64,000 bases of DNA from Podarcis liolepis (Eukaryota), in assembly GCA_965112155.1 (NCBI GenBank), contig OZ218106.1, one strand, 5' to 3'. Both the position numbers and the translations under genes were made by a program. Positions within the stretch are counted from its first letter, which is position 1. The number at the start of each line of letters is the position of its first letter. The notes beneath the pieces were generated by a model. It was not told the origin of the DNA. It was given only the letters and a program-made list of their open reading frames with translations, and made no database searches. Positions 1-64,000 of this stretch are shown here, piece by piece.

Positions 1-3000
1 TAGCAAACCACCGTTTCCAGGATTTGGGGGCGATGGGATCCATGACACGAGACTGCTTTAAATGTATAATGCCAATGGGGTCTTCATGTCGTTTGTTTTT
101 TCTAACCACTCTGATGGTTAAAATTGCACGTAGGATAATGAGGGTTTATAGGAGTTTATAATTAACGTTAGGCATTAGTGACCTGCTTTCAAACACTGTT
201 TGCAATTATTACAATAATTAAAATATTGTGACTCGACACACGTTTCCAAATTATGAACACTATTAGTTACCTTATCACAAGAAGTCCCATGAGACTCTCC
301 TACTCATCTTCTCCCTGCAGATTCAAGGACTAGGTGGCCTGTTTTCAAAAGGTGGCTGTGTTACAAATATTCATATCGCCATCTTTATCACCTTTCTCTG
401 GCCACCTTTTAAATTTCATCTCTGCCGTCTGTTTTTCTCTGCTGTCTGCATGACACTCTTCTCATCAATGTCACCTTTATTTAGCAATGTATACATGGAG
501 CAAGGATTAGTTCAGTTTGAGGTATAACGCCACTACTACTTTCCCACCAACATTGTAGAAAAGGAGCATTTAGTGGTGACTAAGTGGTAATCTTTTTCCT
601 TTCTTTTTCCTTTCCTTTTTTTTGATAAAGGCTACTTTTGTGCTGGTATGAGTTATTCATTTTTCACTAATTCCCCCCCTCCTTTTAACAAAACATTGCT
701 GTGATTATACTTTATGGCACATGGAGACTCCATCTTTTCTATCTTTTAAGCTCTTTCTCTTTCATTTCATCTTTTAGAAACCACACAGACATTTGCCATC
801 AAGGGTCCCTTAGAGTCATTACCCTTCCATGTATGTTGGCTTTCTGTTCTTACATCAATGACATAGATTTTCCCCCTTTGACTTTCCCCCCTTTTCATTC
901 TTCCCTTTTTAAATAATACATGCACAATTGTGCTATAAAGACTCATCAAAGTCACTGTGGCTCAACATTTATCTGCACTGAACTGTCTTTGTCATTCATT
1001 AGTCTTTCAAATGTTCACAGACTTTTTTTTAATCTAGTTAAATTCTTCAAAACGGGTTTCTTATTCTCTCATCTCTTTGTGAGTAAATTTTCTTTCTCGT
1101 TCTGTCTTTAACTTGCTGAGCATCATATGATGGCACTTTCCACAAGGAGTGCCAACAGGATTTTGTGGACCCAGGATGTGTATTGGGCCAACTTGCAAAA
1201 GAGGACACAGTTTTTCATTGTAAATATGCTTTGCGTCACATGCAGATTTGCAAGTGGAGTGAAGGGCTCTAAAATAAACTAGTGGGCACACATAAAACAA
1301 AATGCCTGACAGACAGGTAAAACCTTCCACATTATTGCATTTCCATACTAGAAAAGCCATAGCCTTTTGAATTTCTGCCTTGTACATAGCTGCTAAAGGC
1401 ACAATAACTTTTTCCCAGTGCCAACCCTAAAACAAAGCTGAGGCTACCACCCTATAGCCACTTATCTGAAATAAGCACCATTAAATGCAAAGAGACCTAT
1501 TTCTGACTAGATGTGTATATAGTAAATTCTTACTAAGTGCCTGGTTTTTAGCATCTGCACAGCAAGAAGTATGCCTAAACTTCTTTCCAAAGTTTTCACA
1601 TTTTGTATTTGCCATTTTATTTGGGATGTGGGATTTTAAACCTCCACCTGCACTTATTATGTAAAGTAGTAGCATTAGCAGAAAATAACTTACAGAGAGT
1701 ACTTCAGACCATGGAAAAGATCCATCCTGGTTGCTGGTGGGAGGGAGGCGATGACTCCATGCATTACAAGGACTAGAAAAGGAAGCAGAAACAGGAAAAG
1801 TAACCTACATGGGAAAGGAAAACCACAGCACTTTAGGACAGGGATCCTTGGCGTCCAAACAGTGCACTTATCAATCACATCTCTGACTTCTCCCCTTTCT
1901 TAAAAGCACTGGAAGGCAGGAGTAGCTCAGTTGGCTCATTTCAGACAGATCACTTGCACATCCTGCTTCACAACTTTCTTGCTAGCAAGACTAGAGAGAC
2001 TTAATTTAAAAAAGAAAAGAAATAAAGTTAAGAACCTGGAGCCCATGCAGGCTATGTTAAGTTTTTGGATGCTTTTATACATCCCAGTTCCTCATATTAC
2101 CAAATGTACCCTTGTTTTTTTCCCCCAGCTGGAATTCATCAGAACAGTTCCAGCACCTCTCAGGTGGGCACCATTGTCATTATAAGAGAACAAGGGAGGC
2201 ATTCATGGTAAGTTCCGGAACCTATTTTTCTAGAAAAATAGCACTGAATGTACCACTGTAAGGTTCAAGTGGAATTACCATTCACTGTTCAGAGGATATC
2301 CTTTTTTTCTTTCTCTGTTTTTGGGTATCTGCATCTTGCTGTATTCCATACTTACAGTGGGTGGAATGCAGCCCAGTGATCAGTGTGTCATCCTTTCCCT
2401 TCCTGACCCTTTCTCTTGACTTCTCACCACAGTTATAGCACCCTGTGTTTGTTGTTTTGCCTGGTTCTGAATCAGCAGGCACGATCTGTTGTTGTTTTAT
2501 TTATTTTAAAAGAATGTAGTTGTGCAATTCAATCTGCATTATTTATTTTAAGGGTGTTGCTTCCACCACCCCCTGCCCAGACCCACTAAATTTACCCTGG
2601 GTTTGGAAGGAAGAGCCACCAAAGGCAATATTGGGCATCTCAGCTCCTCTGCAGAGCATCCCTTTCTTCTATATACTGTCCTTCACTTTGGGACCAGCCA
2701 TGTCCTAGTAAGTGAGTTTTGGACTCCAATCCAAATGTTTGATGTGACTCTACCATTCTTTCTCATCATGCCTATACCTTGCTTTCCCTTGTTTACCCAT
2801 TTCCACATTCTTTCCTGCACTTCCTATTTCATGCATTCCTTACATGCCAGAGTGAGTGGATGACTGCAAAAAAAAGGTGAACTTATTTACTGCTTGGTAT
2901 GGAAAATATATTGTGCCATTCTTAGGATAGATCATGTGCACACGAGCATATCTTTACAAAGGTAACTTGTTAGTTAAAAAAGAAAATGGATTCACTTGCT

Positions 3001-3502
3001 TTCTTTATGCAATTTTTTCATGAGGTTGTGTGATTTTGTTCTTCCTAACAAAGCAACACTTACATTGAATGCAAGAGTTTGTGTTCTATTAAACGAGAGA
3101 AAAGAAATCTGCTTAAATAGCAGAGGTAGTGTTTAAGTTCCATAGTGTCAAGGCTAATCTCCTGTAAATGCTGACTATCTGAAAGAATAGCACTTGGAAG
3201 AATGGTTGCCATTGATGAACAATATGCATTCTTTCATTTTCTTGATTGTATGAATAGCAATTCTGGCATTTTACGTGTATATTTCTTTTCAGATTATTTC
3301 TGTCTTGTCAAGTGTAGATTTAACCATTAAATGTTTGAAGCATGCATTGAGTAATCACTTATGCATAACAAACATTAACTTGCTTAGATTCATGCCAAAA
3401 TTTTGGATAACTCTGAGTGATAGTCTTTCAGAAATTTTATGTGTTCCTATTTTAAGAGCTGCCTAGCAGCTTTCTGTGAATAGAACTATCACTGTGGATT
3501 GA

Positions 3503-3625
3503 GGCAACATTTTTCAACCTTGGCGTTGTTGTCTAGAACTTTCATCATCCCCAACCAGTCTAACCATGGATAATGGGGGTTGTAGCCCAGCAACATCCAG
3601 GGACCCAAGGTTGAAGAGCAGTGGA
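3503..3625. mobile_element. Short palindromic MITE (squamate hAT-like non-autonomous family), degenerate
   Basis: Imperfect inverted arms ttcaaccttgg ... ccaaggttgaa around a catcatcccc ... gggggttgtag core; related to 4212-4329. Confidence 0.55.
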
Positions 3626-4211
3626 TTAAGACAATCACTGACCAGAGTTTTGGGATTGACAAAGGAATGCTATTGAGCTTTGAAAACTAAGAGCTGTTTG
3701 GAGTACTATGGAGCTATCGCTATAGATCAGATGTTGGGCAGCAGATTTGGCTATCTGTTGGGGGTCAAAGTTGTGCTTTTTGCATGCGTGCTACAAACCA
3801 TACATTATTTGCATGGTTCATCATGCTTTCATTTAGATTACTTCAATACATTTTTGTTATGCAAGAAATAGGGATGGGTAGGTCTATTGATTTCAGATTC
3901 TTTCAGTTTCCCATTCTAAACAAAATAAATGTGGACAAGAAAGTCAGATCCAGAACATAGGGCCCAACAAGAACATTCATTATTGTTATTAAATACTATG
4001 GAATATTGAGGCCCATTAAGGAAGAAAGGCGGGATATATATGAAATGAATAAGTAAATACTGCCATAGTGTAAAAACCACCAAGAGACAATGAAAGAAAC
4101 GTGGAGGTCCAAAAGAAGTTTTGGTGGTGGGGTGGGTGGGATCAATGCAGTTCCTATCTTCTGCTCTTGTTTGCAGATTGCAATGCACACATTATCACCG
4201 TATGAACTGAC

Positions 4212-4329
4212 TTTCTCCAACTTGCTGCCCTCCAGATGTTGGATTATGAATCCCACCAGCCTAGCTGATGGCTGGGGCTGATGGGAGTTGTGGTTCAAAA
4301 CAACTAAGGATGACCAGGTTGGAGAAGGC
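4212..4329. mobile_element. Short palindromic MITE, same family as 3503-3625 (more degenerate copies near 27590-27735, 34450-34570, 40435-40555)
   Basis: ttctccaac ... gttggagaa termini; ccagatgttggattatgaatcccaccagcc / ggctgatgggagttgtggttcaaaacaac inverted core. Confidence 0.6.
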
Positions 4330-5299
4330 GTGTCATAAACATAAACATAGCCTTGTAGGCTGATGACACACAAAGAAAAAGGCCGTCAGTTGAAAACCAC
4401 ATCTACCCCATTAGAAATGGCAATAACCTATTTGCTTGCCCCGACTCATGCAGTGCTGCCAGGCATTTTGAAGATGGGTGAGAACTTTAATTTAAAACAC
4501 TACATATTTGTTTCATTTTCAGGAACAGAATATTGGTCTTAGTAAAAGCTGTCCTTCATTTGTATTTATTCTATACGAAGCTATTTTCAGCAGGTAATAA
4601 TTACTCTTAACAATTCGGTACAAGTGACTTGCAGTTTACATCCATTAGCATTAGGCAATGAGAAACTACAATGCTCACCATTTTCACCACAATCCATCCA
4701 TTAAATTATGCTTCCTTCTGCAAGGACAATATATTACCTTCCTCACCAATACTGATTAATGACGTGTGTGTGTGTGTTGTATAAGTAACATTTTAACATG
4801 CACATTGTTGGGTATCTTTAAATAAAAAATTCCATTAAGTGGAATACAAAAAATAAAAATAAAAAATGGTCTGAACTGCAGAAATGAAGAAGAATATCTG
4901 AAAGGTAGGCTTCTCAGATGTAAAGTGTCCTGTTTCATTCTCATCCATTCACTTGGAAAAAAATGATTATCAACAGTTTAATTACTACTCTCTTGACACT
5001 TGCAATACATTTCCAGAAGCAAGTCTGTATATTTACTTAAGGCTAAGAACCAGACAACTAAGCTGTCCTTTGAGGTGCTTCCTTCCATCATCCATATTTT
5101 TCCTACCTAATCTACACAGCAATATTTTTCAATGATTATGTCATTTCAGGACATATTTTAAGCTGCACAAACAGGGAGAGCACAATAGCCTCAAAGTGAA
5201 CAATAAGAACTCTGAGGACAAGCCAACTCTTTTGCTGTAAATGGCAATATGCCACAGTTTTCTACATGAGGAAGAGGATCTGGTTGGGAATCAGTAAAA

Positions 5300-7100
5300 C
5301 ATCAATAAATACTGTTTGGTTAAAAAGGACAAAATATTGCAAAGGCCTGTCTAAACAATACACTTTTCAGAAGTTTTTTAGACAGCAGTGGCAGACCGCG
5401 GGTCTCACATTTGATAAACACCCTGTGCAATGACAAAATTTTGCACTTCACCACCTTTCTCGTTCCATTCTAAAGCATCATTGTGACACCCCTGAGGCTC
5501 AGTGCCTAGTGCAACCAAACCAGTCACACTTCCCTAAATGTGCCTCTGATGACAAGGATGATTCCTACCAAACCACTGCTGGTAGGGAGTTCCAATGGGC
5601 AGCACCTGCCACACTAAGCACACAGTCCCTGTTAGATGTCATTATAGTTTAGCTAAACTTCAGGGGGCTTAGGAACCACCAGAAGGATCTCAGTGATCAG
5701 GGTGGAGCATAAGGGGTCAGACAGTCTTTAAAGTGCTTTGGGACTAAGTTGGTTGGGTTTGAAGAAAGTTGGCATCCAACAACTAGAAGGCCATTGTCAG
5801 GGAACTGACATCGGAGCGAGAGGCGAAGGGGAGGCTCCCAGATTATGCTGGCGAAGGACCCAGCAGCAGGGGGAGAAACAGCTCAGTAGAGGGGGAAGCC
5901 AATCAGCGCAACACCAGGGATAAAGGGGGGCAGACGGGGGAAGTGGAGAGAGGGCTCCAGGACTCTTCACTGGACATCAGTGAGGAGAGACTAGGTCCTC
6001 CGCTACCCACGCCTTCCCTGCACAGAAGACTCCCGCGCAGTGAGAGGAGGAGGAGACTTTTATGCTGGAACTTTTATGTTGGAAGAGGTTCAAGAAACGC
6101 CCACTGATGGATTCTGCCAGTGACTGAGGCAGCCACCATGAGGAGAGGCTGTGCAGTCAGAAAGTTTTAACAAGGCAAATTAATCAAGAAAGGCACCAGT
6201 TTACGCACGAGTAACTTATACCCATTACAGCCATCTACTCTGCACTGATGGACACACCTCTCTGGAATTTTGGAAAATGTTGGGCAAACATTATAGCTTG
6301 AATTCTTTTGAAACCTATATGGAGAATGAACCTTCTAGCTGCCAAACTGCTGAAGAAACTAGGGTTGGTGTTTAAAGGCAAGCTGGATGATAAACAGTAG
6401 ATGGCATAATCCTTCAGGGACCTGAGTGCCTCCTAAGAGCTGCTCAGTGTTTTCTACTAACAATGACTTCAATAATGGGTTTCCATTATTTTAAATGCTG
6501 TGCCCTCTTGGCAGGAAGCTCAGCAAATTGATGTGCATTATCTATGCAAAAGATTCCATGTGCTGTACGACAAGGAGTGGAAGCATCTGATGGCTTAGGA
6601 GAAATATGTTGTCTCTGACAAAACCAGGGTTGTGAGAGCTCATAAAATGACTCACCAGGTGCCAAAGCAACTTTAGGAAGGCATAAAAGATTAAATAGAC
6701 ATCTATTTTTCTTATTCTGTGGACCTGGTAACTAACAAATAATCCTAAATAAATCTGATGCATTGCTCCCAGCTGACATTCTAATACTCCCATGACCTAG
6801 TCCTCATAGCTATATCTGCCAAATAAATTTTTTATACTAATAGGCTCTTTTATCATGTGGTGCTACAAGCAAATTTGCTACAAGCACCCACTGTACGAAG
6901 GTGAAATTTGTCTCGGAGTCTTGAAATTCATCAATTACTCTCTGAGCAACTGGTTCACTACCATGTGTTAATGGCCAGAAGCTATATAAACACTCCTTGA
7001 TTGCATCCTGGAGGTGCACACAGAGAGAACTGCACCACAATTAGAGCCCTATTAGGGACTCTTTTTGGCTGGCTAAGTGATGCATTGTGATGGCACAATG
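5300..7100 (-). mobile_element. Highly decayed L2-clade LINE remnant, interrupted by a solo LTR
   Basis: ggtagggagttccaa...gccacactaag (~5581-5619) resembles the antisense of the L2 C-terminal 'APxxWNSLP' region; boundaries approximate. Confidence 0.35.
5795..6229 (+). mobile_element. Solo LTR (435 bp) of an LTR retrotransposon/ERV
   Basis: Begins TGTCA and ends TTACA (TG...CA); exact 5-bp direct repeat gccat at 5790-5794 and 6230-6234; purine-rich interior with retained CpGs. Strand is inferred. Confidence 0.75.
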
Positions 7101-8161
7101 TATAGGAAAAGAAGAGCGCTGAGTGCTGATAGGACTTCTGCAACTGTGACTGGGCACTGGGTCAAAGTGATAGCATTGTTTCGTATACAGCTCTTAAAAA
7201 TGGGAACTGTTAGCTGAATGACAGATCTCTAGTGCTGTATGAGCCAGGGACGTTTAATATCCATTTTTCTATTTCCTTCATCCTTGGAGGGGGATAATGT
7301 GATTTCCTTTCTCTTTTGATTGTCCAGTCCAGGAAGGAAAAGCTGTTTTGTTTTGTGCTTTTTCTTCAGAGGATGCGGGTGACAATTAATCATTGTATAT
7401 GTCTAGACCCCATGGTAATCTTTGTTCATGTTCCTGTCTCAACATTCATCTTTGGCACCGTCTGTTTAGCTTTAATACAGTCCAATTGATTTGTTTGCCG
7501 TTGCAATGCTGTTCTCATTCTTTTCCTCCTGGAACATCTTTATAGCACAAACTTGCCACATTTTCAAGCGCCAGCCGACAAAATTGATTTGCAGGATTAG
7601 AGCACAAAACATAACGGTATGGTAATAGTACCGAAGTGTGTGTCTCCATCTGCCTGCCTATCCCTGCTGTTATTCTAACACATCAGGAGCTGTGGCAATC
7701 TTTCCAGAGAAAAAAGGAAGCATCTGAAATGGGCTCTTTTAAATGGAATAAGAATGCTTCAAATGTAGGGTGTGCGTGTGACCCTAGACACACTTGTGAG
7801 GAAGCAGGCTCCATTAAACTTGGTGGGGTTTATTTCTGAGTTGATATGTGTAGGGTTGCACAGTCAGAAGACAAATTGTGTTCAAATATATATATTTAAA
7901 TGTGTAATTTAATGCACATGTTTGGGTGGTTGTTTTAAATGCAGATTAATGCAGAATTAGAATGGAGTAGGTTTATGGGTGGTGAACATACGCAAGGGGC
8001 ATGAACCAGAGACAGCTTCACCCATCCCTGCTGCAACATCTAAGTGCCTCTAGTTATGACAATGGCAGTTTGTAAGTTCCTTTTAAATTAGAGCATCTAC
8101 CAACTTCCTGTAATCTGCCTTCACCATCTCCCCTACCATGTGGCACACTTTAATCCCCTCT

Positions 8162-8714
8162 TGCCACAGAAACTGAAGGAAGGCAAGCAGATGACAAGCC
8201 TGGAGAGGGAATGAGTGGACAGAGCGTCATGAATGAGCCAGCTCCCAGTGAAGGCTTGCAGCCAACTGAAGAAAGCAGCCAGGAACAGAGAGGGTTAACT
8301 GCCAGGCAGGATGAGCATTGGCTAGTGCCAACTCACCCACCCCTTGGAATGCCGTTTGATAAGGGAATGGCGGAGAGCTGGCCGGAACCCAGCCAACACT
8401 CTCAGGAAGTGCCAATTGGCGTGAACAGAGAAGGAAGCAGTTTGTCAGAACGGGTAGAGATTGGAGCTGAGCCAATCCCTCCTAAGAGTGGGCTAAGGGG
8501 AGGGCTGTTAGACAGGAAACAAAGCAAGAGGTGCAAAGTGAGAAAGTTCAATATCTTCCGTAACTGGAAGATCTCTTCAGAAGGGTCATCTTGATGATGA
8601 TAGTGGAGGCTGTGTTAAAGCCACCCGGAGCTATCTGTTTGTTTGGACAATAAATCATCTTTTTTAATTAACTATGCTCACTGTGTTATGAAGCCAGGGA
8701 CTGAACTCCTGACA
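8162..8714 (+). mobile_element. Probable LTR-like element (solo or 5'-damaged)
   Basis: Purine-rich composition like 5795-6229, AATAAA near 8649, ends in ...cctgaCA; no clear TSD. The 127-aa ORF 8211-8594 is considered incidental. Confidence 0.4.
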
Positions 8715-9482
8715 CAGAGCTACCATTGCTACACTGGGAGATCTAAAAGGTGTATCTGCTGTACAGGGTGCAAAATGGTAACCCTGTTTTCAATCTAAGC
8801 ATGGCCGAACCTGCTTCTGAGATATGTTTGCATGTGCTGTCAATGGCAATCCCTGCAATAAATCTATAAAGCTGCACCAGACTCTCATTTCAGAAAAATC
8901 CTAGACTGGGTCTTATGGTTACTTTTTCATTTCTATGTATCTGGGTTGTTTTCTACTATACTTTAACTAATCCAGCTTTCTTCCCCTAAATGTTCCTTGT
9001 CTCTTTTGATTCTATCATGGCTTAATTGAGTTGCCTCCCTCTTCCCTCTCTGTATTTCCTTACTGTGAGTTGGACTGTCCATTCTAAGCCATTCTAAGCC
9101 TCTAAAATAGCCTACAAAGTTATTTCAGAGCTACTTGCTGAGAGCCACTGCTGTCACTGCTGCCATCAACAGTTGTTGCCCCCAATTGCTGTTTCCCTGT
9201 CTCCTTAGTAATCTCAACCACTTCCGTTGCTCGCTTCCAGATTCTTAATTTTATGCTTATGCACATGTGTGTGTGTGAAATAAGTCAGACGTCAGAAGTA
9301 AGTAGTAGTGTGGATAGGATAAACCCCAGGCTGGAATTCAAATTCATCCCTGAATACCTTGCTCCACCCTCTGAAGAAGGTTAACTGACACAAGAGCAGG
9401 AAGCAGAAGGGCAATCTGTATCAACCCAAATGAGCAGATATCACAAATAGCCCAGTCTGGCATTTCTGAACCTTGAATTCTA

Positions 9483-11603
9483 TTTTTTTTTTTAAAAAAT
9501 GATATTTATTGAAACAAAAAAAAAAAAAATTAAAATTACACAGAAAAAAGACAAAATTACAAAAAGGGGGGGGGGGAAACCAGAAGCATAAGAAGAAAAA
9601 TAAAAAATAAAACCCTCGGTTTCAAATTTTCCAATTTCCGTTACCTTCTTTCCATGACCTCCTCCTCCTCCCATCTCTTGTATCTTGATTAATAATTGTC
9701 ACAGCAAATCCTTTCCATAATTCATAATATTTTATCTTTACATTACCTTACTCTATTATCATCTTGTCTTATAAAAACGACCTTAAAGCTTAAAACTTAA
9801 ATCTTTTTTACCAACTTCTCATAACCATTACCTTTTTGCCAAATTCTTTAAACATTTTTACAAGAGCCAAGTTATTTCATTTCAACATTTTCCCAACATT
9901 CATAAAACATTTCTAGTAAAAATAATATAAAAAATACAGTAAAATAAAAACAATCCAATCTTCTTCCAGCGTCCCCTCCCCCCGGTCCCGGGATTATCAG
10001 TCTTCTTTTTTTTTTCTTTTTTTTTTGTCCCATTAGTCTGGCACATTAACCTGGTGCTCTTATATCCGAGGCCTTCAAATCTCTTCCATGTCCCTTCCGC
10101 AGCTCTTCTTCATATTTTCCTTTCACTCGCGGGAACTCCAGCTTAATAATGTTTTTGACCCTTTTCAGCAAATCAGCCCTTTTCTCACAGTCCAGACTAA
10201 GCTCCATGTGATGTTTAAAAACATATTTCAAATTCCCTCCAAAATTGAAAGTCTCAACAGCTCCAAACCTCTGACGGCCCATTGCCAGACTCGGAAAGTC
10301 CAAACATCCCTGCAAAGGGGGGGGGGGTCAGTCCAACCCCCCATTTCCAGTTCAATCCAAACTTTATCTTTCCAAATCTGGTTTTTTCCAAGTTCGTTTA
10401 TCAGATCCAAAGGCTCATTTTCCTGCTGGGCCAAAAGTCCCTCCATGCCTGGCGTCCCAGATTCAGCAAAATCCTCTTCTTTCTGTTGTTCTATCATGGC
10501 ACGCTCCTGTTTTAGTTCCTGAATGGGCTCCATGTACTTTTCCACTACCTGATCAAAGGTTCTGGCAGCATTAGTCATAAAAACCATCTTCTGACTTAAC
10601 TGATCCAATAGGGCGTTTATTTTACAGAAAGCACCCAACAGTGCTTCTGAAGGCATTGTCCTGCAAGGTCACAATATTCTTTCCCACAGTTGTAATCAGT
10701 AACAGCCGCAAGTTCCCAGGATTTAGTTACAATTTCATAGTTCCCCTCTAGGGGGAAAAACTTCTGATTGTTCTTTTCCTTGAAAACAATAGCAACAGAG
10801 TTTCTTCTTTAAGATATTTTGTCCATATTTGTTCTTTTAAGAGACGAAAGGAAACAATGGAATCACAATATTTCCCTCCTTTTAACTATCTGTCAAAGCA
10901 TTTATTTCTGGTCAATGAGCTTCAGTCATCAAACCTGACACCCCGCTCCAGGGTCAGGACAGTGGAAAATTACTTTACTTTAACTTTATTTCCACAGGTT
11001 TAAACAACTCAATAAAGGTCCCCCTTCTTCCCCTGCTTCCGAAGGGGGGTTCCGCAATTTTGAATGATGAAAGACGATCCTTTAAAAGTGATTTTTAAGG
11101 CTCTAGTTTACGTTGTCTTTGCTTTGTTATAACTACAAGAAAACGGAAGGGTGACTTCCTGTTTAGCCCTTTCCATTTCAGTACCAAATTAGGGTAAATT
11201 TTAGAGTCCAAGTTCCTTTTATTTCGCCAATTCTTGTTTAATATCCAGGTATTTAGCGTTCCAATACTCACAGTTAGTTATTTTCGATGCCAAATTGTCC
11301 CAGGAAAAAGGCAGCGCTCTCCGGCAACGGCTGTGCGGCTTCGCTCTGCAGAAAAAGCAATTGACTCACAGCACCGCGCCACTTCCCCCTCTTCACTTCA
11401 GAGCCCGTTTCTGGGTTCCTTAGTGGGTTGGGAGGGCGCTAAAGGTGCCCGCCGAGTCCCACGGTCACAGGCTTCATCCGCCTGTGATTTTCAGAAGGGT
11501 CCCCGCTACACCGCAGCGGGAAAGACCTGTTTTGTGCAGAGCTTATCCCTCCAGTTCAGAGGGAGTCCGCCATCACCGGAGGCGCCATCCCGGATGTCCC
11601 CTC
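9483..11603 (-). mobile_element. Full-length non-autonomous L1-type retroelement (~2.1 kb, HAL1-like architecture)
   Basis: 14-bp TSD aaccttgaattcta at 9469-9482 and 11604-11617; poly(A) (T run 9483-9493) with AATAAA (tttatt 9505-9510); minus-strand 5' end GAGGGGACATCCGGGATGGCGCC followed by a CpG-rich ~300-bp leader; no RT/EN coding sequence. Confidence 0.85.
10046..10656 (-). CDS. Element-encoded ORF with an N-terminal heptad/coiled-coil region (ORF1-like), probably one ~200-aa ORF frameshifted at a C11 run
   Basis: Overlapping minus-strand ORFs 10228-10656 (142 aa) and 10046-10315 (89 aa) switch frame next to the G11 run at 10317-10327. Confidence 0.45.
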
Positions 11604-14600
11604 AACCTTGAATTCTAAAGCAGAGACAGCAGGAAACTGAAGAAGAATTCTGCAAGCTTGAATAGCAATGCTAGACAGGATGAAACTATTTATATTGAAA
11701 TCCAATATTCTGTACAAAGCTTCTTAACTGTTTTTGTATATATATATATTTGTATTGATTACTTGGTTGATACCTTATTGTGAAGACAAGCAAATAATAA
11801 GGAAGAATTGAGTTAAAAGACAATGAGATACTTTTACTTTATCTGAGAACACGACTTACAAATGCAAGTCAGTCAGGATGAACATTGCAACTGGAATCTG
11901 GGATAGCAGAGATAAGGCATCTAGCTCCTGCATGCAGGCACAGTTCTTCATCCAGAGCTAGGAATATAGTCTTGAAAGCCTGCATATGATCCCAAGATGC
12001 ATCAGAGTCCACAGCTCTATTTTTTTTATTTAAAAAACCATTTTTGTAACCTTCCTTCATTATTTGTTTATACCCTTTATCCCTAACCCCCTTAGGGGTT
12101 TATATAAAAAAAACCCTCATTAATCATAGATTTCAAGTTCTTCAGGGCAAATCTTTTGAAATTTGTTCTGTGCTGCATGTGTTCCATGAAACTTCCATGG
12201 GTGGATCAGGTGTATTACCAATAGTAAACTGAGTGGGATTATCAGAGAACAGCAGAGGGACTATAGGCTCTCCTCCTGTCCCTTTACTTAGCCCCCAGTG
12301 ACAGAACAAATCAGTGACAGTCACAGCTACCACATGAAAAAGGTGACAGCTCAGTGTTCAATGTAATTGCTAGTCATTTACCTACAGCAGTTCTGGTTTT
12401 CCTAATTGAAAGTGGCTGTCTCCTTCAAATGTGAACAAATTAAATGAAGTGCACTGTGTATAGGCACACACTCCTATGCACACACACACAATGTGGGGAT
12501 ATTGCGGGGGGGGGGAGGTGGAAATCAGCATAGTTATACTAGAGAGGTACAAAAATGCCCTATATAGATAAGACACTTATCTATATAGTGTCTGTCTTTA
12601 ATCATAGCACATTTTGCCCACTTTGAGAGGACACACTGAAATGAAACCATTTTGAAATGTCTGGAAAAGTTGCGCTGTTCCTTTGGAAAAATCAGTCAAT
12701 ATGCCATATGCTGTTCCAATGCACTCCAATAATTACCCATCTTTTCAGAGAACAAAAATGTTACCAAATAAGGGTGCAATGCTTTCCGCTATGCAGTACC
12801 CATACTCAGAGGAATCTCCATAGAGCTCAATGCAGATCGTTTCCTTCATTCTCCATCTTAGTAGAGCCGTGTGGCTGTATTTAGGCACTATGCCAGGCTT
12901 TCATAAAGAAATGGAAAGTTTGTGCTCCTTTCCCATATCTCCATCCAATGCTCAGTCAAATTACATGATCTCTAGGCATCATATACCTTGACTCTACAGA
13001 CAGTGAGGGTTAGATGGGGATATGGAAGTTGTACATATCTTATTTCTAAATTCTTTTCTAAAATGCCCAAGGATACTATGCACCTCTGCATATATATCTA
13101 TGTCCTTCTGTGCTGAGTGCAGAATGGGTGAGAAATAAGGGTGCCTTGGGCACCCTTTAATACACAGTAAAGGATCACATCCTATGAATTACTTCATAAT
13201 TGTCAAAATAGTCAAAAACCCATTGATTCCAGTATTCATAGGCCAAAAAGATGTTCATGGAAAGCTCACAATCATGATAATTAGCCCTTGCATTGTATAT
13301 CCATCAGGCAAAAGAGTAGGAAAATCCCCCTGTGGTGGCAGTTGTGCGGGGAGAAAGGCCACAAAGATTACAGTACCTCAAGCTTCTTTTCCCCCCATTT
13401 TTACTCCCCATTTTTACTTGTAGCCTGTTTCACGATTACTTAATGTTATTGCTGCCACCAATGCCTTTTTCTAAAAAAAACCCCAACCTTCCCTAACTTC
13501 CAAAGGCTTTGCAGTAGGCAGCGTAATCAAATCTTCATTCTTTCCACTTCTTCATGCTTGCATGTTTTGCATTATCAGCTGGATAATTGTTTGGAAAGTT
13601 GTAAGATAGATTTCAATCATGTGTGAATGAATAAAACTCACCTCATATGGAAATTCTTCTTCCGACTACAAGAATTTAATCAGAGTGGTTTGATTACTTT
13701 CCCATGACACATGCTATGTTCTGATAGCAAGCCCATCTCATACATATTTGCACAATCAAATGAATTTTATTGATTAGCAACACTTAATGTCGCCTCAAGC
13801 AGCCATTTGAGAGGTTTCTTCCAGTTTCTCCCCCAAATTGATTGTTTCATATTTGAAAACGTGCAAAGCTTATTACTGATTTTTTCTCTCTTTTTGTGTA
13901 GCCTGAAATATTAAAAGAATCTCGTCCTCTTGGGACTAAGATTGGCATAAAGTGTTTTCAAATCAAATATTTGGCTACAGAAGGAAAGTGAATTTATAAA
14001 GCCATGAGACCTTTTCTTGTACTTAGCACTTCATCTCAGTGAAGGAGACAGCCCTGAGGCATAGTGGATGTCATATAGAAGTTGAAGGAGGTGCTCCAAT
14101 AGCTACTATGTGCATTGGCCTGATTTTTCAATTGTTTCAACATTTATAGATGCCACTGACAAGCCATACCAAGTAAGGACAGCAAGCTTGCACTGTAAGT
14201 AAAGGTAGATTAATCATGTCCAAAGCATCCTTACTGGACCTACCCTATACAGTGTCCTCTGGCTATGAAATAATGATCCCCATCATAGGAAAATCAGGGG
14301 ACACATCATGCATAGCACCAGGCACTGTGGGTGTTTTCAAGACATGCAGCAATATCATTGCTTTGGATTCCTTGTAAAAAGAAATGTGGGTAGTTTGGAC
14401 ATCCAAAACTATTTCACTTGTACCTCAGATGTGAGACAACTGATGGATCATTATTCCTCACAATGTACTCCTTGTATAAAATGTCTTGGCCTTCAGTTTG
14501 GCAAGAACAAAAGATAAATAGGCTGTCCAGGTACAGCTCCCCTGTTTCCCAAGCGTCCTTGTATCTTGCATCTCCTTGTTGCAACCCTAGTTACTGAAAA

Positions 14601-17600
14601 AACATAGCACCACAGGGGAACTAAACTCAGAAGAGATTGCTATATTTTGGCTTGGTTTCTGTAGCCTGTGCTGTCAGAAGGAGCTGTTATGCCTCATCTT
14701 CATGTAGAAGTAACAGAAGACTCAATATCCAAACAGGCTCAAATAGTTACTGAGCTTCCAGGTGTGTTAGGAATTGACTGTGGGAATTCAGCAATAGGTT
14801 CACTTATAATTTCAAACCAAAGCTTCTTTGACTGAAACACATTTGTCAGAGGTCATTTTTCTTATATAAAAATGCTTTTTTATATAAAAAAGGGGGGAAG
14901 ACTACAACTGTTTCACTGAGCTTTACTGTATAATTATCCACTGCAAGTTCATCCTGCTAAATTATGAGCCTTTCACAGAGGGCTTGGAAAGAAGGCTGGA
15001 TCTGACCTTTGCTTATAGTCAATCTGCAATTTGAAACAGTTTATTAATTAACAAGATCTACCATTCTAAGGGAAACCTGATATTAGGAATTCTGCCTAGC
15101 AACAAACCCCTTGCCAGCCACCCGTTCATCTAATCTGGCAGTACTAGAGTCTGCATCCAATAGCAATCAGCCATGCAAGCAAGGGGTGCACATCCTTTAA
15201 TCATCTGCCAGCAGTGCTCTTTAACAGTTCACACAAAGCAAAGAAATTACTTTTGGTGTCAGGATATGCATTGACATAAATCAGACATTTAAAATGGAAG
15301 CACAGAGGAAGCTAATAGACAAATATTTCAGTCTCTCTGTACATTCAGTGTTTGACCTTAAAGATGCCATATTTAAGCAATGCAGATTGATCAATGTGAG
15401 GCTGCTGGATGGGGGTTAATTTACAAATTTAACAATCCATCCCTTGATTTGAATAAAAATATTGGATATTTGATCCACTAGAGCTTAAGCCCCCAGTTGC
15501 AGGATCTCAGTGTGTGTAAGTTCCATTTGTATCAGTGGACCTCTTATCAAGTGATAACAGACCAAGTGCCATACTTCTGTTCCTTTACTTTTTAATCACA
15601 CCTTGAAAAATAAATCTCCCCTGCATTGTCTGTCTAGTTACCCATCCATCCATATTCCATTGCTCTACTGTCTACTCTGTGCATACATCTGTAGAAGTAT
15701 TCTCTTCTTATACAAGCTGACATGACAATAAAAGTAGAGACTCACTTCACATTACATGTACAGTAAATGTCCAGTCATGGATTGGAAACCCTGTAGTTGG
15801 GGGGGGGGGCTTGGCATTGTGACTGGAGTAGACAAACAATGTGGAGGAAATGGTTAAAGATTCCTTCACCTCCACTGCTCCTCTAGTTCAAATTTAGCAT
15901 CCCAATGTTATATTTCATTTTAAAAACAAAGCAGAACACCAAAATCTGAGGTCCTTTGAGTTCTGTTACACACATGCAAAGGTAATATGAAGATAGACTG
16001 TTAGTTTATCTGTTAGATTTTGGTCTCTTTACCACAACGGATTAAGCTCTGTCTTCATGTCTGGCTAAGCAATCTAGTAATTGCCTGTGGTGTAGCCTGC
16101 AAAGGCATTAAGTCCAAAATGACAGCACTTGGTCCCATAACTGGGTGTGAAAACATGGGCCCATGGCATGCCATCACTGCAACAGGGTGAGGTTATCCTT
16201 GGGGGTAACTGTGGAAGGCTAATGGTTCTCCATCACAAGAAAATTGTTTCTTAAAGTCCAATCCTTTGGTAGCCCTGCTGAGTTCAGTGGGCATGCTCCC
16301 AAGTAAGTGTGCACTGAACGTGGCAAGCAATCCTCTGTTTTGTGTAATGAGGAAGTTCCTAGGGCTACCAGAGAATTACATCAAAGCCACTGGATACTGC
16401 TCGTGTTCAGACAGACTTTATCATTCCTGGTTCGTTTCCATTTCTCCCATGACGTAATAAATTATTAAAAGCTCCTCTGCTCCTTCATTAAAATTGTTTC
16501 TATTCAAATTGGCCCCTGTGGGTTAACGAGGGCTCTAAACATGCTCCAAATGGACCTCGGGTTCATAGGTTGTTGATTTATTATTTGCCCCTGATGGAAT
16601 GCCGCACTAAAAGCTATTCTCATTCATTTATCTGATGTAATACATTCACAGTCATTATGCAAAGCACAGTAAGATCTACTCCCGAAATTAGAAATATTTC
16701 TTCATTCCCTTGGAGCTCCACATGAGCATGCACTTGTATTAGGGGATTCATTATGGAGGTCTTTTGAATCCTGATGGATACCACTGGAGCAGGTCACAAT
16801 CCCACAAGCCATTATTTCCATTGGAGCTAATGGCTCATTGCCATGGCGGCTCATAGGAGCAGGATTTATTGTGTAAGGGAAATGTAAATCGTGCCACTGT
16901 GGCATATGCGTTGTGCCTACTTGTCTATGCATATTTAATACTGTGGAATAAAAGACTATGCTATGATTAAACAGAAGAGAAAATAGAGCTTTTCCAACTG
17001 TTAGGTGCTTGAGGTTTCTCTCAGGTTAAGTTGCTTAATATGGAGTCAGTCAATAATACATTCCCGTTGTTCAATATTTAGATTTTGCTGCTGTGCAAAC
17101 AGAGCACAAGAGCTCACATTGCAGCATGAAGACACTTAACCAGCTCCGCTTTCGAGGCTGAACTTAAAAGTTTATGGAAAATGCTCATGAGTCCTTGCTT
17201 ATATCAGAGGGCCATATTAATGCCACACAAAACAGCAAATAAATTATGTCTGCGGGCTGCAAATATTTAAGCATTTGAATATTTTGGCATTTATTTTGGA
17301 GGGTTGCCCTGTTTTCTTTTCACCTCCCATTTCGTTCTTACTGTGGAATTATACAAATATTTACAACGGTTGTGGTTGCCAGTCACAGTTGACTTCACGC
17401 CAAGGGCCAATCATGCACAGTTAAGAAGCATGACATATGCTTGTAAATCCCCAATTCTGCTGCGAAGCTTTAAACAAGATCACAGGTGAGATCCATGAGT
17501 GCCACTTTAGCAGACATAACGAATCAGAAGAGGGAGCTCCATTTTGGCAAGATGCATGATCTATTAACATCCAAAACCATCTCAAGTGAGAGATGCTGGG

Positions 17601-17824
17601 AGCTAGCATCTGCCTTAACTTTCAGATACCATGGACAGCACTGACTCACTGCCAGTAAAATTGAACTGCCAATCAAATCAGGTTTTCTTTTTGTGTGTGC
17701 ATGGGGTGGGTGCCATTTTGTCCATTGTCTCAGATTCCAAAGCACCTCTTTGACTTTGGTCCAATTCAGGACCAAGCCAAGACATTTTGCAGCCTGAGGC
17801 AAAGGACAAGATGGCACCCACCCC

Positions 17825-17990
17825 TCGCCTCTGCGGTGACAACTTAAATAAAATATAGGGGGGCAGGTAAGCCCTGCCCTGCATAATCAATCAAAGCACA
17901 CATCATTGGAATGGCAATGCCCATCAACTGGGAGGGCAATTCCTCAAATAATTTATGGGGGGTGGGCTGAAGGGATCTCAGCCCCTAGTG
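17825..17990 (+). repeat. Interspersed repeat (probable MITE); inverted homolog at 21685-21850
   Basis: caacttaaataaaatat...caggtaagccc...ggcaatgcccatcaact...ctcagccc is the reverse complement of gggctgag...agttgatgggcattgcc...gggcttacctg...atattttattcaagttg. Confidence 0.7.
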
Positions 17991-20559
17991 GGGTGGTGCC
18001 TATTCTCTACCTAATGGGCACTATTTCAGTCTTTGCATTATCAGAGTAGCACTTAGCACGGTCTCATCCCCTGACCCCATCACTTCAGTGACATCTGTAG
18101 AGAAGGTGGTTGAATTGCTTTAGATGCCTTTCTTTTCCAACTGAATAGGTAGAGTCACATATCTGGGACTTGGAGACAGGGCTTCCAGGTCAGGAGGTGT
18201 AGCTTCAAATAGGCTTCTAAAAGTGCCCTATTTAAAGAAATGTTCTAATGACTTTATGATGAGATGAATTAGTGCTGTGGCAATTCTGGGCATGTACACC
18301 AGACACCCTGTCTCTTGGAACATGAAATGACAATAAATCAGCTCATGAAATCTAGGTCTCCAGGTCTTGGGCACTTATGGTCTTGCTGAGCCTGCTACAA
18401 ACAATGTTCAACTGCCTTGGCATGGTCCACATAAATAAATTGAAATATAATTCCAATATCCAATCCTCCATCGTCTGAAACTAACATATCACATTGTATC
18501 TTTGTTTGCACTTAGATGCCACTGACCTTCCTACTCTGGGTGCAAGTGAAAGATGGAGATTCTTAACAAATAAGGAAAATCCCTGCTTTAGGAAAAAATT
18601 AGGAAAAGGTAACAAATAAATCGTCTTGTGTCACAGTGTCACTGTGCTTCTCCTCAGCCATATTTCACTAAGTTTGGGTGTCATAACAACCTTCTACACA
18701 AGGTTAAATTTTGCAATAATGTTGTGTTAGGGAGAGAAATTTCTCATGTATGGGAAGTGCTACAAACCTGACAGTTTTACTGCAAAGAAATGTCACATAG
18801 ATATGTTAGCACTCTAAAAGAAATGCTAGACTAGCTTCTACATTAGAATTAAGAGGTGTCAATCATTTAACACTGCATAAATGTCACCACATTTGCTAAA
18901 TGTTAGCCTGAAGAATGACATGAATTATTTGTTTCAGGATATTGCATATTCTAGACCTCTACCTATTGCTTGCATGCAAACTTCCCATTTTCTTCTTTTA
19001 AATTAAACTTAAGTCAGGCGAGCCATAAATTAGAGTGTAAGTATTTTCACTTGGCATGACCCTATGGTGCAACGCAATGCATAAACAAACAAAAACCAAG
19101 GTTACTATGGTGGGAGGGCAGGAGATGAGCATCTGTAGGAAATGAAAATCCACAGAACACACAAGCGGACTAGTCATTCGGAAGCGGATTAGAATATCTC
19201 TCGCCAACTATAACACGGCCAGTGCCAGAAAAGGCTAATTCCTGAGAGAGCTTCCAGCTCCCGGCCTAATGGTGGATAGTCTGCTTTGAATTCCTGCATG
19301 AAAGGAGAGATTTGGCAAAAGCAGCTTCTTTCCTCTCAGCTGTACAATGATGGGAGGAGGAGAAGCACTCTTCCAAATGTCTCTCTGCAACAGAGCCTTC
19401 AAAGCCACAGGAAAGCTTATCCATAGGAATTCCTAAACAAGCATAGGTGTATGATGAAGCAAGGCAATTACTATCAGTGTAATACAGGAGGGGGAAAAGA
19501 AGCAGACATGATGTCAATTGTACGAAAGCAATGTGACTGGGGGAGAGGAGGGAATCTGGACCGCAGGAGGTGGGAAGGAGGGGTTTAGCACTTTCCCTTA
19601 TCTCGCCATCTCAGTGAAAAGCTTCCATGGTGGCTTCTACACTGAAAGTACATAATAACAGCTCGGAGGACAGGGATTTTCTTCATAGAATTCTATCCAA
19701 TGCTATTTTTGTTAAATGTTTCCTGTTTCTTTTCTTCTTCTTTTTACTGCTTTTGACATTTTATTTGTAGGCCACCATATGGTGGCTGGGTCTAGAAAGT
19801 GGGATAAAAATACACAAGATAATAATGATAAATACAGGTGGATTTGGGGATTCAGACACCTGGATCAAACCTGCAGGTAGGATGCAGCGGGTGAGAGAGA
19901 GAGAGAGAGAACCAACTCAGGTTGTCCCTTACACTAGCTATCAGGGGAGATAGGGGAAAGCAGGGCATTCAGAGGGCTGAGTGGCCTTAGAGTGGGATTT
20001 CTGTCTGGTATGGTACAACCTGGATATAATACGACCATTAAGAATTGCAGGTAGCTATGTAGGGAACTTACCTTTTCCTGCAAAAAAAGAGAGTCTAATT
20101 TATTGGGGTTAACTTCAGAGTGTTATCCCAAGAGGACACCTTGGCAGGTAATTATGCATACCAGTTGTGGGCACCGCAGTAGGAAGGGTTAGAACTACCC
20201 TTTCGTAGTCTAATAACTTGCATTGTGTTTTGTTTCTTAATAAGGTTGTGGCATGTTTAACCCCATTGGGGTGGGGAGCAGAAAGAAGCAAATCTGCTAT
20301 TTGCTCCCCTTTCCAGATCATTAATGAAGATGTCAAATAAATATGGAAATAATTGCAACTTTCTCCTCCGCATGTCATCCCAGAAGCATATCCAGTTGGA
20401 AAGATAACCAAGGCTTCCTGTTTGGGCGTTTAAGCCTAATATAAAGCTGTCCTTCCTTCCAATGTTGCTTGTACATGATATACAGATTAATGCTTATCTC
20501 TTAAATTCATTCCTGATAATGTCTCCCTTCCCCAAGACCCTTGGTAGTGTGGCAGGTTT

Positions 20560-21230
20560 TGCAATAAAATGCTTTGAATTTGACAAGGTGCTACCCAAAA
20601 CTGCACACAATGTTTCAGGTATGATTACTCTGGGCTGATGTTGGCTGATGTTATTACCACCTTTTTTCTACTATCACATTGATATTTCCATCAAAATGGC
20701 TCAGCCCTTTTCTGTGCTGCATTATGTTATGCACTCCTGACTAATTTGCTCTCCATTACCATCTCTATGGCTGTTTAAGCTTTATTGCTTTTCAGGTTTC
20801 ACTCCCGCATTCAATAGATCTGCTTTGGATTATATCTCCCCCCCCCCCTGATATTATTATATTGCTGTGTTCCAAAGTGAATATCATTTTGTTGCTAAGG
20901 CCATGTTTCCAATATCTTAGCTCCCTCTCTATTATTTCCATGCCTTGGCTGTTCTTTTATTTTGCAATGCCTCCCAATTCAGGATAATATGTGAATTACA
21001 TTAACCTGCTGTTTACTCCCCTTTCCAGATCATTAATGAAGATGTCAAATAAATATGGAAGTAATGCCAGTTGCTTTAGTTCCCACTAGGCACCTCCCCA
21101 CAACTTGATACACATCAGTGTATCATTATCCTTTGTTAATGGTCGTTCAGTCACGTTTCAGTTCACATGACAGGTTTCCAAGCCTATTTTGATTAATTTT
21201 GTAGAAAGGATTTTCATGACAGCATTGAAT
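20560..21230 (-). mobile_element. Ancient CR1/L3 LINE reverse-transcriptase remnant
   Basis: Minus strand reads LFDIFINDL (CR1 LFNIFINDL motif, ~21026-21052), followed by a decayed FADDTKLGG-like segment ending ELGG (~20970-20997); boundaries approximate. Confidence 0.7.
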
Positions 21231-21684
21231 AGGCTGAAATGTTTTGTGAAGGGCCAGAGATGAGGTCAGTTACAGTTATTTCTGTTCCCACAACTTTAAA
21301 GATGTTTCCTGATAATCCAAAGTTTTATCACCATGGATTGCTTTTTTTTTTTTTTTACTCCAGTACACATGATTGGCATTATCATGTGACTGTCAGTGTC
21401 CCACTGCCCTGGCACGACCCATTATTGATGCCTACCATGATGCATTATTATTCTTATTTTTTAGTGTCAGGCAGTTCAGATTCACCCTTTTAATTTCCAA
21501 CAATTCCACAACACAGTTGTACAAAATTTACCACTATGGGTTTGCTTAAATTCATGGGTGCCATGTTCTCCCCATAATTTCCGAAATTAGTAAATGTGGG
21601 GTATGAAGTCAAACCAACTTCCTCGGGGGCTAGGTTTAGAGAGGTGCCACCCAGGAACAAGGACAAGTATCAAAGAAACTCCTG

Positions 21685-21850
21685 TGGGCTGAGGTCCCTT
21701 CGGCTCCCCACAATGAAATATTTCAGGGGACTGGGCCCGTCCCAAAGTTGATGGGCATTGCCCTTCAAATTGTGTGCATGTGCCACATCTTCTGATGGAT
21801 TATGTAGGCTGGGGCTTACCTGAGCCCCTGCAATATTTTATTCAAGTTGT
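21685..21850 (-). repeat. Interspersed repeat, inverted homolog of 17825-17990
   Basis: Shared blocks listed under 17825-17990. Confidence 0.7.
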
Positions 21851-23120
21851 TACCCTTGAAGACAAGTGGTAGCAGAGTCAATACCCGGACAAAAGGTGAG
21901 ACATTCGGCATCAGACAAGAAAGTGGGAGGCTACCAAGATAAACAGGGGACCTGATGTCACCACGGGGGGGGGGGTTGCAAAAGGTCTTTGAAATGGAGG
22001 CTATAGACAGATGGTGTACTGGAAGCGAAAGGTAGGAGTTGTTTTTCTGCGAAGTCTGCTGGGAAGGAGGAGGAAATAGGTAGAGCTCCATGTGGGGGCT
22101 GAAGGTCAGAACCATCTGGACAGGCTAGGACAGAGGCAGAAAGATGGCATACAGGATGCCTTGGACATCCAGTGCTACACTGCAAGGGGAACAAGCCCCT
22201 CTTGAGATGGAATATTCTGAACTCCCAAGTAGACCCAGGTGTAAATATGTGTTAACCAACCATATTTCTTAAAGACATGATGATCTCTGCTGCGTCTTGA
22301 TTCCCAATGGAAACACAAACCTGGGTAAGTGCTTGAACCGCCACCTCCCTGGAATTTTGATACCACCTGGCAGAGATTGGGGGTTGCATGCAACCTTCAT
22401 AACAGTGTGTTGAAAACTCAGCACACACACACACAAAACTGAACCCAATGAAAAATTATTACAAGCCACAAGAATGGCATCTGAAAGCAAATTCCTTTTG
22501 ATTGTTCCTCTCCTACATTAACGTGTCTTAGAGATGGCAGACATCAGCACTCCGAATGAGCACTTACAAAGTTTCTACTTTCAAAGCTTTCTTCGTTTTG
22601 TGTGCGCTCCAGAAATGAGAGACAGAGGTAATGTGTCCTGTTTCAAAACAGGAAGTCTTGCCCTGTTCTGCTGCCGCCGCCATTGTGCTCCATTGGTGGC
22701 AGCAGCAAAGTGGCACTGGCATTGACGCTGATTTCCAGCAAGATCTCAGTGGAAATTGGCACCAGTGATGGTGCCACTTCTCTGGCAGAGGTGGTGGGGC
22801 CCGTGGGGCGGCTGTGGGAGCGCTGCATCGGGGGCTTCTGCAACTCAATATGGCTGCTTTACCCTGCCTCATGAGTGGCCTGGGCCTGATGAGAGAAATT
22901 ACAACACAGGAAGACACTAGAAAAATCTGCTTATGTAGAAAAAAACGGTGAGGGTAGGATGGTGTCCAGAGAAGAATGTGCCACTTCTCTCTGTTCTCCA
23001 ATGTCCCAGAAATATTTTCCTAGATAGTTGCTTCCTCTTGCTCACAACTAAATTTCATTCTGTATTGGTAAATGGAGGTCATGGGGTAAACCCCTGCAGA
23101 AACAGTTTTCTACTGTGTTA

Positions 23121-23199
23121 GGGATTGATGTGATCTAAAGCCCTGTTGGGTCACCCCTATTTGGGGGTTGATGTGACCCCAAGCCCTATTGGGTCACTC
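23121..23199. repeat. Imperfect ~43-bp tandem duplication
   Basis: gggattgatgtgatctaaagccctgttgggtcac / ggggttgatgtgaccccaagccctattgggtcac. Confidence 0.8.
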
Positions 23200-25147
23200 A
23201 GCACTGCCAGCCCCATGGAGTAACACATTTTGTACCTTCTTCACATTGGTGCCTTGTCTTTGCTCATATTGACTTTGTTGACATTTCTGCTTATCACACA
23301 GTCCAGACAGAAAAGAAACATTTCTTCCCTCAAGACAGGTCTATTTCCCCCATGTGCCAGAGTCTCTTGACCAACATTTTCATCTATTCCATTTCACAGC
23401 TTCTGGAGTGATGGCCTTCGCCATGCACACAGATGCTGCCCAAAATGAGCCCATTAACACTGTTGGGGGGCTTCTCTAGACATCTGGTTGCTCACTGTGA
23501 GAACTCACTGTCCCTAATATGTGAAAAGATTCACAAATATTTGGGCCATGCATAAAATGTGTGATAGGCTCTCCAACTATTAATTGCACAGCAACTGATA
23601 ATTTTGATTCGTGGCTTGAAAGTAGTATTTTATATCACTCTTTTAGACAACCTCATTCCCGAGATTCTAGAATGTTGTGATTTAAAATAGATAATTATGC
23701 AGTAAAATAATTGATGTTTGAAGTTACGCATAGATTTCGATACCAAAGGACCACACTGCTTACTGCGAATATTTTCATTATCTTCTCAATGACTTATGCT
23801 TATATTTCTTCCAGTACTTACCCCATTCAGCAATGAATGGTAGGGCTGAAGGAAATAGGCACTTAATCGGTCCAAGGGTGGGAGACACTTCCAACCCAGC
23901 ATGGCGGCTCCTCCCCCCTCCCCCGCAGAGCCACACCATGTTTGTTTCAGCTGTTGGCCCCTTTGCCTGGCCACCACAATGCTCTCTGGGTTCCTGCCAG
24001 ATCCAGGTTTGAATTTGCACCAATCCGCAGTGGCTTGGGACATGGGGCCAGGGATTGGACCTGACTGCTGAAGTTTTCACTCTGGTCTGCTCCCAGGGCA
24101 AAGAAACATAAATGGCATTTCATAGAATTGTGCTATATACTAGAAGTGAATTATTGTTTTCATATTTCCTCCGCCACCTATTATTTTCTTTTCAAATTAA
24201 TAGGCAATGTCACCTAACGATTGTGCCAAAGAATGTCAGGGTCTCTGCAGAACTGATTTGTTTATAAATACCTGCCACATTTGCCTTTCCTCATTCTTCT
24301 ACATGCATACAAAACTAATGTAATGACCCAGAGTATGATTTATCCGAATTGCCTGTTTATCTTCATTGCTGTTGTTAGCCTTTGAGATAGGAGCAGCACT
24401 TATGGTGAAGAAGCAGAAAGAGTGAGATTTCTATTTGCATTTGTGCTTCTGCTGCAATACTGCCTCCGTGTTTAGTTATTTTCTATGAGTGTCAAATAAC
24501 TGTTCAATTAGGTAGTGTGTGTAGAGTTACAGCCAGAGGTAATTAGTCTCCGGATGAGGATGGACAAATCATTCTCTATCAGTTTCACTTGCATTCAACA
24601 ATAAATTCATTGAGTCTCAGCTCCATATTAATCTGTGATATATACCGAAACTAAATTGTGATATTTTACAATACATTTTTTGTCAAAGAAACATTTCTAA
24701 ATGTATTGTCTCTCAGTTTGACTTTTTTTTTTTTTTTTTGCCAAGAACTTTTCTAGAATATTTAGAGAAAGCAAAACCAGTGGCTACATTTCGAGCTACA
24801 AATTTGTCTGGGGAGTGTAAATCAATATTTATGGCATTTGAATGTCTAAAATTCCTCAAGAAGGAATTTGTTAAAGATTGCTGTTGCCCACATATGAGTC
24901 ACATAAAGCGAAGAAGCAGGGACTAAGAAGAACACTTTTCACAGTGGTGAAGGGGCTAGAGACATCTGTAAAGGATTCCTGTTTGCTGCTGTTACTTGAT
25001 ACTGAACTTTGTAAGTAAACCTTTTTTGGTCTATATGGGATCAGAAATTTGTATGTGTATTCCCAGTAAAAACTTGGAACCAGATGTTCTGTCAGGCTCA
25101 ACCCCTTTCAAGGTATTAGTAGAGTGCTATGTTTTGCTTCAGCCCAT

Positions 25148-25149
<2 letters not shown>

Positions 25150-25193
<44 letters not shown>
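25150..25193. repeat. (TA)n microsatellite
   Basis: Direct reading. Confidence 0.98.
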
Positions 25194-25196
<3 letters not shown>

Positions 25197-25366
25197 GGTT
25201 TTGGTGTCTTCGGGTGTCTTCCCGTGTAAGAGTTGGGGTGTCTAGGCGACGTTTCGACGAGGTCTCACTCGTCATCTTCAGGTTGGTGCTTTCGGCTTCT
25301 TGTTACTGGAACAGAGCAGGATCTCAGTGTTTGAGTTCCTATAAATACTGTTGAGGGGGTGTGGTG
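25194..25366 (-). mobile_element. Penelope-like element terminal fragment inserted in (TA)n
   Basis: CpG-rich island flanked on both sides by TA repeats; contains the minus-strand hammerhead-type core CTGAAGA-T-GACGAG-tgagac-CTCGTC-GAAACGTC. Confidence 0.7.
25244..25286 (-). ncRNA. Minimal type I hammerhead ribozyme-like motif (weak stem I)
   Basis: CUGAAGA core, 6-bp stem II GACGAG/CUCGUC, GAAA, palindromic stem III ACGU, GUC cleavage triplet. Confidence 0.6.
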
Positions 25367-28300
25367 AATATATATATATTCTCTCATATCATTCTCTCAT
25401 ATCATTTTCCCTTCATTTTTCACCACACATAAGTCCCAGAACTACGATATGGCATCTGTGGCATGTAGGAGTCAAGTCAAAAGGAATGATGGTAAATAGA
25501 GTTCTTACCCTTTAACTGCCATGACTCATTCAAGACAGCCATGATTTTAAGAGGTCCATCCCAAGGAAGTTCCATCAACCAGCCAGATTTTAATTAAACA
25601 ACATCTTTCCCCACTATGTGTTAGTACTGTGTATTGGGAATGAGGGTTTATTTGAGAGCAGAATCTCATATTCTCAAGTTGGATGGGCCATTTACAATGA
25701 GTTTTGAGATTGATCAGGGACACACAGACCCTAAGATTCCAAGTAGCTCTTCTGTCGCATCTTTTTAAGGCACAACCAAGCTGACTGGTACAACACCCAA
25801 GTTTGAGACAGGAAGGGGTGGAAAATAGAGGTGGTGGATTCTTTTGTTTTGATAGACAAGTACAGTATATCTCTGCTGTTTCTGGGATGGCTCATCAATC
25901 TGGACAAGTCAATGCTCTGTACAGGGTGAGCACCTGCCTGAGCCTACTAAACCATCTGCTTATCAGTCCTGACATAGGCAAACTGGGCCTTACCAGGCAG
26001 ACATAGAATGGTGGCTTGGCAAATGAAATGCATTTTACCTTGCCTTTAACTGGAAGAGAAAAGCGAACAAAATGAAATGTCTGACTTCCAGCTGTAAAAA
26101 AGTGTAGAATACAGATAAACTTCCAAATGTATAAACACATTCTCTGAAAGTAGGAATGATTTTATGAGATGCAACCGTAAAACATTAGACCTTCAGGGAT
26201 GTGTTTATGATGTGTTTAGTGAGGACTGACCATAGATCCCCCATAAACAGCCTGTTAGATGTAAAGATGCATTGCATCGGTGTTTCATGCTGTTGTTAAG
26301 TACATAGTCATTCAAGCCTTAAGGATATCAAAAGGCTCTTTTGTTTCCTCTCTATCTCCCTGTAGCTTTATTCTCTTGAAATCCAGAGGCGATGTTGAAC
26401 TGCAGTGGACGTAGATGAAAATGCCTTCTTTTAACATAAGTAATTATCACCTAATGGTGATATGGAATGAAAATTATGATGGATATGATTAAATTATTGG
26501 AGCACTGCTAGATCTTGCTCAGGATCCTAAATTGCATTTCCATCGGCAATTCAGGCATTGGCTGTGGCGGTATGCCATAAAACCAGCACATTATGTCCTG
26601 AAAACAGCACCATAAAAGAGATTCACTACTACTCTTATTCTCACCAGTCACCAGAGTACAGTTGTGGCATTGTTCCAAGAGGGTGCAAAACTTTTCTGCT
26701 TTCTTCCTAGTTGATGGAGTCCTTACCCTCAAGTTCAACATATATGATACACATTTACATTTCTGTTTCTGCATTTTCTTTTTTTGAGGGGGGGGTGTCT
26801 GTGTGGGTGGGTGCGTCATGTCTCTTCCCAAAGCACAGATATCTGAAATTAAAATGCACTTAGAATTGCTGTCCTGCATCTTAGTGATTTATGCAAATAA
26901 ACATGTTGTATGAAAAAAATTCGTTAAACTGTTCCACAGTGATCAAGGTCAGAGGACATTTGCTGCGATTCCCCAAATGGTTTCAGATAGGAGAAGCTTG
27001 TCTAATGCCATTAAGGCTGGGGAACAAGAGACCAGCAACTGGGCAGCAATGGAGGGAGCTAGGCATTTTCTGTCAAAGTACCCAGTGGTTCTGCATCAAA
27101 GGACACAGTTGCTGAATGCTCTTCAGAAAAGAACAATAACTGATTTAAAGAGACTACGTCTTATCAGAAAAGCCACTGGATAATCATTATTTCTTCTAGC
27201 TCTCTGATTCAAATAATGTGGTAGTGTAATCACCGCCCAGTGGCTTCACCATCTAGTTCCCTTGCCTCTTGTGCAACCTTCACAATATAGAAAGACTACA
27301 GCAGAACATTAAACAAACAGCACGTGTGCTTCAGAAAGGCACGTTTGAAAAGGGAGCTTATCTCATCCAAGCAAGAGCATCTAGGCTGCATGCAAAGGGA
27401 ATATGTTTGGATTTTCTTACTAACAGATTAAATTTCCATAAGGACATGCACAAATAATGAGTATTTGCTCGAGGACACATCTGTGATTGATCTGGAGGGG
27501 GCGGGAACCCTTTAATCCCTTCTCTGGCATTGTCCATGACATCTGCTGATGAGATGTGAGGTGTCCCATCCCTCACTAAAATTAGGCATGAAAGATCCAT
27601 TTTGTAGTCATCAGAAGGCTTTCCCCCCAAGTCCAAGTGTGATGGGGATAACAGTTTGGGGTGGGAGTTGTGGCACTTTGTGTTGTGCCTTCAACCGTTT
27701 CTTGGGTTGGCAAAACATCTGGACCCAAAACCATCTATTGCTCCACAACATTTCCTGTGATAAAGTGGCATTGAATTATTGTCTTCAAGGGTCATAAAAA
27801 GTAACACCTGGGTTAATGAATTAATGCCATTATACAAGAACATTGCAACTCTTAAATTAAGCATTTTAATTCCAGGGTCTAATGAGTCCCACCTACCCTT
27901 AACCGTCACATTCCCTGAAAAAAACACACAATCCCCAACAGAAAAATTGATGTTGGCTGAAGTCTGATTACTTTCAAAACACTGCTAAATGTTGCCATTT
28001 GAGAGCAATAAGATAAGCTTCCAATTGAACTATAGGAGGCTTCCACCTCTCTGGGTGGCTCCTCAATCTTGCTGCTTCTGGCTTCTAGAGCTTCAAGCTT
28101 CAAGGAGAGTTATTCAGTCCATCAGCTGCTGAAGAGGAAGCAGATAGATGGATGTGGTCCTTCCACTTCCTTTTTGCAGCGAGCTGTGTACATGTAGCCT
28201 TAACTCCTGAATGCACACCCAGTTTTATTGGAGACAATGACTGAAATGCAAAGCTCTTTAAATGTAGGATTTTATTTTGTTTTGTTTTATTCTGTTCCGT

Positions 28301-28983
28301 TCTGCTCATTAGAGTATTTATATCTTGTCTTTTTAATGTAAATACATCACTCTGGATGACATATATAGCAATCACAATTCCGTAGAAAAGAGTATAAAGC
28401 AATTACAAAATATACCAGGTCAGCAGTTTAAAAAATCATTTTAACTGGAATAATGAGGTTTTCAGTAACTGATGAGAAACAGTGAGTGGGAACCAGCTGT
28501 GCTTTAAAGCACAAGGTGTTCTGCAGTCTGGGTGCAGTTACTAAGAAGGCCCTCCTTTTTTCCAGTTCAGCCATGCTTCCACCCTTGGTGAGACACAGAG
28601 ACTTCTGCTCCTAGGGGGTGGGAAGGATGGTATGAGGAGGTGATTCCTAACTTAGCTTGCACTCAAGCTTTTCTATGTATGCCATTGATCAAATATTCTG
28701 AAAGAGTAAGCCAATGAAGGTGTGAATCAAGAGAGAGGACTTTGGTGGTGAATCTCCACTGAAATGAATGGGGGAAATGTTTCCTGTCAGAGCTGGGAGA
28801 TGTTCCCTATGCACCCAAAGCGCTCTGCTGAACAACACACATGAAGTAACTTAAGCAGGATGGCCAAGGCATTAGCCAGCCACAACTGCCATCTTTCTTT
28901 TTCTTTTTCTTCTTATACTTAAATTGCTTTCTATTGGGAGCACAAATGTTATAGGATGAGCAATCCTGTTTCAAATGAAGACC

Positions 28984-29006
28984 TTGGCTAAGATCAAGTG
29001 TAGTAT
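28984..29006 (+). pseudogene. RNU2: U2 snRNA 5' fragment (about nt 17-39)
   Basis: ttggctaagatcaagtgtagtat matches the conserved U2 5' sequence as I recall it, including the branch-site recognition motif GTAGTA; the match ends abruptly. Confidence 0.8.
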
Positions 29007-29718
29007 ATATTTAATAAAGATCAAGAACAATGTTGAATCACTTTATTTATTTATTTAGGTTAAACTCAGATTAGGCAGATTAGTCTCCATGCTTCTGCTA
29101 CAGATGCATTCTGGAGCCAGTGAGAGACTTGAGGGTCTGGCCCAGAATAATTCTATTCAATTGGATTGAATTGAGCCTGTATTTAAAAAACAGAAAGTGG
29201 CTTCAAATCATTACTGGGCAAGTCTGCCAACATTAACTCTAAGAAAGTCTTTGATAAAGAGAGCTTACAAAAATAAATTTTCTTTTATCAAATTGCTTAT
29301 TAGATATAAAGGGTATTATAATTATAATGGAGTGAGTCGGCTAGTTGCCAAGAAGCAATTAAGGAAACACAGCATACACTACCAATGTGATTGAATTTAA
29401 TCAAAGTAGCGATAAAATAAATTGGTTAAAATGTTTCATCTTTGAGAAAGTCATGTTTCTGTTGTGAGCTGGGAACAAGCATTAAAAGAAGAAAGGACAG
29501 TTTTCAGGAAGGCCATTGTTGGTACCTGCTCCTTTGTTGCAAGCGGAAAAGAAACTGGTGAAAAACTGCTATCGGAGAACAAAATATTTGGGTGAATGTT
29601 CTTTGTTTGTTTTTTTAAAAAAAGAATCAGTCCATGGAACTGAGCTCAAATGTCTGTCTTATGGTCTGCTATGTGCTACTGAAAATAATACTTGCAAGCT
29701 AAACAAGTCAAAATGGTC

Positions 29719-29902
29719 AATAGGAAGTTGCCTTATACTGAAACAGACCAATGGTTCATCTAGCTCAGCACTGTTTACAGTGTCCAAATTCTCCAGAAAT
29801 TCAGGCTGGGTTCTCTCCCAGTCCCACCTGGAGTTACTGGGTATTGAATCTGGGGCTTTCTGCATGCAAGTGGTTGCTCTACTGCTGAGCTAAGGCACTT
29901 CC
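29719..29902 (-). mobile_element. tRNA-derived squamate SINE (Squam3-like)
   Basis: Minus strand: tagctcagcagtagagcaac...tgcatgcagaaagccccagattcaatacccag (tRNA-like A/B boxes) ... gagctagatgaacc...cagtataaggcaacttccta tail. Confidence 0.75.
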
Positions 29903-31855
29903 TCCGAATGTTGAATTTGGGGATATTAATTTTCACTTTAAGCCCCATGCCTGTCGACGACCAAATTCCAGAGATTATTGATGCTTGGCCAAGGAATGGA
30001 GGGGTGTCAAACTCTCATTAATAGGGTTGCCATATTGTATGGTTTTCTGTAGAGAGGAGAACTGGAAAGAGTGGAGCCACATCCACTGCATCCTTCAAGG
30101 ATATTAAAATGATTTAAAACAATATTAAAACTAGATCCACAGATGTTCCCAAATATATATGGGGGAGGACTTCAGTAGGCTAAGAAGAGGACAGAAAAGA
30201 AAAACCACAGGAAAGTTATCTGATTTTGTTCCTGAGAAATTTTGACCTATAGAACTTAAGTGAACAGCAGGTTGATTATCCCTGGAATTTAATCATTTCT
30301 ACATGGCTTTTGTGGAATCAGGGTGAATCAGTGCAAAGGATGTGCATGCCTCTCCGTTGCTTCATTTCAGAATGTTTGAAGAGCATGAATAATATGGAGC
30401 CAGTTTTACTAGCACAAAATATTCGCTGCAGGTTGAATAAATCCAGGATTGTTACACTTTATTCATACCACTGACCTTCTGTTCAAAGATCAGCATGTTA
30501 AACCTGCTTTTCTTATCCGCTTGTGATATTTTTCATCACATGAAGCAAGAAGATTACTTTTGCTATTTAAGAATCTCCTCTTCCATTCTTATTTGTGAAA
30601 GTATGCGGGAATGACTATGGCTACATTAAAAAGCGGTAGGCCTGTGCAAATAGTGAAAAGCTGGGTTGGATCCTAAGCCCCTTACCGTTAGTTTCCATTG
30701 AAATCAATGGTGTTTAAGTTACAACTAACTTTCCCCATTGATGTAAATGATACCTAAACTCTGTTAGAACGAGAAGGTTGGATGCAGACTATCTGCCAAT
30801 CAGGATGCTGCAATATCACTGCCATATTGAAACAGCATCACGTTCTACTCTGCTGTGGTAATATAACTGCTGATACATCACTCCCGTCTTAAGAACCTTT
30901 ATACCAGCTCAGCAGACCCTTCTACTCTTCAAATAGAGCCAATAGTGCAATTTAAGATTACAGTAAATTCACTAACTAGCCTATTGTTCAGCACTATGGG
31001 GTGTATGATATATACCCAGACCTCTATGCAGGAGTTCCTATGTGTACTATAAGCAGGACACACTTCTCTATGCATGAACAAAGCATTTCCTCTCACAAAA
31101 GAAAACATCAAACAATAGCACATTTGAGAACGAGGATTGCACCTTCCCCAGCTTCTTCATATCAAACTAATAATGAAGCAGATAGTGCAAACATGTTTGA
31201 CGGGGTATATATACATGCTGGAAGATTATGGTGCATGCCATGAATTCAGCTGTGTACTCTTCCTCTGACAAAAAAGTCTTACTACATTCCCCGAACTCTG
31301 TCAGTCATAGGTGTGCTTGTAGATGATTTCAGGTTTGGTACTGACACTGATGTTCTGAAGACTGCCCCCTGAATTCTGTGCTCCTCACCTGATCTCCCAC
31401 CTTCCATTGTATTGCATTTACTTAAATCAGTCATGTTCAAAACATTTTGAAATAAAATGTTCCCCACAAAATATTGTAGTCAATAGCTGAAGCATACTTA
31501 CTTGCTGACCTTTGATTAGGATCAGTATTTTAATCTTGCACTTGAAAATTACCCTTCAAAAGACTCCAATTCAAATTGCCAACATGACATGTCTTTTCTA
31601 ATGTGATGTGACTGGAATGATAACACTTGCTTTGATGTGCAATGTAATCCAGTGTGACTGATCAGATGCAACCTGCCATAACACAGCATAGGGCAATGCA
31701 TCATATTGGAAAATTAAAATCAAGTTGTTTGTGAGAAGCCACAGTAAAGGACTCCTATCCGGATCTTTAAAAATATACAATATTTAATATGAAAATATTG
31801 CCACTGGTGGAAAGATATTGATGAGGATGACATTATGTCAACATTGCAAAAAATG

Positions 31856-31856
<1 letters not shown>

Positions 31857-31906
<50 letters not shown>
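31857..31906. repeat. (TTA)n microsatellite, probably the 3' tail of the adjacent L2
   Basis: Direct reading. Confidence 0.95.
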
Positions 31907-32790
31907 GCTTTATTCATACACATGACTCAAATTGATGTAAAAACACAACAAAAATACTAAAAACAATTTCAATCATCACACAACCAATAAAAACCTAAAC
32001 ACATACAAACACATCTATACAAATAAAAGACAGGTTGAATGGATCCTACAAAAAAGCCCACAAATACTTAAGAACTTTTCAAAATAAAGACCAAAAGAAG
32101 GAAAGGTTTTGCCTGGTGACTAAAACTAGACAAAGAAGTGCCAGATGGGCCTCCTTGGGGAAGAATATCTCACAAGTGGAGAGCCAGCAAGAAAAAGCTC
32201 ACTCTTGTGTTGTCACCCTTTGGAACTCCCATGGAAGAGGAGCATAAAGAAAGGCTTCATTACAGAATGAGCTTCAGTTTATCGTCTCTCATCCAGTCCC
32301 TTACTGAGACAAGGTATCAATCTAGCGAATGCATTGCCACACCTGCAGATGTGAAGAAGCAGAGCTGTGTGTCATCAACATAATGGTGACAAGGTGCTCC
32401 AAAACAACAGGTGAACCCATTCTGTAGTTTGATGTAGATATTAAACAAAGATGGGGGATAAGTTTCAACCCTACAGAATCCTAAACTGAAGGCTCCATGG
32501 GGCCAAGCAACACTCCACAAGCACCCCCCTCTGGAAACAACTATCCAAGTAGGAGCCACCTCACAGCAGTGCCACCCACCCGCAGCTCCTCCAGACACCT
32601 GCTCCAGAATTGTTGATGGTATCCAAAGCTACTGAGAGATCAAGGGGAATTAACAGGGACACACTCCCTACCCCCGCCCAACAGAGGTCATCATACATAG
32701 TGACCAAAGCAGTTTCCATGACAAATCAGAGCCTAGACCCTAATAGGAGTGCATTTATAAAATTCGTTTTGCCATTAGATCTCTGCTAGT
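31907..32790 (-). mobile_element. L2-clade LINE fragment (RT core and 3' end, internally deleted)
   Basis: ORF 32317-32598 contains PSLFNIYIK...HHYVDDTQL (L2 LFNIYM / YADDTQL motifs); (TAA)n tail. Confidence 0.8.
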
Positions 32791-32798
32791 CATCCCTA

Positions 32799-33144
32799 GG
32801 TAAAGGTAAAGGGACCCCTGACCATTAGGTCCAGTTGTGACCAACTCTGGGGTTGCGGCGCTCATCTCGCTTTATTGGCCAAGGGAGCCAGCGTACAGCT
32901 TCCGGGTCATGTGGCCAGTATGACTAAGCTGCTTCTGGTGAACCAGAGCAGCGCACGGAAACGCCGTTTACCTTCCCACTGGAGCGGTACCTCTTTATCT
33001 ACTTGCACTTTGATGTGTTTTCGAACTGCTAGGTTGGCAGGAGCAGGGAGCGAGCAACGGGAGCTCACCCTGCCACGGGGATGCGAACCGCAACCCTCTG
33101 ATCGGCAAGTCCTAGGCTCTGTGGTTTAACCCACAGCACCACCC
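32799..33144 (-). mobile_element. Sauria SINE, full length
   Basis: (ACCTTT)n tail reads ggtaaaggtaaaggg on the plus strand; typical body; 10-bp TSD gtcatcccta at 32789-32798 and 33145-33154. Confidence 0.95.
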
Positions 33145-34974
33145 GTCATCCCTAACCCACTGCAATTACCTCCACTCTCCCAGCTGATCCCATCCCAGGC
33201 ATATCTTTCCCTCTCTCCCAAAAATTCAAATGTAAAACAACATCGTGGCAGATTTATAATTATGTAAGGACCATCCCTATAAGAGAATGAAACAAAACAA
33301 AGAAACACAACCAATACCTTTGTCTCCAGATGTTAATGGTGTAGCCTTGACCCTTCCCTTTCCCCTGAAGCAGACCCACAAAAGGGGACATACTCTTGGG
33401 TGTCATCCCCTTTGGGATTGCTGTGACCAGTGGGGCTGCCACCAGCATTAGCCCAGGCACTGATATAGCCCCAACTCCCCTTGGAAGTTGAGTCCAGTTA
33501 GGATCTCAGTCAATCAACAGGGGGTGGCAGCAACAAACTGCCACTGGGAAGCAACTCCAATGTACATTTTTATCTATTTTCTCATTAACTGATTTGTTCT
33601 CTCCATTATAAATAATTTTTGCTATCCTACAAGAGACCTAGTAGAAAAGACTGCTAGTTAGATATGAAAGTGAAGTCCTCCTTAACTATAACCTTAACAT
33701 TCTGTCCTCCTCCTCCTCCTCCATTTCTTTACTTTCCACAATGATATGTCGTTTTCTAATGTGATGTGACTGGACTGATGGCATTCATTCTGATGATGTG
33801 TAATGTAATCCAGTGTGACTGATCAAAAGCAACCCGCCACCTCACAGCACAGGGTAATGTATCACATGTGGAATTTCAGCAGAAGCTGTATTAAGTATGT
33901 CACAGAAAAGGAAACCTGTCTATATCCTAGCTTCTTTAGCTGATCAAACCATCGTAATTCTATTCTCCCTTGCTCTTCCTTTGCTAGAAACAGGGATTGG
34001 CAATATAAACCCTAGTTAACCAATTACCTCCCTTTTTTTCATACACAGACAGGTGTACAATATGGTACAGAATAATGGAGAGAGAATGGTATGGAACTGT
34101 TCCACTACAATGTTCTCCTCTTTATCCTTCATCAATCTAGTCAGTGTTTTCAGCCAGAATATCATATGGTCAGGATTGTACTGCCTTCTGGCTACTCCTC
34201 AAATGGCTCCAATCAGCCATTGCCAAGGGGAATTAACAGGGAAGTGTTTTTAGGAAAGTAACTGTACAAAATACTGGGACACACAGGTTTTCGCTGTATG
34301 GTACTGTCACTGTTGGCATCTTTCTGGTCACTTCACAACCTAGTTAAGCAGGAGTACTTGGATGAATGTATTAGCAATGCTGACTCCATTGTGTTCCAAG
34401 ACTGCCACAACTGCCACAACTCTAGGTTGTTCTGGACACTCTAGAAAAGGGATCACTAATGTGGTGCCCTTAAGACGTTGTTGGATCACCATTCCCAACA
34501 TTTCTGGTCATTTGCCATCCTGATCCTAGTAATAGTTCTACAGATTTGGAGGGCAGCACATTGACTAATTTTGGTCTCACCTGAAGCACCCAATGACATG
34601 ATATCCATGAGAATATGGTATTTTCGTTCAGTAACAGCTCTGCTCATTAAAAAAATAATATTTTTTTAAAATTGTGTGGCCTTTTATAGAACTTTTAATA
34701 GACATTAATCACGGTGTAACTCAAAATAGCCCAACGTGAATTTTTCAAAAAGTCATTTTATTTTATAGAGATTTCAAGAAATTATTGTATCATCAAGAAC
34801 TATGAAAACATGGTCTGTACAATAAGTGACTGTGCATTAACAATCATATATCCATGTACAGAGAAGATTAATATAAAACAGAATAAAAAAGTTAAAAATT
34901 ATAGTTAAAAGTCCAGGTCATTCATTTTAGCCTTACACAAACAATATCAAAGGAATTGACAGGGAGCAGTGGGT

Positions 34975-35165
34975 AGGGATTTATACCCCTCCAATCAGTT
35001 CACACACCCCCAAAAAAGAATAATCCTCAAAACAAGCCTGTGAAGTAAGGTAGACTAAGAGTGAATGACAGGCCTGAGGTCACCCTGTAACTTTTTTGGC
35101 TGGGTAGAGATTTGAACCCTGATCTACCAGGACCTGGTCTAACATTCTAAGCACTACACCACAGT
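34975..35165 (-). mobile_element. MIR/CORE-type SINE (Squam2-like), decayed
   Basis: taatcctcaaaacaagcctgtgaagtaagg...aggtcaccc...gatttgaaccc...ctaacattctaagcactacaccac is the antisense of a tRNA head plus CORE domain. Confidence 0.7.
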
Positions 35166-36661
35166 GATTGTTGATAACACCTAATGTTAGATCTGGTCCA
35201 GGTGTCTGCTAGATTCAGCCAAAGATGTGCTGTTACCTAATCACTCTTTACAAAAACAACATTTCTTTTTACAAACAATTTCCCTTCCCTTTCCCTTTTT
35301 TTTTAGTAGAAAAAAAGACTCATCCTTCTTTCCCCTCAGAATCCTACTTATTTTAAACTTCTGCCATATGTTCCCCAGTCAGTGAAGACATATGGTTCTT
35401 ATTACAATGCCATATGCCTAGTAATGTTGTATTGTGTATTGCCACAGAAAGCAAACATTTTAAATTCATGTAGGAACTCAGTTTGAATTATGTTTTCTTC
35501 TTCATTCCTTGACATTTATAAATATTTTCAATGACATATGTGAGCAAACCCTTAAAAACAAAAAAATAACTTCCCAAACGCAAAAATGTTAGGATGTAAG
35601 ATCTCTCTCTTTTTAAAAATGTAATCTTTAAACAAAGATCATAGCATCATCCTAAGTACGGGACAACATACAAGAGGACAAGTATTGTTTTATGTAAAGC
35701 AATAGATCTTATTTAATGCATTGCATATCCTTTAGTGCAGCATCACATTCTCATTCAGATAAGCCAATCTGCATTGGATACAGGTTTTTGTACATCAACT
35801 AATTCCACTGCCAGTATGCCAAGTTACTGTGTCCAGCATCTGGGGCTGCAATGACAGCTTTGGTAGAATCGATCATATCTGGGAGAGTCAAGGGGACTCT
35901 GCATGGAACCATGGAAGACAAGGGTATGTAATATTTGCAAATTCCTACATGAAATGACCTAATCTCCACCTCTTTGAATAATGTACATATTGGAACACCA
36001 GGTTTCACACTTCTTATAATGTTGTGATGAAATTCTCTGTAAATGTATCAATATATATGTATTTTGAGAGAAAAGGGATATTTAAATATATACTCAAATA
36101 CATGTTTTGAGGGGATTTTTAAAATAAAAATATTGTATTGATGCAGAAGCAGAACAGAATGAAATCATGGATGAAAAGACTTGGAAATGTCACAGACTGG
36201 AAATAGATAGATTCATCCATCCCTGTCTGCAAAGGATGTTTACACTTTAATTGGGATACAAAGAATATCTATTACTTTTGATGCCAAAGGGAACAATCAC
36301 ATATTTACAAGTGTGTTAATTGGAGAAATGCACCAAGTATAGCAATAGGTATAAAAATAGTTATCGTGGACTCATTGGTTGGAGGAATAAAACCACTGCT
36401 TATGTGCATTATAGATTTCTGTATATCACTCCATAAATATTTCACACTAATCATGATATAAGCAGATTGTTACAAATAACAAGGAGGTCTAGAATCATGA
36501 AAAATTATAATTTACTATGTAAAAAGTTGATAGTGGCAGTGTTTGACTATGGGCAATAAAGACTGCATGAAAGTGTAAAGAACGTGGCTTATTGTCCTTC
36601 TACAAACAGCTTTGCCACTTGTATTCATCTTTCTAACCCTGCAAAATCATTACCCTGCCTG

Positions 36662-36688
36662 ACACACACACACACACACACACACACA
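36662..36688. repeat. (CA)n microsatellite
   Basis: Direct reading. Confidence 0.95.
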
Positions 36689-37487
36689 TTACACCAGGCT
36701 GGGGATGGGTGGATTGAGTGAAGGCATCCCTCTGTCAGCTCAGTCAACATCCTGCCAGCCATAGAGTAAAATTGGCACCAGTGCAAATCACCTCTTCTAG
36801 CCACTGGCGGCCCACACTGGTAAAGCCTGGTGAAAACCCCCCAAATTGGGGCATTCTGAGGGTGGAGTAAAATGGAGACTGCACAGTATCCACTGGATCA
36901 CAAGCAACTTTCACAGCCAGTTCCAGACAATGTAGACCCTAGTCCAGGCCTGATTGGGGCACCAGACTGGAGCTGGTGCAGGGATTGGGCCCAGTCTGCC
37001 TGACCACTCAACTTTCATTGCTGCCATTAGTGGCCAGGCTGTGGATGTGGTGGTAGACCAGTCACCCTGCAGAGCCTCAGGGTGGATTGGATTGCTGTTC
37101 TCATGCAAGTATGTGTCAGGGTTTCATCCAGTCTCCATTTCCAAGTGAACTGACCTGATCTAAAGTTCTGAAACTAACATGTGGATCCAAAAGCAGTTAT
37201 CTCTTGGTTTCTCACTTCTCTGAAATTTGCAATTCAGTTCTCAGCGTTCACACACCAGAATGCATATGGAATGAATATTTTAGGATAAGATTTATTACCA
37301 AAATGCATCATTCATGACAAAATCCTCCAAATGAAATGCACATTTGCATGGTTTTTTGTTTTGTTAAATGAGTGTGATGTGGAAATTGAATGGGTTGGAA
37401 TTATGAATGAATACCTGTGGAAGTGACATGAAGCAGAAATAGATGGATCCATCCAAATTCCCATCTGACACTTGGGGAACTGAAGTC

Positions 37488-37510
37488 GAGAGAGAGAGAG
37501 AGAGAGAGAG
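37488..37510. repeat. (GA)n microsatellite
   Basis: Direct reading. Confidence 0.95.
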
Positions 37511-40500
37511 GGAGGGGGGGGACTTGTCCAAATCTAGTTGGGGAAACTTGGCTTGCATGTACTTTGCCAAATCGAGGTCATGTCCAGTCTTGCCTGAACA
37601 GAGCTGCTTATGTGATCTAAAAGGAAACTTATAATGGAATTATCTCAAAAAGCTATTGAGGTTGCAACAGTGAGGAATGGACACCTGTTTTCTCCCTCCT
37701 GGAAGCTTCCTTGAAGAGGAGGCAGAGTTGCAACCTTTGTACTAATGAAAGAAAGTGCAAGGGAGTGTGCGTATTTCTGCAGTTGTTTTCTTTAATCAAG
37801 CACTCAAAGCAATAATGGGCCTTGTATACAAAATATAGCGTAAGACTGTCTTTTCCTCAAGTTGATTTGATTTGAATATTATAATAATTCTGTGCGAATC
37901 CTGGGGATGGATAGAGATTGCATTGAGATGGAGGTAGAGAAGAGGTTATCTAAAGATGAGGAATGATAAGAGCTCTGTTGAAAGCTTCTATTGTTTGGAA
38001 AGAAAGCTAATGGAAGAGCAGCTCTTCGAGAAAAACAACCCCTCTTGCTGTACTCATGTTGCCTAGAATTCAGGAAAACACTGAGGAAGGTAGAAAGGAA
38101 GTGCATCTTGTGTCATTTTCAGAAATACATAAAGATTCCCTGCTCATCCAGGATTCAATGATAATAAGGGATTTCATATGGAGATCTTCCATTTTGTTAC
38201 TTTGCTATATATTAGGGGTATGCCATAATAAACCTTGTATCACAATGGGTGTATTAGTAAAATACTGATCTGTTTCTATGTGTATTTTGGTTTCCAAATT
38301 AAAGGGAACTAAATCCAGTGGTATTTCTGAAAGAAGTACCGGTAAATGAAATTCACTTTTCTCCATGAACCCTCATGAAGTGAGAGGGGCAGGATTTTGA
38401 CTCTTGTTCCTCTTTACCTAAAAATAATCATGAAGTGGATAAGTGTTATATATTCCTGTTTGTACAGTTGGTCAATCTTTGCTATTATATGTTTTGAGAT
38501 TTTAATGAAAACTTCAAATCTATGCCTGGGAGAAAGAGATGGTTCTTAAAAGCTGGAAGAGGGGAAATGAAATGTTTTAAAATATGTCATATGTTCATTA
38601 ATGCTCAATAACATTGTTTAGTCTGATCAAACCAATATTGGCTTTGAAAATGCACATAATATTGCTGGAGTAACATGGCAGGAGTTGACTTCACATCTGA
38701 AGAGCAGAAAATAACTATTGGCTACCAAGACTGACCAGAAAGCATAAACATAGACAGTTCAAATGGGGGGGGGAGTCCAGATTTGATTACATAAAGTTTG
38801 GATTCTTATTAATAAACCTGTGCTGGCAGTGGCTTCTTCCTAGACTTTGTTTAAGAAAATGCAGGCCCTTTGCAGACTGAGGTGACTGTTTCAGGCAGAA
38901 GATACTGGATGACAGAGCACCTGTAGTAATTCGCCTCCACACCAATGTCCTTAAGACCCCAAAGCTAGCAACCCCTAAGTTAGTCTTCTGCCACCTGGTG
39001 TGGCAGAGGACCCTGTCCTGTTGCCAGTATTTAAGCAATATTTAGCTGCCAGTCTGGTTGCCTTATGCTTTGCCTTTTTCCTTAGGCAGCAAAATGTCTT
39101 GGGCCAGCTGTGGTTAAATATGTGAAACTGTGTAACAGAATACCTAAGCTAATAGATATTTTGAGCCCATGTTATGCAAGGAAAAGACAGCAGACAGATG
39201 TAATATCTATTTCTGACTTATAAAATGGCAGCCACATCTGGAAAACATTAGCCTTCCCACTTAGTGGATAAATATAGTAACAGCAGTAATAGGCGTACTG
39301 AAATCCAGCATCTGTGGCGGATCAGTTCCAGTGAAAATTGTATCCCAATGCATAATTGAAAAGAATAGAGGACATTTAATGGCACCAGAAATAAGTATAC
39401 CTTTACTAGCACCCACTGCTAATTCTGTACCTCTCCAGCTTTTAACACCCTGTAAAGTGTAAACGAGGCAACAGAAGGCAAAACAGATTACGTGATGTTA
39501 TTTTGATACTTGGTTGAAAGCTAACATTTATATTAAGATTGTTTTCATATCTCTATTTGTCCATAATAAGATTGACATCTTGATCTGACAGAGCAGAGCA
39601 AAGAAAGAATACTGAGCCAATGGGATAGTTTTTAGGATCATGGTTTGGCTAGGAGGACATGGCATTTTTAATACAGTATTATTTTTATTTTTATTTTATT
39701 CATTTAATTTCTAAACCACTTAATTTTTTTAAGGAAAAAAAATCTCAAAGCAGTTTACATTAAAACATCAAATAAAACAATCCAGAAGAAAACATTACAG
39801 AGGAAAGTCAAAGATAAGGTATACATTCCAAAGCATTATAATTAACAGGAAACTAAAATATTAGCATAAAATGAAACATTACAAAGGAAGTCAAGTACAG
39901 AATACACATTTAACACAGCAAAGAGAACAAAAAACAAAATTGTATTAACATTTCAAAAGCTAAGGTGCTTAGTGATCTATAGCATTCAAAACAGCTGGCA
40001 ATCATCTGTTAAGACACTCTCAACAGATAATCGGTAGTGAAAGAACTTGTCATGCCCATTAACCAGTTCCAGCTCCCTCAAGTCACATATCCTATGACTT
40101 TGTAAGATTTTTATGCTATGAACTGTCCTGAGTTCTATGGATATAGAGCAGTATGCAAATTTAAAAAATAAGCAAAGAAGTTATAGTGCAGGAGGTGGAA
40201 AATGAACTTTTGAGGCTAGAGAGGTGAAAAAATTGCTTGGCTAAAGTCTGAGTAGCCTACTTGTGTTAAATTTAAATGTGACTTAGCATTTCAGGAAACA
40301 AAGCGCCTTGTTACTTCCTCTCTGACAATCTCTGGAATTTGGACCCTGGAAACAACAGCAGCAACATGTTAGCAGTACTCTCCCCCCCCCAACTGAACTT
40401 GGGGAAGGGACTCATGTCACCTCTTTGTCCCACAAGTATGGAGAAATTGTGGCCCTTGATGTTCTTGGAGTATAGCACCCACGATCTGTCTATTCTGGCT

Positions 40501-41724
40501 GGGGCTGGTAAAGGTTGGATTCGAACAACATCTGAAGGCCACAAGTGCCACATCTGAGCATTACATGAAAGGGACTTTGAGACCTTCCATCTTCTAGCTC
40601 TTCTGCATGGTCCATTTGCATGAGGGATTATAAAGATCTGTTTCCCAACTGTATACAAAGCTGACCTGAGTCACAAGGAGAACATAAAAAAACCTGGATC
40701 ATTTGGATCCATGGGGTACCCCATATTGGCATAAGGGAGAAAAGGGACTTCAATCAAAGGCCTGAAGGCCTGAAGGCCTGGTCAGAACAAAGCTGTAATG
40801 GGAGAAAGTGGTTCAGTTACTGTAGATCCAAACTTTGCCTTTTGACATATTTGGTATATTAATGTGGGCAGGAGTTGAGAAAAATGATCAACTTTGGCAG
40901 AAACACTGCTACTACACAGACTTTGACTGTTTTGGATATTCTAATGGGTCAGACTGACATTTTTAATAAGGCCAGTGTTAAAACTTTAATAGATAATGTG
41001 ACAAACTCAAGATGAATAGATCCTGCAGCTTTTATTTGAAAGGTAAGGAACACACAGAGGAAAACACATTTAGATTTCACACACCTGAATCCACAATCAC
41101 TATATACAGTGGCTAATAAGGCCTGTGTTATAATTTCATGGATACAGCCTCTTAGTTTTTCCTGAACAAAATCATACAGCTAGTTACATTACCCAGCTGG
41201 CCTTGGTTATACAACATTTTTATTCACTTCAATGACTTATCCTTGAGTAACGAGGCCCAAAGAGATCAAGTCATGTTGTTAAGAAATGGCAAGGCACAGG
41301 AGCAGCGGACCATTGAGTCATGCAATGATTAATTAGCAACCGTATTTTTATTACAGTGCTGTACTCCTATGCAACAGTAAATCTTAGAAAGCTAACTTTT
41401 TAATGTCCAGTAATAGACTCCTGCCAGTTTTTCAACCTCAGCCTCAGTCTTGGGACTGATTCATACATTACCTCCTACATCCCCTTAAAAAAAAAAAAAG
41501 TTCCCACAGGCTTTGCATACCTGGCAAAATGTGAAGTGCAAAATGCTGAGAGCTATGTACTTTGCAATCATCTATTTTGTATCCCAAACCAAACTATACT
41601 CTGCAACGTTAACTGAAGTTCTGAACCACAGCATCTGAGTTCTGTTTAACTGATGTGTTTAGAATGCAAAATTAGTACATTGGCATATCTGGTTATTTTG
41701 CATATACACTTCACATTGCTCCTG

Positions 41725-42280
41725 CAACAACAACAACAACAATTTATTATTTATACCCCACCCATCTGGCTGGGCTTCCCCAGCCACTTGGGCGGCTTCC
41801 AACAAAATATTAAAATACAGTACAGTGGTACCTTGGGTTACATACGCTTCAGGTTACAGACTCCACTAACCCAGAAATAGTGCTTCAGGTTAAGAACTTT
41901 GCTTCAGGATAAGAACAGAAATCGTGCTCCGGCGGCGCGGCAGCAGTGGGAGGCCCCATTAGCTAAAGTGGTGCTTCAGGTTAAGAACAGTTTCAGGTTA
42001 AGAACGGACCTCCGGAACGAATTAAGTACTTAACCCGAGGTACCACTGCAGTGCATCAAACATTAAAAGCTTCCCTAAACAAACAGGGCTGCCTTCAGAT
42101 GTCTTCTAAAAGTCTGATAGTAGTTGTTCTCTTTGACATCTGGTGGGAGGGTGTTCCACAGAGCAGGTGCCACTACTGAGAAGGCCCTCTGCCTGGTTCC
42201 CTGTAACTTGGCTTCTGGCAGTGAGGGAACCGCCAGAAGGCCCGTGGCACTGGACAGCAGTGTCTGGGTAAAACGATGGA
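41725..42280 (-). mobile_element. L2 LINE 3' end, split by a MITE
   Basis: ORF 42075-42392 reads RAFSVVAPALWNTLP...FRRHLKAALF (L2 ORF2 C-terminus); (CAA)n tail at ~41725-41742. Confidence 0.85.
41823..42048. mobile_element. Tc1/mariner-pogo (Tigger-like) MITE
   Basis: TIRs cagtggtaccttgggtta / taacccgaggtaccactg (17/18 match); TA on the left and CA (likely mutated TA) on the right; several internal ttcaggttaagaac repeats. Confidence 0.9.
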
Positions 42281-42624
42281 CAGTGGTACAGTGGTATGTC
42301 ATTGGGGGGGGGGAACAAAACTCTTTCCACCAGTGGATATCCAGCTCATTCTCACAATTCCCAACCAGGAATCTCAATAAGCATTGTATCAAATATTCAA
42401 ATCTATATACTCTATAGATTTCATATATATTTTTATGAATAACAATTGAGCTATTTCAGGATCTTCAGTTGTGCTCTCTTTCTACACTTGTGCAATCCTG
42501 GAACTGAAATATACTTGCAGCCCTATCTATGCATACCTACGTTTTGAAATTTTCTCAATCTGCCATAAGTGAACAAGGCAGAATGTGGAAGCCTTAAACA
42601 ATAAATAGGTTCAGTAAATAATGA

Positions 42625-42792
42625 GTGAAGTCTCATAATTCAGTGTTAGAGTATATGCTTTGCATGCATACAATCCCAGGGTTCAATCCTGGACACTTCC
42701 AATTAAAATAAGGATCAGAGAGCAAAGCTAGAAAAAACCACTCTCTTTGTGGGACCTTGGGAGCTGCTACCAGTCAGAGAAAGGCTAGATGT
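42625..42792 (+). mobile_element. tRNA-derived squamate SINE (Squam3-like), decayed
   Basis: tcagtgttagagtatatgctttgcatgc...gggttcaatcctgg (B box) ... gagctgctaccagtcag. Confidence 0.65.
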
Positions 42793-43073
42793 TTATAAAT
42801 ACCAATTGATTTTGGGTTTTCATTATAGTACCAGAGAAAGTGGTTGTGATCACTAGCTTTGTTTTTGTTTTTTATTAAGGAGGATTATAAAAAAAAAATG
42901 TGGATGATAGGTCTTTCATCAGCATCAGCCATGATAGCAATATCTACTAGGGGTTGTGTTGGGTCTCTTTGTGGGAAGCAAAACCAAGGTGGAATGAGAT
43001 GATTTAGAGGTCTTTCTCCTCTCTGAAATGAAAGCAAGATGTCAGTACCCCACAAGTCAGATCAGGGACACCA

Positions 43074-43225
43074 NNNNNNNNNNNNNNNNNNNNNNNNNNN
43101 NNNNNNNNNNNNNNNNNNNNNNNNNNNNNNNNNNNNNNNNNNNNNNNNNNNNNNNNNNNNNNNNNNNNNNNNNNNNNNNNNNNNNNNNNNNNNNNNNNNN
43201 NNNNNNNNNNNNNNNNNNNNNNNNN
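43074..43225. other. Assembly gap (152 N)
   Basis: Run of n. Confidence 1.
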
Positions 43226-43569
43226 ATATTCCATTTCTCATGGGCTTTGCAAGAAGTGAGGCTGTCCAAAATGTTGCCTGCAGAGCACTGAAGAGCTTTG
43301 GAATGTTTTTTGTTAAGGCTCAGCATCAGAGTATCTTTTTTCTTTTTAAGTTGAAAACTTCGTTTAAGCTTTTTAAAAATCCTTTGTTGCTCTGCTTTAA
43401 CAAACAAAAACATCCAGAGCATTTGAGAACATCTCAGGGTAGGTAACAAAAAAATTCAATGACGCACAATGACAAAACTGCAGTTGTGGGGACGCCTTTA
43501 TAAGCACCATATAACACTATGTTTATTGAACACTTGGAACCCTTATTGCTTGGAAACTCTAGTTTAGAG

Positions 43570-43975
43570 TCAGGACGGATGAATCTATCAATTCTAGTTT
43601 CTCTCACTTTCTTACCTTCAGTTTGCTACATTTCTTACCTTCAGTTTGCTACATTTCTGCATCAGTTTGCATTTTCTAAATAAGTCTTCATATATAACCA
43701 TTTTAATTGTTTGTTTCTCCTAATACACATATTTTGTATGCAGGTTTGACATACTTTTGCAAGCAATTTTCCTAATAAGGTGCTTTTTTTTACATTACTT
43801 TCCCTAATATATGTATTTTGGAAACATTTTTTGGTTGGGAAAAAATCATCACAAAATTTGAAGAAGCTTGAATTTCAAAGGATAGCTGCATTTTGGTTCA
43901 CGTATTGTTTCTGGAAGTGTGACTTAGGTAGGCTCATATTAAAATGTGAATGGACCTGAATTTCTTCCCCATCCT
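43570..43975. mobile_element. AT-rich MITE-like repeat with AGGGATG...CATCCCT-type ends (partial relatives at ~3868-3920, ~36010-36225, ~37150-37465, ~49520-49592)
   Basis: ggatgaatctatcaattctagtttctctca ... gaatttcttccccatcc; the same terminal motif recurs in both orientations elsewhere; contains an exact 23-bp tandem duplication at 43608-43653. Confidence 0.55.
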
Positions 43976-45534
43976 TTGCACAGGGTTGGAGGAGGCAACC
44001 TGTTGCCTGGGCAACCGTGCAATGCTCTTCCATGCTCTTGCTGCTCTTCGTGAGTCAGGACTTCCACATGGTTTTAATCATCTGCTGGTCAGGCAGGGGG
44101 TTTGGCAGGAATCATTCCAAGGCCATTCCAGATAAGAGTTATCTAGCAAATAATTGCCCACATAATGGGAGTTTAAATGAAAGTGCAGCTGATCTGGATG
44201 ACTCGGAAAAAATACCCACAAAGTTGCTTTGGAAAGAGCATTAATAAAATGTTGGTGTTCATGAGTTGAACTGGGACTGTTACACAAGCCTCCTCATGCG
44301 CTTTCAAGCTGTCTGCATTCACTTTTCTAAAAAGTGCTGTATATTTGTGACACAGACCCATGCCCTGCACTTGGGACATATGCAGCTTCCCTAGGCTTCC
44401 ATATGAAGAGGAGCTGCTGAGCCAGTCTTCTGCAGACATAAAAGAAGTAAATCAATTTGAAATCCATTAACTTGGATATTAAAATGCTCCTGTATTTACA
44501 GAAGGAAGAGAAACTTCTGTCAACTCCCCTTCTACCTGCCACCAACACACCATTCCCAAGGGTTTTACAGTCTGTAGGAGCAGGATTTCATGGCTTTAGA
44601 GGAAAGATGGAGGTGGAAAAACCCAGTTTCATGAATGGGACGTTCACTTTGTTCACGTAAGGAAAATCTGAATCCAAGCCCTTGTAATTAATTGCAATCA
44701 AAATGCAGAAATTGAGGTGTTAGGCCTGCAATAAGATGAGTAGTGCAAGCTGGTTAAACTCACATTAGAGCTGGATTGCTTGCAATTCTCACAGATCTCT
44801 CAGCTTGTGACAGCTCAGTTGCCTGCCTATTAACAGGTAGGCAGAGGTTATCTTCCAGGATCTTTGTTGACAGATTGACTGTTTTCATGAGGTTGAAAAA
44901 AACATATTATTGCTTGAAAAGATGAATGGAAGAACAACATGTAGAACATTCTGTAGGGCTAAGTTTTCTAAAGCCAAGGAACTGCTGTGAAATCACCGCG
45001 ATTGACGCAGAAGTCTGGCCGGCCTGCTGCTTAAGAACGCGCTGCGCCAGATTTTTTTTCCCCTGAAAGAGCATCTTGCTTGCTGTGACAGTTCTTTTGC
45101 TTGACTGGTTAAACTTCTTGACTGATCGAATTTATTGTATGGTGAGCCACATGGAAGCTGTCTTGGCTTGAACCATAGGCTCCATGAACTGTGGAAGAAT
45201 TTTCTTTTCTGTTTGAATTATGCTAGCAGGCGATATTAGAACTGTGATCATGAAATACTAGGTGATGACTTCAAGCTGTTTGTTTTGCTTTGCTAGACTG
45301 TTGTTCTGTAACAACACCTATACTTTTACATTATCATACTCAATAAGGAGGATGGTGAGTTATGAAGGCCACCATTTCTTCTTTTCCTGCTTTCTCTTGT
45401 AATGTTTGGAGGGAAACATTTCTTCTTCATATATTATTCTCCATTGCATTTTTCTGTCTTTTGTCTGTGGAAGAGAGAAACAACAATATCAATAGCATTC
45501 TGACATTCACATACCATAACTCAGTAGAAAAAAT

Positions 45535-45697
45535 GCTTGCAACATGGTTCTATGCAAGCTCATTCAGAAACCTCACTGCATTCAATAGGATTTACCCTCA
45601 GAATAGTGTGCATAGAATTGCAGTCTCACAGCACAGGCCCATGCATGTCTAACTTGGAAATTAATCTCAGTGAATTCAGTAGGGCTTCCTCCCAAGG
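45535..45697. repeat. Two adjacent copies of a ~80-bp palindromic squamate mini-repeat (others near 1440-1520, 7765-7862, 16258-16325, 54045-54105)
   Basis: ctatgca...ctcactgcattcaataggatttac...tgcatagaattgcag followed by catgcatgtctaacttggaa...cagtgaattcagtagggctt. Confidence 0.5.
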
Positions 45698-48600
45698 CTG
45701 AAATCCAGTACCCAGGATCGGCCCAATATATTTAGGCAACAGAGGTGAACTAAATGGTCTCCTTGCCTTCCAAAAGGGAAGAGGGAAGAGCCAAGAAAAT
45801 TGCTCTACTCACCCTCACTGATAACCTTCTCCTTTTATTGTCTAACAAACTGTAGCCTAACCATCTACCTCACCTGAAAATTATATTCTCCTTTAGCAAA
45901 ATGTATAGGCACCAACTGCTACTTCTCCTCTCATATTCAACAGCATACAGAAGCAGACAGACTGGCAGCTGAATCATACCCTGATGATAAGTCAGCATCT
46001 TCTACCACACCTGAGGACAATAGGAGGCCCAGAGCAGGCATTGTGATGCACACAGCTCTGCTTAGGAGGTGCAGGGCAAGCAAAGTTGGGTGCAGAGCTC
46101 TATCCTCCAAACTCTCACTGTGCTTCTTGTCTCTCACCACCCACCACCTGAGATGGTTGCCTAACTCAGAGTAATGATTGTACCAGCCCTCCCTGAGTTC
46201 ACTCTCCCAGTTGTTGTCAGCTGATCTGATCATCATGCCTTCTTTTGGCTTATTTCTTTGGTATTGACTGCAATAATATATATATTAGGTTAAATTGAAC
46301 ATCACTTATGTCTGCTGTGGCTGGCTATTTAGCAGCCTGTCTGCTTGCCTCCAGCTAATTAATGGATGCTGGACAGATTTGTTAGGCTGTTTTGCAACTG
46401 GATACAGTTGTTATATCACAGAGCGTATAAATTCTGGCAAACTGGGGATTTGATGGTGTTCTAGTTTTGAAGTGTGCACTTGTGTGAGAAAGAGAGAGTG
46501 AATCGTGAAGCTTTTCCTTGGCAAAATAATTGTTTTCCCCCTCATTCTTCAATAAGCCCCACTCCAGCCCCGCAATTGAGAAGATTCTGATGTATGTGAA
46601 GATAATGCCCAGATCACTGAGCTGTGTTCCTACTTGTTCCAGTGTGCATGAATCTAAATTTGTATAGAACTCTTCTGCACTGACACAAAGACTCCAAGGG
46701 GTGTGGCAGGCACAAGTGTCAGAATCAGGGTGGGGCATATGGAGTGTGTACATTGTTTGAGGTGGGGCAGATTGGTGCAGACTTGCTGGTCTCTCAACAT
46801 TAAGGGGTGTAAAGTGAATCCCCCTAGGATGACCTATTTCAAATTATAATAATTAGTTTTTGTGAAAAAATGTGCTAAGACTCATGCCTGTCAAGAACTT
46901 ATACCCTGTGGCCTGGGATTTCTTCCTCATTAGTTCAAATGTAGACAAGGGGCCATTAAAGAGCTTTGAGGGAAATGCACATTAAATACACTGTTCTTTA
47001 TTATTTCCACACATCTTTCAGTACAAAGCTTTCATTGGGGAAAAAGAAAAGGTCATGAGACTGAGAACATTAACTTCTAGAGCCAAGTCCTAGTGAGCCC
47101 GAATTCAATGTCCTCCATTGGTGTAACACAACCAAAAATTTTATGATCAGCTGTTGTGGCACATGCAGACTATTTATTATTATTTTTAACACTGATACTA
47201 ATGCTGCTGCTGATTTCTTATTGACTCAGCAGGATTAACATGTGCTTCTGATTCTTGCTCATTTTAATTTTTATATTGATATTTGGGGTTTGTTATCCTT
47301 TCAATTTTTGTATTGTTCTTAAGATTACTGGGAACTACACTCAAAGTTGTAAAAAAATGAAGAAAGACTATAAATTACTCGAATTAATAAATGAACTGCC
47401 TAGAATGTGTGGTGGATCACCTGAAAAGTAGTGAATTATGAACTAGAGAACAGAAAATGAAAGCCAAAAAAAAGCTTTTTAAAATATAACCCAGAATTGG
47501 CTAGACAGGTGGGGCGGGACCTTACACTAGATTCTCAGCAAATGGACTGCTGTTGCTTACAGGATGAAAGAGGCAAGGTACAAATGCACTGACAGAGCCA
47601 ATTCTGCAATCCTGAAGTTGTGACTGCAGTGTGCCAAACTCCCTGCTTGCTCTCCTCTTTCCCTCCCAGTAAACAACAGCACCCCACCTACCAGGAAGCT
47701 AATATAGTTGCTCTGTACCACCTGATGAGCCACTTCTGCTAGAACCCCAAGATCTAGAAACCAGTGCCAGGTGCAAAAGACATACAGGTAGCATGAAAGA
47801 ACAAGGTGCCTCTGAGCACATTCAGAGCCACAGGAAAGTCCACTTCTAGTTAGTTTTCCTCACTTCACCAGCCAGATTTAAATGGAAATTAGTTACTTTG
47901 TCCTTGCTGAATAATTGGATCCAGAAATCTGGATGTTCTGCAAATCAGCCAGTGATCTACCAGTAGATCCTGATCTACCTTCTGTTCATTTCTGAACTAG
48001 ATTTTATAAACCACAAAATTCAGTGCAATCACCAGTCATGAATGCTGGCCTACCAGGAGTTGAATAACCTCCTGAGCATTTGCTTGCTGTTTATCTGCAA
48101 CTGTAAATGAGGGCAGGGGGCAAGAGAAGAAAGCCACTTTACATGCCTGGATGCAGTTGTGGCCAATCCCCTGCAGCCTCTCCCCTCTCCTTCCTGGTAA
48201 GTAGCAGTGTCTCAGCTGCCAGGAGGTCAAATGAATGCTGCTGCCCCATGAAGCTGTCTACTGCTTCCTGATGGCCAATCTGTGTTGGGCTTCAGAGGCC
48301 AGCAGTTGTGCAGGCCTGCTGTATCTGAATCATAGTGGTTTTTGGTCCCTGATCTGCCAATTGATGAAATAATCCTAATAGCAGAAAGCAGTTTGAATGG
48401 AAACTAAATGGTTTTGCATAATTCTTTGAAGAGCATAACTAAGGAATGGTCTATGCTGCTCTGTTCTTAATTCTCTCAAGAGATTTACAGTTGTTCAATT
48501 CAGGAAATAACAAATGTCTTTAAATCATTGTCCTTTCCCCTCCCACAATATACTATCAAGAAGATCTGTTGCCAAACTGTGGCTTGCTCTTGTTTATTGC

Positions 48601-48984
48601 CGACATATATTTGCTGTAGTCTAATTATATATCAACTAGCCAGTTTAAGAGCCATAATGTGCACAATTGTATGCTCGTTAGCTATTGCTGTTGTGTGTTC
48701 TTTTTATTTTGAATAAAGAGACTTAAAGCAATGGATCTATAAAAGTGCCAATTATTGTGAGAAGCATGTGTGACATACTTCCTTCAACAATAGCAGCCTC
48801 TTATTTAGGAGGATAAAGTACATTCACTTACATCGCTGATTCTGAAGGCAGAGGAGATTACTGAGCTATTGCAAAAGCTCCATTCCCCTCTGGAGAAATT
48901 GCCACAGGATTGTGCCTTGGCTGTTCATATATCATGTACCTACTCTGTCTGTTACATCTGTTGCCCTGAAGTGTGGCTTACCTC

Positions 48985-49508
48985 ATGAAGAGTGTGCTTC
49001 CACTGACCATCATGCTCCTTCTGGGGTAGTCTATCCATATTAGGTCTCCACCCTGCACTCATCTCTCACCTGCGGCTCCTAGAAGCTGACACCATGTGAC
49101 AGCAGCCTCACCCTGGGAAATGGCTTCAACTGGCTGGCTAAACCAGGTGAAGGTAGCTGATGGGTCTCAAAGCCTTGATGAGTTAGTGGCTTCCCCTGCA
49201 TGCAAAGACAAGCTCCAGCACTTTGAGTGCATGAGACCAGTAGTGGGTCCAACAGTCAATAAGGTGGTTTCTGCACATGCTGTAGCAGGAAGTGAGGGGC
49301 AGATGGGGCTTGTCAACTCAGGTAGGTAGCCCATTGATGAGAATAAAAACTCTGATCCTAAACGTCCACTGCCTTGCGGGAGACCTTCAGGAGAAGAGAG
49401 GGCTAAGGAGTAAACCCTACACAAATCCGGAGTGGAGTCCCTTAAACAAATGAATGACGTCTTGTATGCCTCCTTCTGGCAACTCCTGCAGCCAAGGTGC
49501 CAAACGTT
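48985..49508 (+). mobile_element. Probable 5' region of an RTE-clade LINE
   Basis: GC-richer block with aaaactctgatcctaaac and ggagtaaaccctacacaaatccggagtggagtccc motifs that I associate with RTE 5' regions; family assignment is from memory only. Confidence 0.4.
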
Positions 49509-52500
49509 TTGCTCTGATGTGGGGTGCTGAATTTAAGACTGGAAAAATGAGAAACTGAGAGAAAATGGAATTGACTGATTCTCCCATCCCTAACTTGAAG
49601 TGAATTATTCCTAGGTGTCCTTTCTGTACATATCACATGGAAGAACCATTGGGAGACTGTGGTGTAGGATATGCATGTGGTATTCATTCCTTTCATGAGC
49701 TTAATAAGTCCAATAAATTGGTCAGTCTAAATTCAAAGAGGGAAGGCATAGTTAACTCATTTATTCCAGCTATTCTTGTTGCTGTTTGGTTATCTACAGC
49801 TGTAGCCTCTCTTCTTATGCCATGGGCTGCCATTATTGTCCATAGCTGCTATTCCTACACTCTAACAATTAATTCCAAGCTAATTCTTGTGTATGTGTGT
49901 GCCTGTACATCCCCATGATGTTGTGCATTGAAAGTTGAAAAAGTATGAAATTATTCCTGTATTTTGGTTCTGTTTCTTTCCTAGCATTGAAAGCTGCCCT
50001 GAGACCAACAGCTAGGTTGTGGCAACTTCACAAGTTTCTTCTGGGACAGTCACCTTTCAAAGGTGTCAAACAAATGGGAATAAAATGAGTTCCTGCAAAT
50101 TAATAACAATGGAGAGGTAGCACTAGAAATGCTCCAAGAAACCCTTAAACCAGTCCTCAGGGGCAGAGTAATTGTCTTCACTTCAGACAAGAAAAAGCAA
50201 TGGGCAGAGGAAGCTCTACTCCCCAAAGACCTTTTCTGCAAACATTGGAAGCAAAGTGCAGAGAGGCTGAAACAGAAGAAGTTGTTGTTAAAATGTTCTG
50301 AACACAACAGGACAGAATTAATTCACACATTAAATGAAAATCTTAACCACTACTATAGACACAGCAAAACAAAACTATTATAAGCCTGAGCTTAAAGTAA
50401 ATAACTGTTTGCTTTCCAGCTGAAAAAGTAGCAATTCAATAGAGCAATAGCCCACATTTTCAAGTCATTACCGAATACAGTAAACAGCAAAGCACATTTT
50501 GTGTCCTTTGCTGTTATGGGCAACATTCTTATCATGGCAAAAGGATCTGAGAGACTGCAATATACTGCAGCAACTTTATGCCATTATCAAAATTAACTAG
50601 TTGATCAGCAGCCAGATGAGAACTGTGATTGTACCACCAAGAAGAAAAAAGCTGGAAGGTGCTACATGGGCAAAACCTTCCATCGGGAACGAGGCTGTGT
50701 TTGCATGGTTTGTGCCTTGTGCAATATCGAGTTCCTGGGCATGCCTGCTGCTGTGCTGTTTGCCATGGCTCAGCTGTGTGAACCGTTGATGGGAAACAAG
50801 AAACAAATCAGCACAAAAGCTTTTTTATATTGCATGCTTTGCTACATTTTCCTTAGTAGATTAATTTTCAGAGTAAAGCCACCACTGGTTGCTTAAGCTG
50901 TGTAAGGATGTTTGTCAGGGGAGGGACAACTTTGTTCCTGATATTGACTATATCTGGAAATAGGTAGGCCCCCATATTACTGTTTCAGCATCTGCTTTGG
51001 ATGATCCAACCTATTGTCACACTCCGAATTTATCTGCAGTTCCTTTCAATCCAACCATCGGAGACAATAGCCATTTTCACAGTTGATTCTAAACATATTG
51101 ATTGACTGGCAGAAATGGGGTGGAAAACAGGAGGCCATGCCTTCTGCCCTCATCCAGCTGGTGTGCCTCCCCCACTTGCTAAGGAGGAGGGTGGCAAAGT
51201 AGGAGATGCATTGCGGTGCTGCCAGCACACTGGTGGGCATGCCAGATTGGTTCTGCCAGTGCACCTGGCACAGAAATTTCCCCCTGCCTCCTTTGCCTCC
51301 TGCTCAGTGGCACCAGCCAGTCGCCCAGCATTGCCATTCCCCCCCACCACCACAGAAACCCTTTCTGACCACACTCACAATGTCTTCCAGTCTGCCTACA
51401 CCATTTCCCACTTTATTTAAATGCATTACTGACATGAATTCTTGTGAAGGTTGTTTGCAAAAGGGAGTCTGAGTTTGCCCCCCTTCATGAACATATGCTC
51501 CTGCTCAGTTTTGGAACTGGCTGCTTTGACGGTGGGGATCCAAGGCCAGTATGGAGCTAGCATAGCAAAAATAAAGAAGCAAGGTTTGGAGTGCAGCAGT
51601 GGATCCCTTGCTTTACTACTCCATGGCCCCACTTGCGATTACTCTGTTAGAGACAAGTCATCTTGCTCATAAATGAGGTTTGTTAATAGCTTGAGATTTT
51701 CTTTAGTAGATGAAAGGAACTTTATAACTTCAGAAGAATTTAGAAGATTAAGAAGAAGTAGTGGTAGTAAATTTATTACTTTCCCTTCACCATCAGATCC
51801 AGGACAGGTTATGCCAATTTAAAATTCAGATTATAGGCACAATAATTGGGTGTGACCTGAAAACTAAGTCTCAGGTGTTAAGAGGTACATTACAAACATG
51901 CATTTTGAATATATCAAAATAAATGGACCTAGGTTGAGAGTGTCAGAATAATCTAATATCAGTAATGTTTAAACATCATTTGGTAACCATTTTTGGAAGT
52001 TATTCTCAGCTTATCGCTGTCAGCGTATGCTTATTCCTGTATTGAGAACACATGGGTACTATCATTCTGTAGAAATGAATTGTCAAAACTCAAATAGGTC
52101 CCAGATGCTGTGCATTATTTTCAGAACTTTTTAATTACTTTAAAAAAAACAACCACCTGTAACCTTCTCTCCCATTTACCTCTAGCATCTTTGTCAATCA
52201 GTGCAGCCAGAAAATTGAGTATATTTGTTTTACACGGGAGAAACAGTTGGTTTCAGGAGCAACAGTAATTAAAAGAAGCAATAGAGAAATAGAAGAGAAC
52301 AAGAAAGGCTGCCCAGGGCAGTGTAGAAAGTAAATTCTCAATAAGCCTCCCAGCCAAGTTTGAGACAGATTGCAATGAGAGTAAGAGGGGGAAAGAGGCT
52401 TGACAAGACAGGGGTTTTTTAAAAGCAAGTATCTGTTTCAAATAAAAGGATCTTCATCAAGAAGATGTCAACTGCAACCAGAACAGTATCCATCAACTCT

Positions 52501-53352
52501 GAATTTGAAAGCCTAGATTGAGAAAGGCATATCCAGTTTGTCCAATTATATTCACAACCGAACTTGTCCAATTCTTCTTTTTATTGAAAAAAAGGAAGAT
52601 TATATTTACTATCACAGCCACAGGCTTGCAAAATAATCACTCATCTGGTTGTCTGGGGTGAGTATATATCACCCCCAAGTGAGAAGACAGTAATCCAGAA
52701 TCCCTTCTTTGCAGCTTTTCCCGAGAATGAGCTTGGTCCTTTCAAATAAAAAGAAGTCCCTATGTTATATGCTCATTCCAGCACTGGATGAGACCTTAGT
52801 ACTATGCATGCATTAATGACCTGGTATTCGCATGCTGTAGATGTCTGCTTTGTTTTAGAAACTGTGTGACTTCTGTGGATGCTTCCTCGTTGCCTTTTGC
52901 TATTATTCCTTATAGATGAATTAAGGTGTTTCTCACATTTAATTTATTAATCCATGCTTCTTTCAGGAGGATTACTGAAATAAGCAAGGGTCTTAGGAAC
53001 TGGTTTCTAATTGCCATCTCCATCATACATACACTCATTCTTTAAGTATTAAAATAAATTGATTGGCAACTTGGCCAAACCTAAAGATGTCTTCACATAT
53101 AGCAGAGTGGTTTTTTTTTGCCTCCTGCAAGCAGTATAATATGTAAAGCTAGGACATTGTGCTTAGTAGATGTAATACAAGATTGATAATTACAGTTGTT
53201 AATAATTATATATGTACTATTAGCTTCCTCCTTGAGGGCAATTGTTAACTCTAAGGTTCCTACCTGTAATTTATGAATACAGTTTATGAATCTTTAATTT
53301 CTGAAGAGGATAGAGAGAAAACGTTTGTGAAAGGAGAACTCTTTTTGTGTGT

Positions 53353-53454
53353 AAAAAATAAAAAAATTCCTTCGAGTAGCACCTTAAAGACCAACTAAGT
53401 TAGTTCTTGGTATGAGCTTTCGTGTGCATGCACACTTCTTCAGATACCAATACT
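53353..53454 (-). mobile_element. ~100-bp Penelope-type retro-insertion with TSD
   Basis: 13-bp direct repeat tctttttgtgtgt at 53340-53352 and 53455-53467; gcaccttaaagac...agctttcgtg...cacttc motif typical of reptile Penelope-like termini. Confidence 0.8.
53407..53450 (-). ncRNA. Minimal type I hammerhead ribozyme
   Basis: Minus strand UUGGUAU-CUGAAGA-A-GUGUG-caug-CACAC-GAAA-GCUC-AUACCAA: 7-bp stem I, intact core, 5-bp stem II, palindromic stem III (AGCU), CUC triplet. Confidence 0.85.
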
Positions 53455-53701
53455 TCTTTTTGTGTGTTTTTTTCTTCAAAAGGATGGCTTCCACCAGAGA
53501 AGAGGAAATAAACAAATTCATCCGTTGCTACTCTGAAACATAAAGGTAGATGTGGTTGCCCTTTCTGCGCTATCCTTCTGCGATTCCTGACAACCCTTTA
53601 TTTCTCATTGAGGCCTTAAGTTTACACTTATAGTTTGCCATTCTCTCACTGTGCCCATTTAAATCAATTCAGCCCATTGGGTAGGGCATAGCAAGACTAT
53701 G

Positions 53702-53731
53702 CCTTCCTTCCTTCCTTCCTTCCTTCCTTCC
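53702..53731. repeat. (CCTT)n microsatellite
   Basis: Direct reading. Confidence 0.9.
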
Positions 53732-53789
53732 CCTCCCTCTGTATGAGGACAGAAATCTTAAGCCAACCCATATACATAATATCCAACAT

Positions 53790-54048
53790 CAGCAACAACA
53801 ACAGCAAAAATATATTACCCACCCTTCACTCTTAGATCGCAGGGGAGGTTACAGCATTAAAGCACAATATCAAAACAACTTAAAATAACTGACAATCATA
53901 AATATGAGGTGGGTCCTAAAAACATACACTTCATGTGTCAGCAGCCAGGGTAGAGTTGTGCATCCCTGGAAGCGATATAATGAAGGTGACAAATGCGCTT
54001 CTGAGGAAAAAGAGTTCAACACCTTGGGGGCTGCCACGGAGAAGCCTA
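53790..54048 (-). mobile_element. Decayed L2 3' end
   Basis: ORF 53870-54106 contains FSVAAPKVLNS (L2 C-terminal motif); (CAA)-rich tail. Confidence 0.65.
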
Positions 54049-54183
54049 TGCCTGTCTCAGCACTTGATGAAACATATTTCCAAGTGAAGAGCTGTAAGGC
54101 TACCAAGGTAACCCAAGTATTGCTATTTAATACTTATTAAATAGTAACAGCAGGAACTGGTGGCAATGGAAGTGGGCATTGCC

Positions 54184-54186
<3 letters not shown>

Positions 54187-54214
<28 letters not shown>
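54187..54214. repeat. (GT)n microsatellite
   Basis: Direct reading. Confidence 0.95.
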
Positions 54215-55737
54215 TTAAAAACTAATCGAACAGCAAGTTTTGATCAGGTACCACTTTTACAGCAGCAGCAGAGAGTTTGAAATGTATAATTAATATTCTT
54301 CTTACTTTCCTCCATGAGAGAACTGAAAAGGTTTTGTTTGTTGGTATATCACGAAGCCTTTGGTTCATAGCTGTTGCCATTGCATCAAAGATGAGCATTC
54401 AGATCGTGAAGGATTAGAGTTGGCTAATATGAAAAGTTGTGTACTTTTCATTCTGCTTCCTGAAGGACGTGTTAGGTTTGCACAATTATGTTTATGATAA
54501 TTACTGAAAAGATTGTTGTCCTTGATCGTGAACATACTGCACTCAAATATTTTCTCCCTGAGCTGGTGTGCTTATTGTTCAAGGCAATTGTTGTTTCAGA
54601 AGGAAGGTGTTTTGGCACCTCCCTCCCTCCTGCTGCTTCTTCTCCTCCATCCTTGCTCTGTGTGATTCTCTCACAGTGCGGGAGGAGAAGCTTATTGTGC
54701 GAAAAAAAATCCATCACTATGACTTACAATCATTTTTCTTTTTCTATGTGATCATGACATCTTTCTATTGATTAAAGTTTTTTTATGTCCTTTTGCTTGA
54801 TACAGTTGCTCGGTCAGTCTGAGGTTAAAATGATATTGCCTCCACCTAGTATTTAAGGCAATCTCTGCAATCTAAGCTGTCAACCTTTTGGTACACTGTC
54901 TTCAGTTGCTTTGCAGTTTGTCAGAATCTGGTGTGTTAACCGAACTGAATATAACATGTATCAGCATATGAGATACTTTTAAGGAGGCTGCTGAGGTGTG
55001 TAAAGGAATATCTGTACTGCACATGACTGTATTTATCTAGCTGAAAAATCTGCCTTTTATTTATTTATTTCTAAGGCAGGTGCACCAGTTAGCTTTTGTT
55101 ATCTAACAAAGGGAGGCATTAAAAAGGGTGTGTTTTTCGTGATTAATAATAATAATAATAATAATAATACATTGGAAATACCTCTGGAGAGTTTGCTTCA
55201 ATGGCTAAACTAAGACATTACAAATGATTTAAAGAAAGAGAAAATGACATGATTAATTTGTAACAAACTGGACTCCTTTTGTGTAGCATGCTAAGAAAGA
55301 AATCTGAATGGTTACATAAAACAAATCATGGCTGTATAATGTTTTGAAAGATGGAACTGTAGACTCTGTTATGGCATGCTGAATTTTGTGATCTTACAGT
55401 TGTGAACACATCTTTCATTGTGGTTTTTTTCCTGGCAGATCTTTAATGGAATACGATTTGGGATACAGTGGGCAGTAACCAATGTTAGTCATACTCAGTG
55501 TTAGATCCAGATTGAAACACTCTTTGAAAGGCTTGATTTATTTCTGCCAGGCTTAACCACAGCAGGAGGCCCCCTTGTTGCTGAATCTGGTTTGCATCTG
55601 CGTAACTTTATGGTGGTTTAACTTACTCTATTGTGCAAAGGATTTTGCTCACTTTTATCAGGGTACTAGGAGGGAGAAGGGGCTGCTTGCCCAATCAGAT
55701 TCAGACTCTCAACTCCCCTCTCAGCATCACAGGACTA

Positions 55738-55808
55738 CTTCTTCTTCTTCTTCTTCTCCTTCTTCTTCTTCTTCTTCTTCTTCTTCTTCTTCTTCTTCTT
55801 CTTCTTCT
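55738..55808. repeat. (CTT)n microsatellite with one interruption
   Basis: Direct reading. Confidence 0.98.
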
Positions 55809-58298
55809 GCCAAGTCTCTGTTATACATGCTTGCTCCCTCATACCATTTCCCCTAATATTGCTACAGATCACATAGCTGCAAAGGAAGATGCTCCTGTTT
55901 TTCAAGGAATATTGAGTTACTTGGAGTGCACTTACTGAGGAAGAACAAGTAAAATGGGTGTCAGTGTTTCATTTTCACCCGTCACTGGAATTACAGGCTT
56001 AACCAAATACATTGAACTATTTTCTAGTTTGTAATGAGCAAGGGCAAGAGTCTGATAGCTCCCTGCCACAGTTTCATAGCAAACACGGAGGCTAGTGATT
56101 AAAATTCAGTCTCCGTGCAAAGATCTGGCACCGCGGCAGCCTGAAATGGACCTCAAATAATCTTGGGGTAATAATTGTTATTTATATAGAAGCTACAAAT
56201 GTATTGGCCAATTTCACAGCAAAATAAAAAGAGAGGATTTCCTATTAGAGTTGCAACTTCTTTCCTGACAGGTGCATTTTTGCCTTGACTGTGGATCAAG
56301 AATGAAACATCTCCAGTCTTTCTGGCATGAGGTGCCATGATGAAGGAAGCTTCATCGGTTAAGCTTCTGCTTGGAAGGCAACTGCTGAAGGCACAGAAAT
56401 CCTCTTCCATATGTGTGGGAGTGTAGTGGGAAGAGAAGCTACTGTTAATGTTACTATCGATCCAAGTAAGACATTAATGCACTAGATAAGTCTGTGTTCA
56501 GATCCCTATAATTTCTTTAGGAACAAATATTTCACAGCAGTTGGTGTTAGTATCCTTGTTGGCAAAAACAAAACTCTCTTCTTCAGCTGCCATTTTGTGC
56601 ACCCAGGCACAGGAAGGCTAATAGCACAGAATTAGCAGCCATGAGTTTTCTTCCATGCCTGAGTAACTTTCAAAGTATCTTGAAAGCTTCAAAGTGCCCC
56701 CTTTTGTAATACAGCATTGCAGGAGCCTTTGTGGTTTGCCACAATTTTTTTTGAACACTTTATTAGATAATAATGTTGCTTCCAAGGTCAGTAAAAAGCT
56801 GTAAGACATTATTTCTTTTTTTTTTAAAAAAAGCATATATTTTATTCGTTCGCAGAGCAGATGTAGCCCAATGGAAAACAGTTTGGCTTCATGGGAACTG
56901 CCTAGTGATATTAACTCATCCAAATGATGGCTCTGTCAGGTCACATAGCATATTATTCCTACCACCATATCCCCTTTATGATATTCTACATCAGGGTTAT
57001 ATGGGAGATGCTATCAGTTTATCTGGGGTTCATATCATTTCAGCCTAACTTTATATGAAAAATAAGCCACCATATGCCCATCAAATCAAAACATTTTCTG
57101 TAATAAAGGAAGCCTCCTGCACATAAGGTGGTCAGAGTTTCTCCAGAGCATTTACGCTTCTAAGAACCCAGGCCTTTCTGTTTCTTTTCCACAGATGTCA
57201 GTGCAGGTAACTATGCATGGTATTGCTGCCTAAGTAACCAACTTCTATTTTTCTTGACGCTAAGTCAATTAAAATAATGTGGAAACATAGCTAAAGTGTT
57301 CTGCCTTTCCAACCTCCTGCTTTAGAGGCAAAGCACTGTAAAACTTGGAGAATACTCGTGTTGAAATTGTGTTTAGCTTTCAAATTCACAACTCTGGGCA
57401 GTCAATATTGTTGAGAACTTTTTCATATCATGCAGATATAATATGTTGAAAGGGCCAAGGCAGCAGTTGCCAGTGGCCCAGAGCCACCTCCATAACTTTG
57501 CTTCTACATCTACTTCCCCTGGCCACACCACCTCCTCTCTCTCCCAGTTGCATGTAGGATGGCCCTGTCCATGTCCCTATCCACTGGTAGAAGAACTTTA
57601 GGAAGGAGTAATGGGAGTGGAATGGGGCAACAGAAGAACTGGAACAGTCCATCAACCTTTCTAATGTAGAGGGGCATGGGCATAGTGGGGGAGCATGCCA
57701 AAGACCCCCACAATCCTAGAGTAGGCCCTGTGAAGAAACATATTTCCTATTGCAATACTTTATGTGTGCACATGTGAAGGGTTTCTGCACTGATATGCAT
57801 ATTTCTCATAGTGAGTGGCATCATTAATGCAGAACCTATCCAAGTAATCATGCCAGTGCACACAATAAGGGGCTAAGACATAATGGAGCCCCAGGGAAAT
57901 AGCAGTTTTCAGCAGTATGCAGGTGGCCACCTAGTTCGTTGGGAGTTAAGTAGACCCGAGTGCCTGTGTCGACCCAATAAGGCACACATTATGCAAACTG
58001 TGGTGTGAATTATGCATTCCCAATTAGAAGGCTATTGGCACAATCTCCCAAAGGTTATGCATCTTTAAATTCTGTTGATTTCATGGAGACAGTTCAATGT
58101 ATTGATACTCCTCCCATCAGTAGGCAAAATCAGTGGCCCTAAGGTGCTGGTTACATGCTTGTGCTATGAGTCATCTGAATACTCACACAAGACTTGCAGT
58201 TGTCTCTACTGAAAAGTAGTGCACTAGAGATGACACTGAGGAATCTTTATTTTGTTCTGTTTGTCTCTGTCTGTCTTTATTTGAAATAATTAGCAATA

Positions 58299-58513
58299 TA
58301 GTGGCACCTCGGGTTACAGGCGCTTCAGGTTCCATGTTTTTGGGTTGCGCACCACGCCGAACCTGGAAGTACTGGAACGGGCTACTTCCGAGTTTCGGCG
58401 CTCACTCTTTGCGCATGTGCAGAAGCACTGAATTGCGACCCGCGCAGACGCGGCACTGTGGGTTGCAAACGTGCCTCCTGCATGGATCACGTTCGCAACC
58501 CGAGGTTCCGGTG
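58299..58513. mobile_element. Tc1/mariner-pogo (Tigger-like) MITE with TIRs related to 41823-42048 but a different interior
   Basis: TA|tagtggcacctcgggtta ... caacccgaggttccggtg|TA; CpG-rich interior. Confidence 0.8.
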
Positions 58514-60017
58514 TAATCACAAAAAAATCTAATCAAAATATTTGTATCACTTCACAATGTCGCACAATTAAATACATATAATATTAACATCAGAAATGGA
58601 AATATCTTCTCCTGGAAGAGCATTCAAAACCTACTTGGACTTGCCATTGTGGGAGGTAATGCTTTTCTTCACAACATTGCGTAAATGGCATCCAGTTTCC
58701 CCAAAATGTATTTCTATATATTCACTTGCTGTATTTTTTTCTCTTAAATAAGACGTGTGTTTGCTGTTATAGCAAATTAATGAATTCTTTCCAATGAGGG
58801 ATTAATATGACTTCCAGTGTTTGGTCAATAACATCCAATAATGTCTTTCTTTATAGAGGTTTCTTTATAGACGGTTCAGCAGTAACAGTGTTGCATCTAA
58901 AGGGACTTCACACGTTTAGTTGTTATTTTAATCGCTATCTTTGCTGATGGCTGATTTGCGCAGTCAAACCACTGGCTGTTGTAGTACGCATGCACATGTG
59001 AACCAGCCCCTCCAAGTGCTTAACTTGAAAGAAACTGTCTCTGCTTTATTTCTCATGAATATTTCTGGAGGTATTGCAACTTAATTCACCAGCAAGCAAG
59101 CACCCAGCAAGGCCTTAGACTTAAAGACACGCAATTTCCATTTCTACCCCTCTTTTTCTCTACAGCCACTTTTAAATATGCCTTTGATTATGAATGGCAT
59201 GAGCTGTTTAATTGTCTCATTATTCAAATGAAGATTTCCATTAATATGCTCTTCAGGATTAAAAGGCATTAATAAACATATCAAAGAGAGGGGAATAAAG
59301 CTTTGGTCCTATTAATGAAATAATGTTTAGTTTTTAATACATTTTTTGTTCCATTGTTCTCGTTATTAGTTGAAAATGTAAAAGAGTCCATGTAGCAGAA
59401 GCACAGAGGATGAATATTTGACTGTCTTATCTGTATATTCTTCTGGGTAGAATATAAAGGGATATTTATATGAGGCATTAAAATGTCCTGGGAATCAGTT
59501 TTACTCCTTGGTTGAGGGGGGGGGGGTTGATACCTTTTCTTGATTCATAGACATTGGAAAAGTCTGACATCAGATGCATTTTGTGCAAGGAATAGCAGAA
59601 AAATATGGGACAGCTATTGATATGCCAACATATTTGTAAGAAAATAATGTATGTCCGGCATCAAATCTACCCTTCGAGTGCCAGCTTCAATGTTCATTCT
59701 TACAGAAAAGTCATCCATCTACTCTGACATCTGAAGTACAGTGAACAAAGTTCAATACACTTCAGATTCAAACAGGAATGTGGAAAAGTGTGAGGACAAA
59801 TGGAAATAGCAGAATGTAAGATAAATATTGCTACGTGTCACTGAACAAACCAGCAAATGTACAACACAAGATTTATGGCATCAGCCCTGGAACAAAAAGA
59901 ATTTACAGTTCTGGCTAGAAATATATCATTTAAACAATATGAAGAATTCTAGAGAATGGAAAACAAGCACCAGTGAGATAGGATCAGTGACACTGGTGCC
60001 TAGTAAGTATCTTCAAG

Positions 60018-60385
60018 CAGTGATGCGGGTGGCACTGGGGGTTAAACCACAGAGCCTAGGGCTTGCTGATCAGAAGGTTGGCGGATTGGATCCCTGCAAT
60101 GGGGTGAGCTTCTGTTGCTTGGTCCCAGCTCCTGCCCACCTAGCAGTTCGAAAGCATGTCAAAGTGCAAGTAGATAAATAGGTACCACTCCGGCGGGAAG
60201 GTAAACGGCGTTTCCGTGTGCTGCCCTGATTCGCCAGAAGCAGCTTAATCATGCTAGCCACATGACCCAGAAGCTGTCTGCAGACAAACGCCAGCTCCCT
60301 CGGCCAGTAAAGTGAGATGAGCGCCGCAACCCCACAGTCATCCGCAACCGGACCTAACGGTCAGGAGTCCCTCTACCTTTACCTT
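60018..60385 (+). mobile_element. Sauria SINE, full length
   Basis: gcgggtggcactgggggttaaaccacagagcctagg head; (ACCTTT)n tail; 14-bp TSD taagtatcttcaag at 60004-60017 and 60386-60399. Confidence 0.95.
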
Positions 60386-60894
60386 TAAGTATCTTCAAGA
60401 ATCCTACAACAGCCAGGAGAAGCTAAGGGCTGAAATTAGAATGATGGTCGCCATCTTCAAGCACAGATAGGTTTTCTTTGGTGGGTTTGGGAGAAGGGGA
60501 ACCATCAGCCAGGGAGCACTAGAGCCAGGGATATTGGATAGGGTACAGCCAGTGCTGGCATCAGTGAGAGGCATAGTTGGGCATCTGCTGAGGACCTACA
60601 GCCCAGCAGGGGAGCCACTGGCAAGATCCCCTGGGCTCTGGTGCACTGATGAGACAGATTCACTGAGGGGGAGGATCACAGAGGGTGCATGGCCTAAAAC
60701 CTGTAGACAACACTGGTTATAGCAATTCTAGAAAGGTGTTGGCATGTCCCCTGCTGTGGATTGGGGGTAGTCTCAGAAAAGGTAGACATGAATGAGAACT
60801 GTAGGTCTGGGCACTTTCTCACAGAGATAAAAGTAGTTCATTGCTGGAGGCACTGCTGAGCTCTTTCTAGCTTTCATTTACATCTATCCTAAAG

Positions 60895-61060
60895 TAGGGC
60901 TGCCATTACTGGGATTTCAAAGGAAGAACTGAAAATTTGTAGGGGGGGGGAGGTTGGTGTTTATGTAAACAAAAACTCAACAACTTTGGGGTATGTCAAA
61001 ATAAAGCTCAACAACTTTCGGGGTGTCCTGGTTTTTACTTTTTGAAATATGCCAACCCTA
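60895..61060. mobile_element. MITE with TAGGGTTGCCA-type TIRs (hAT-like)
   Basis: tagggctgcca ... tgccaacccta termini; internal duplicated ctcaacaacttt..gg..tgtc. Confidence 0.5.
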
Positions 61061-61904
61061 CCAAAAGTCTGAGGTTTGGGGAAAGAAAAACCAGTTATTG
61101 CTGTGGACTTTAGGGATCTTAGTTATCTCTACTGACTGCTTTTTCAGGCATTAGTATTTCCTTTTTTATTTCATCACTCACTGCGATCTTGGAAACGACA
61201 TTTGGGCATCATTATTTATTTGGCAATGTCACAAATGTCTAGGTCTGGTGCTTTGGATTAGGCAGGGATTTATGCTTTATACAAGGTAAGTAGTAAGTGC
61301 CACCCATATTTTCCAATGGCAAAAAGCACCCGATTTGGTGGGAGACAGGTGACACACCTGCAGAGAGACCCAGGGAAGCAGTGTTCGCACACACACACGC
61401 GCACACACACACACACACACTTTTTCCCTTTTGTCCTCTTTTTTGAAGCTGGGCTTACTGGCCTGAAGGCCTGACTACATTACTGCCAGCACCTTGCTCG
61501 GTGCCTGTCTTAGGGATTGGCAAACTGAGATGACTGTTTGCAGAACAGATATAAAGCAGAGTCATTGTTCATTCCATATTGGATGTATGTGGCTCTGTTT
61601 GCTTTCTGTCCCACTTAAAACACCTTTCTCTGCACAACTTTTTAAAGGTGTCTTCTTGGAATTTACATAAGCATAGGATCAGCTTAAAGATCAGCCTAGT
61701 CTGATCACCAAAGCTGATTAAGGATCCAGAGAGGGATGTTCTTAACAGGTTCATATTTATTGCTTCCTCCAGAAGTAAAGTAGATGTTTCTGGATGCACT
61801 GGCCACTGCAATGAGGAAAGGGGCTGCATGGGGTCTCTGCACACTGAGGTATATAGGGAAATCCCCTTCTGAAAGCAAATTTGCAGAAATGGAAGAGTGT
61901 ATTT

Positions 61905-61951
61905 ATAGAACTGTAGGGTTGGAAGGAACCCTGAGGATCGTCTAGTCCAAC
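61905..61951 (-). mobile_element. CR1 LINE extreme 3' end
   Basis: atagaactgtagggttggaaggaaccctgaggatcgtctagtccaac is the antisense of the CR1 terminal hairpin and tail. Confidence 0.7.
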
Positions 61952-62260
61952 AATAGCAAAAAGGGGAACACATGTTTGAGCCATGACCTACCAGAGTTGT
62001 CTGAACTGGATTCAACTTGGGGTTTGGAGGGTTTGTGCTTGGAGAATGTTGTTTTCTTCCAAAGCTATTTGCCTCTGTTATAACGTTTAGCTGTGAAAAG
62101 GGAAATGGGCCTTGCAGTTTCTGTAGTGGTGGTGGTGTAGCAACAACTGGCTTCAGAGCACTCTTCCAAACTGAACGCTTTCCAAGCTGAAGCCCTCATT
62201 TCTGTAGGTTATTTTCTAAACTGCAAGGGAAAATGCCTCTCCAATCAAGCAGAACAGGCT

Positions 62261-62458
62261 CACAGGAGGGTGTCATACACCAGACCAACCTTTTTGTCTA
62301 TCTAATCCAGGATCATCTTCTCTATCAGCAGCTCTGACGCATGGATCTTTCTCATCACAAGTTGTCTGATCCTTCTAATGGGAGATGCCAGGGCCTGAAC
62401 CTGGGACTTTCTGCATGAAAAGCATATGGCCTAGCTTTGCAAGCTATGATCCCTTCCC
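62261..62458 (-). mobile_element. tRNA-derived squamate SINE (Squam3-like), decayed
   Basis: ggagatgccagggcctgaacctgggactttctgcatg...gctatgatcccttccc is the antisense tRNA-like head. Confidence 0.65.
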
Positions 62459-62542
62459 AAATACAGATAGCCTAGACTTTATAGGATGATCAAAACTGGG
62501 ATGTTATCAAGTGTAACTCACTTCCAGGAATTGCATGCTTTT

Positions 62543-62603
62543 GAAGAAGAAGAAGAAGAAGAAGAAGAAGAAGAAGAAGAAGAAGAAGAAGAAGAAGAAG
62601 AAG
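62543..62603. repeat. (GAA)n microsatellite
   Basis: Direct reading. Confidence 0.98.
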
Positions 62604-64000
62604 CTGAAAGAAACCTTGTTAAAATGTAGTAGAGATGGGGATATAATAAGAAAACAGAGAACAGAGAAACAGAAGAAGGCGAAAGAACAAAAACTCCCTC
62701 CACAGATTTCCCTGTAATATTTATAGAGATATGCAGTAGACCCGTAGCAGAGGCTCTTAGCCCAATGGTGTATCTAAATTAGTTCCTAAGTCAAAGCAGT
62801 CTCTACATTATTTAAAATATTACTCATAGAGAGGTCAAAAGGTGAGCCATTGGCTCCCGCGACATGGGCAGGCCTGTCCCCATCAGTTGGCACAGATAGA
62901 GTCCTTTTTCAAATAGTCTGGACTCTTGCACTAAGGAATGGGGTAATTAATTCATTTTATTATTTAATTAACCTATAAAGAGAGTGGTTAAAATGTCATT
63001 TGACCATGACCAGGCAGTTTCTAAATGTTGGACCTGTGCACTTTCCATCACATTTAAAGCTACTTACTTCTGTGCTTTCTGGCTTTCAAACAAGATTACT
63101 TGTACTGAGGGGGCCAATGCAGAGCCTACAGAGACTCTCCTTAATCCCCCAAAATGTAGAAACAAGGTTTTGTCTTATCCTGTCTCTTTTGAGCCTGCGT
63201 TAAATTGCGGCTTTCACAAGCATCACAGTAACCCTGGAATCAGAGAATCAAATTGATTAGAAAGCCTATTTAAGATGCTGAATGGACGGGAGTCTCTAGC
63301 AGCATAATGAATTCTTGCTGGACTCATTCCTGGCCATACACAGTAACCTGATGGCTTTGACCTTTTCTTCGAGCTCACCTTTCCGACTCCAGCACTTTGG
63401 TTAAAGTGTTATTCCGCTGTAAACCTCAGTTATAGAGTGCACTTGCAGCTTAACTGGGTCAGACGAGAACAGTGAAGACAAATTAGCTTGCCTTAGATTG
63501 CAGCACTGAAATTGTTGTGTGATTGTGTTAGTATGAATGACTGTGCTTTGCAGTGTTGACCTGCTTTTCTTTGCCCTTTCTTGCTGAATTCTTAATCATA
63601 CAGGGTCAGTCAAAGTCAGGGATATCCCACCCCCCGACAACCATATTATATGTAGGTGAATATTCAAGATCACTTTACATGGATTGTCAATCAAGCATTT
63701 TATGTCTGTGGGAGGCAGATTCTGAGATTTAAGAAAAAGAAAGAAATGTCACTTTTCACTGGGGCAGCTTGCTATAAGATTATCAGCTCCTTACTCTCCC
63801 ACAGCCTATGAGAGAGGGAGGGGACATGCCATTCCATCTAGCTGGAAGGGGAGGCTTTTTGAATGCGTTGTTTCACTGGTGCATCCATGTTGTTCTGCCC
63901 GCCCCCATCCTCCTCCCTATTGTGGCTGCTTAAGCATTGCAATTTTAGCATTGAACTGATCTGAAAAGTAGCCCTGGTAGACCAGCCTCCACTGTACACA

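Follow-up and report, generated by a model that had tools for sequence, protein, structure and literature searches.

We analyzed a 64,000-nucleotide stretch of Podarcis liolepis DNA (contig OZ218106.1; hereafter the window) and found a recent insertion that belongs, along its full length, to a multi-copy family of lizard retroposons. The protein encoded by this family ends in a nearly invariant 12-residue tip. We read the insertion as one young copy of an element with L1-like ends and no EN/RT that was likely copied by L1 ORF2p; more tentatively, the tip may stall the ribosome and thereby link the protein to the RNA that encodes it (Table 1).

Table 1. Positions of the element and its parts in the window.
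Feature	Positions	Strand	Remarks
Target-site duplication, element 3' end	9466-9482	.	17 bp, one mismatch at 9468; exact core 9469-9482
Poly(A) tail, 11 nt	9483-9493	-	
AATAAA polyadenylation signal	9505-9510	-	Tail starts 11 nt further on
Region between family ORF stop and poly(A) tail (trailer)	9494-10045	-	Composition and comparison with PMC5381506
Last 12 residues, RD[LI][RK]ASD[IL]RxPG	10046-10084	-	Stop codon directly after
Family ORF, ~201 codons	10046-10656	-	Frameshift-broken in this copy
142-aa frameshift product	10656-10228	-	Without the conserved tip
11-base C-run, frameshift site	10317-10327	-	Five letters more than in relatives
N-terminal heptad region, residues 5-62, predicted coiled coil	10471-10644	-	Periodicity, and helix in low-confidence models
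5' leader, ~945 nt, 45% GC	10657-11600	-	8 upstream ATGs
5' terminus, two TCCGG..ATGGCG motifs	11568-11600	-	Resembles Anolis clade-1 L1 start, with other spacing
Target-site duplication, element 5' end	11601-11617	.	Repeat match and empty-site joint

The insertion was approximately 2.1 kb long, poly(A)-tailed and bordered by a target duplication at both ends. The original prediction had described a perfect 14-bp duplication, and an exact 14-bp direct repeat was indeed present (9469-9482 and 11604-11617), occurring nowhere else in the window and expected by chance about 0.001 times; however, the comparison suggests a duplication of 17 bp with one changed base at 9468. An empty-site joint running from 9465 to 11601 and skipping 2135 bases was revealed in two of the four read runs (X2 and X9), which places an empty site with a single duplication copy in two related genomes, and the filled 5' junction was found in one of the four (X1). 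Because of this joint and the 17-bp repeat with its one mismatch, the element probably extends over 9483-11600. The predicted AATAAA signal and poly(A) tail were both located on the minus strand. The nick consensus of the L1 endonuclease is TTTT/AA. The TT/AGAA-like nick site proposed for this insertion was L1-like but ambiguous, as TTCT/AA is obtained only when one base is counted as tail, and it represents one site. At the 5' end, the GATGGCG-type motifs were recovered as two TCCGG..ATGGCG motifs, against 0.01 expected, while GACTTCCGG with one mismatch, taken alone, was not above chance (6 seen, 3.7 expected).

Read depth over the element body was far above that of the flanks along the whole element, in all 19 bins from 9624 to 11599 and in all four read runs. 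In particular, the lowest body bin reached 11,689, 35,077, 2,692 and 16,898 in the four runs against flanks of at most 112, values that express depth and not copy number. Multi-copy contigs in the read data spanned the leader-ORF boundary, sampled words of the element were found in 20 of the 24 listed runs, with no RNA run listed as a carrier and hence no bearing on expression, and the depth peaked at 10040-10143. Additionally, hand reading of loose ends spanning several contigs revealed short variants with P0002-type and P0004-type residues. The empty site, the filled 5' junction and the multi-copy depth thus support the earlier claim that the element is young, full-length and non-autonomous, is of L1 type and carries a gene of its own. 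The literature searched, which lay outside Repbase, Dfam and paper supplements, held no description of the family; Rfam gave one match at chance level, and there was no host gene among the 80 other long frames of the window.

The first 300 nt of the leader were CpG-rich and folded more strongly than shuffled sequences, with a CpG o/e of 0.75 over the first 320 nt compared with 0.20 for the window. The leader had been called unmutated; its CpG richness was evident, but two CpGs have decayed, at 11528 and 11533, where the window reads TG and approximately 91-100% of the read depth reads CG. As predicted, EN/RT was absent, with none of the 63 frames of at least 20 aa reaching the Pfam cut-off. 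The leader very probably contains an internal Pol II promoter, and an L1-clade ORF2p acting at the poly(A) tail very probably copied the element by target-primed reverse transcription; to judge from the element ends, L1, not another poly(A)-dependent clade, is the likely source of the enzyme. The trailer might resemble the decayed end of an ORF2, but profile and homology searches gave this no support and it serves as a lead only.

The intact 142-aa gene of the original prediction proved to be a truncated product of the longer family ORF, which is frameshifted in the C-run of this copy. The near-invariant tip had escaped notice because it lies past this frameshift, which may be a mutation or an assembly error. 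Without the tip, the window copy as assembled would make a poor source element. Four near-fixed ORF differences were seen in the reads, two of them silent, a number too small to use.

Relatives of the family protein were found in other genomes; they were 29-81% identical and, where full length, 196-215 aa long. At identities of 29-73%, P0002, P0004 and P0006-P0011 all preserve the start, the stop and this length range. Every indel between P0002 and P0004 was in frame, including one of 7 residues within the heptads. Four P0008-type proteins were nearly identical, and P0005 also shared the non-coding leader; the most distant members, P0006-P0011, may or may not lie in such elements. The heptad periodicity noted earlier was clear in residues 5-62, where none of 1000 shuffles scored as well, and was significant in six of the seven sequences tested, the exception being P0006 (p=0.21). 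Among the relatives, the N-terminal heptads were mostly kept and the middle of the protein changed freely. The protein is acidic in this middle and has no basic patch, so no RNA-binding route is evident once it is released. BLOSUM, invariant-column and run tests on the close members did not separate selection from neutrality; the mean BLOSUM values of -0.32 to -0.44, against a neutral value of about -0.5 (sd 0.16), came from a weak test in which WAG+G gives -0.31. We infer that the protein is very probably under selection. Two AlphaFold2 models were all-helical at low confidence (pLDDT 38 and 40). The ESM Atlas gave no usable feature for P0002, the first matches of the C-terminal part (0.79) falling within the shuffled range, and no relative was present in the metagenome and viral collections.

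The C-terminal tip differed sharply from the rest of the protein, with identities of 8-12 out of 12 residues in all 15 pairs, compared with 20-42% elsewhere for distant pairs. Eight of the 18 invariant columns fell within the last 12 of 145 columns (P=3.4e-4 for any such block of columns). The distant members were not selected for the tip, because they still scored E values of 6e-6 to 3e-5 without the tail. Changes in the tip were confined to L/I, K/R and I/L exchanges and one free position, and all eight full-length relatives ended in R-x-P-G. The RNA at the tip was unfolded (z +1.7, -0.1 and +0.4), and a structural reading of the site was rejected; the conservative changes and the unfolded RNA therefore point to the peptide, not the RNA, as the conserved entity. 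The 2A/StopGo motif has the form D(V/I)ExNPG-P. The tip does not match it, having no N before PG and being followed by a stop and not by Pro.

On these grounds, we consider it possible, although short of probable, that the tip is a termination-arrest peptide that would hold the ribosome at the stop codon, with the middle of the protein as a spacer and the already emerged coiled coil binding either L1 ORF1p or some other component of L1 particles. Such a nascent tether would bring the tail of the element RNA to ORF2p, and the terminal RxPG could also clear the released chain. The length of the tip fits the size of arrest peptides, which are typically 10-15 residues long and one of which is used by XBP1u to localise its own mRNA (PMC10501990). 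Several points count against the proposal: according to the same source, sequence alone does not allow an arrest peptide to be predicted; the tip also fits published C-degron motifs; the ORF lies behind eight upstream ATGs; the changes among close members look neutral; P0006 has no significant heptad pattern; the most distant members may lie outside such elements; and one Alu paper argues that translated mRNAs are poor competitors for ORF2p (PMC12199147). The literature searched contained no arrest peptide in a non-autonomous retroposon.

Alternatively, the conserved end could serve the released protein as a C-terminal degron or as a motif for ligase binding, with the coiled coil binding a host restriction factor or L1 ORF1p and RxPG recruiting a CUL2 ligase through APPBP2/KLHDC or keeping the protein short-lived. 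The last four residues, R-x-P-G in each of the eight full-length relatives, fit both CRL2 motifs: R-x-x-G is the APPBP2 motif and may sit at the extreme end (PMC10614623). PG appears among the motifs of KLHDC receptors, and no residue is rarer than Gly at natural C-termini (PMC9098119). However, conservation in the lizard protein covers 12-15 residues, reaching 8-11 residues upstream of these motifs, beyond the R and G on which APPBP2 binding chiefly depends, and the match, one out of many degron classes, was spotted in retrospect. A helper that diffuses would be expected to favour freeloading copies, which would weaken selection. We regard the degron as a rather unlikely explanation of the tip.

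The HAL1 type, whose reference is said to be Bao and Jurka from 2010, had been suggested for this element. If it applied, the protein would be an L1 ORF1p eroded past detection, retaining the coiled coil for co-assembly with L1 ORF1p together with a C-terminal remnant. The ORF does take the place of ORF1 after an L1-type leader at an ORF1-like distance, and its N-terminal heptads fit a coiled-coil domain, a feature of ORF1p that occurs here with no ORF1p homology detected. The C-terminal third might resemble the ends of squamate ORF1p; homology searches lent this no support, and it is a lead only. No ORF1p RRM/CTD was detected with Pfam models against nine aligned members (a search with no lizard ORF1p as positive control), and a HAL1 is therefore not supported. 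PDB gave no match below E 0.14, none of the five matches among 1.84 billion representatives was an ORF1p, and none of 1673 longer candidates scored; these results support the original prediction that the protein may belong to an undescribed family in which the ORF1p RRM is absent. Additionally, the ORF contains 31% A and is approximately 150 codons shorter, compared with about 43% A in amniote L1 ORF1 (PMC5381506). ORF1-bearing non-autonomous LINEs are known (PMC5786205), but a true HAL1 has a low probability here.

We consider it highly unlikely that the constraint acts on DNA or RNA at the ORF end, as a binding or processing signal, with the open frame a by-product or a means of keeping the RNA translated and stable. 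The depth peak at the tip marks a stretch similar at the DNA level in more copies, the close members change in a neutral-looking way, and full-length proteins were found because they are open. This reading is opposed by the lack of a fold at the site and the conservative replacements in the tip, by a start, stop and length that persist at 29-31% identity, and by the heptads of six of the seven sequences. Still less probable is a host or domesticated gene, with P0006-P0011 as its members, that was captured as element cargo. The distant members may lie outside such elements, which would agree with it, and the near-identity of the four P0008-type proteins suits a host gene and a young family alike; however, no named host gene, Pfam or NCBIfam match was found, the leader also accompanies P0005, and the loose ends hold P0002/P0004-type short variants. 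Taken by themselves, the poly(A) tail and target duplication would suit a unique L1 copy with an internal deletion or a processed pseudogene derived from a host mRNA. Both are largely refuted by the high depth in every body bin of every run, the leader-ORF contigs and the full-length ORF relatives in other genomes; neither these two nor the absence of a conserved ORF, named in the original prediction as grounds against it, was found.

Alu is the main case in which it is understood how non-autonomous RNAs win the L1 enzyme in competition with the RNA of L1 itself. Non-autonomous LINEs were divided by Kojima into ORF1-bearing and ORF-less types (PMC5786205). Neither type accommodates an L1-type element whose protein is under selection but is not detectable as an ORF1p. 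With more reserve than for the single element, we suggest a class of L1 parasites that are neither SINE nor HAL1, in which an own, non-ORF1p protein would arrest its ribosome through an invariant C-terminal peptide and hook its RNA to L1 particles through a coiled coil. If true, no earlier retroposon would have gained its cis-preference through a nascent-chain tether, and the tip would add to the few sequence-specific arrest peptides of eukaryotes a new one from vertebrates, conserved across families that share only ~30% identity. In either case, arrest or degron, a transposon protein would be acting in a new way, and the 12 residues of the tip offer a small, direct handle for separating the two. 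The family also supplies presence/absence markers among close lizard relatives.

Comparison with known systems revealed similarities and clear differences. The comparison with Anolis clade-1 L1 (PMC5381506) covered motifs and composition, and the element fits it in the length and GC content of the leader, in the tracts of the trailer and in the 5' motif. However, the 5' motif spacing differs from that consensus, and the Anolis L1 is ~6.4 kb long with ORF2 and has two CpG islands (~56 CpGs), whereas the lizard element is 2.1 kb long without ORF2 and has one island (31 CpGs). HAL1 (half-L1) and other ORF1-bearing non-autonomous LINEs such as HeT-A and Ag-Sponge (PMC5753468; PMC5786205) share with the element its lack of autonomy, L1-type ends, one ORF with a predicted N-terminal coiled coil, the absence of EN/RT and likely mobilisation in trans. 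In contrast, HAL1 is defined by encoding ORF1p, while the lizard protein is ~200 aa long, acidic and not A-rich, with no RRM/CTD detected, and its conserved part is the 12-residue tip at the stop. With XBP1u and the termination-arrest peptides of hCMV gp48 uORF2 and TnaC (PMC10501990) we propose a likeness of action, in which a short, sequence-specific C-terminal stretch behind an N-terminal targeting part would work on its own mRNA; these peptides have no sequence kinship with the lizard tip, for which arrest is a proposal only. Alu, like the lizard element, is a poly(A) RNA without an enzyme that needs proximity to ORF2p (PMC12199147). Whereas Alu is a non-coding Pol III RNA that uses SRP9/14, the lizard element is coding and likely transcribed by Pol II, and the nascent tether would do for it what SRP9/14 does for Alu.

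The poly(A)-tailed insertion of about 2.1 kb (hereafter the element) belonged to a multi-copy family, its insertion site was also found empty, and the family's protein combined a predicted coiled coil, a free spacer and a fixed tip of 12 residues at the stop codon. The anatomy was that of a target-primed insertion. The 14-bp duplication described in the original prediction was exact at both flanks (no further occurrence in the window; ~0.001 expected), but it was not the whole repeat; a longer repeat of 17 bp, with a single mismatch, together with the junction in the empty allele, makes a 17-bp duplication probable. AATAAA and a poly(A) tail were present as first described, the signal 11 nt ahead of an 11-nt A tail, as were motifs at the 5' end, where TCCGG..ATGGCG occurred twice (0.01 expected) within a CpG-rich stretch (o/e 0.75 vs 0.20); the first half of the motif taken alone was not above chance. 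The leader, the part 5' of the ORF, was CpG-rich but not unmutated, as two CpGs had become TG. EN or RT was undetectable, since none of the 63 frames of at least 20 aa reached the Pfam cut-off, and the supposedly intact 142-aa ORF proved to be a frameshift product.

Features of the element and of the surrounding window
Position	Strand	Feature	Remarks
9469-11617	minus	Target-primed insertion	
9465/11601		Junction of empty allele	
10657-11600	minus	Leader	947 nt, 45% GC
10656-10046	minus	Family ORF	about 201 codons
9494-10045	minus	Trailer (3' of ORF)	552 nt, 30% GC; tracts as in Anolis clade-1 L1
10327-10317	minus	C-run in ORF	
11528, 11533		Altered CpGs	TG here, CG in most other copies
11297-11603	minus	Leader start	fold of first 304 nt much stronger than in shuffled sequences (z -4.8); predicted pairing of nt 1-35 with about nt 270-302
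9700-9920	minus	Broken frames in trailer	may resemble C-terminal end of squamate L1 ORF2; Pfam search of these frames gave no support
9624-9727		Depth peak, four of four runs	part of trailer
10040-10143		Depth peak, four of four runs	conserved tip
11288-11495		Depth peak, four of four runs	part of leader
9714-9777		Trailer variants in runs X4 and X9	local 60-64-base duplication
10117		Loose contig ends	6-16 contigs per run with a different in-frame segment just upstream of final helix
58250-58600	minus (fold)	CpG-rich, highest CpG count of window	fold z -4.4; probably a young short repeat
32800-33250		Second CpG-rich stretch	modest folding
43074-43225		152-base N run	assembly gap

When the C-run was read through with X, a frame of ~200 residues was obtained, and a search with it revealed two relatives among 108 candidates (P0002 and P0003). 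P0002, a hypothetical protein of Podarcis lilfordi with 201 aa, matched the family ORF at start and stop. The window C-run was 5 letters longer than that of P0002 and P0003, and two contigs from run X1 crossed it with 5 and 11 letters fewer. A search with the C-terminal part (three of 164 candidates) found P0004 (196 aa), whose indels were all in frame, one of them 7 residues inside the heptads. HMMER against 1.84 billion representatives gave five matches: P0003; P0005, which is partial and has a non-coding leader in common with the element; and P0006, P0007 and P0008, showing 45%, 31% and 29% identity to P0002. P0008 represented a cluster of four near-identical members, and P0006-P0011 were compared as protein sequences.

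All eight full-length relatives measured 196-215 aa and ended in R-x-P-G. In 15 of 15 pairs from six lineages, 8-12 of the last 12 residues were identical, compared with 20-42% identity elsewhere in distant pairs, and of the 18 invariant columns among 145 gap-free ones, 8 were located in the final 12 (P=3.4e-4 with any window allowed). Because the lineages share ancestry, P values for the pairs cannot be treated as independent. The matches were not picked by their tail, since a profile lacking the last 20 columns still found P0006-P0008 (E 6e-6 to 3e-5). As predicted, heptad periodicity was significant near the N-terminus in six of seven sequences (several windows tried); P0006 gave p=0.21. 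The middle was acidic with radical changes between relatives. Among close members, amino-acid changes matched a neutral codon simulation, which decides little because an empirical model with rate variation yields the same mean. RNA at the tip, folded against shuffles, showed no fold. The leader-start fold was not unique, because the plus strand (z -3.9) and an unrelated CpG-rich stretch (z -4.4) scored similarly.

Sampled words of the element were present in 20 of 24 listed public runs under nine organism labels. In the four public runs mapped onto the window, the element was multi-copy over its body: minimum summed depth, which is not copy number, was 11,689, 35,077, 2,692 and 16,898 in body bins (9624-11599) and at most 112 in flank bins, ruling out a single-copy origin. 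Contigs from X2 and X9 lacked precisely 2135 bases, corresponding to the element and a single copy of the duplication, whereas a contig from X1 ran from the flank into 37-40 bases of the element's 5' end (X4 was uninformative). Flank differences from the window, counted by hand, were 15/940 (X2), 13/696 (X9) and 10/~990 bases (X1); alongside the empty site in X2 and X9, the insertion is therefore young on this scale, with presence/absence seen between runs of related genomes. The family holds old and young branches, because contig likeness ranged from >99% to <90%. The alternative segment at 10117, read by hand, was in register with six extra residues of P0004 and marks a second subfamily. The depth-peak stretches may be modules common to more distant families or the partner L1.

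From its end features (leader, trailer and 5' motifs, compared with those published for Anolis clade-1 L1), we infer that the element depends on L1-clade ORF2p. It would be transcribed from its leader, and L1 ORF2p would reverse-transcribe its RNA, acting on the poly(A) tail. A parasite would presumably retain a protein mainly if it aids the parasite's own RNA, yet no part of this protein is evidently suited to binding RNA; we therefore suggest, at somewhat below an even chance, that the tip arrests the ribosome and the nascent chain tethers the protein to the element's own RNA. PMC10501990 describes arrest peptides as typically 10-15 residues, some acting at a stop codon, with XBP1u localising its own mRNA in this manner. 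Against the tether, the same paper states that sequence cannot predict arrest, one Alu study argues that translated mRNAs are poor competitors for ORF2p (PMC12199147), and eight ATGs precede the ORF. The tether also presumes expression of the element. Its main rival is a C-degron at the tip: APPBP2 is bound by R-x-x-G, also where this motif lies at the very end of the chain (PMC10614623), and the motifs listed for KLHDC receptors include PG (PMC9098119). Arrest and C-degron are not mutually exclusive.

Descent of the protein from ORF1p was also considered. Pfam and NCBIfam returned nothing at cut-off for nine of nine aligned members, the PDB search nothing below E 0.14, and the Atlas search no usable match; none of 1673 longer candidates scored. 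The A content of the ORF was 31%, compared with ~43% in amniote L1 ORF1 (PMC5381506), and two AlphaFold models were all-helical with pLDDT 38-40, which is weak evidence. In line with the original prediction, which saw no canonical RRM signature, the protein was not detectably ORF1p by Pfam, NCBIfam and PDB; it may still descend from ORF1p at depth, since these searches ran without a lizard ORF1p as positive control.

Full-text literature searches listed no description of the family or tip motif; the DNA family may already have a library name in Repbase or Dfam. The element may exploit L1 in a categorically new manner, although this is less likely than not. The spacing of its 5' motifs differed from that of Anolis clade-1 L1. 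HAL1 is defined by ORF1p (PMC5753468), and Kojima (PMC5786205) recognises two kinds of non-autonomous LINE, one that bears ORF1 and one without any ORF, the latter from RTE, Ingi, Vingi and R2. Although it fails the ORF1p test as run, the element works like the ORF1-bearing non-autonomous LINEs.
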